Both the position numbers and the translations under genes were made by a program. Source: Basidioascus undulatus (lineage: Eukaryota). From it: a stretch of DNA of 54,900 bases. The notes beneath the pieces are model-generated. The model ran no database searches. It saw nothing but the letters and a program-made list of their open reading frames with translations, and was not told the DNA's origin. The stretch covers positions 1 to 54,900 of the forward strand of contig JTLS01000049.1 in NCBI GenBank assembly GCA_000826855.1, read 5' to 3'. Below, in pieces: positions 1 through 54,900 of this stretch; position 1 is the first letter of the stretch; each line of letters starts with the position of its first letter.

Positions 1-33
1 CCCCCTTTCCCCTTCCCCCTCCCCCTTTTCCCC
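1..33 (+). promoter_or_regulatory. Pyrimidine (C/T) tract upstream of OLE1
   Basis: Pure C/T run ~40 nt before the OLE1 ATG; CT-rich leaders are common in highly expressed fungal genes. Confidence 0.35.
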
Positions 34-71
34 GTCACCACCACCGTCTTTGCCGACTCCAATAGACAACG

Positions 72-2677
72 ATGGTCGACGTCCAGCCCCGCCTTCGCAC
101 GCCGCCGTCTTCGGACGGGGAGATCAGCCCGCCCATGAGCCCGGAGCAGAAGCCCGCGAAGTTCGGCGCTGGGGATGTGCCGCAGCTCGACAAGCGCACC
201 GATCGTGAGTGGCAATTTACCCTGCACCGAAGACTCAGCCGCTACCAATGTACAGCACGGAGAACTGACAAGGTGGCGATACACTCCGACATGCAGGCCC
301 GATCGATGCCGACATCGAGGACAACTACGTGCAGCGCACGCTCGCGGCGACCAAGCCGCTCCCTCCGGTCACCCTCAGTAACTTCTGGACTGAGTTGAAC
401 TGGCTCAACGTCGGTGCGTCGCCCTTGGCTTAAACTCTGGAAACCGGGATGTAGCTGACATTCCTTTGTTTCGCCACAGCGTTGTTGACCATCATCCCCG
501 CCATCGCCTTGTACGGCATCGCCACCACTCCCCTGAACTGGAAAACGGGGCTGTTCAGCGTGTTCTGGTACTACGTGACCGGGTTGGGTATCACTGCGGG
601 TGCGTTGTTGCAGAGGTTTTGTGTGCGGGATTTGCCGCAGCCGATGCTGACAAGTATCTGCGATGCGTCTCGCTCAGGCTACCACCGTCTCTGGGCGCAC
701 CGCGCATACAACGCGTCTGTCCCGCTTCAGTGGCTCCTCTGCTTCGCCGGCTCGGGCGCCTGCGAGGGTTCCATCAAGTGGTGGTGCCGTGGCCACCGCG
801 CTCACCACCGCTGTTCGTCCATTCCCACTGCTCACAGCGTCTTCGCTTGCCTTGGTGCTGACTTTTGCCCCGTCCTATACAGACACCGACACCGACCTTG
901 ACCCGTACAACGCGCACAAGGGCTTCTGGTACTCCCACATCGGCTGTCAGTCCCAGCCTCGTACTTCTGCCCTCCAATGTTCAGCTTCTGACGGGGCTTC
1001 GTTCGATGCCAAACAGGGATGCTGATCAAGCCCCGCCGCAAGCCTGGTGTCGCCGACATCTCGGACCTTACGCGTAACCCGATCATCCGGTGGCAGCAGA
1101 AGCACTACCTGAAGATCATGCTCGCAATGGCCTTCCTTGTCCCGACTGTCGTCCCCGGCCTCCTCTGGGGCGACTGGCGCGGCGGCTACTTCTACGCGGG
1201 CGCTGTGCGCCTGACGTTTGTCCACCACGTACGTCTCCTTTCCTTTCTTGGAACGTGGTGAGAAATGGCCGAGGATTGACGGGGGTTTGGTCATCGTTCG
1301 TTACAGTCGACCTTCTGCGTCAACTCGCTGGCGCACTGGCTCGGCGAGCGGCCCTTCGACGACAAGCACACCCCGCGCGACCACGTCCTTACCGCGCTCG
1401 CCACTGTCGGTGAGGGTTACCACAACTTGTGCGTTCTTTCTAAAGTACCTGCTTTGCGATCGTGATAAACAACTGACACTGCCTCCTGGTTGTAGCCACC
1501 ACCAGTTCCCGATGGTACGCGACGCAGTGCGATGTCGCCTGCTTTCCAAGCAAATTGCTGACTCTTTTACCTGGTTCTCAAGGACTTCCGCAATGCCATC
1601 AAGTGGTACCAGTGCGTGTTTTAGAGTTGATCATTCCTCTTGCATATGTTGACGACGTGCACACTCCTTCAGGTACGACCCCACCAAGTGGTTCATTAGC
1701 GTCTGCCATCTCCTTAGCCTCGCGTCCCACCTCAAGGCTTTCCCCAAGAACGAGATCCGCAAGGGCCAGCTCACCATGGAGCTCAAGCGCCTCAAGGCGG
1801 ACAGCGACGAGCTCGTCTGGCCCGTCGACGCAGACGACCTCCCCGTTGTGTCGTGGGCTGCGTGTAAGTGTCTCTTTCGTTGACTTCCGACTGCAATTGA
1901 CGTTTATGTCCTTGCTCTATGCAGTCCAGGAACAGAGCAAGATTCGCCCCCTCATCCTGATTTCCGGCTTCATCGTCGACGTCAGTTCGTTCATAAACGA
2001 GCAGTGCGTCTTCCTTCCCCCATCTGCACTTCTTCGTTTTTCTTCTTTGTCTTTCTTCTTCTTTCTCTTCTATCCCATCTGCCCTTTTTGTCTTCCTTCT
2101 CTTTTCAATCTGCATTTCTTTGCCGCACAGTCTCTGACATCGCTCCTCCGACCTCAACAGCCCCGGTGGCCGGCACCTCCTCCAAAAGATGATCGGCCGC
2201 GATGCGACTACCGCGTTCAGTGGAGGCGTATATGAACATTCGAATGCAGCGCACAACCTGCTCGCGATGATGCGCGTCGGCGTCCTCGAGGGCGGCATGG
2301 AGGTCGAGCACCTCAAGATGGAGCACGCCGAGGCTGCCCGCGCCGCCGCTGCCGACCTCCCCACGCCCGCCGAGGAGGTTATTGCGCCCGAAGTGTACTC
2401 GAGCGAGATCTCGCCCGAGGACGCCCCCGAGGGCTTGCTGCGCGCGAAGACGTACATCCCTCCCTCTCAGGTGCGCCCCCCTTCCCTCCTTTCCTTGAGT
2501 GCAGAGCGACCCATGTTGACACTGGTTTACTCTCCTCAGGTCCTCCAAATTGTCGACATGCGTGAAGAGCGCTTCGCTGCGGCTGCGCATCGTGCGCAGA
2601 ACACGTCGACGACGATGGTGGACCAGGCGGAGATCCAGCGGCGACTGGAGAAGAGCGCGTACCCCGTCTCCGTATGA
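72..2677 (+). CDS. OLE1: Delta-9 stearoyl-CoA desaturase with C-terminal cytochrome b5 domain (multi-exon)
   Basis: Spliced exons give the three His boxes HRLWAH, HRAHH and GEGYHNFHHQFP, plus [21 protein letters not shown] and the b5 motifs [36 protein letters not shown] at 72, TGA at 2675-2677, GT-AG introns between. Confidence 0.96.
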
Positions 2678-4266
2678 CCGGCGCGCATTTTTCTTTCTTC
2701 TCCTTCTCTATCACTCTTCGCTGCTGTTGTCTTTGCTGTTGCTGCATGATCGATTTGTCTATCCCTGGGGTTTAGCGGCTTGTCTGGGTCTTTTTCGAAG
2801 GGCTTGAATTTGCCTAGATGCGCCGCTGGCTTCGTCATTGATTCGTTTAGCTCGAACGCATTATGTCCTTGCCTTTGCACACTTCCATTCGCTTTACGAA
2901 CACACTTCTACACGTACACGATCCCTGTCGCAACGCTGGTATTCTTCGCCGGTGGCGCAATGCGACGTACCTCATGAACTTGTGACGAAACATATCTGCT
3001 GTCATGTGTGCGCTTCGGCTGAACTCTTGGTGCTGAGTTACGCTGCAAGTTGAAAGCGCTTGCGAGCAAGAAGGGAGAACAGGGTAGTTATCTCGGTGGT
3101 GATGTAGCGAACTTGATTGTAGCGTGGGTGTTTTTCCTCGACTTCCGAGTTACTGACCATGTTGCTCTTCTGTATGACATGTCTAATTTCTGGATCTGTT
3201 CTTCCACGAAGAACAGAATACGACGAATTTTCCATTGAAGCAGGTCGTGTAGGCTCCTGGCTCGGCGACTGCGACCGGCCTGGGGCTGTTGATTGATGCG
3301 ACAAGCTTTTGGTTGATCCCAGTTGTCTGTTAGAATCGAGGTGCAACGCAGCCTGTACACCCAGCCGATGACAGCAGATAAGTATTGGTAGTCAGTTGAA
3401 GCCTTGTAAGACAGAACCTGACTTCCGGTATACTCGTTCAAGAGAGTGTGACGTGCTGTACATCAGTGTACACTAGGACTTCCAGAGGGTGTTGTGCTGA
3501 ATATATGTAAGAGGTCTCCGTTGATTCCGCTCGTAGGATGATCAGAGTGTCTTGGACGTACTCGCATCCTCCGGAAACCTGCAGCTGTCCATGGACCCTG
3601 CCTCCCCTTTTTACGTCTTGCTACTACTAAGGATGGGTGGAAAGGGCGCACATTGAGACTCACTCTAGTTTTTATGAGAATCTGCGGATCGGACTGATAG
3701 CTTGTCATTGGAGGAGCACTTCTTGGAGGGTGCCGGGCGAGAGCAACAAGAGAGGTTGCCCCATGGCTGGCTCTGGCATGTAGGCGAGCATATCGGCTGA
3801 GGTTCTCGGTCAATGCGCATACTTTCAGCCTGTACCCGGTGTCTCGATGCCGTTTCAACTTTCTACATTCACGAGTCTGCACAAGGATCGAGCCTTTCAG
3901 CACTGTTTCTCGTCTGAAGTGCAACCGAAAATTTCGGGTGTAGGGTTCATGGACTTAGTTCTGCATAACTTCACGGTTGCCACTGTTCGGAATAATGCAA
4001 ATGTGGATATCAGAATCGCTAGCAACGTTCTTCAAGAGCCGCACGTCAGATTCAACATCGCAGCCATGTGAACTTGGCTTTACCTTCTACCCTAAATGTC
4101 CCCGACAAAATTTATCGCAGGCCCTAAGCGTGTGGTGATATGCGGGCAGGCTACCGCGTGGACGTTTCCAGGTTCCGCTGCCGCTGCCAACGGCGCCGTT
4201 GGTCGCTCGCAAAGCCTCAACCACTGCTACCCTGCCAACCTTATTTCAGATAACTCGATCGATTCG

Positions 4267-5386
4267 ATGTCATTGCCGGACGAGTTCGCCAACCCAGTGT
4301 CGCCTCAAAGCGATGCTATGAACCGGAACTTCGAGGCTCTCGCGGTCCCGTTCGCCCAGTTCGGTGCGGCCATGACCGAGCTAACCAGAAGTCCAGGACA
4401 GCGTACTGCTGCTTCAAGCGCGTATCGCACAGCTTGAGGCGGAACGGGCTGAGCTCGTCAAGGCTGCCGAGACCCAGAGGGCCAGGCTTACTGAGGAGCT
4501 CGAAGCCGCCAACTCGCGCGGGGAGTCGCTCGCTGCCGACCTCACGAGCACCTGGCGAGGGAGAACGAGGAGCTCGACCGTCTCCAGGAGGAGAATAGGG
4601 TGCTGAAGGTCTAGGTAAAAGGCTTACACGGCTTGGTCATCGCTGAAGTCCAGCGGGCGAGCGACATCGAGTCGAACCGGCTCATCGCTTCAGCGCAGCA
4701 CGCCATCGGCTCTTCGAAAGGCCATGCATTCCCTGCCTCCTCCCAATTGCCTCCCAGACATCTACTCTCACTCCTTGCCCTAGTACTCACGGCTCCGCCG
4801 GACCGCCCCCTGCTCGGCAAGCTCCGAACCCGCTCCCCTCGGACTTTCGCGACTTGATATCGAAGTTCATCAAAATCCAGCTGCGAACGATCTGCTCCAG
4901 ATTCAATGCGAGCTGCTGGAGAAAGAGCTTCTCTACTGGAGTCACCGGGTGGGCAGTCTCGACCCTACTCTTACCGAGCCCCAGAAACGAACGATCTATC
5001 TTCAGCCGCTTGCTGGTCTCCCTTGAGGAGACTCAGGTGAGTGCTCTGGTCTAATCCTCAGTATGTAAAGAGGTCCTTACTGTATGATCCGTCTAGTTTG
5101 ACGAAGGCTACAACTTTACGATCGCTCACGGCAGGGATGCTTTCCGCGACTGGGTCGGGAAGGATGCTGCCGCTTGACTGCCGTGGAAGACTCGAACCAC
5201 GTCGTCCTCAAGTCCATCTTGTCCATGTTCCAGTCGCTCAAAATCGGCCCGCACTACCAGTTCCGGGGGCACGAGGATGAGGTGGAGGCGCTTGGACAGC
5301 GCGAGCGCAAGCGTCAGCGCACAAGCAAGTCGATGGAAGCGGAGGGCAGCCGCAAGTGGGTGCTGGGATGGAATAGCTGTTTATGA
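4267..5386 (+). pseudogene. Disrupted gene for a coiled-coil protein of unknown function
   Basis: MSLPDEFANP..., then LLLQARIAQLEAERAELVKAAETQRARLTEELEAAN and RENEELDRLQEENRVLKV*VKGL lie in different frames with no usable intron between them; in-frame TAG near 4612. Confidence 0.45.
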
Positions 5387-5875
5387 AGGGGGTTTGTGTG
5401 CTTGAGCGTAGGGTAGAAGAGGTAGGCATGAGTGCTCCCTATTTCCGACGTGTGCTGGCTGCGTTACGGTAAATTCTCACTGCGGTTGAAAGCTCAGGCT
5501 CACGCAACGAGACAGCAGGTGCAAAACATACGTTGTAGTGCTTATTTCATTTTAATATTGATTCATGTACATATGGCACCAAAATTAACCTTCTGAACTC
5601 GGCCGCCTGCACTGTCTAAGCAGCCTCCAATTCCTCCCATTCATCGCTTCTGAGGCGCAAAAGACCGCCGTTGATTGTGAGTGTGGGATTCATCAGTCTA
5701 GTCTTGAGTACAAGTGCTAAATCACATGTAGCGGAACGCGCTCTCGGGGCGCTCTCAGTGCAGTCCAGCTACGTTTGTGGCGGACAGCAACCTTCTCAGA
5801 TAATTCACCACGCTCTGGTTGACACTCAGAACGGCTTGAGACGCTGGGTCATTGAATGGGCAAGTTGATGATTCG

Positions 5876-6660
5876 GTAGACCTTTTCCTGGGCGACGGTC
5901 AACGGGCGTCGTCGTGCAGTCCGTGACCTGGTCAAGTACTCGGGTTCAGCAAAGTTTTGAGAAGAGGGGGCGCAGGGGTATGTAAGGCATATTCTCAAGG
6001 TCTGGGACTGCTTAGATTAAGTCATTGTCTACCTGTTTGTTGCTCCTCCGGTCAGTACCCTGTGTTTGCGTCGGACAATTGTCTTCACGCATCGGTGCGT
6101 CCCGGTTCACTCCGGTTGACTATATAGTTATGCACGGGTCGGTGACTGACCTGCAGCTTTTAGGTTACTTCCTGTACCATAAGCGTCTCGAGCAGCCCTT
6201 TGGTACCGCCACCCGGCCGATGACATCTTCATCGACCTGGTCGGCAACCACGGGCGCATTGAGGTCGCTGTGCGCAAGTAATCAGTCGTAAGACTTTTCC
6301 CTTTCGATTTCGAGCAATTTGTTGTTTTTAGCTGATGTTTTTCATCCTTTTTCAGTCGTCTATACCGATGGACTGGTGCGCATATGGGTTGGTAGTGGGG
6401 TAGCGGGTTCTGGTGGGTTTAGAAGAGCGTCTCGATGCTCGGGCTTTTGTTGCTTTCTCTTTCCTTGGGTTTTCTGCCTTGCTCCTTTCGTCTCCTTCCT
6501 TTTTGACTGTCTCTTTCATGTTCAATGATTTTGAATACTGCTCGCATATCACATGTCTCTCTCTGATGTTCCATTTGCGTGCTTGAGCAGTGTGTCAAGC
6601 TGACGCTCTTCATCCTTTCGCACGACGAGTGGAGGACAATCGTGAACCGTCTTGGGATCG
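5876..6660 (+). pseudogene. Inverted, degenerate partial duplicate of the ACL1 3' end (last exons, introns, 3'UTR)
   Basis: 6163-6281 reads GYFLYHKRLEQP(frameshift)[25 protein letters not shown] versus ACL1 [38 protein letters not shown]. 6356-6597 is the near reverse complement of 8414-8648; weaker similarity extends back to ~5876 (matching ~9120). Confidence 0.92.
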
Positions 6661-7578
6661 TATGTGCGTACCGTCTTCCAAATCAAAACCTCAGCAGCCG
6701 GTCAACCATACGCACAAATTTCAACCGTGTACCTTGCATCTTGACTCCAGGTCTTCACATTGTGCGTGCTATCCCTGCCCAAGCTATCGTTACGGGACCT
6801 AGCTGGTTGCGCATTGCGCATTGCTAAGTAGACTGAGGGTAGTTTTTTGCTCTATTCATGATATCGACTAGATTCTGTGTTGAGCTCAGAGTCATACTAC
6901 TTTCTCAGGATTCACCGGAGTTCCGGTAGACAGCGGTGATGCTGCAACAGAGGAAACCGACCATAGTCTGCTTTCCGTCTGATTCGTGCAAGGAATCCCG
7001 CTTGCAATGCTCTAGCAAGCAGTAAAGTGATCAGCAAGACCAGCCAATTGCGCTCATATCCCCTTTCTCTTGTATCGCGACAACTTGCCGTACGACCGCT
7101 AGCATGTTGAGCTGTTTTGAACTCACACCGAGATTGGACACCAATTGTCAATCAGGATGCTTCCGTTTCTTATAATCGGGTGTAGCTCACAAGTTCAGGA
7201 GCCTGATGCGACCTCTGCAGCGTTGCTCATCGGTTGCTCATTTTCGGCGTGCCCGCGAATACAGTCTGGCCATCCCTGTCCCTACAGCAGAACGGTTCTG
7301 AGCCCTTGTCAAAATTAACCCCAATTTTGACCACACGGCTCCTATCAGAGCTCAAGGGAAGTGACGGGAAACCTTGAAGTTGCATGCGCAATTCACTGAC
7401 AGCTGGATGGGAAGACCACTACAGCGGCCCGTCGCACTCACGTAACCTCGAAACTCAGAATGTTGACGCCGACACTCCGTTCCGAATGAGTCGAAACTGG
7501 AAGTCTACGCTCCTTTGTGCCCTGTTCTTTACCAACATCCGCTTGGCCCCACAGCTACAACCATCCCAAGCGCCAGCA

Positions 7579-8066
7579 ATGGACATCATCGCCGACCTGC
7601 CCGCCTTCACGCCCGTCCCTCTCTTGATCTTCGTCTTTGCTTTCATTCTTACACCCAAGCTGACGGGCCGCCGGGTTGACTCTCATCTCCTTCGCGATCT
7701 ACCTCGTCGCGCTCGCGCTCACTGCCTTCGCGGCGGGCGTGCTCCGTTTCGCCTTCCGCCGCACGAAAAACAACGGCGCCGAGGGGGAAGACTACCTTCT
7801 GCTGGGTGGCTGACAAGATCTTGGTTGCTACCATCGATTAAGTAGTGTTGTCGCTTACTGGAGCCCTTGACCTGTTGGCGTTTGCAAGAAAATCTCACCG
7901 GCACGTTGGGCATGGGCAGGTTCTTCGTGATCACGAACGTGTGGCTCGGCATTCTCGAGGCCAAGGAGAAGGCGGAAGAGAAGGAGAGGGAGAAAATGCG
8001 GTCGGGGCGGAGGCGAAGGAAGAGGTGGGCTACGGTACGAGGGCCAAGATGGAGAAGCAAGGCTGA
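7579..8066 (+). pseudogene. Degraded small membrane-protein gene in the inverted-repeat spacer
   Basis: Hydrophobic segments MDIIADLPAFTPVPLLIFVFAFILT, GLTLISFAIYLVALALTAFAAGVLRF and GMGRFFVITNVWLGILE fall in different frames with stops. Confidence 0.3.
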
Positions 8067-8351
8067 TGGGACATTGTTGGGGGTGGGCTCTGACTGTTTT
8101 TTGCGAATCGCCAGAAGCATCACCCTTGGTCGTTCTGTAGAGCGTCGCGGCTGTTGTTTGCGCATACTTCACAAGTCCGGCGAACAGTCGAAAAGCGACA
8201 ATGCTAGCGCAGTACTGGGAGGTGTAGGGAGTTAGAAGGTGTGAAAGCCCCTTCATCACCACTGAAATATACGAACCGGGACGACAGGAGAATGTAACTT
8301 CGAGCTGGGTCAGCCCAAGACACACTCACCGTCAATCATGTCATTGCAATC

Positions 8352-9120
8352 CTACTCCGAAGGCGGTTTACGACCGCTATCCATCGCCGTGGAAGGATAG
8401 GGAGCGTCACACATGACACACTGCCCGAGCACGCAGATGGAACATCGGAGAGACATGTGATATGCGAGCAGTATTCAAAATCATTGGACATCACAGAGAC
8501 AGTCAAAAAGGAACGAAAGGAGCAAGACAGAAAACCCAAGGAAAGAGAAAGCAACAAAAGTCCGAGCATCGAGACGCTCCTCTAAACCCACCAGAACTCG
8601 CTACCCCACTAACAACCCATATGCGCACCAATCCATCAGTCTAGACGACTGGAAAAACGGAAAGAAAAAGTCAGCTATGGAATATCTCAGACTTGAAGAA
8701 TGGAAAGTCCTTACGACTGATTACTTGCGCGCAGCGACCTCTACGCGCCCCTGGTTGCCGACCAGGTCAATGAAGATGTCATCGGCCGGGTGGCGGTATA
8801 GGGGCTGCTTGAGGCGCTTCTGGTCGAGGAAGTGACCTGCAAACAAACGGCATGTCAATTCCCGAACATATTATCAATTGGAGCGAAACGGGACGCACCG
8901 ATGAAGCCAGTCGCACGACCCAGAACGAAGAGACCGTTCAGGGTACCGATCTTAAGAGCGACGACCAGGTAAGCTGCTGTTTCCTCAAAGCAGGCGCATT
9001 CTACAGAAATGCACCTTCATGTACTCCTGCGCCTCCTCCTCGGAGAACGCGCCCGAGCACTTCAGCAGGTCGCAGAACGCGGCGGCGATACAGCCGTCGA
9101 CGTTGAGGATGAGGGTCTAC
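8352..9120. repeat. Right arm of ~0.8 kb inverted repeat (native ACL1 3' end); partner 5876-6660
   Basis: Direct reverse-complement comparison, e.g. caatgattttgaatactgctcgcatatcacatgtctct (~6523-6560) versus agagacatgtgatatgcgagcagtattcaaaatcattg (~8449-8486). Confidence 0.92.
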
Positions 9121-12100
9121 GAGAGTCGCCAATCTTAAGTCAGTTCATAGTTCGGGTGGGCTCTAAGGTAAGCAACGAGATTTTGACGCACGTCCTTCTT
9201 CGCAGAAGTAACCGCCTCAACGCCGAGCGCGTAGTCCATGGTGGAGTGCGACGGGAAGTGCTTCTTGACGAACTCCTTGACGAGCTCGACACGAAGGTCA
9301 GGGTTGGTCTGCACCAAGCAGAAGCGCGTAAGCTAGGTGATTCGAAGGAAACCGATGAAACGTTGGGAAAGAGTGGCGCACCTTAGACTTGATCTTGTGG
9401 CCGATACCGGGGATGAGTTTGTTGGCCTTGCGCATCGAGTCTGCGAAGCGGGACGGCGGGGATATCAGCCGCGACTCGCGTGTACGGGGTGACGAGGGAA
9501 ATCGGCGGACGCACCGACAAACTCGCGAGGAGTCATGCCCGACTCGAGACCACGGGTGAAGTTCTCGGCAGCGCCGTCGAGCGCACCACCGAAGCGGTCA
9601 CCGATGGTGAGGAGACCCGCGCAGAGGGAGGAGATGAGGTCCTTGCCGGCACGGGCGGTGATGATGGTGTTCATCGCACTGTACGCCTCTCAAATTGAGC
9701 CTGCTGTGCCCAGCAGCGTCAAGAGAGGAAGGGAAACGCACCCAGAGACGGCGGGGCCGTGGTCGGCGGTGAGCTGGAGGGCCATCTCGAGGAACTTGCA
9801 CGCGTACGGCGGCAGGCGGCGCTTGAACCACAGGAGCGAGATGACACCGCCCATACCAATGTCCTCCTTGAAGACGTCGGAGATACGCATGCCGGCGTAC
9901 AGGAGCTCCTGGCCGCGCTCGTCGGAGATGGTCGAGATGAAGGCGGCGGGCTTGCGGATCATGCCGAGCTCCTATAGAGGGGAAAGCATCGAAACCACTC
10001 GAATCAGCAAGGACAGCCAGGATTGCGAATGAAGGAAGGAGAAAAGACGAACCTGAGCCCACTTGTAGTCCATCGGGATGGTCGGGGGCTCGCGCTCGGG
10101 CGCGGGGTGGATCGTGCCGTTAGCGACGAGGGCTTCGTAGGTCGCCTTGAGGACGTCCGGGAGCTCCTCGAACGTGTCGGGGACAATGATGCCTGCGGCG
10201 CGCATGCCGGCGTTCTTGGCGTCGGCGGTCTCGCGGTCCGAGTTGGCCATCGAGCCGGCGTGGCCGAACTGGACCTCGGTCGCGAACATCTTCGCGCACG
10301 TGCCGATCGCCCAGGCAACGATGGGCTTCTTGATCGTGCCGTTCTTGACGGCCTCGATCACGCGGTATTCCTCGATACCGCCGACCTCGCCGAGGAGGAC
10401 GAGCATCTTGCAGGCCGGGTCCGCCTCGTAGCGGAGGAGGTGGTCGATGAACGTCGAGCCGGGGTAGCGGTCACCGCCGATGGCGATACCCTCGTACGTG
10501 CCGTCGGTCGTGAAGGAGAGGATGTTGTTGAGCTCGTTGGACATGCCGCCGGACTTGGAGACGTAGCCGACCGAACCGGGGCGGTAGAGCTTGGACGAGA
10601 GGATGTTGTCCATCATACTGCGGGAAGCACGCGTTATCAGTTCACTGGTCTCTCCTTGCAATTAGAGACGAGTCGTGAAACTCACCCGCCTGAGTTACCG
10701 ATACGGAAGCAGCCAGGCTTGATACCGCCGACGGTCGCCGGGCCGATGATGAGGACCTTCTTCTTCTCGGCGGCGACGAGGATCTCGCGGGCGAAGCGCT
10801 CGGGGACACCCTCGGCGATGATTGCGATCGACTTGATCTGAGGGTACTTGAGGATCTCGAACGTCGACGAGTAGACCGAGCGCGAGGACGAGAAGTTGAC
10901 GACGCAGTCGGCGTCGGGGTGCTTCTTGATCGCCTCAGCGACGGTGGTGTAAACGGGGAGGAGCGTCTCCTTGGTGCCCCAGTCTGTGGGAGTACCGCGG
11001 CAGGTCAGACACGCGCCCGGACGTCATGAGCGAGGTGCGAACGGAGACTCACAGAACTTCTGAATGTGGTGGCCACCGAAGGGGTAGATCATGGCGGCGA
11101 CGGAGGGCACCTTACGGCCGCAGGAGTAGTCGAAGTCGAGCATGCCTTGGATGGCGCGGGGCTGGAGACCGAAGACGAGCGAGCGGGTCTCAGCGTCGAA
11201 GGGGCGGTACCATGGGCGGCCGGCGCTCGCACTCGCGTCGCCGGTCTCGAAGTGGACGATCCCGTCCGAGGGCTGGGTGCGCTCGCCGGAGCGGACCTCG
11301 ACCGAGCCGAGGGTGGGGCTGCCGGGCGCGGGCGTGCCGGGCGCGACAGCGGGGGTGTTGGCGCCCGAGGCGGGCAGGGAGGCCGGGACGCGCGCGGCCT
11401 TGTTCGAGGGCTTGATGCCGAGCGCGAGGGGAACGATGGCGGTGATGTGCGTCTCGGGGCCGTAGACCTTGATCTCGACGCCGAGCGACTCGCCAAGGAG
11501 GCGCATCGCTTTGAGGCCCTCCTGGTAGTTGGGGCCACCGCGGCGGACGTAGATCTTGACGTTGTGATTGATCAGCGGCTGCTTGAACTCCTTGAGCGCG
11601 CGGATAATGCCCTTGAACGTCGCGGCGACGTTCGTGAAGTTGGCGATACCACCGCCGATGATGAGCAGCTTGCCGTCCGGGTGGGGCGTGCCGCGAGTGA
11701 TCAGGTCGACTGTGATAGACCATGAGCTCTTTGCTCTAATTGAATTTATAAGGAAAGGACGCACTGATGGTCTTCGCGTACTCGTAGGTCTGGCCCTCGG
11801 TCGGGGCGCCAGAGTACTCGCCGTAGTTAGCGAGCTCGTGGGCAAAGCCAGCAGCGGCGATAGCGTCCCTGTTTATGCCGCATGATCAGCGACAAGCGCG
11901 AGACAAAGCTTAAGCGAGTACGCACGAGTAGACGACGGAAGCACCACCACCGGCAACCATGGTCCAGATGCGGCCGGCGGGGTTAAGGACGGTTAGCTTG
12001 AGAGAAGCACCAGTCGAGCCGTCGAGCTTCTGGATGTAGGCCTCCTCCTTGGTCATGTCACGGCCGAAGGGCGCTGTAGAAGACGAAATACAGTCAGCGT

Positions 12101-13184
12101 GGAGTGCGATTGGATTGTCATGGGTCAAAAGCACGCACCAGGCCAGACCATCGGAGGGCCGCGGTCAGAGGTCACAGCGCCGTTGACGGCCTCGCCGACG
12201 GAGGTGTCGCGAGCGATCGCCCTGCACAAATGCGGTTCAGTTTGGTTCGTAGAAGCCCGCCAGTCAGAAAGCACCTACCACTTAGGACCGCAGAGGTAGT
12301 CGGCGGTCTGGTCGAGCTTGGCGGCCATGTCGAGGAAGTGGATCGTCGGCGGAGAGGACTCGGTCTTGTCGAGGCAGATGAGTGGGTTGATCTCGAGGTA
12401 GGCGAAGTGGAGGTCAACGTAGACGGCGTAGAGGCGCTCGACGAACTCGACGAGGACATCCTGCTTCTCCGCGTCGGTCACGTCCTTGAGGAGCTCGGCC
12501 TTGAGCGTCTCGCGCGAGGGGAACGCGCCGTCGACGGCGATGAGGACCTTGCGCGCCTTGGCGTCGACGTCGCCGACGTCGACACCGCCTTCGTGCGTGA
12601 ACAGGATGTAGTCGCCCTCGCGCACGGAGTTGATGCAAATGTAGTACTCGGTGTGCGACGGGTGGGGGAGGAAGGGCTCGACGATGAAGTTGTTGAGCGT
12701 GCCGACCGTGGACTCAACCTTGAGCGGATAGGAGAGGCCATCAGCGATCAGATGAACGTCGCTGAAGGCTCAAAGAAGACGCACCTTGACCTCCTTGCCC
12801 GCCCGCTCCTCGATCCACTTGCGGCCCTCCTCCCACGTCTTGTTCAGGCCGAGCAGGCCAGCTTTGCCACGGCGCTTGATGAGCTGATCAGGCTTGACGA
12901 CGAGCTTCTCCTTGAAGACCCAACCGGGGAGCTTGTCGTCGGATGTGATCTGGTTCGAGGCCGGGTCCCAGGCGACCTGGGCGACGTGCGGCTTGGGGAA
13001 GACGAAGTTGGGGCCAGGCTTGATCGAGTCCGAGACGGCGGGGGCACGGGGGAGGTGGTACGAGAGCAGGAGCTTCGCGTCTGTGGGAGGGCAAGCACAG
13101 GAAGAAGACCCAGGATGAGCACAGGAGCAGCCTCGCAGGCAAACGAGCAGACTAGCCGTATTCGCGGATGGCCTTGGACGACAT
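8721..13184 (-). CDS. ACL1: ATP-citrate lyase, single-chain (fused) form, multi-exon
   Basis: [103 protein letters not shown] (phospho-His), [32 protein letters not shown]. Stop TAA at 8721-8723. Confidence 0.97.
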
Positions 13185-16100
13185 TTCTGTTTGGGCGGGC
13201 CATCGTCGATGATTGTCAGGAACCGAAGGACGAAGGACGCGGACATGTGCACGCCCACGCGGCGGCGATCAGCGAGAAAGCAAACGCGCACGCACCGGAC
13301 GAGTTGGTGCGTTCGTTAGAGGGTGATCAGGGCAACGACTCGGAGGGCCACGGAGGGAGTTCTGTCCATGTGAGAGGGAGGAGGAGCGGATGCAACCGCA
13401 GATGTTAGCCAGGCTTATAGAAACCAAGGGCGAGGGCTACAGAAACCCCAGCGGGCGCAAAGGCGCCCCCCACGCTCCCGTTCCGGCCCCTTCCGACAAG
13501 GCCAGGACCGGAGGGCGGCCGGCCAGAAAGAGGGGTGCAACTTGCCTACAAATGCGAAACGAGTGGAAACGACAGAGAGAGCAAAGGGGAATGCAGGAAA
13601 AGAGCGGTGCGGGCAGGACAAGGGGGAGGAGGTTTAAGGAAGAGAGAAGAGTGGGACAGCGAGCCAGCCGTACGGCAGGTGCGGCGCGAGCTCGAATCGG
13701 CTGAGGTTCGCGAGCGGTGGGGACGCCGACAGCTGGTTGGGGACGCTGCGCCCTTTCGATTGCCCTTGCCCTTGCCAGCGCACTGCATGTTGACTTGCCT
13801 TGACTTGCCTTTGCGTCACTCAAACCTTGATTATCTTTCATCCACGCTTGATCGATCTCAATCCGGCCCGCAAATGATCTAATCCCACCCCTTTCCCCAT
13901 CCAACTCTGCCCCATTCCACGCCAGATCAACCGCTGAGCAGCGACGGCCTGAAAATGCTTAAAATGACCACCGTGGAGTACTGTACTTGTGCCTGTATTT
14001 TAGTGCTGCCAGCTCACGCGACACGACGCTCAGGGCGCTCGATCGACCGACCTTGCACCTTCCCTCTTTAGCGCCCACTCGCATATTTGCTTCCGAGCGC
14101 GTCTTCTCTTTTCGTCGTCGACTGTGCACCAGAGAACGCAATTCTTGACATCCATTGATGATTGTTTTACTGTAAAAAATAGAAGTCCTTTCCCCAACAA
14201 CGCCACCCAATTACCTTGAAGGCGCTGCAGTACTAGTGCTTCCCACACACTCGTGAAGAGTCGTGCCCCCTGGCAGCCATGATCAGCGAGACTCATAACA
14301 GTCCAGCAGTCCCTCCTCTCGCCTCCAATGTACCACCTACCTTAGCCGTACCTACATCAAATCAGACTAAAGGCTCTTCATGGACGCCTTCATGGACTCA
14401 CCCTGCTTGCTCCCTGACGACTGCAGCGAACACACGGACACCCGCCAGCAGCGGCAAGCTTGATCCTCGGCTTGCGCAAGCGCAGGCGGAGTTCCGGGTT
14501 GCCGGCGGGCCGCGTAGTCGCTTTCTTCAGTACAGCGGTGGCTAGGTTCTTTCTTTGTCTCTCGCGAATTCTCTGAGGACATCACCCTGCTTAGCGTCAA
14601 ACGGAGCCCTTGCACTGCCCTAGTTGTACTGCAAAATGCATGCTCTCGTACATAGCACTAGCAGCTCCCCGGACAAGGCCCCGCGCCGAGGAGCGTCATT
14701 AGGCGCTAAAGATGTGTGTTTAACAATTGGCGAGCGGATAAAGAACCTGGCCACCACTGTATGTTGGTGTATGACTCCTTTCTTATGTGATACGTACGCA
14801 TTACAATCAGTTGGATTGCACACAACAAGCACAGATGAGAAAAAAAAAAAAGCAGCGACAGTGGCAGACGAAAGACGACCTCGGTTTTCTGCGTGCCCCT
14901 GCACTAAAGAGATCAGGAGCGTTTTGAAGCTAGCATAACAATAGCAGGACCTAGTTTCTACTTCACTGAATGTGACTTGACAGTGAGATGGTCGCTTCTC
15001 TGCTCTTGCATGTAGTCGAAAGAACCTCAGGCCACACTGCACAGACAGCTGTAGATCTGTTTGACTCCTCATTTTCCTGACATTTATCTTTCAGAAGACC
15101 GTAGTATTTTCAGCTCCTCATGCCTTGTCAACACCACACGAACTCGCCATCTCGAGAACGTCTTTCACAGGGTCTTCTCGACGATGGACAGGTCAGCCGT
15201 TGACCAAGAGGGATTCGCTGTGAATTTTCGAAGCGTTGGTTTAGAACTTCCTGGAATCTTGCAACTCCGTGAACGCGAATCATCCATTTGCGATGTTCTT
15301 GTCCCCCTTGTCCTGATCATACCGCAGCCGTACTTCGCTTGGCTGTAGCTGTGCTGTTGATTCAACTCAGCTAAACTGTGACTCAAATATCCTGCACGGC
15401 CCTTGTATATCTTTCCACGATAAATTCAGCTTAGGCTTCAGTCTGATCCTGACGGCATTGAAGGTGAGTGCTGGTGCGCTAGTCGATGGTCAGCTGGGTT
15501 CTGGGAATTGGCAGTGTTTTCCCTGCTGCAGGCTTGGACTACCAGGTGTTGGTATCGACTCGCCTATTTCCAAGAATTGTTCGGTCTGGTGTCGTGAATC
15601 GCTTGAGATCGGCTGCCCGTATGAACTGTCTACTTCCCTTCTTTCAGTGAGACGCCTTCCACGTTTTTTGGAAAGGCGCTGCACATGGCGCCCCGTCTCC
15701 ATCCTTTAAGTGTAAGGTAAATTTTATCTTGAACCTTCGAAATGTTTCATCTACCATTATCAAGCTCCCAAGGCTGTTGAATGCCCCCTTCCCCGATTGG
15801 TCTACCGAGTGGAGTGAACGCAATGCCACCCGAGCTCAGGGCTGACAATCGCTTTCTCGTCTCCTTCACACTTTGTAGCAAAAGGGTGTAAAATCCCCAA
15901 TACTTGTCTCGAAGGTCTTTTAAAGTGGGTTGGCCCGATGTACAGGAGCTGACGTCTCACTTGAAAGTGCCCATCAACTCACTTTCAGACATTCAACCTG
16001 CACGGTCGGTTGAGGTCATACGTTCTCTCGCTGGGAAGGCCGTCTCCTGAGGGGTGCCTGAGTTGAACCCTTCCGAAAGAATATGAAGATGACTTCTGTA

Positions 16101-16606
16101 TTTCGGCCCATGGCAACTGTCTGTCTTCTCCAAGATGGTTTGCGCTTTCTGCTGTCGTGCAAGTCGCAAATGCTTTTCAACTACTTCCGACAGAACAGAG
16201 GCCACTTTTCATCAAGTGCTTATTAAAACTTCAAATAAAAAGTGTTCTGGATCTTAAAGTACGTGATGGGGAGGCGAGCGTAAAAGGACTGGGTGTGAAA
16301 CGCTGAGGAGACCTCCGTGTCGTTCCGCCCACGCCGGTTAGGCTTCCCCGTCATTTCCGTCCACATCGTCGACCGCCTGCCACATCCGCCACCAAATCCT
16401 CCCAAATCTCTCCACACAATGCGCTCCTTCACTGAAATGTCTTCAGGCGATAGCTCCAGCTCCGGGCGCTCGGGCATTCTCTGGCGCATCTCCGCGGACA
16501 GCGGGGTGCCGGACGAGCTGGCCTCGCTGGCATGTCGCTCTGATTGAACAAGCCTTAGTTCTCACCTCTAAGAATCGGTGGGTAAAACTCTCAGCTGGAC
16601 GAGTTC

Positions 16607-18750
16607 TTGCAGCAGAGCACCGTCTTGATCCTAAGCGACGTCGCCGACCGTCTCACTTTCCCTATGAGAGACGAGGGACTGTACAGCTATTACGATGGAC
16701 CGTACCAGCTCGTACACAACCCCTCTTCTAGCTCAGCGACGGACAAGGCAGGTCCATCTAAACTTGTACTGGTATCGCATCTGATCTGTACCCGCCGAGC
16801 AGGTCTACGACCTCCTGCTGAAACCGAAGCAGTCGCCCAATCCTCGCACGACGGTCTGTCTGTCCCACTGACCACCTCGCTTGCTCCAGGGCATTCATCT
16901 GACCTTTCAACTTTCTACGACGTCCGGATTACAGCAAGCCGCCCTCGCTCTACATCGATTCACGGACCAGCCGCAGTAAGTGCCTTTGATTGACTGACAT
17001 GGCGAGTGCACAGCAAACCTGACCTTCTACGGGCCGTTCTCTGTTGCGGAGCCGACTAGCCTACTCAACCTTTTCGACGGCGTCAAAGTAGCCATCGGTA
17101 CATAGCGGAAATCCCGGCCCTCCTTCTTCTCTCAGAGGGAGGAGGCTTCGCTGCGTGACTCGCTCGAGCTCTTCAAGGCGTTCGGAGGGCAGGTCCATGT
17201 CGGCCGACCCGGCAGCGACGATCTAGTTACTCACATGCTCATCGGTGACATTGAATCAGTGCGTTTATCCAAAAGTGTTCAGAACCGACCAAAAAAAGGC
17301 CGATTTCTGCTTGCGCAGCCATCGTTCTCGCTCGTCCGCAATCTGAACAAGCGTCCGGGCTGTCTCATTCATTGCGTAGTCCCTCAATGGTGCCTTGTGA
17401 GAGTTTATCGGCCTCTCTGGGGGGATATGCTAAAGAAACGTGTGAATCAAGGGTATACGCATGCGTGCGCGCGGGCTGCTTAGTCCTAGAGCGTCCCTCC
17501 GCAGCCTGCTTCGACAGCCCGCCCCCGGTCTTCGTCGACAACCTGTCCTCTCCAAGCAACCACTCGTTAAACCGTGCGCTCAAAAAGGACCGCATCGGAA
17601 TACGACTGGAGCGGCCGCCCTCGGCGATACTTTCCACCTCGCTGATTCGCGGAAAGCACGTTCTTCTCGTCTGACATCAAGCTCAACTGGATCGAGCGCG
17701 CAGCGCTTCACGGCTTGATCTTGGAGGCCGCCGGGCACGTCGTGGATGCTCCGGGGATTGACGAGCATGACGGTGCCAGCAAACGCCTGAACGTCGAAAG
17801 AAGCGATATCGTCGTCAAGGCGCATCGGAACGGTGAGCACTATCTGTTCGTGAGTATCTCTGTCTCTCTCCGCCTGCGGGCGCGATCCAAATCGCACTAC
17901 ATTGGCCTATACCAGTCCATCCGCCGCTCTGAAAAGCTTGTAGCACCTTAAGCTGGTTCCTCGATGTCCTTTGCCTGCAGCGTTTGCTCGACCCCCTTGA
18001 CTGCTTGCTCCACTAGTACGTCGACCCGAACCCTTCACCTTCACGCAGCGCACCTGAAATCGAATTCCATTGCCTAGTCCTCTACCCCGCGACTGCGCCG
18101 CCCCATTTACCGACAAGATCATTTACCTTGATACCGCTAGCTACGAGAGCGACATCCGTTACCTTGAACAGCTCTGCAAGCTAGTTTCGCCGCGCTTTCG
18201 CGGGAGACTGCTGGCGAACTCGGAGCGCGTGCCTCTACGGTCCATCGTAATCTCGTCCGGGTGACCTACCCACTACCTCTGCCCATCAGGGTGCCGCAAT
18301 GCTGACCTCGCCCTTTCGATTGAGGATGAGCGACGAGCTGGCTGTGAAACTTCGCAGCGAGCGTGCCGTTCGCGTTCTCACGCACGAGTTCCTCAAGGAC
18401 AGCTTTCTCGCGAACGAGCTTGTTCCGTTCGACGTGGGCGGCTACTACGACACGCCGCCTGCTGTAGATCCTGGAACGCTTCCCCGAAAGGCGGACGCTC
18501 GGGCTCGCATCGAGTGTCGCAGGCTCATGGAGGAGGACCTGGAGCCGTACAAGGGAGTTCGGGCTCGTCGGGCGATGAGCGAGAAGGTGACTCTTGGGGG
18601 TGGTGGTTTCAGGGGAGATACCAAGCGCTTACCCACCCGCCCTCTCGCCGCAGGCGTCAACCGCTCCCAGTCGTAGCTATTACCACTCGCGGAGGCGGAC
18701 TTGGCCTTGAGCTGGATGAGAAGGAAAGCGGGGCCGACGGAGAGCTTTTA
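16607..18750 (+). pseudogene. Tandem-BRCT-domain protein gene, probably disrupted
   Basis: LFDGVKVAIG...LELFKAFGGQVH...VTHMLI...HCVVPQW and APFTDKIIYLD...VRVLTHEFLKDSFLANELVPF resemble two BRCT repeats. In-frame TAG at ~17103 has no frame-preserving intron that I could find. Confidence 0.4.
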
Positions 18751-19643
18751 TCGACGTCCACATACATGCATATTCTTGGAACCACTACGAGAATGCTTGA
18801 AAAATACTGAGCGGGAAGATGACAGCTTTTGTTGTGGATGTGGCACGAGACACTAGAAAGATGGAACCAGCGCACTCAAGCGCTCACGGTGCACTACTCC
18901 CGCGGCGGAGAATCAGACCCTCACTCAAGTCCGACACCTTTTAGATCACGTCAACATAGAATTTGAATCACATCAACACGTTCCCAACAAATGCCCAACT
19001 CGTAATTACCCGGAATGCCACGCAGGGCTGCTGCATTCTGTCGTACAAACCGAAAGCCCTAGCGGTCCCAACGCTTCAAGCCATGAAAGCTCCCAATACC
19101 ACCGCCCCAGTGACATGAACTGCCCCTACGAAAAACTTATACGACTCTGCGCCGTTGGGGTCTTCCACATCGACAGAGTCGATCTCGTCGTCAGTGAGCT
19201 CCTGCAGGGCGTCGCCCTCTTTGTCGATCACGTTGGTGGGGAGATGGTGATGTCGGGCGGAACTGCACCTCGATTCCAGCTCACGCTCTATTTTTGAAGG
19301 AATGTATGAGAAAAGCTTCCTGTGAGTGTCTCGGTCGGCACTTCGAACCCGGACGGCCAGACGCCGGTAGGATGCCACTTTTCCGCTTTCCATAGCGGAT
19401 GGCTTCTGCCCCACCAGCAGCCTGAGCGCGCCCGAGATAGATCAGCTTCAGCTTAAGAAATGGAAGACAACATACAGTTATATTAACCCACTGAAGTCCC
19501 GATGCTGTCAAGCTTCGAGCTCCGAAAGCGTACATTCGCGTGAAGCTCCTTGCGGTTCAGCGCTCTTTTCGAATTTTCGAATTTTAAAGGTTGGGAAGTA
19601 CGTCCTATTGACAGGACAAGGAAACCTGCCCGTATTGAATGAT

Positions 19644-20559
19644 TTATGCGCCCCTCCGGCGGAAAGTACCACACCAGACGTCCATGACCTGACCGCCTTG
19701 GACCCGCCCTCGAGTAGGCCCACAGCCGCATTAACCGCATCCCGCTGAGCGAGGATCGCCGACTTCACCCTCTCGTCGGCTCCTATAAGCAAGCATCATC
19801 CCAACCTTCCACCGCCCGTCACCGAGTTTCGGGCCAGGCACGACATGTTGCTCCTTCGCGAGTCATCCAGCCTGGTTCGCGAGTTCGACGATCGCCTTCG
19901 GCGAGAGAAGAGTTCGGATGTTGGACGTGTTATCCGGTTGATGAGGGGCGAGGGACGTCTGGGCGAGGGCGGCGAGGATATGCGGGTGCGACGCGGGCAC
20001 AGAGCCGCGGAGTGACCACTCGGCGATGTGAAGTGTGGGAATACCGACGGCGGACAAGCGCGAAAGGGTGGACATAAAGGCAGATGGAGAGGGGAAGTAG
20101 AAAGGGCTGTGTGCGAGGATGGCGGAGGTGAACTTTGGGAGAGAAGAAGTGGATTTCGAGAGGTAGTCGTTGGGGTCGGCTTGAACGAAGGTGGTGCGCG
20201 AGCCGATGGCGGAGGCAAGCATGTGAGCCTGGGCTTGGCCAAGAGTGTACGGCGCGCCTATTTACGAAAAATAGTTTTGAGTGTCCGGCGGTACGCGCTC
20301 AGGAAACAGGCTTACCGTAATCAAGCGAAGCGGGATCGACGCCCACGACCTTGCCCGCCTCGCCCACTACCTCAGCCAAGACGGCAGTGCAGTCCCCCTG
20401 GCCACATCCGAGCTCGAGGATGACTTCGCCTTGCACGATCCTGAAGACCTGAATCAGGTCGATGCGATGCGCGGTTTGGGAAAGCTGGACCGAAGGGCTA
20501 CCGTCTTCATGAAGGTTATAGGGTAGAAGAGCTTCGGGCGAGAGCATGGTAGTGGACAT
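19644..20559 (-). pseudogene. Class I SAM-dependent methyltransferase pseudogene
   Basis: Motif I VILELGCGQGDCTAVLA, GKVVGVDPASLDYG/APYTLGQAQ, IAEWSL, SNIRTLLSP. In-frame TGA at 19863-19865 and two further frameshifts before MDVWCGTF. Confidence 0.8.
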
Positions 20560-21279
20560 TGCTGTGCAAGTACAAGTAGGGGTAAGCAAGAAAAGAAGGG
20601 CAAGGAGATTGCGGGCAACACGCAGAAAACACACAAGGCACACCGCGCTCGGCAGCGAGCCTGACTAGACTGACTCGAATTGCAGGCAACGCGTGGTCTG
20701 GCGCGCCACCCGCATGGTGCCTTGTTATCGGAGTCGACGACGGCCGTGTAGGCGAGAATACCACGGTATTTTTATGACCGTCGGAGAGTGGTCTGAAGTG
20801 GGCGCTGGACGCGTACTGTGTATGAAGGTCATGTCGGTATTGCGACTGCTTTCAGAACTTGCGGCCCTCAGAGTGTGAACGACTCCACGTCGAGGTAGCG
20901 CTCCGGGTGTCAAAGCAGTCCCGCCTTTGAGACAAACATGGATGTATTTATTACTGAATGCGTCCTTAATCCCAGAAAAAAAGTCTTCTTTGCTTCAAGG
21001 ACCGTTGAAGCACATTGGGCTGCGCTGGGTCACATTACAGAAACGGCTGGAGTGGCTCTATTGAAACCAATCTCCACCCACGGACCCGCCAAACTCCTGT
21101 TTATACAATGTCATTTGTTAACCCCAGTATTTTAACCAGGTATAGGACATCCGTCAACGGGCCCCAAGCGGCGTTTCTCTCAATTCGCAGGCGACCCTTA
21201 AGGGCAGAAACGGCCACACGGCTTGAATTTAACAGCCTGGGACCCAATTAAAAAGTATAAAAACCCTTCTTATGACAGC

Positions 21280-23081
21280 CTAATAGGGATACTCGTGCGA
21301 TGCCTTCCCTTCCACAGTGACACCCGCTGCGACCTGCTTTGCGTGCTGCGCGTCGAGGCAGGGGAGAAGGGAGTGGTAGAGCTCGCCGTTCTTGTGCCTA
21401 TTCAAAAGGGGCTCAGGATTTGTCGAAAAGATCGACAAGAAAGTGCAACGCACTTGTACACGTCCCCCTTCCAGCTCCGCACAGTGCTCGCCATCCGTCC
21501 TGGGACGCCCGGCTCGTCTAGCATGTCCACGATCGGCTCTGGAACAAGTCCTCATGATCTGCTAAATAATCAGATTGAAATCAAAGAGCCTAGAAACCCC
21601 ATACCAAGATAAGAATGCACTGTGAACACGACCGCCCCGCTCCTCGGCAGCCGCCGCAGCGTCTGCCTCTCCTGTCTCAGCCAGATCTCGCTCGGGTCTG
21701 CCGGCTCGGATGGCTCAAGCCCTGCCTGCCTGAGCGCTTTCGTCGAAGGGCCCTTGGCGAGCTGGTCAAAAAGATCTTCAGGGCCCTTCGCTGACGTCTC
21801 CCATGCGAGCTCGGAGCCGCGGACGAAAGTGTAGTCTGTACAGCGGGCGGAGGTCACCCGCCGTGGGTGGTGGGGAAACGAATGGGAAGGCGCACTGTTT
21901 CGAGCAACCGGCTTCTCGAGGCGTAGCTTCTGGAAGAAACGGTTCATGGACATGTCGAGCTTGGACATGTCTGTAGTGTTAAGCTCATGTTGTTAATGCG
22001 GTGTACAGCGGTACTGGCCGGAGCGGCTTACACTCGGGAACGTCCCCGCTCATATGGATGTAGCGGAGGTCGCGTCCGACTGGACAAAATGGATTCCTCT
22101 CAGTATATATTTGAATACCTTGAAGATAAAGGAGGCGTGGCCTACTCTTGTCTTCAAGTCGCCACGAGCCCGCCAATGCCACAAACCCGGCTTTGAAGTA
22201 GTACTATCCCGTCAGGCTGTGGCTCAGTTTACGCGTTATGCTCTCTCTGGGAGCAAAAGACCAACCATTCCGTCCCCTCCTTCCATCATGACCGCCAGAT
22301 CGTCCTGAACCATCAAACCAGCAACAGCCATCGGGTCCTCCTGATCGAAGTCCCATCGCACCCCCAACCCCAGCACCTCCACCTCCCTTATCTCGTCCTC
22401 CCCAAACCAGCCCTTCCCTCTCCTGGACACCTTGAACAGCGCTGGGTACCGCTGCGTCGTGTACTCTGCAATCGAAAGGCACAGCTCACGCGCCGCGAGC
22501 TCGGCGCCGGGCAGCGTTTGACAGACTTTGCGGCCGCGCGTGCGGTAGCGGTCTTGGCGAAGACGGAGGTAGGTTGGGAACTGGTTGTCTACCTGTAAAA
22601 AAAGGAGATTCAGAGGCTGGGTAATTGACTGAGGAGGACTGGACCGCACCTCGAACCACTCGTCAAATGGCATCGAGCGGATGCCCATCGTCGTCAAGTG
22701 CTGGTACTTGAAAGCACGATAGGGCGGCTGCCCGGCCAAACATGCACATTTTCAGCCTCGGTATCCCTATATGGGTTAAAAACTATCCGGGCGCACCGGC
22801 TTGGTCGTCTCCAGGTCGAAATCATCCCATGGCCGGACCGGCGGGTACTTCCAGTCCACCGGCTCCCACTCTGCGCCTTGCTGTCGTCAGTGCACAGCTT
22901 CGAGAAAAGAACAAAAGGCGTCGGATTAAAACGCACTGCCCCATTGCCTCCCATCTACCCCCACAAGCTTCCCCTCCCGCGCCCGCACGCCCTTCGTCCG
23001 CGAGCGTCGAATCGATGTGAGCCACAGTGCGAGCGCAATCGAGCCGCCCAGCACGAACGGGATGAGCAAGTGAGTGGTCAT
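21280..23081 (-). CDS. DUF3445 / HRQ-family protein (heme-dependent oxidative N-demethylase alpha-like) with N-terminal hydrophobic anchor
   Basis: PYRAFKY..TMGIRSMPFDEWFE/VDN, LMVQDDLAVM, AGSWRLEDK, IHMSGDVP, SMNRFFQKL...PVARN, IWLRQERQTLRRLPRSGAVVFTVHSY, EPGVPGRMASTVRSW; ends ...SHEYPY*. Confidence 0.85.
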
Positions 23082-23567
23082 CACTCGAGCGATGTTTTCA
23101 AAAGACAGACAAAGCGGTAAGTGGGGAAGATGCGGCAAGGGAAGCAAGAGAGTTGTTGTCTGAGAACGGTGATAAGCGCTGCGAAGCAGCCGAGCGCTTA
23201 AGCGACGCCGGTACGTAAGACCATCACATGATACCGTGCAGCAGGATGTGAGCACGAAGCAAAAGTTCTGGCTGAACTGTATGACCAAAATATTGATTTT
23301 GAAAACATGCACATGGAGGTCGGGCACAGGGCAGCGGATCCCGCTCGTCGCTCGCTCAACAAAGTCTCGACAGCGCAAGGAGCATGAAGCTTGTAGCACG
23401 AGCAACCGACACTTTGTCTAGCGCGGATTATAGATCGAGTCAATGCTGGCCCCGGTCACAAGCGTCCACCGCTCGAAGAAAATAAAGCAGTAGGTAATAT
23501 CGAACCGAACGCGGCCCACAATCACCGCAATACAGACCTCTCCCCCTCTACAGGAAGCGCCCTCAGC

Positions 23568-26389
23568 CTAAGCCAGGCCTCCCAGGACGCCCAAGAACTC
23601 GCTGGGACTAAGCAGCTCCGTCCCTCCATACGTGACGGTCCTCCTCAGCCCCTCGCGTACGCCGGCGGCGCCGCCACTTGCCCACTCCGCCAAGTTCGCG
23701 TGCTCGACGAGGCTCGCGCCGCCGACGACAAAGACGATCGCGTCCGAGTGCGTCTGGCGTTCGTTGCCACCCGCGCGCTTGCCGCCTGTCGGGCGCGACT
23801 GGCGCGGATCGAACGTGAGGTAGTCGTCCGACTCTTGCAGCGCGGCGGTGGACGCGGAGGAGGGGTCCATGATGGAGGAGAGGAGGCGGGTGACGGGGAG
23901 CTCCTCTGCGGGCGGACGGGGGTTGCGGGCATGTGTCAGAGGAAAAGAACTGTGCAAAAGATGTAGGGTGGAATGGCGCACTCTTCGCGGGAAGGAAGTT
24001 CTTCACGCCCGAGATGAGGTTGTCCAGCCCTACGCCGCCGATCCCGCCCTCGCGCAGCCGGTCGGTGAGCTGTCGACCACGATGCCTTCTCATCAGCCCG
24101 ATTCTCGACACCTCCCTATCCGCAAGAAAAGCCTCAAACGTACCCGGTTCCCAATCGAGCTGAAACCCCTGAACAGTTCCCCGCCAGGCCCAGCCTGCGC
24201 CGGGGCAGCCGCAGCCTGTGCGGTAAAGCTGCTCATACGGTTCACCTCGCTCACTCTAACCAATTGCATTCCCAAATGCATACATCAGTTTCCTGCACCC
24301 TCATTTCCTTCTCGAACCAAAAGCGAGCAGGAAGTCCAGACGCACTTCTTCACATACTCCAGCGGCCGAAGGTCCGCGCCCGCGTCCTTCAGGAACGCCT
24401 CGAGCTCGGCAAGGTCCGCGCGCGAGAGGTCTGGCACGGAGAGGTAGAAGATGATCACGAGGCGGAGCTTGTCCTCGGGCGTCGCGTCCTTCACTTCGCG
24501 CAGCGTCTCGAGGATCTGGGCTTTGTTCTGTCGCACCCCGTCCCCGTTGTCAGAACCCCAACCCAAAGTTAAAACAAGAGAAAAGAAAAGGGAAGGGAGT
24601 GGGAAGATTTGGGGGAAGGATGGGAGGGGGAACGCACCTGCTTCGAGATCCCCTCCTCCGCCTGGAACAGCGTGTCGAGCCCGCGCGTCTTGATTGCCTG
24701 CAGCAGGCTCGTGGCGATGTTCATGTGCGCGTCGAGCGTCTGCTTGCGCGCCGTGAGCTCGGGGAGTGCCGTGATGGCGTTCTTGAGGTGCGCGGCGTTG
24801 GAGGAAAAGTCGCTGAGGACAAGAAACGCACGCGCGTTAGGGTCGAGAGGCCAGGAGTGAAGGGGAGAGAGACGGGAATGTACGCACATCTGCGAGATAT
24901 CATTCACGTCGCTCACGCCCGTGCTCCGCGTGATGTCCGCCGCGTCGCTCTTATACCTATCCCATTCACGCATTCCCGTCTGCACTCAGCAACCCGCCCT
25001 TCTTCCACCTGTTCTGTTCCTCCCTTCAAGCGCTCGACGCACCGGTTCAGCTCCGCGTCGATGTCCTCCGCGACGTGCGGGAACGGGTTCGCGGCGTTCT
25101 TGGCCCAGAAGAAGTCGCGCGCGTCCAGGTCGTACGCGCGCTTGGTGAGCTTGCCGCTCTCGGGGGCCTCCACCGTGACACGATTCAGCTTCATATCGAG
25201 CACGTCGCCCACCAGCGCTTGGTACGTCCACGAGTGGCTGAGCATGGGAACGAGGTCTATATTGCGGTCGAGGAGGACAAGGACTGTTCCCCGCGCCGCC
25301 CAGCTCAGCCATCCATTCTTTCCATTACCAAGCCTTCACAAGGGGAGGGGAGGCGCACCAGGTCGTTGCAGCCCCAACCCGGCGTCGGAAGAGAATAGCG
25401 AGGCGGACGAGCCGCGGGAGGAGAGGAGGTGGTCCCTAAGGCGTGCGTCGAGCTTGCGCGCGACCATCTCGGCTGCGTTCCCGCGCGGGCTGCGGATGAT
25501 GGGCACGACGCCCAAGGTCGCCACGGCGCTGAAGAGCCCGCGCGCGATGCGGTCCACCTCGTCCTCGATGACCTGCTCCGTCGCGCGCGGGTCGTTGAGG
25601 ACCGCGTACGCTGGCCGGGGCGCGGGCGGGGTGGGGTTGGGGAGGAGCGAGAAGAGGGAGGGGGAGAGGACAAGGAAGTCGAGGTATTGGTCGTAAACCT
25701 GCGCCCGGGGAGAGACCATGAGAGAAAGAGGGGATGCGGTGGGGGAAGAGGAGTCACGCACCTGAGCGACGAGATCTTCCCGCCCGCCTGCGGCTACGAG
25801 CGCGGCGAGCTCCTCGAGGAGGTTTCGGGGGAGGGAGGACGTAAAGTTCAAGTGGAAGGACTCGTACAGGCCTGCGGACACATCCTGCGCAGCGAAGAGC
25901 GTGGGTCAGGCTCGAGGGAGAGCCACGGGGACACAGGAGGCACGCACGGCGGCGATGCGCTTAATGTTGTCCAGCGTGGGCGCGACAAAGTAGATCGCAG
26001 GCACATCAGCCAGCTGCGGTCGGTCGCTATGCAGTTGCCTATTCCGCTCCCACCCCACCACCTCATCAGTCGCGTTCGCCCCTCCTGCTCCCCGCCTGCT
26101 CCCGCGCTACTCACAGATGCAGCGTGACTCCGCCCTCCCTGAGATCCTGCACCTTCAAACTCGTCGCCATCACGTCCTTGCTCTGCCCATCCAGGATCAA
26201 CACCTTCCACACAAGCCCCTCGCCGCCCACGGGCGGGAGGCCGGGCGTCTGGGGCCGGGAGGGGGCGGGGGTGAGGGCGGACGTGGACGAGGACGAGGAC
26301 GAGGCGGAGAGGGGGCTGTTGAGATTCAGGAGCGAGTGCAGCGCCTGCAGCTGCGCGTCGCGGAGTGTGCGCGCCGACGATGGGGCCAT
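23568..26389 (-). CDS. SLY1: Sec1/Munc18-family ER-Golgi SM protein Sly1
   Basis: [162 protein letters not shown]. Confidence 0.95.
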
Positions 26390-27246
26390 GCTGCTGATGG
26401 GTTCGGTGGAGATGGAGTCCGGAGCAGTTGAGAGCGCAGTGCGCGTGGCATCGCACAGTCGCGACATGGTCATCCCTAGCCAAGTTCGCACCCGTCAGCT
26501 GCAGCGCCAAACTTCGCTTCCTGCATGAAACGTTTGATAAGCTGATAATTTTTTGCAGGTGAACTCACTGCATTTCTCTCAATTTTTCAAGATCGACCTG
26601 AGAAAATACTCCGATGCCGACGGCTCCACCCGAGCATGCGAGGCAACCGCACGCTGGTTGGCAGCATCACCAAAGTTGATACAACCATTGCAAGCTCGCA
26701 AAGGGTTTGTAGGGCCATTAAGATAGACCAGCTAGTGCGCAATTTATGTAAAGCTTGAGTTCTGGCAGGCCCTGTCAGGCGAAAACAAGGTGATCACATG
26801 TCGCAGGGCTGAGGATCCCTGTTCAAGACCCGGCGTATATCCTTGCTATGACCATTCATGAGCTTCCCATAGATACTAGAAGCACTTGCTTGAAGAGTGG
26901 ACATTCGTGTTTATGCCCTAATCTTGCTCGAGTCCCACCTGGCAAGGGTCTCAAGCGGCAGAACAGACGTCCAATCCTGCTTGACGGTGATTGTCACTGC
27001 AGATACTTCCTAGGCACACCGATACCGTCCGGCCACAAGAAAGCAACCGAAGAACAAAAAACTTTAGAAGCGCACCCGGATAGAGATATCTGATCTCCGG
27101 TGCCTTCGTATCATCAGCCTCCCATCACGAACCGCCACCTGCATACCTAATTTCAGCGCTGCGAGCCGACGACAGTGTGCCTCTTTCTACACAAACGCCT
27201 TTAGCTGCCGGAGAAACACAGCAGCACAACAAGCACTTGACGCAGA

Positions 27247-27253
27247 TATAAAA
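27247..27253 (+). promoter_or_regulatory. TATA box of secreted protein 1
   Basis: TATAAAA ~66 nt upstream of ATG 27319. Confidence 0.55.
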
Positions 27254-27318
27254 GCGCGCGCTGCATGTGTAACTCCCTACATCGATTCACAGTCCCTCCC
27301 CAACCCACCACAACCGCA

Positions 27319-27847
27319 ATGCGTCTCTCACTCCCTCACCTCCTCCCGCTCGCGTTCGCACTCCTCGCGACCACCATCCGGGCGGCCCCCGCGCTCGGAG
27401 ACGACCTCCAACCGGCTCAACCTCGGGGGCAGCGGGTACAAGCACCAGACGACGTGCCCGCCGACCCCGACTTCACTGTCACCCTCAGCACCTGCCCGCC
27501 TACCGTGACGCCTACGCCCACCCCAACCCCCACCGTGACGGTCACTCTGACAGTTCCTGGAGACAGTGTCACCATCCCGAATACCGTCACTGTTCCAAGC
27601 GGTATCATCACTCTTCCGACGACCCTCACGATCCCAGGGGCGGGCGAGATCAGCACCGTCACTCTTCCTCCTGTTATTACCACGGAGACTTTCACTCAGT
27701 GTTCTGCCACTGGTACGGCGGAACCCGTGACCGTTACCGTCACTGTTGTGCGTTATCGTCTTCCCATGCCTATCTCCGTCCGCCCACTGCAGCAGCTGAT
27801 CATCCAAACACGCCGCGCAGGGCCCGCCGGAGCCCACCCAGACCTGA
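27319..27847 (+). CDS. Small secreted Thr/Val/Pro-rich protein 1 (151 aa; exons 27319-27747, 27821-27847)
   Basis: Signal peptide MRLSLPHLLPLAFALLATTIRA, repeated TVTVT/TLTI motifs, two Cys; intron gtgcgt...gctgat...cag; ends GPPEPTQT*. Confidence 0.8.
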
Positions 27848-28896
27848 TTTTAGCATTAGACATCTCCCGTAGCAGACGTACTGGAGTGGCTCACCTAATG
27901 ACGAACGCAAGCTGTGCTATTTTTACTGAGTGCATCGCTCTGGAAAGTATCTAAACTTCCTACGGCTGTGAGACCGGGCAAGAGCTCCCAACATGAACGT
28001 GCTGTCCTTCGAAAAGCGGCTTGCCTGCGGGCGCAATGTTGCACCCCCGCTGTAGTGTCAGCTTCTCATAGCGAAGGAACCCACACCGCTCTTTACCTCC
28101 CTTCACATTCTCTTGGAGGACAATTCATCAGAGGATATAGAACGCAAATGTATTCGGCCGTACAGCACTTACTCGAGATGTTGTGTAACCATTGGAAGGC
28201 AAACTACTGAGCTCTGATCATCATTTGAGCACCTTACTTGCCAAACGAACTGTCGACACAGAAAGCCCTTGCGTTCAGCCTCTTGCTCGTCACTATGGGC
28301 AGGTGAGTGTACGTGCTATACTTGAAGGGGGACCAGACCACCCAAAGGAAACCCCCAGCCCTCTTCAGGTCCACTGCGTCACACAATTAAGTCGTCCTTA
28401 CAGACTGTGTGTTTAGTGTTCCACACAACCGACCCGTCTACACCAGGTCAACTGTTTCACTTGAATTCAAATATGTATTGGGGAACAGATGACTCCCCCC
28501 CTGAATTGAGGAGGCAGCCGCCGCAGGCAGAAGAGACGTGCACTCGGCTCGGTGATGGTGCAAGCGCTCCTCGCGCTTTCGATCCCATTGTCGCCCCCCT
28601 CCCCCCTCCAGGGAAAATCCAAATACACCCCTTGTGTTCTCAGACAGAGAGAGGAATCTGATCTCCGATTCCTCCTTGCAACCAGTCGCCTCGCATGCAT
28701 GTAGGCGAATCGCCACCCGTGCCTATATTTGCACTGTAGAGTAAGCCTTCTATCCGGCGCAAAGCACGGCAACGCACGTTTTCGAAATCGCTTCTCTCAG
28801 GTATACGAACGTCTCGAGGGAAAAGTCTTTGTTTCTGCATTCCCCTAGCCCGCCCTACATTCATGACCACCCCCTCACACCCAACGACAGGCTGCA

Positions 28897-29276
28897 ATGC
28901 GCCTCGCACTCTCGCACCTCCTCCTCCTCACTTTTGGCCTCTTGGCGGCGCTCGTCGGCGCCTCCCCATGTCTCGGAGAGGGCCACGCGGGCCTCAGAAA
29001 CCTCCTCAACTTTGGGAACAAGCACCACAAGACCGCGACGGCCTGCACGCCGGTAACTGTCACCGCCACCCCTCCTCCTCTGACCGCGACGGTGACTGCA
29101 CCGACCACATTCACTGTATCGCAATGTACTCGACAGCCCGTATTGCAAGTAGCAGTCACCGCTACCGTTACGGTGACGGCTGTACGTGTCTTTAGCTTCT
29201 CGTCTTCCATCTCTCCCCGCCCACTGCAGCAGCTGACCATCACACCCCGCAGACCCCGACCTTCACCCCCAGCTGA
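28897..29276 (+). CDS. Small secreted Thr/Val-rich protein 2, paralog of protein 1 (102 aa; exons 28897-29181, 29253-29276)
   Basis: Signal peptide MRLALSHLLLLTFGLLAALVGA, TVTAT/TVTVT motifs; intron at the same relative position sharing cgcccactgcagcagctga with paralog 1; ends TPTFTPS*. Confidence 0.8.
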
Positions 29277-29883
29277 TCATTACATGTTCCGTTTCAAACT
29301 CTCTGTAGTTTTTTTGTCTACAAGCTGATATTTCTGCAATATGGACTCAGATAATCATGAACGCTGCTCTGCTGCTCTACTGCTCCACCGCGGTGGATCG
29401 CAGTAGCATGCGCGAGCAGTCCTCAGTTTGAATGGCGAGGGAGGTTCATCATCTCACAAAATGCAGATGTCCTACCGAAAGTGAGTTTAATGAGGGTGCG
29501 TGATGCGTTGCCCCCTGGCGCATTCAGGCTTTATTAACGGGAAGTGGCAGGGCTCTTTCCTTGCTTTACATGCGCGCATATTCTGTTCTGAGCGCTTCAA
29601 GCCCCCTCCAGTTCCGCAGACAATTGAAATACAATACACGACGTACGTAACTTAGTCATCTGTGTAGGTCATGACGGTTGTGTGGACATTGTAGACCATT
29701 GTCAGTCAGTCACGGGCGAGTGCCCGAGTCATACCTCGTGCAGCTTGCCAAAAAGACTGGCACCTGTACGCGTGAAGCAGGTGCCAGGATCGCTCAGAAC
29801 AGGCTCAAAAGAGAAGCTAAAACAGTGGGTCATACAAACTGGCCACCCGTCTCACCCCCATTCCATCGTGTGTTCAACAACAT

Positions 29884-32335
29884 CTACAGCCCTGCGACAA
29901 ACCTCGCAATCTCACTTCGACCCTCCGTCTCCCGCGCGTTCTTGAGCAAAGCGCAAAGCTCCCGGGGCTCTTCGCCTCCTCCGCGCACCCTCCTCGCCTC
30001 GCGCGAGACGGAATACGTCGCCGAGCTCAGCCTTGACCGACTCGGTCGTGCCAGTAAATCGTGCCAGTAACAGGAGTTCCGGTGTGTAGCGCTGGTCGTC
30101 CCATGTTCCCCGCGCGGCCCTAATCTAATTCGAACAAGTTTATTCAGTTAGAACGTACGGTCGAAGGAAAATAAAGAACCGGGGGTGTGACGGAACACGC
30201 ACCTCGAAAGCCGGCCGGGTCGTCCGTGTTGCAGAGCTTCGAAGCATGAATGGGTTGGTCTCCCAGACTGTTTAACAGTTGGAGTTTGAGCAGTGAGGTT
30301 CAGGAACAATACGTTGAGAGAAGCTGTCTCACATAGGCCAGAAAATGAGTGGCACGCCCTGGGTGAGCCCTTCCGTCGTCGAGCTATATCCTCCATCTGT
30401 ATCTGATCTGAGAGGTATCCTAATGGCATGGGATGGAATACTAAGAAACCCCAGCACGCACGGGTCATGAACCACCCGGTGGCTTTGTGCGCGAGGACAG
30501 CCTGCAGCTGAACCCACACTGATGATGCCTCGGCCGATCCGATGCACCCGCTCGCGAAGATCTTCTGGCAGGCTTGCGAAAACAGCGCCCATAGGGAAGA
30601 CGAACGGCATGGGCGGCTCCACTTCGAGGAGAGTGTCGATGAGCGCCTCGACTACGTGCGGCGTGTGCATGGGGAAGTACATGCTGCCGGAATGCATCGT
30701 TTATACCTCAAATAACGCGCCCCCGCGACTGTATTATCTCACCCGAACGAGATGTAGAGGAGAGAATTCTCCCCGTACGTCTTCACGCTCTCGTCCACAA
30801 ACGTGCTCACTACATCGACGTCCGCCGTCGTTTTTGGGGCGTCAAAGTCCAGGACTGCGCCTTCGTCGAGTTCCACCCGGCCCAGTACTTCTGCAGGAGC
30901 TGAACGCCGACGCCGTAGATCCGAGGTCCGTCCCGTGCCACTGGCGGCTGCTTCGGGCTCGAATACTGTTGATGCGGGAAGGTCTACTCCATCGGCAGTG
31001 CGCATAAAACGCATAACCTTACGAAGACCTCGAGCGCTGAATTAGCCGGAGGTGCACCGTCAGCTGGAACTCTGTGGATGTGCGCAAGGGACTCGCCTGC
31101 TGCTACGCCGAAAGCGCCTTGCGGTACCTACGCAATGTGATGAGCAAGTCGCAGCGCTGTAGGTGTATCGTGATTAGGATAAAGTAAGTGAACCTACGAA
31201 TTCGTAGTCGTACTGCGGGGGGATGCCCACCAGCTGAATCTCCCTTCCATTTGGAGTCAGTTGAGCTGCCTATATGGAAAAGGAAAATTGTATTACATTG
31301 TGAAGAATGTCCAATTATTTGCGACCCTTACGCGTCTCCTTGTTGTTGAAGATGGCATCCGCGTTCTTCGGCAGGTCTGCGATACCATCGACAGTAGGGG
31401 GACCGAACAGCCTACGGCGTTGCCGACTGTGCGAGCCTCTCGAATCCGAGAGCACACCGCTGATGTCTCATACTGATTCAAGCAGGTGAAGATGAGCGGC
31501 ACCCACGCCAGGACAGGAACGTCTCCGACAATCTCGCGCGTCTGGGCCTCAGTGTAGCCGCCGTACCAATCGATCTGTGCGAAACACGCTTTCAGTATTG
31601 AGTAAAGCTGGGCTGTTCGAATAAAGTAGAACTTCACGTACCAAGACCGTGCTCGGCTTCGGCCAGTCCCCCCCCCGCGCCCCGCCGCGTCCCGAACGAG
31701 TCGGTCGATCTTCTGCCCTTCCCAGATCTGTCGAAGGGCGGCGCCCGGCCAGTGGCTGATTATCTGCCCCATGTGCGGCACGAACAGGTCGGCGTAGTTG
31801 CTGCTCGCCGCCTCGGCCTCCCCGATCCCGACGAGGCGCAGGCGATCGGTCTTGCAATGCACGCAGTTGAGGTCGGCTTTGCACTTGGGGACTGATGATA
31901 TAAACACATTTACCTCGAAGCGAAAATTTCAGAAGCAGGGTTGGGTACGCACTTAGAATGTGATGATTCACGTAGGTCACCAAGACGTCGTCGTGCTCCG
32001 CAAGCAGGCCAGCCAGGAAAGGGAGGAGCGGGCGGCTGAGATCAAGGCAGCGTCAGCTCATTCACCTCTTTGGAAAAAATTCGTAGCAATAATATTCACA
32101 TATGGCCCAAGAACGGGTACCAAAGCACAACCAAATGCTTCGGAGGCGCCCGCTCTCCCCTCTCCTCCACGACTTCCTTCACAACCGTGCCGACTTTCTC
32201 GTTCACACCTTCCTCTCCATCGACCCTCTCGGTTTCTTTCTCATTATCCGATGACGTGTTGACGCGAGAAGGGACGTCGTGAGCGTGCAACTTCTCATGT
32301 AGGGCGTTGGTGAGGTTCGATAAAGTGTTCGACAT
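29884..32335 (-). pseudogene. UDP-glycosyltransferase (GT1) gene with frameshifts
   Basis: HLVVLWYPFLGHM/RP, LLYISFG/SMYFP, PSPG-like WVQLQAVLAHKATGWFMT/HGGYSSTTEGLTQGVPLIFWPM..DQP. Only 4 nt separate GII and WVQ codons (~30520), i.e. a frameshift; more breaks near 31700 and 30000. Confidence 0.75.
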
Positions 32336-33193
32336 GGCGCGATGCGTGCAGCTGCTGGGGTGAAAGAGAGGGGAAGAACGTGCAGGAGACCTGGCCAAGT
32401 CGTTTATCTTATCATCTAATGGTGAGACAGCCGTCGGTGCCTAAATATTGCATGGAGGAGTTCTGTTCCTAGCTTGCAGCGGTTGCAGCGAGGGCGTGCG
32501 GCGACAGCGCTACCGATCGCTGTACTTATCAAATCCTCACCTGCCCAGTCAAGCCCAGTCCGACCTTGCTGCACCTCCAAAATACCAAGATGTTCTTCAA
32601 AGAATTTTGGAGCATCACAGTCTGAGTAAAATATACGCTGAGTGGATACCGCCGTAGTACATATCCAGTGCTCAGGCTGTCTTACGAGGTGTTCTGTGGC
32701 TGCCGGCGAATACCGTTTGACAGCGCTCGGTTCGCTTGAGGTCTACGTCGCTCGGCGACCATGCTGCAAATCCAGGCTACGCTTTTTCAAGTACTTTTTT
32801 TTCGAAATGCAGCTGCTGGCTGGTCACCTCACAATGCGGTGAACTTTAATCTGGAGTTAGACCACACGCTCGAGGGCCCGATCTATCAAATAATCAGCAG
32901 GATCACCCTTCCAGGGTTTATTTTTCAAGTCCCGCAAGGGCAATACAACCGTCTTCGTCAATCCAGCCGTCACCCTCTCCTTTCTGAAACCACCGCTTCC
33001 CTTCCCATCGAGCAACTTCAGACAGGCCTTTCCCCGACTCACTCGACCACCCCTCGCTTTGAGCGCCTTCTCGAGTGGCCAAGACGTGCGCAGGGCAATG
33101 ACATCCTTCAAGAGACGCTGAGGAGGTATAGATAGGATATGCATCGACGTCTCTGTGCAAGCATCTCGTTCAACCGAGTCGTATCGTATCGCA

Positions 33194-34762
33194 TCACAGC
33201 GCTGCGCTCTTCAGATCCGCTCCGAGCGCTTCTACAGCAGCCTGTACTGCAGGAGCGACCTGCTTCCTCTGTGGCGCAGTCCGAACGCGTCAGTGACCCA
33301 CAAAGAAACGAGGGGTTGAAGTCAGGCACTCACAGTAGCCTTCGTGTTCCCCTGATTCCAAACCCACGCCCGGCGTACACCAGCCGCCTGCAGCTCGCCC
33401 TTCTTCCACTTCCCAAACCGCAAATCCTCGTTCGCCTCGAGCGCACGCACGACGTCCTCGGCCCTCCCGCTCTTCGCCAACTTCCCTTCCGCGGGGGCGA
33501 GGAGGAGGACCTCGCGCCTGTGCTTGCCCGAGCTCTGGCCCTTGAAGCTCGTGAGGAGGAGAAGCGCGTCGAGAGCGCGCTCAGCCGCGAACGCGTCGAG
33601 GGCGGACCAGAAGGCCGGCCAGTCGCCGCGGATCGTGTGTTTCAGGGAGAGCGTGGAGGATGCGAGGCCCAGGGAGAGATGGTTCGATGTCCGCAGCTGC
33701 TTGTAGTCGCGGCGGATGAGCTCAGGGGTGGAGAGGGAGGTGACGTCGGACTTGGCGTGGGAGAGCGCGTCGAAGAGCGGAGAGGTCAGGGCGGCGGCGG
33801 TTGAAGGGGCGGCGGCGGTGGTGTTGAGGGGGGAGAGTGAGGAGGGTGAAGCAAAGGAAGAAAGGGGGAGGAGGAACCGGAACGCCTCGTGGTCGACCGG
33901 CTGGGCCTTTCCGCCCTCGCGGAGGTTGGCCGTGTCGATGACGATCGCGCTGATCAAGAGATCAACGAGCTCGGTCGGCACGGCGTACTCGTTCTGCTCC
34001 TCCTTGATCGCCCGCTCCCACGCCTCCCTAAACTCCTGTACGACCAAGCTCGCGCAGCTCCCCACGGGCACCTGGACCCTCCTGAGCTCCGTCTCTCCCC
34101 CTTCATACAGCCCCTCGTCAATATGGTGGTCCATGACCGCGCGAACCTTGCCCTGCCCCCACGCCGGGCCGAGGCGGTTGTGGTCCACGAGGGCGTAGGA
34201 TGCCCCGCGGGCGGTGAGCGTTGAAGGAGGCTCGGGGAGGTCGGAGAGCGTGGAGAGGGAGGTGGGCGGGAGTTCAGCGGATTGGAGGGCGAGCGCGTTC
34301 TCAGGGCGGAGGGGCAGGTCCGCGCGCCGGATCTGGTGCAGAGGGAGGAGGTTTGGGGAGGAGAAGGGCGCGGAGGGGAGCGTGGAAAGGTACGCGAAGG
34401 CTAGGGCCGAGGCGAGCGAGTCCAGGTCTGCCATCCAAAGGGGAGAGAGATCGTCAGTTCCCCCGCCTCGACTAACGACCAAATAGAAAGCACGCACCAC
34501 CCGCCTCATTCCCCATCACAACAGTCCACCTCTCCAGACTCCCCCCTGCCTCGAGGTCTCTCAAAAATACCTCCTTCCGTGCGCGCACGAACGCATTTAG
34601 GCTGATGGGGGGCATGGCAATCGGGCCAGGTGAGGTGCCGCGGAAGAGGGTGCGCGAGCTGCGGGAGGAGGTGGCTGCGCGCCGGAAGAGGAATACGGGA
34701 GAGAAGAGCAGGATAAGACCGAGCGTGGGCAGGAGCAGCAAGGAGCACAGCCGGCGGGGCAT
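33194..34762 (-). CDS. PPX1: DHH-family exopolyphosphatase (Ppx1/Prune-like)
   Basis: VVMGNEAG/DLDSLASA, LRPEN, LVDHN, DHH, VGSCASLV, IVIDTANL, IRRDYKQ, VWNQGNTKAT/RKQVAP. Second in-frame ATG at 34615. Confidence 0.9.
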
Positions 34763-35642
34763 GCACGCGTGGTGCAACTGAGTAGGAGGATCAAGGTCAA
34801 GCAAGGGGCAGCGAGCTTGAGCGAGCAAAGGGCCGCTGAGTTCCCGTCCTCGGCGGTTTCGCTCGCCTTTGCACACACTGTGCGCAGGAATTTTCTGCGC
34901 CTAACACACTCTTGAGAATGAAATACGGACTGGTTTTGGTTCATGGCATCTGGGCTCTACGACACACTTCCCGAACGCAAGCGCCTTGTGAAGTTGATCA
35001 AATATTCAAATCACGGAGGAGGGATTCTTTTTCGTACGTCGACCGGTACCGTCCAGTACCAGTTTCGGCCTGTATTATAAAGGGACTGGCAAAATAATCT
35101 TATCTCGTAATTCCAACAAAAAGCAGCAAAGAGGTAACCCCGCCTCTTTTGACGGGGTCCCATTTCTAATTCACACCGCTCGGCGTCTCGAGTAGTGTAG
35201 GGGTGCTTCGCCTTTCACTGCGTCCTACGCAGAGGCTCTGGGATCTGGCAACAGTGTTTACATAGAAACATACTACCAGTCTGGAGGGCTTCATGGCGAG
35301 GGGGGGAGTCTGGCCGCCGACCGCTCTCTCTGACCACCAGGCACATCGTGTGCCCAATGGGTCAGCAACTTGCCACAAGCTGCCGAGCCACGGTATGCGG
35401 CCTTCTCATGCGTCGGGTGACCGGTGGATCTAATTACTGCAACTTCAATCTGCTGAAGGAAGGAGGTGAGGATGAGGATGAAGACTGCTTGTCAGGCAGA
35501 GTAAATCAGTCATGGCGATCTGGCAGCTGTTCCGCCGCCGCCGCTCCGTTCTTCCGTTCTACCGCGCCGCCTTCTTGCCCACTTTCGGCCCCGGATGAAA
35601 CTCCAATGCAGTTAAAACGCCCCCAGTAAAATATTCATTTAT

Positions 35643-37749
35643 TGTCCCCCAAGGGCTGACTCCAGGCTGGTGAGCCCATGGGAACGGGACACGGAGGAAC
35701 GGCAGCAGCTGGATGCAGACTGACGCAATAAGTGTGGGGCCTTGCTGCTATGACAGGGTACAAACGCACGTTTTACTTATCTATTTTGTAATGCACAACA
35801 AAACAGTAACCAGCAACAGCAGCTGGTTTGCACAGCAGCAGGAGCTTCGAAATGAAACCGACTGCAGTGTCTGCCCAGCAGAGACCCTTTCTGACAGTGA
35901 ATGTACTACTACATTTCAACATAATCTCTCCAGTTCTGTATGAGACATCAGTCTCATTGTACACGTTGCATATTTGAGTGAGCCCACAACAGGGCAACCT
36001 CGACCTAGATCACTCATATGCAGTCTGTAGGTAGTAAACTAGAGGTGCTCTGGAGTAATCACATTTGTATTAGCTGTGTCACAGAAAAGTACCAGACCTT
36101 CATATTCAGCAGCGTCATATCAATTCAGGGGACGATTCAGTTGATGTTGGGCTGGGCACTGCCAACGTGACACACTGCTCCAGCAATGATCAAACATGTT
36201 TTAGCAGCAAAGTAACCACAACAAGCACTCAAGTCCAGCCAAATAATACATTCCCAGACCTAAACAGGGTCGTGCCAACTGCACCTCACTTGAGTTCAGG
36301 TGTGCTTCTGGCTCAGAGTGCCCGTTCATTGACCAACAGTGCAACAGCAAACTGCCTCTTGTCTGAAGCTCATGTGCCAGTGTAGGATTTAAAATGCTGC
36401 ATTGGTTCTAAAAAATCAGAACCAATTTATAAAGAAGGGAAGTTCACATGAAACACATCAATGAATGGGCAAGTGAACATGATTCCTCCTTGACTTGGCT
36501 GAAGCTGCATGTCTCCTCAAAGATGTTAACAATGGTAAGAAACACTTTTCTTTTGCATATTCTCATTCACAGTGCAAGAACCGTGACAATCAGCTGAATA
36601 AAAAGGTAGGCTGCCCTTGCAGGTTGTATGTTAGCAGGACACCAGTCTGACAGGTGGCTGCAGCGGGACAAAAGACTAACAGCTTATGTGAAGAGTAGCT
36701 AAATCAGAGGTGTGCGTGCAATCTTGATGACTTCTCCCTACCTCTCCTCTAGCAGTGATGTGCAACACCACCTTAACACACCTCAAGGGATCTCTGCTCG
36801 CCTCCAGCTGACCTGCTGACTTGCTCATGTGTCTTTGCTCGCAGCTCCATGGAGGGCATTGCAATCGAATGGATAGCCTGAGGTCAAGGCTGAAAGGGTG
36901 AAGAACAAAATTCAAGGACATGCAAATGACCTGACTGGTAGTGATGGCAGGCACCGTTGGACTGCTTTATCAGACTCCTCGCTGCTCGGGACAGAAGGCC
37001 CACTATTTGGCAACATACTGGTGGGCACAACTTGTAACAGCTCTCTTGAGGTCCCGAGCTTGCGAGGGGTCTGATTGATGATCGCTCGCTTTCTCGCAGG
37101 GATTTCTGGCCCTCCAAAGAGTGACTTCAGTTCTTTCATAGTAAAGGATCCATAATATGATATAACAAAAGTACATCCTCAAAATTAGGGCCTCTCACTT
37201 GCTCTAGAGAGCTCACCAGAGCAGGTCAAAGTTGGTCAAAATGGGACTCCGGCTGCGGAAGGCAGCGCGTGCGAGCCGCCCGCTGCGGAGTGCCTGCCTG
37301 ACCCCTTGCCTTTACTGCTGGAATAAAATGGCTTTCACTCAGTTCAGGAGAATAGCGTTGGGCGCAATGAAGGCTGCCACCCCAGCTAAGGTGCTGGCCT
37401 CCCCCACCTCTTCCAGGGCAAGGCTGCAGAGAAGGTCTAGGTGGAGAAGGTGAAGGAGGGGAGGAGGAGGTCTGGGTGGAGGAGTGTGGGTAAGTGAGGG
37501 GCTGGTTGGGTGGGGAAGAGGGGGGTGGTTGTTCTTTTCTGGGCAGAGCTATTGTTGTTCTGGGTTTGAGTCTCAACTGTTTCTATTGTTTTAAAGTCTT
37601 GCATCTCAATGAGCTCCTAGGCATGGCGGTACTCTCCCGTGTGCTCTGCATGAAGATGGTGACAATGATGGTGTGTGGTAGAGGTGTCACGGCATTACAA
37701 ACTGTCAAAACTGCAACCGAAAGCCTCTACCTGATTGGGGGGGGGGACA
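35643..37749. mobile_element. Candidate decayed DNA element with short terminal inverted repeats
   Basis: Left at|TGTCCCCCAA, right TTGGGGGGGGGGACA|at; interior visibly poor in CpG and rich in TG/CA, with stop-ridden minus-strand ORF remnants. No transposase recognised. Confidence 0.4.
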
Positions 37750-37958
37750 ATTGCGGCGACCNGGGGGGGGGGGGTAACCTGTCTAGAGCCTCACTGTCCA
37801 GCTGCCTGCCGCAGCGGTATGTCACGATGCATCTCCCAGTCACTTCTTCCCCTGCATTCCATGCTCCATCTTTCAACAACATACTTTATAGTTGTGGAGC
37901 TATGACGCTATGTATATTATGATGCTCTGGGGCTATTGAGTCTGGATTCCCAACATTA

Positions 37959-38127
37959 TAGGGGTGTAATTCAGTCTTCTATTGCTTGGGGTTCACAAAC
38001 CGTTCGAACCCAAACTGAACCAGTCACAGACCGAACTGAACCCAAACCGATTTGATGGTTCCGGTTCACAATATTCCAGAAAAAGTCAGACCGGTCTTTG
38101 AACCAAAACTGAACCACGACACCTCTG
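37959..38127. mobile_element. hAT-like MITE or remnant (~170 bp)
   Basis: Termini TAGGGGTGT...ACACCTCTG with many internal GAACC/AAACCG/GGTTC subterminal-type motifs; no 8-bp target duplication visible. Confidence 0.45.
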
Positions 38128-38342
38128 GTGTGTGTGGATCAGCTGTGCCTTAGTTAGTGGCAGCATGGGCAGGCGTGCACCAGTGGCAGCAGCTGCACAA
38201 GGCCTGTGAGCACAGAATCATTGTGCCTGATGGACTATGCTTTTGTGATGCGAACAGTATATTACTTTTCAAGTGTAAAGTCCTTGTGCAATCGGACTGC
38301 CCTGAACTAGTTGGAATGGTAGTCAGCAGGAAACGAGCATCT

Positions 38343-38414
38343 TCCTCCTTAGCTCAGTGGTAGAGCGCGTCACTAGTAATGACGAGGTCAGTCGTTCAAG
38401 TCGGCTAGGAGGAA
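38343..38414 (+). tRNA. tRNA-Thr(AGT), intronless
   Basis: Full cloverleaf: TCCTCCT/AGGAGGA acceptor, GCTC/GAGC D stem, CGTCA-CTAGTAA-TGACG anticodon arm, AGTCG-TTCAAGT-CGGCT T arm, discriminator A, then a T-run terminator. Confidence 0.95.
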
Positions 38415-38619
38415 CTTCTTTTTGCACATTCATCTTTTGATACCCTTTGTTAATGCCCAATAACCCATTATTTGGTGACAGAAAAGCATTGAACGCTTGG
38501 GACAAGACACCACGGCAAGCGGAACCTTCTGCATTTTGGCGACGCAGCCTTGCGCGTAGGGTTGAAGGCGGGGCTTCCACGCTCGAAGCAAGTCATTCTC
38601 GCTTGACTTGCACCCCTCC

Positions 38620-40982
38620 ATGCTCTTGCGACACCTCCGCCAACGCACACACGTATCCGGCTTATTTCATAGACTTCATAGACCGCTCGCAACAATGGCC
38701 CAGCCGCCGTTCAAGATTGAGCTCACTGAGAAGGAGGACGAGATCTGCCGCGTGCTCGACGGGTGCGCCCGCGAGCTCCGGGAGAAGCGGGAAGACTTGA
38801 AGGGGCTGGAGCTGAGGGTTGCAGGTGGATGGGTTCGGGACAAGGTGAGTGAATCCTGCTTTGATGTGGGCTTTATGGGTTGTCTGCTGGCGAGGTTGAG
38901 TGGATGGCGTAGGGTGATGTGGTCGAGGGAGATGGGAGCTTCACGGCGCACTGCGCTGCAGCGCAATGCACAGAGCTCGTGGCCGCGGGACTGTAATTAC
39001 TGCTTTATTCGGCACCGATATCCATGGATTCTGTTCTATGAATTGTTCCTTTCCTTCCAATCCATGTCGTTCAGCTGCACAATCCAGCCCATAGACCCCA
39101 GATCGTCGCCATGCTCATCCGCTCTCCTTGTGAATGTCAGCTTCTCTCCCTGCCCTCCGACGACCTCGACATTGCCCTCTCCGCAATCAACGGCCACCCC
39201 TTCGCACTCCTACTCTCCTCCTTCCTCACCTCCCGCTTCCCCGACGCCGCCACATCCTCTATTGCCAAGATCGAAGCGAACCCGGACCAGTCCAAGCACC
39301 TAGAAACGGCGCGCATGAAGGTCCTGGGCATCGAGCTTGACTTCGTCGGCCTGCGGAACGAGGTCTACGCGGAGGGGAGCCGGATCCCTACCGAAGTGGT
39401 GAGTTGCTCGCGCCGGAGCGGAGCGGAGTCCTGAAATTCTGGGACGGATGCAGACCTTCGGCACACCGCTGCAAGACGCCTTGAGACGAGACAACACGAT
39501 CAACGCCCTCTTTTACAACATCCACACGCGGGAAGTAGAGGACTTCACGGAGAAGGTTCGCCACGCTCATCCTGCTACTTTCAACCCGCTATGTAGCGGC
39601 TGACGCTGCTTGTGTCAGGGACTGTCGGACCTGGCGAACGGCCTGATACGAACCCCTCTACCCGCCCTGCAAACCTTCCGCGACGACCCGCTTCGAGTCC
39701 TCCGATGCGTCCGGTTCGCGTCGCGCTTCGGTTTCCGCCTCGATGAAGATGCCGTCCAGGCTGCGCGACAGCCGGAGATTCGGGAAGCGGTAGGCGCGCG
39801 GATCAGCCGCGAGCGGGTAGGCATCGAAGTGGAGAAGATGCTCAAAGGTCGGCGATTATTCCCGCTCTGTCGATGTCCCTCGCACCTGTTCATTACACGC
39901 GACAACGCGACAATCCGCAGGTCCGAATCCGCTTCAATCGCTACACCTCATCAACAGGCTCGACCTGCACAACACCATCTTCTCCCTCTTCCCGCCGACG
40001 CGCGAGCCGGCACCCGCTCCTCCCCAACTCGCCCTCGCCGCCGCCAATATCTTCCACATTCTTCTTTCTCCCAACTCGCCCGTACCGATCCACCCTGCGC
40101 TGCTCGCCGACGTGCAGCGCGACAGCACGCTGCGGAAGCGCCTCTGGCTTGCCGCGGCGCTCGTGCCCTGGCGCGGCCTCGAGGTCAAGGAGAAGAAGAA
40201 GATTGTGCCTGCCGTGGAGAGCGTAGTCCACAATGGTCTGAAGGTATGCGCTTCTGTCTTTCAGTCTCTCCTCGCTTCCGCTGACTCGCAGTCATCACCT
40301 GCAGCTCGGAAACGCCGAACGCGCGGCCGTCTCGAACCTCTTCCACTCGGCGCACCTCCTCTCTTCCCCTACTCCGGACAAGTTCGCCTCCCACCCCCAA
40401 GGCGAGCGCGCTGCTATCGGGATCACCCTGCGTCATCAGACCGTCCACAAGCCGTCCGTGAACGCATACTGGTCCTCCTCCACGCTGTGGGCACTCGTAG
40501 ACGAGCTGCTGCCGCTGTGGTCTTTCGAGACTCAGAGTCTAGACGGTGCGTTCCTTCGTTTAGCCTCAATTAATATCCCAAAGCTGATAGTCCGCTTCGC
40601 AGCCCACCGCGCAAAACCCATCGCGGAGGTGTACAACGCTTTCGCGGCACGCGTCGTCGATCTGGCCCTTCCGTCCGAGCTTGAGGCCCACCCTCTACTC
40701 AACGTGCGTCATAAATCCCTCTTACCTCTCAGGCCCGCCGCTTACGCCTCCATTCCACAGGGCAACGCGATCATGCAGCTTCTCTCGATCAAGGGCGGCA
40801 AGATCCTGCAGACGCTCACCGAGCGCGTGGTCGAGTGGCAATTCGCACATCCGCAGGGGACGCCCGCGCAGTGCGCCCATTGGCTCAAGGCCGAGTGGGA
40901 TGCCGGCCGGCTAGGCGGAGGAGAGGTGCGCAAGAGCGAGGAGGACGGCGATGGCGGGAAGAGGAGGAAAAAGAGCGAATAG
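38620..40982 (+). CDS. CCA1: tRNA nucleotidyltransferase (CCA-adding enzyme, class II)
   Basis: LRVAGGWVRDK/LLSLPSDDLDIAL, IEANPDQSKHLETA, DFVGLRNEVYAEGSRIP, FGTPLQDALRRDNTINALFYN, IRTPL...TFRDDPLRVLRCVRFASRF, ISRERVGIEVEKML. In-frame ATGs at 38620 and 38695. Confidence 0.95.
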
Positions 40983-41129
40983 GCGGGGCGCGGGAGGTTT
41001 CGTTCAATGCAGAACGTGCCTAACTCGCTTCGTCTTTCACCGAACGGTCGAGCTCGTGGGTGGCTCATCTGCGTCCGTAACGCTTGAAGTTGCTCCTTCG
41101 AACGCGTAACAGCCCACGTACAAATTGAA

Positions 41130-42200
41130 GCTCGACCCTCGAAGGCCTCTCCCAACTCTTTCGCATCGCTGTCGCTCTCGATTATCACTCGGCCTTCACC
41201 TCGCTGCTCGCGTGCTGCACAATAATATTACGCTCTACAACCTCCTCATGGGCGTCCCAAACAGCACGCCCGCCGCCGCGCCCCGTCCCATCTCCTCGAT
41301 CGCGTTCTGGCGACGCAGGAGCCTATCCACAACCGCGCTTCAGCCACGCGGGTTACGAAGCGCCGACCAGGTTGCAGAGAATAACTGACTGAGCTCGCGT
41401 CGAATGTATCGAACCCGTCGACAGGCTCTCGGTCTTGCCAATCAGGTGTCCGAGGGACGAGTCGACAAGGTCGATCCACAGCCCAGTGCCGAGACCTTGC
41501 ACGCTTTCCGCAACGTTGAGGACGGTCCCAGCCAGGCTGTTCCGCATGCGCATCTATTCTTAGCGAGTGACGTTTGATGCCGGGATTATACTTACAGTTT
41601 GGAAACCGTCGATGAATGCCACCACGTCCAGTAACTGTGGGCCGGCTCGAGGCGCTCGAGGTGGTCGAGGTCGGAGAGTGCCTCGTCGAGGGCGTCAACG
41701 ATGCTGGAGCTGCCATTATTCCGTATGTCTTCTATCAGCTTCGGCGAGCTTGGGGTTGCAAACGAGCGACACACAGACAGGGCACAAGATCCGGAGGCTT
41801 GCGTCCGTCACTTGGGAGGATAGATTTGCCTTCGACACCCCACAAGAAGTAAGCCCCACATATTCCTCTGCTACAGAAAGAAATGGCTCTGCCTACTCAC
41901 GCAAGCCTTTGGTCGGCCTCGCAATGGTGCTTCGTAGCTGTTCCAAAATGCGCTCGAGCTCGCCGACCCCATGGTGCGTGTCGAGAGTCGCTGGACTCTG
42001 TATGAATAGAGCGCGCGACGCGACCTGGTGCACAACACAGAAGCCGGCTGTATGTGGGTAAATCTCCTGCTCAGCGTTTCCCGGTCTTAAATGCTGTATC
42101 GAATGGGGGGTACGCACCCAATGCGGATAGAAGCACCCGGACGCCGAGCATGTTGGCTGAGGATTTCGGCTGGCGTCGTTGGAGACGAGATGGATTGAAA
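41130..42200 (-). pseudogene. Degenerate gene fragments of unknown family
   Basis: Protein-like stretches (IVDALDEALSDLDHLERLE, AVVDRLLRRQNAIEEMG, GELERILEQLRS) broken by stops and frameshifts. Confidence 0.25.
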
Positions 42201-42990
42201 AGGATGAAGGTGAGCAAGGTTAGACCAGCTGGAGTTGAGACGGTAAGGTATGTCGAGACTTGCGAAGGTGGCTCGTATGAAAGTGGCGGGGATGGGCACT
42301 CCGCAGCGGTACAGATAGAGAGGCTGTTGCCAAGGAATGCGGATGCCTTTGCATCTTTATATATCACTCTTCTGAAATTGCGTCTTTAAGGATGATGACG
42401 ACGGGGTGTTGATAAGCCAACTATAGGAGCATAGGCCAGTTTCTGGGCACTGTGGACCGAAACAGGGCAAGTCGAGATCGCCCACCCAATGGATGGCGTA
42501 CGGAGAACGCGCTCTCTCTCGATGAGGCTCTTCATCGATACCAGGGGACCGCGTCAAGGCACACTCAAACAGGCGGAAGGCGTGTTCGTTTGCTAGCGAC
42601 CGCGAAGGGGGTCTTTCCACCTTTGCTAGGCTGTTAAGTAGGCTGGTCGCCGTTCATAGCCTGTTTGAGAGCGTCATTTGAGGCATCGCTATCGCTTGCG
42701 CCAGCTGGAATTGCGATCGACAGAATAAAACATAAAGACGTCAGAGATAATGTGCAGGCGAAGCCAGCACGCTGCGGTCAGCCAAACCGTGCTCGCCAGC
42801 GAACACGCCTTCCGCCGCAGCCCGAAATGCACTCGTCTCGGACTAAGCATGCGCCAGACAGGTCACTACTCCTGTCATAACGTATCATTCATGCACTGTG
42901 GCCGCTATTTGCAATACATGCACGGACAGAGCGACCCCGTCTCAAAGATAATCACAACAAGCTAGCGTGTCCTCCCACTCCTCAAGACTC

Positions 42991-45945
42991 CTACTCCTCA
43001 TCATCAACTTCACGTCCGCCGTTCTCTTGGCCTTCCGGCTCCGCGCGATCCTCCTCCTCGACGCCCTCCATGCCAACTCCTGCCGCCTCTGTGGTAGCGA
43101 GTGCCGGTGCCGATGAAGCAGCTGCCGCTTGGCGCTGAGGAACAGGATCACTTGTCAGCATCATCGTTCGGGAAACGGAGATAGAGTTGTGGCGAGGATA
43201 GTTTACCTCTTTCCATGCATGCGCCATCTGAATGTATTGGAGTCAGCGAGTGCGACTGGAAGAAGTGAGGGAGGCAGCGGACCTGAAGGAACTTGGACGC
43301 AGACGAAGCGGCCGCCTCGTCGTCCGCGAACAGCATGTCGAAGTCTGTTGGACGAAGTTGTAGTCAGCGCGACCGGCCGCGAACGTCAAGGGTGAGTCCG
43401 GACGTACACTCCTCCACGCCTTCAGGGGTGTTGCGCCATTTCTTGACGACCCGCGGCAGGCGCGCCTCGACCTTCCTGAGCGTCTCGGCATCGCCGTGCT
43501 CGGCTTCGAACGCCTTCCAGGCCTCGAGCAGGACGACTCTCTGCCGACCGAAGGAAATATGTGAGCATCGTTTCATAAGAGTTCATTTAGCCCAGCGCAA
43601 GCGAATGTCCGCACCTCCTCCTTGAGCCCCCGATCCTTGAGGTCCTTGTATCCGCGCTCGAAGACCCTCCGCGCCTTATCCTCCTTGCTCTCCTCGTCCT
43701 CCTCTTGCTCGCGCTCCGCGTCCTCGTCGACCTCCATCTCGGACACCTCGAAGAGCGCGTACGAGATCCAGACCTTGACGTGGCCCGTGCGCGAGAGCAG
43801 GCGCTCGTACAGCGCGCGAGCGCGCGCGCGCTCGCTCTCCTCGAACTCGAAGTCGATGTACGCTTTCCAGAGGACTGTTGGCCAATATTGCATGTGAGCA
43901 GCTCTCGAAAATGAGGACCGGAAGAAAGTAAGGATAAGCTCACGCTCGGGCATGTCGAGCGCAGGCTGGTCAACGGCCAGCTCGAAAATGGCACGAGCAC
44001 GCTCGGTGTCGCCGAGCTCCGACTCCAGCTGCGCGAACTTGATCCACGCCGAGCAGTTGGTCGGGTCAAACTGACAGAACATCGTAGTCAGCTTCCGGCC
44101 TCAGGCCATCGCAGCTGACAAGACAGTCAAACGCACCTCGAGATACTTCTGGTAAAGTGTGCGTATCCGATCGAACTCTCTCAGCTCAAACTCGAGCTCG
44201 ATGTAGTTCTTGAACAGCGCCTCCTTGGGGCACATGCCGACGGCGGTGCCGAAGATCTTGCGCGCGGCGGGCAGGTCCAGTCGGCGGATCTCGAACCGAG
44301 CGTACTGCGTCCAGAGCTTCGCGAACGTGAACTGCTTGTGGGGGACGAGAGCGAGCGCAGCGCGGTAGACGGCTCGGGAGCGGTCGAAGTTCTTCGTCTC
44401 CAGCTCCTCGAAGAGCGCGTAGTTGAGCCACAGGAAGATGTAGCGGCGCCAGTCTGCAAACAGCGAATATCAGCATACGAAGTAGTCAACTCGGCGCACA
44501 AGACCAGTGTGAGACGTACGTCGCTTCTCCCCTCCGGGCGGAACCTGCGCCACGGCGCGCTCGTACACCTCCCGGACACGATCGGCAGCAGCCTGCGCGT
44601 CCTCCTCCGTGCCCTCCTCGCGTTCAGCCCGGAACGCGTCCTCCTCGAGACGGATGTAATCGAACCAGACGTCATAGTTGCGCGCGTCCTGGTTGAGCTC
44701 GTCCTCGTACTGGATGCGGCGCTTCCCGAGCACGGTCGCTTCGACGCCAGAGCGCGTGCCGTGTTGCTTCTCGAAGCGAGTGTACGCGGCGTAGAGCGCG
44801 GCGGATTTGGAGCGCGGAAGGCGCGAAAGAGCGTACTGCAGGATCATACATGTTCAGTGAACGCATCGAAAGGGGCAGCGCGATCCAGCAATGCACCTTG
44901 TAGATAACTCGAGCACGCTCATACTCCTTCAGACGAGTTTCCATACGCGCAAACGCGGCGAAGACGGACTGAGCACGCTCGATCTGCTCCTCGTCGTCGC
45001 CGAAGAACTCGAGAGCCATCTGGAAGATCTCCCGAGCGCGATCTGGCCGGGATTGACGGTGTGAGTGCACGCTCGCGATTGAAACCCCGCACATCTCCCG
45101 CGGCGCAGTAGGATCATGACAGACTCACCGCTTTTGCCGCGCTCCTCCTCAAACTTCGCCCACTTGACCCACGCCCTCGGCTCGGGCCGCACGCCGACCC
45201 AACGCTCGTACACAGCGCTCGCGCGCTCGTACTCGCCGTAGCGCTCTTCGAGCTTGATGTACGCCGCCCACGCCTTGTCGTCCGGCTCCCAGCTCATCCA
45301 GCGCTCGAAGACCTGGCGCGCGCCGGGCACGTTGTTGAGGAGCTCCTCCAGGTGGACATACTTGTACCACAGCTGGTTGATGCGCGGGAGGAGGGTGACC
45401 GCGCGGTCGAACAGGTTGCGCGCGTGGTTGACGTTGCGCGCTTTGAGCTCGATCTCGGTGTAGCGCAGCCAGAGGCTCGTCGCCGTCGGGTCGACGTCGA
45501 GGGCGCGCTCGAAGACGGAGCGGGAGCTGTGAGGGTGAGGCCGGCAATGAGCGTCCCACCGCTTCACCCTGACTGAAGACCTTCCACGTACCGGTCATAT
45601 TCGCCTTGGCTCGCCTCCCACACGGCATATGCAATCCACTCCTTCAGCTGTTGCGTCCCCCAGTGCGCGTCAGTCCTCATGTCTGTCTTCCTCGCTACTG
45701 CTTAGCCGAGCGCGCCGGGAACTCACGTTCGTCCTCGTCCTCCGAATCCGCTCCTCAAACTCCTTGCGCTTGCGGCCGCGGTACTCGGTGAGCTCCTCAA
45801 AGTCCTCGACGCGCTGCTTGGGTGCGCGGTACGCGGGCTCCTGGCGCTCCTGGGCCTCACGGAGGAGCTGCTCCGCCGTGATCTGGATCGCGGCCGGCGC
45901 CCTGTTCTTGACGCGCGGCGCTCTCCCTTCGCCAACACCGGACAT
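42991..45945 (-). CDS. CLF1: Pre-mRNA splicing factor Clf1/Syf3 (crooked-neck, HAT repeats)
   Basis: [133 protein letters not shown]. Confidence 0.96.
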
Positions 45946-46520
45946 GCTGGGCGAATTGAGAAAGTATAGAGAGTAAAGACGAGTCGAAGGCCAGGTAGGC
46001 CGCGCGGTGAAGGTGAAGGGCAAGAAGGAGCGCTGATGAGTGCGCGCGAGGCGTCGAACAGCTTGTAGGCACCCATTTTTTGTTCTACCATTGTCGCTGC
46101 AGCGTGGAAAGCAGGCAGTGCTCGCCAATAGCGGCACCGGCACAGACTGTGCAATGAAAAAGAATTTCTGTGCAGTCAGTCTGTCGGCCGCTTCATGCAG
46201 CGAAGCGCTCGGGATCGCCACGATGCATCACAAGTTACCGCCGCGCTGCGCGACCGTCCGTACCAAATAATGTACCATGGCACACAAGCAGCAATCTTCA
46301 TAGTCTGACCGGGGATTGTTTTCGTTGCGGTTCGTGGAGAGAGTGATTGCCAGGGTAGCGAGACAGACGTCTGTTGAAGCCTAAGGCCGTGACGTGCAAC
46401 CTCGCTGCAGTGGGTTCGAAGCAATTTGGCTGAAGCCAGACCCCACCCCTGAGCAGACTTCCAAAAACGTAAGCGCTCCAATAAGTAATATCCTTGCTCA
46501 GCGCAGACCCGCCGCGCCGC

Positions 46521-49406
46521 TCATCCCGTATCTCGTCCATCCCAATCCCACTGCCCCCTCTCTCCAAGCGCCCGCACATACTCCAGCAGAAGCAGGTAGT
46601 TGTACGCGAGGAGGTCTTCCCACCTTCATGATATCCACTACGTCAGCCCCCATTCTTCAAGAGCCACGAAACGAAAAAAGGAACGAGAGAGGGAAAGGAA
46701 AGAGAATGCCAATTGAGCACGCACCTCCAATGCTCCCTCACGAACCGCGCGCCGTTCTCGCCTATCCTCCGCGCGAGGTCGTCCCTCCCCGGGCTGCGCG
46801 GGTCGCCTGTGCCAATGAAGAACGCGAGAATGTCGGGTACGTCGGTAAGGTCAACCTTGACGGGCTGCAGCCGTTCATTTGTTAGTTTGTCGGTCGTGAA
46901 ATTACGTGCTAGAACAAGGGTTGAGACGGGGCGATACGGACAATGTCTGTGTTTGGATGCGGGTAAGAACGGTTGGCAGATGAGAAGACATCTGGAAAAG
47001 ACGCACAGTGGTACCACGGGACCAACGACCCGGCGTTAAACTCCGGAAAGACCGTCGACTTCAGGACGACCGAGCCGGTGGAGAGGAGTCTCCTGAAGCG
47101 GGAGCTCCAGCCATTGCCGTCCTTTACCCCCGACATCAGGGTCTTCGCCGTGGAAAAAGGAGATAAAGCAAGACGCGCCATGTCGAAGACGTATTTGAAG
47201 CGCTCCCCATACCCCAGGGGTGTCCGCTCCGCGAACCGAATCTCGCGCTTCATTTCATCGCCTGCACACCCCCACCAGTCAGTACGTTTGCGCTTCTCCC
47301 CTCCTTGCTCACTCAGCCCCTGACTCACAAGTCTCCTCATCCGCACACCTACCCGCGCACATCACTCCTTGTCACTTCTCCCCTTCCCTTCGTCCACAGC
47401 AAGAAACAGAAATAAGCAAGCGCACTGATGCGGCGCATCCGTCAGTGCGACGTCCAACCACCTCTCCACGAGCTCCCTGCGCGAGTGCGGCGTCCGCGCA
47501 CGCGTTCCGTCCGGCCCGGGGAGGGCGTCGAGGACGGACCATACGCCCGTTATGTTTTGAGCGAGCCTGACAAGCGGAAATGAAGGTAAGGATTCAGCAC
47601 AGGAGAATGAAGAAGAGGGGACGAGGGGAAGCAGGAAGAAGACTCACATGTGCAGTCGGACTCGGTGCGCTTTCCGCCAGTCACGGTCGGTCGAGTAGCT
47701 CTCGCCCTGCGCGTTGCGTCAGCTCGTGCTGCTTTAATGGATGGAGAGGATAGAATGGGGAAAAGACACACAGTCGACAGTCCTCGCCAGAAGACTCTGT
47801 TCTCCGTCTTGCTCTCCCACGGCTGGCTCGTCGAGGAATTGTCGAAGCCCTCCCTTTCCATCGCAAAGCTCATCAGCTTTCCTAAGGAGACAGGAAAGGA
47901 GGGGGTAGGAGGTGTTTACTCACAGAGGCGTGTGCAGCAGCTCCGACAGCAGCCCTCCGCCAAGCTTCGAGAGCGTGAAGATAGGCTGGACGGCGTAAGG
48001 GTAGTGGCCGCCCCATCTGCGTGCGTGCTCTCCCTGTCAGAGGGGATAGAATAGGGGTATTCTAAGAATAGAACGCACGCAAGCGAGCCGTGGATGGGTA
48101 TCAAGTCTGGGTGGAGGCAGATATCGGACGCTGCGATGTGGTCGTGGATAAACGTCGGGCTTTCGTCGTCTGCCCACGCACCCATACCAGTCAGTCAATG
48201 GGCTGTAGGGGCAAAATGCCGTCCCGACTGATCACCTACCTTCCAAATGCTTCTTCCCCGCGTTGATCGGGTCCGATGGCGCACACAGATGCCCCCACCC
48301 AGGCTTCTCGTACTTCTCCAACCTCTCGAACTCCAACACTTCCTCAAAGCTCAGCACTGTCACCTCCCGCCTCCTCTCAGCGCTCCTTCATCTTTTCCCC
48401 CTCTCTGCTCATAAAGCATCACGGACTCACCCTCCCCCTTCCGGACCCTCTCCCTCCCCCTGACGCGATAATCCCAAGCAAGGCCCTGAATTGCACGATC
48501 GTCATTCGAGAATTGGAGGACCCATCCCTCGTCCTCGCCCCCCGGCGGCGGAGAGGGCAAGAGCGGCGCGAGGAGCGCAAGGAAGTCGCGCTCCATGATC
48601 GCGCGCAAGGAGTCTGCGCTCGGGCCGGAGAGGCGCGCAGGGGAGGAGGGGGAGGAGTGGAGGGTGAGCGTGTAGGAGGTGGGGGAGCGCGGGTTCGTGG
48701 AGAGCAGGTGCAGGCGGTGTCGGAGGATCGAGGGTGGGAGGGCGAGGAACTTTCATGCGGGCCGGGAGAAAGTGAGCGTGATGGAGTGGAAGCGAGTAAG
48801 GAAGGAAGACGCACAAGTGTGATGTCTTCTGCGATTTGGTCATACCCATCTACAACCTTGACTCCATGCTTCTTACACCATTCGAACCTGTCCCCTCGAC
48901 CCCGATCAGCATACCTGTTTCTGTCTTTCTGTCCACTCACTCTCACGCGCGATTGAGCACCGACAGACTCACCACTCCCCAAAGCCTCTCGGCGGCCTCC
49001 TCCCATGCCTCCTCTCATACTTCTCCGCCGCCTCCCGCACCGTCCTACTCTGACCCTCCAAAATCCCTCTCCACTTGCGCTCCCCTTCAGCAAGCAAGTA
49101 TCCGATTGGATGGGGCGCGCCGGGCGTGCGCAGGTCCGCCTGGAGCAGGCCGTCCGGCCGGCGGTCGTGGTTGTGATCTTTATTGTGGTTGTGATCGTTA
49201 TTGTGGTTGTGATCGTTATTGTGATTGTGATCGTTATTCTTGGGAATGAAGTTGGGTATTGAATCGGGGATGTGGATTGGGGGAGGTTCGGGGTGCGGTA
49301 TGCGCGTGAGGGAGAGGCGCGGGGCCGGGACGAGGAAGAACAGGCCGAGGATGGGCAGGACGAGGACGAGAGCGGTGCGGCGGACGTTGAGGACATGCCG
49401 CCGCAT
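46521..49406 (-). CDS. CAP10-like glycosyltransferase family 90 (putative Golgi xylosyltransferase), type II membrane
   Basis: N-terminal TM, HPIGYLLAEGERKW...QSRT...YERRHGRRPPRGFGEW, YDQI, DICLHP, PWESKTENRVFWRGLST, FKYVFDM/DGNGWSSRFRRLL..SVVLKSTVFPEF, LVPWYH, EDLLAYNYLLLLEYVR. Confidence 0.9.
49166..49239. repeat. 18-bp tandem minisatellite (~4 copies) encoding (NNDHNH)n in the GT90 stem
   Basis: gttgtgatcgttattgtg repeated; minus-strand translation KNNDHNHNNDHNHNNDHNHNKDHNHD. Confidence 0.85.
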
Positions 49407-50067
49407 CGCTTTGGTGGCTATGATCAATGCTCGAGTGCAATCCTTTGAGACCGTTTGGTCCGTCAGTACGAGTGTGGTAGGAGTCGTCTGTGGTCACTCT
49501 GGACAAGGAAGGAGGAAGGCGTTGAGAGGAGCCTGGCCTTGACACTCCCGCTCCCATTCACCGTTACAATCACGTGTCAAAAGCACGTGTGTCGCTTTGC
49601 GGCGCAGTTTGAGTTCTGTACCGAGATTGAGAGCACAAAAGCAGTCGGTGTCTCGACGGGCCGTGTCTGGCAGGTCGAAGCAGGAAACTCAGCAGGTGGC
49701 AGCAGGTTGAAGACTTCGCGAATACTTCGATGCAAACCAGCAGGTTGCGCACGACACCCCTCTTCAATCCCCGTTGCAGATGTTTTCGGGAAACAACTAA
49801 TCTAGATATGGCCAAGTAATTGGAATAGGAAGCCGGCGTGAAAGCAAGTCGAAGCAGCAGGTAGCAGTGTGCAGTGTGCGTGGGTGTGGCAGGTATGTGC
49901 AGGAGGTGCGAAGCAAGAAACGGAGAACTGGAAGGTGCGGCAATAATTGAGAGGTAATGTTTGTGGATGACTGGTTGATATGGAGAGCAAAGGCAGGGGC
50001 CAGGTGTGTCCGATGAGATAATGAGAGGAGCGAAGGAAGACGAAGGTTTAAACCCGAAAGGAAGCGC

Positions 50068-52064
50068 TCATTGTGGCCGGCTGTCGAGCCGTCTTCGCTT
50101 TGCGGCGCTCTGCTTTTCCTTGTACTGTAGGCCGATCTCATTATCAGCCAGGAGCCCCACGATCTCTTGAGCGGTCTAAGCCAGGGACGTACCTCGGTCC
50201 TTGCGTACCACGCGCCTGCATCCATCGCGGCACATCAATCAGACGGAGCGGGATAAGAAGACGGAAGAACAGGGGGAAGACGCACCGCCGAAGAGGGTAA
50301 CGGCGATCCCGAGCGCGTTGAGCGGCGTGATCAACAGGTCGAAGATAACAACCGCCAGGACAATGGTCAAGACCTGCTTGACGTTGGCTGCCGGCCGCGC
50401 ACCATCCTATTCTAGTCAATCCCAATCCTACTCTCAACGCCCGAGCCAACTCACCAGCGACCGTCATCGTGAGCGCGCTCGTCTTCTTGTTCGCCGTGAA
50501 GCTGACGACGTTGAGCCCGAACGCGATGCACCCGTTGACCGCGAGCGAGAGCGCGCGCCCGCGCGTCATCTGCGTCGCGCCAAACGTGCGCACGCGGTCG
50601 AGCTCGCCCGTCCAGTACGCGTACGCGACGCACTGGACGAACGCGAGCGGGCACATGCGCATGAGCAGGTCGAGCGGGTGCAGCTTCAGCCGGTTCCCGT
50701 GCCCCGTTTGGATCTGGTTGGTCACGATCGTTTTGAGCGCCGCAAGGAAGGTGCCGATGAGGGTGAGGGTGCTGTGTGGAGCGAGGGAAGCGGGTGAGTT
50801 GGGATTGGGGGAGGGGAGAAGAGGGCGGAGAGTTGGGGGGGTTGTGGAGAAGAACAGAACGCACAGGCCCCAGAGGGTGAAATAGTAGTCCCCGTATGTT
50901 GCGAGCCCAACCCCCGCCATGACCGGGACGAGGGACATGAGCTTCTTTGCGGAGAAGCGCGAGCGGAGGAAGAAGACGGAGATGAAGATTGTGAAGAGCG
51001 GGGTGAGGGAGCGGACGACCTGTGTGTCGGGCCGGTCATGAATCAGCTCTCTATCTACTGCTTCAATTGGAAGTCCGAAAAACAGGTGGAGCCGGGGGAA
51101 GAGGAGAGGACAGCATGGGATAGGAAGCAGGAACGAACCTGATGTACAGGCACAGTGACTAGTTGCAGAGAGATGTTGGACACGGCGATGTTGATGGTGT
51201 AGAGGACGGACTGTGCGGAGAAGTGGGCAAGGAGAGAGCGGGATGCGGGTGAGGAAGACGGAGGAGGTGGGAAGGGGAGTTGCGGATCGGGACATACGAA
51301 TGCGACGAGGACGAGGTTTTCTTTTGATGTGAGGCGTGCAGGAATCTATGAAAAGAGAAGACAGGAATGTCAGTAGGCTGCCGGAGTAGCGAGAGAAAGT
51401 CGGCGATCTAGTGCGGAAGGCCGTCTTCTCGCTTCGCGTCTTCCCCAAGTGCCACTGTCCACCTCACCCACGGCACGCCTTGCGCTCCCAGCTCCTCCTC
51501 TCCCCGTCTCAAGAGCAAAACGAAGTAACTCACAAAATGACCGCGCACAAGAGCAATGTAGCAACCGCAGCTACCGCTCAGGGCGTGAAGGCCCGTGAGC
51601 GTGTAGGGGAACGGGAACTTCACGAGGACGCCCTTATTGTAGAGCGTCAATCCGAGATTGAAGAAGAAGTAGAGTCCCAACCAGTACGCCTGACTGTCCC
51701 AGAACCCGGCCTTGGCGCCCCCGCCCGCAGCAGTCGCGGGCGCGGGCAGCCCGCCGGGGGCGTCCGCTCGGGAGGGTGACCGACTGCGTTCTCGGGCGCT
51801 GGCGGACTTCTCGTCGAGCGGGAAGGAGGAGGTGGTGGACGTGGAGGGGGTAGTGGTGGTATTCATCCAGTAGTTTGACGCGGCTGCAAGGGCTGCGTCT
51901 GCGGTGGGGGAGCGGGAGAGGGCGGAGGAGATGGAGCCGAGCCAGGTTGGGGGCGGGTGGGAAGACTCGGAGGAGGGCGTGAGGGGCGGGGTCTGCGGGT
52001 CTACGGGCGAGCTTGCTAGGGACGGGTTCGAGGGGTAGTACAGCCCGCCGTTTGGCTTGCCCAT
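50068..52064 (-). CDS. TPT-family (DMT superfamily) nucleotide-sugar transporter
   Basis: WLGLYFFFNLGLTLYNKGVLVKFPFPYTLTGLH, SVLYTINIAVSNISLQLVTVPVHQ/VVRSLTPLF, YGDYYFT, LAALKTIVTN, LHPLDLLMRMCPLA, NGCIAFGLNVVSFTANKKTSALTMTVA/ANVKQVLTI; ends YKEKQ...SRPQ*. Confidence 0.92.
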
Positions 52065-53297
52065 CTAGGTGTGTTGAGGGCGGCGGCGGCGGCTAGGGGG
52101 GCGGACGGGCGCGAGGAGAGAAGCCAAGGCCGGTGCTCGACGGAGAGGGAAGACTGTGCCGTGTGGGCGCTAGAGCCGAGCGCGAATGGCCAGAATGGCG
52201 CCAAAAATATTAGTCTGTACGCGTATGGTTAAGTATGGTGTGCTGGTATATTCCCGAGGAGGAGGTGGTGGTAGAATGCTGAGGAGGACAAGCTGCAAAG
52301 GGGAAGGGAAGGGTATCGAGAAGGGGGGCCGCCGAGCTGCTGCACGCGTCTGAAAGTTGACAGGCGCAGCTTTCAGCAAGGCATGTCGCACAAACCGACA
52401 CGCACGGCCGGCTCACTCTGACCGCTGACATGGAATGCTGCTTCTTCGTTGGGGACACATATTCCTGTTCTGCGTGTATACACCGCTCTTTATTTTCAAT
52501 CTTTCGGACGTGAGCCCCAAGGAGCGAGGGTAGGTCGATTCGCAGCCGTCGACCACCGCGGCCGATCTCACTTAAGTTCTCACGCTGCCAGCAGTAAGAC
52601 AAATCTTATCATCGTCAAGGCCTCGCTCAGTCGACTCGACTCAGCCACTGCATGTATCTCGACACGCATTCGCCTGCATCGACTCGAGCCCAGTCTATGA
52701 ATGCAGCTTGCAGTCGAGGTTCCTCGAGAAAGCTTCTCCGATGGCCTTACAGGGCAAGACCAGGGCGGAATGTAAGTAGCTGTTAATGTACACTCGTCAT
52801 CTCTCGAATTCAGCTCAATTTTTCCGGTATCAGCTTGACAGCATCTCCAGTCGGACGTGACGTGCACGCATCTGCCGCGCCCAGGTGGACAAACAGATAC
52901 TCCAGGTCAAGCTCCGGAACGCACCGTCGATGAAATTACGACCGAAGAAGTTTTTCCATGCTATGATTGAACAAGGAAGCCGCTATTGAAAACTATCCAC
53001 ACTCAAATGGAATAGACAACGCGGAAGCCTGGAAACTATGCAGCCCACCGACATCACCGCGGCTCTCCTTGGATGACAGTCAGCGAGCAGAGCATCGAAG
53101 ACATACAGCTCTGCACAACACCACAGGATGCCCTTTTTGCATGGAAATTGAAGTAACCCCAAGATAAACACGAGCTCGACACCCTCTGGTGGGCAAGCTG
53201 CAACTCACTTACGTGCACCGCATGCACACAACCGCAGCTTCAATGAGTCTTACTACTTTCCTTCCCTAATGCAAGTCATGGATAGTAAGTCATATTG

Positions 53298-53842
53298 ATA
53301 CGTCCGTACCCACACAGACATCCCCCTTCCCGCCATCAAGGCCGCCTTTGAGGACGACTGCGCACTACCTCATCACTGAGCTCGTCGAGGGCGTCCCCCT
53401 TGCCGACCTCCCCGATGAGAAGAAGCTGCCCGTGTTCAAGCAGCTTGACACACACCTCGCAACGCTGCGCAGTCTCCCGCTTGTCCAAGATGGGTGGTCT
53501 CGCAGGCGAGTGCTGCTTTCCGTATAGGCTCGCTAACCATCTCGTCTGCGGCGTTCAAACCGAGTATCGCGACGCCGAGCCGGACAACAGCTATATCTTT
53601 TGTCACAATGACCTCTCCCAGAAAATGTCCTTGTTGAACCAGACACGCTCGAGATGGCCTCGATCATTGATCGAGAATACGCGGGCTTCTACCTGCCTCA
53701 GATGGAGGGGAGGTTCTACTTGCGTCCAGGGCCGTCCGGCGCACTTGCTGGCGAGCACGACGATGTGCCGGAGCTGCTGCAAATGCTGAAATGGCTCGAA
53801 GTTGACAAGGTGCCTCAGAAGGCTCCGGGCCGCTCTACCTGA
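53298..53842 (+). pseudogene. APH/choline-kinase-like phosphotransferase pseudogene
   Basis: YVRTHTDIPLP..AFEDD..YLITELVEGVPL, Brenner-type FCHNDLSQ(frameshift)NVLVEPDTL, IIDREYAGFY where IIDWE is usual, FYLRPGPS; several frameshifts and no clear 5' end. Confidence 0.75.
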
Positions 53843-54317
53843 TCCAGCTCACTTACCCACCTGCTTGTACCCATCTTTCGTCTCCCCCTATGACAGATGA
53901 ATCCTGAGCTTTTTCCTGCAGTGTGTGAATCCAACAGCTTTGACATGCTGCGCTCCTCCTTCTCCATCGTCGCTTCCCGAGTCCTACGCATTGCTCCGTA
54001 AAATGACCTTTTCGTCTCTTCCCCTCAAAATGACACTCTTTGTACCGCTTCCCACTTGACTCTTGCATTGACGATGTCTCTCGGGCAGCTGAATCTTCCA
54101 AGATCCATTGCCGTTCATGAAAGCGGTTCATTGCCGCGTGATACTTGCTTCTCAGAGTGAACCCTTGAAAACGGATCATTTGAGTCTGACTTCAGCTGGA
54201 AGCGCCACTCGATTGTGTTGGTCTTGCCTCCAAGCGCATACCGGGTAGGGCTGTACCTTTCGAGAGAGAAAGAAAAGAAAAGAAAAAAAAACGACCTTGA
54301 CAAAAAGAGAAAGTAAT

Positions 54318-54373
54318 TTCCTCCTTGACCTCGTCATTACTAGTGACGCGCTCTACCACTGAGCTAAGGAGGA
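54318..54373 (-). tRNA. T-arm-less copy of tRNA-Thr(AGT) (56 nt; pseudo-tRNA or armless variant)
   Basis: Minus strand reads TCCTCCTTAGCTCAGTGGTAGAGCGCGTCACTAGTAATGACGAGGTCA-AGGAGGAA, identical to 38343-38414 except that GTCGTTCAAGTCGGCT (16 nt) is missing; T-run follows. Confidence 0.85.
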
Positions 54374-54900
54374 AGTTGGTTGGTTTTTTATATTTTATCT
54401 ATCTGAATATCATTTGTGTCATCAAACACTGCCAATTGAATATTGGCACTTCCTTAGAAGGTACTAGATTCCCAAACTGCCGCAAAGGGAAGCAAAAATA
54501 CATCCAATTGTCCGGTAAAACAGATGTGAGACAAACAGCCTCCTTGCACCGTTGTGAGAAAGATGGTACCTTTTAGAGCCGGAACAGGTGAGCTTTACGA
54601 CCCTGTCCAAGCTCGATTCTCACAGTGGCCCGTACAGATTTCGGATGGTAGTCCCGCTGCGAAATTTGCAGTCCGACTACAGTGACTGTATGGTCCCGGC
54701 AGACCATATGCACGGGATGCAACAAACCGTTGTAGGCGCAGTGTGCAACCGCAATCCTCACGTGCAGCGCTTGAGCGCGTCGCATCCAAGCCTTAATGAT
54801 ATGCATCTGGGTTCCGAATACAAAAAAAAAATCAGAACTGTGTGGCGCAAACAGCCCAAGGAGAGTACAAGAGTAGGAAAGGGGAGACCAGAGACAAAGA

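Follow-up and report, generated by a model that had tools for sequence, protein, structure and literature searches.

Partial copies of a gene that lie near or opposite their parent are known from several systems. In yeast, the defining outcome of cDNA-mediated gene conversion is the loss of introns in the recipient; endogenous siRNAs from hairpin loci are known from the pseudogenes of mouse oocytes and from the chalcone synthase inverted repeats of soybean. For the paralogues of HMA4, a model has been put forward in which the success of conversion falls with local divergence, with the result that exons are homogenised and introns keep diverging (10.1101/2025.10.29.685298); conversion from arm to arm has been described for palindromes (PMC4772468), and small RNAs derived from pseudogenes for rice (PMC2708354). 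The locus described here belongs to a window of 54,900 nucleotides (the whole stretch analysed, positions 1 to 54,900 of contig JTLS01000049.1 of the Basidioascus undulatus assembly GCA_000826855.1) and consists of the 3' end of an ATP-citrate lyase (ACL) gene, the right arm, and of an inverted copy of it, the left arm, which on balance is probably an unprocessed pseudogene fragment, i.e. a partial segmental duplicate, partly re-homogenised by DNA gene conversion between the two arms (Table 1).

The parent gene encodes a fused ACL, the ATP-grasp, citrate-binding and CoA-ligase domains being found on one strand and in one spliced transcript (Pfam matches Citrate_synth_N, 4.5e-56; Citrate_bind, 7.3e-42; Ligase_CoA, 2.2e-19). 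The transcript is represented by contigs of X3, a run labelled 'DNA?' whose contigs are nevertheless spliced and which provides the only transcript-like contig set; a single contig of 3273 nt follows ACL from 9059 to beyond 13080. The joints seen in X3 (9116/9192, 8950/9015, 8834/8897 (cut +2) and 8648/8715) bear out the gene model of the initial annotation, including its non-coding 3'UTR exon. The last of these joints, absent from the DNA runs X1 and X2, removes an intron which begins 6 nt past the stop codon and whose ends, CT..AC on the plus strand, are GT..AG on the minus strand; transcript evidence for an ACL intron in this position is an annotation by-product of the analysis. The same intron is probably lineage-specific, as judged by eye from the sequences of 64 related loci, in none of which a splice donor within a few bases of the stop codon was obvious. 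X3 contigs are missing from 8026-8584, as deduced from bin means (670.5 x 384 = 2362.2 x 109, where 109 is made up of 45 nt of exon and the 64-nt side of the joint), although contigs cannot show where transcripts end.

In the left arm, copies of the last three ACL coding exons, of their introns and of the 3'UTR are found, the segment 5876/5924-6657 on the plus strand matching 9120/9072-8356 on the minus strand. Four inverted-repeat blocks (I1-I4) pair 6090-6597 with 8414-8903 at 83-94% complementarity, and a weaker homology extends to the left as far as about 5924 (local score 41 versus 16.8 +/- 2.2, z 11, with 0 of 300 shuffles reaching 41); by local alignment against shuffles, no homology between the arms was detected beyond 5875 or past about 6660, and apart from the two arms the window holds no other copy of the ACL 3' end. 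An inverted duplicate facing ACL across a spacer of about 1.7 kb had been claimed beforehand, and the repeat blocks and the significant homology, whose detectable ends are indeed about 1.7 kb apart, confirm it. The copy was also said to be frameshifted and non-coding, and so it is: the last coding exon carries a 2-nt insertion, the penultimate one a 12-nt deletion and a 4-nt insertion, the ORF list contains no surviving ORF in the ACL frame within the arm, and none of the left-arm ORFs has a Pfam match. Intron copies are retained at 5987-6050, 6095-6163 and 6288-6355, the latter being a 68-nt segment with GT..AG ends and a diverged core; at the edges of the patch 6298-6347, the alignment shows that the splice-site motifs (5' and 3') and a branch-point-like motif are kept. 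Homology to the parent that includes the introns, a destroyed reading frame and a missing 5' part are the features of an unprocessed pseudogene fragment.

Table 1. Coordinates of the ACL gene, the two inverted arms and the divergence segments of the left arm (positions of the window).
Feature	Coordinates	Strand	Basis and remarks
Left arm, non-coding, unprocessed partial inverted duplicate of the ACL 3' end	5876..6657	+	Inverted-repeat blocks, alignment
Old low-identity part	5924..6203	+	HMM low state, 0.65 over 5876-6203; K2P 0.256, 52 gap columns
High-identity tract 1	6204..6297	+	Pairs with 8798-8704; 95 columns, 0.94; K2P 0.055; block I2
Low-identity patch, copy of the 3'UTR intron core	6298..6347	+	55 columns, 0.58; K2P 0.26, 13 gap columns
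High-identity tract 2, 3'UTR exon block	6348..6597	+	Pairs with 8657-8414; 251 columns, 0.91; K2P 0.060; blocks I1, I3, I4
Spacer between the arms	6658..8355	.	No Pfam-recognisable ORF
Right arm, true ACL 3' end	8356..9120	-	Sequence and X3 joints
Right-arm coding exons	9116-9015, 8950-8899, 8836-8715	-	Stop codon 8723-8721
Intron of 66 nt in the ACL 3'UTR	8649..8714	-	X3 joint from 8648 to 8715, skipping 66
Right-arm 3'UTR exon	From 8648 downwards	-	X3 joint
Fused (single-polypeptide) ACL gene	8414..13300	-	Many short introns; 5' limit approximate

It is extremely improbable that the left arm is an artefact of assembly in which an allele of the ACL 3' end was mis-joined or collapsed. In X1 and X2, which are DNA runs and possibly the source data of the assembly, hence not independent of it, the de Bruijn contigs do end at 31-mers common to both arms (6444-6473/6532-6561 and 8448-8477/8531-8560), and at k = 31 the contigs by themselves leave the order of the 58-nt middle pieces unfixed; yet the private sequence of each arm has a depth like that of the flanks (19-23 in X1, 41-57 in X2), contigs reach from unique flanks deep into each arm, one of 1946 nt crossing the spacer into both, and the arms differ by 6-40%, far above what is allelic, the right arm alone being joined to the rest of ACL. 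As to the surroundings, Pfam, run on 48 of the 56 listed ORFs, each of these 48 being 80 aa or longer and overlapping 1-9000, recognised nothing in the arms, the spacer or the left flank; in this region it matched a Cyt-b5 (2138-2674) and, below threshold, ABC_trans_N, and nothing else. On 4000-10000, Rfam gave 0 matches at E up to 1. The spacer carries one transcript-like X3 contig of 385 nt (7641-8025).

The identity between the arms, counted over all alignment columns, is far from uniform. It amounts to 109/124 (0.88) in the last coding exon and 221/242 (0.91) in the 3'UTR block, with transitions making up 18 of the 27 mismatches in these two blocks, and falls to 50/75 (0.67) in the 3'UTR intron, 47/73 (0.64) in the intron before the last coding exon, and 48/73 and then 48/122 in the sequence downstream of the 3'UTR block; the values estimated by eye in the initial annotation (about 88-91% in exon and UTR, mostly transitions, with diverged introns and downstream sequence) are thus reproduced, as is the degraded state of the two upstream exon remnants (75/113 and 32/56). 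The difference between the high blocks and the UTR intron has a Fisher p of 1e-6, which is overstated, the columns inside one complex change being non-independent. A two-state HMM, whose output was identical at switch values of 0.005 and 0.01, divides the alignment into the segments of Table 1. Besides the remnants of two introns and of the two upstream exons, the old part takes in the opening 40 nt of the last coding exon, which are about 75% identical; tract 1 covers the 3' two-thirds of that exon with the stop codon and runs on for 10 nt into the 3'UTR intron, and tract 2 sets in 8 nt before the 3' splice site. The third low part of the arms has a K2P of 0.196. The contrast between exons and introns previously noticed stands as far as high exon and UTR identity and low intron identity are concerned, but the tract borders miss the exon edges, and the only internal low patch carrying an 'intron' signal is 6298-6347. 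Two other origins of the mosaic were considered and rejected by eye. One is a micro-inversion of the intron core; the other would ascribe the older-looking part to RIP-like or CpG decay, but CpG counts are hardly reduced in the left exon copies.

The high tracts are far less diverged than the flanks of the same duplication (K2P 0.055-0.060 versus 0.20-0.26), and these two classes imply two ages, that of an old duplication and that of one later homogenisation skipping about 50 nt of intron core. It follows that some 350 nt were re-homogenised by something, and the earlier claim that neutral decay alone fails to explain the pattern holds. Since the K2P of the two high tracts is nearly equal, one event or two of similar age would fit; the distance of the intron patch, the same as that of the old flanks, fits unconverted old sequence. 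We infer that the homogenising agent was DNA gene conversion, and to the same order of deduction belong its direction and the copy's lack of function. The sequence of events is read as follows. A stretch of about 0.75 kb, from the last three coding exons with their introns through the 3'UTR to about 60 nt past it, was duplicated in inverted orientation at a distance of 1.7 kb downstream of ACL, and this duplicate would then have decayed unconstrained; much later, at about a quarter of the total divergence time, non-allelic conversion between the inverted arms would have re-homogenised 6204-6597 with 8798-8414, leaving out the intron core, too diverged and indel-ridden to enter or survive in a heteroduplex, unless the two flanking blocks were converted separately; since then the copy would have drifted to a difference of 6-9%.

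In favour of gene conversion, the tract borders are arbitrary with respect to the exons, and decay has gone as far in both upstream exons as in the introns; the left arm is plainly free of coding constraint, and the mismatches of its high tracts are of an ordinary kind; moreover, by analogy with the HMA4 model (10.1101/2025.10.29.685298), a mosaic of similar exons and dissimilar introns is a known and ordinary product of conversion that depends on divergence. Against it, the sole skipped patch lies wholly inside a real 66-nt intron, a coincidence estimated at about 1 in 20 for a random 50-nt patch placed within the converted span of 394 nt (HMM coordinates), and conversion between arms already about 25% diverged should be rare. 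A further point against conversion is that, when synthesis-dependent, it normally copies a continuous tract.

An explanation that does without conversion appears unlikely. It would involve either one duplication only, with a slower decay of its 3' 400 nt, or a younger partial duplication falling onto an old one; in the former case a transcribed paralogue or a chimeric gene would long have used the copy for its spliced 3' end or UTR and would have ceased to do so only recently. The splice signals, whose retention had been remarked before this analysis, speak for it: the GT..AG ends and the branch-point-like motif of both intron copies in the left arm are preserved, although the intron cores are unalignable, which could reflect past or present selection on a spliced transcript and is then counter to gene conversion; the equal distance of both high tracts is also in its favour. 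On the other hand, a 2-nt insertion just upstream puts the coding part of tract 1 out of frame, so that any constraint was not at the protein level, no ORF of a Pfam family lies upstream on the plus strand at 3000-5876, and a young re-duplication would have carried the intron core as well.

Conversion templated by RNA, in which a 5'-truncated cDNA of the spliced ACL mRNA would have corrected the old duplicate, is very unlikely. It would account jointly for the skipped intron core and for a homogenised stretch that starts within the last coding exon, as truncated reverse transcription would have it, and extends 3'-ward through the UTR; the loss of the intron between the converted exons that it leads one to expect has not taken place, however, the left arm retaining at 6288-6355 an intron-sized segment of 68 nt with its own diverged core. 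Besides, high identity reaches 8-10 nt into the intron at both edges.

A functional regulator in cis is likewise doubtful, and we give it little credence: antisense RNA from the left arm, or ACL read-through folding back on itself, would yield long dsRNA or siRNAs tuning the ACL mRNA, and selection, possibly helped by conversion, would maintain the match to the mature mRNA. Over about 345 nt (94 + 250 nt) the complementarity of the inverted arms is 91-94%, so that they could form long dsRNA; the unconverted patch is a real spliced intron, so the high tracts match mature-mRNA sequence; and hairpin siRNA loci derived from pseudogenes are already known (PMC2708354). The initial annotation had taken the identity to be preserved at the sites of pairing with the spliced mRNA, which the segmentation does not support: of the five exon segments, three show the old divergence (the opening 40 nt of the last coding exon and the two exons upstream of it). 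Tract 1 misses the exon edge, and two further exons of this mRNA have decayed entirely. Among the mismatches of the high tracts (13 transitions, 6 transversions), G:U-preserving transitions are not in excess over the others (7 versus 6), and divergence-dependent DNA conversion gives the same mosaic; the supposedly exonic tracts contain three indels, and, where pairing is needed for a long dsRNA trigger, selection on any one site would presumably be too weak to limit divergence over 345 nt to a quarter of the neutral value. The UTR block shows no self-structure (z +0.92 in the right arm, +0.73 in the left). X3 contigs, which cannot demonstrate absence, do not cover 3000-7640, the left arm included.

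Related loci bear both on gene conversion and on a regulatory role. Among ACL loci from metagenomes, of which 58 have a locatable 3' end, none of the 29 with at least 3.3 kb downstream has a second ACL 3'-end copy or a comparable arrangement there, and a tblastn search with the last-exon peptide placed all 64 matches on the ACL strand; on this basis the arrangement is, as judged from sequence, lineage-specific. No close relative was found: the best of the 80 metagenome loci has 88% protein identity, and a homologue of the UTR block was found in 0 of the 80. In the literature on ATP-citrate lyase, inverted repeats and basidiomycetes, no such arrangement of ACL appeared among the best 10 of 327 records, which is not proof of absence. 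The left arm might be a recently arisen, lineage-specific origin of dsRNA or of antisense RNA directed at the mature ACL mRNA, at its 3' end, with recurrent and possibly RNA-templated conversion maintaining the match, but such a role is improbable.

As the evidence stands, the preferred reading of partial re-homogenisation by DNA gene conversion makes of the locus a small, lineage-specific pseudogene fragment with a textbook mosaic of divergence, and it carries a caution: identity that is high in exons and low in introns between duplicates is, alone, no sign of selection at the RNA level. Were the regulatory role true, an inverted gene fragment would have become an endogenous silencing trigger for a central enzyme of lipid and acetyl-CoA metabolism in a basidiomycete-type fungus, i.e. 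a fungal metabolic gene would carry in cis an RNAi 'rheostat' built from part of its own sequence, which would be relevant to research on fungal RNAi and to the engineering of oleaginous fungi.

Compared with known systems, the ACL arms share with cDNA-mediated conversion and intron loss in yeast a homogenised 3' part of the mature mRNA from which the intron core is omitted, and differ in that the recipient keeps an intron-sized segment. With the hairpin loci of endogenous siRNAs, such as those of mouse oocytes, soybean and rice (PMC2708354), they have in common an inverted partial copy near its parent and a potential dsRNA against the parent mRNA; unlike these loci, the ACL arms are 6-9% diverged even at best. 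A further likeness is to unprocessed pseudogene fragments with interlocus conversion or concerted evolution, of which palindromes whose arms convert each other (PMC4772468) and the paralogues of HMA4 (10.1101/2025.10.29.685298) are examples: inverted arms close together on one chromosome, a partial copy with its introns retained, and one or more tracts of far lower divergence than the remainder of the duplicate. In distinction from these, the ACL case involves one gene and a short non-coding 3' fragment with tiny arms (0.75 kb), and its concerted evolution is deduced from a single genome; what it shares with the mosaics of interlocus conversion under the HMA4 model is that exon-like sequence is homogenised and the core of the intron diverged.

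The fused ATP-citrate lyase (ACL) gene was recognised from three Pfam domains in its exon ORFs, the ATP-grasp domain Citrate_synth_N (4.5e-56), a citrate-binding domain (7.3e-42) and a CoA-ligase domain (2.2e-19), the exons bearing them being linked by one 3273-nt spliced contig of sequencing run X3. The model of the 3' end (see table) was read from the sequence and then compared with contig joints: all its junctions occur as joints in X3 contigs and in neither of the two DNA runs, X1 and X2. X3, labelled 'DNA?', behaves as cDNA, since every joint listed, 15 out of 18, is bounded by GT..AG on the minus strand. The acceptor of the intron at 8951-9014 is AAG, not the usual CAG or TAG, and the X3 joint 8950/9015 is consistent with it, three letters being ambiguous; by eye, no obvious donor directly follows the stop codon in 64 related fungal ACL loci. 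Another X3 contig contains the ACL 3' end in spliced form between 9088 and 8585 (-), at a mean depth of 2362, the main ACL contig having 791; upstream of 9088 it continues with 255 letters that match nothing in the window even when up to 3 mismatches are allowed. This junction lies near where the duplicated segment has its outer limit (9072-9120) and has no AG ahead of it, and DNA contigs run continuously across it; template switching, trans-joining of RNA or chimeric assembly of the contig may account for it.

Features of the window and identity of segments between the two ACL arms (matches over all alignment columns; segments set by the ACL gene model)
Feature	Coordinates	Strand	Basis	Matches/columns	Identity
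Cytochrome b5-like haem-binding domain ORF	2138-2674	+	Pfam PF00173, 5.2e-08		
Fused ACL gene	about 13300-8414	-	Pfam domains in successive exon ORFs, spliced X3 contig		
ACL exon	9116-9015	-	sequence-derived, X3 joints		
ACL intron	9014-8951	-	sequence-derived, X3 joint		
ACL exon	8950-8899	-	sequence-derived, X3 joints		
ACL intron	8898-8837	-	sequence-derived, X3 joint		
ACL last coding exon (stop 8723-8721)	8836-8715	-	sequence-derived, X3 joints		
ACL 3'UTR intron (66 nt, GT..AG, begins 6 nt past stop)	8714-8649	-	X3 joint		
ACL 3'UTR exon	from 8648 downwards	-	sequence-derived, X3 joint		
tRNA-Thr(AGT) gene	38343-38415	+			
Upstream exon 1				75/113	0.66
Intron after upstream exon 1				42/69	0.61
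Upstream exon 2				32/56	0.57
Intron before last coding exon				47/73	0.64
Last coding exon				109/124	0.88
UTR intron				50/75	0.67
UTR block (3'UTR exon stretch)	6356-6597 vs 8414-8648			221/242	0.91
Downstream of UTR block				48/73, then 48/122	0.66, then 0.39

Four inverted blocks of 83-94% identity link 6090-6597 with 8414-8903 in a repeat search, with which MAFFT and a Biopython global alignment concur. Homology reaches leftwards to about 5924 (local score 41 against 16.8 +/- 2.2 for shuffles, 0/300) and rightwards to about 6657 (26 against 13.6 +/- 2.2, 0/300), and is absent beyond both limits by the same comparison; the duplicated unit thus measures about 0.75 kb, with 5876/5924-6657 (+) facing 9120/9072-8356 (-) tail to tail. 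The inverted, frameshifted non-coding copy across a spacer of about 1.7 kb, as claimed in the initial annotation, is real: the exon copies of the left arm are disrupted by 2-, 4- and 12-nt indels, no ACL-frame ORF is left, and the arm is non-coding. The UTR block has neither structure of its own in a self-folding test nor an Rfam match. Contigs of X1 and X2 cover both arms, each with its private variants and at a depth like that of the flanks, span the spacer, and are interrupted only at 31-mers common to both arms, which amounts to internal consistency only, because the assembly may have been made from these very runs.

Apart from this duplicate and a tRNA-like pair, the 54.9-kb window contains no repeat of 60 nt or longer. 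In that pair, 54326-54385 is a 60-nt, 93% inverted match to the 5' part and upstream flank (from 38331) of tRNA-Thr(AGT); ARAGORN calls no tRNA there, and the match may represent a second copy that is partial or bears an intron. No Pfam-recognisable ORF follows the cytochrome b5-like one in 3000-8400. Within the spacer, an unspliced 385-nt X3 contig (depth 88) covers 7641-8025, with short hydrophobic ORF pieces there on the plus strand (from the ATG at 7580; 7664-7813) and no Pfam or Rfam match; a small gene and a non-coding RNA are both possible.

The formal alignment bears out the identities first read by eye for exon, UTR and introns, and also the degradation of the upstream exon remnants. 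The exon bias itself survives in part: the high blocks differ from the UTR intron by a naive per-column Fisher test (p = 1e-6), but their borders are off the exon edges. A two-state HMM blind to annotation, with the same result at switch rates of 0.005 and 0.01, assigns to the high state 6204-6297 (tract 1; 95 columns, 0.94) and 6348-6597 (tract 2; 251 columns, 0.91), and all other left-arm sequence to the low state. The last coding exon is at the old level, about 75% by sliding window, over its first 40 nt; the tracts reach past the borders of the UTR intron, tract 1 by 10 nt and tract 2 by 8 nt; and of the three coding exons copied, two have decayed as much as the introns. Since tract edges miss exon edges and the upstream exons are decayed, the whole 'intron' signal is a single 55-column patch; as this may be one historical feature, the per-column p-value overstates the case. 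By our own estimate, the intron would wholly enclose a randomly placed patch of that size in about 1 case out of 20, a coincidence that is suggestive, not compelling.

Divergence falls into two classes, K2P being 0.055 and 0.060 in tracts 1 and 2 against 0.256 in 5924-6203, 0.26 in the intron patch and 0.196 in 6598-6657, with gap columns far more numerous in the low parts. Uniform decay after one duplication cannot give these classes, in agreement with the earlier argument that neutral decay ought not to split the segments. Because the patch matches the old flanks and the tracts match each other, the most economical history has an old duplication followed by later homogenisation of about 350 nt, in a single event or in two of like age, with the intron core spared.

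That the left arm is a regulatory hairpin or antisense source acting on ACL is improbable and gained no positive support here. In favour of a reading at the RNA level, the skipped patch is a real intron, as its X3 joint attests; against identity kept for pairing with the spliced mRNA, as had been proposed, stand the mismatch between high tracts and exon edges, three indels inside the tracts, ordinary substitutions devoid of G:U-preserving bias (7 versus 6 of 13 transitions), and the weakness that selection at single sites would probably have in a long dsRNA trigger. Conversion of the left arm from a cDNA of the spliced message would likewise skip an intron, but its expected signature is intron loss in the recipient, and the left arm still has an intron-sized segment.

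A metagenome scan with one ACL exon yielded 80 fungal loci (74-88% protein identity), relatives too distant for a concerted-evolution comparison. Across their 144 blastn hits, neither the UTR block nor the spacer has a nucleotide match and neither arm a minus-strand match; a tblastn search with the last-exon peptide gave 64 hits, every one on the ACL strand. ACL 3' exons could be located in 58 loci, 29 of them with at least 3.3 kb downstream, and self-BLAST found no second 3'-end copy in these, bar two oddities. In one locus (L055), 127 nt from the ACL 3' region (8619-8745) recur at 11960-12085 as a 99% direct repeat at the contig end, perhaps through tandem duplication or as an end effect of assembly; the other (L030) has a 63-nt palindrome (11709-11771) lying downstream, some 240 nt from the last ACL exon match that could be placed. 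The inverted arrangement is lineage-specific, because these relatives offer no second 3'-end copy or opposite-strand match.

Homogenisation of this kind between inverted arms lying close together is ordinarily the work of non-allelic DNA gene conversion, and that is the best, and a somewhat probable, explanation of the mosaic. The ACL 3' end would have been copied in inverted orientation long ago, the copy decaying as a pseudogene fragment; arm-to-arm conversion would later have homogenised the two tracts, its success falling with local divergence, so that the UTR intron core would have been left untouched. The feature is real but ordinary: a pseudogene fragment from the ACL 3' end, inverted and decaying, whose mosaic is probably due to gene conversion. 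In a recent modelling study (10.1101/2025.10.29.685298), divergence-dependent conversion produces a mosaic in which exons stay similar while introns keep diverging; the likeness to the present arms lies in similar exon sequence and a diverged intron.
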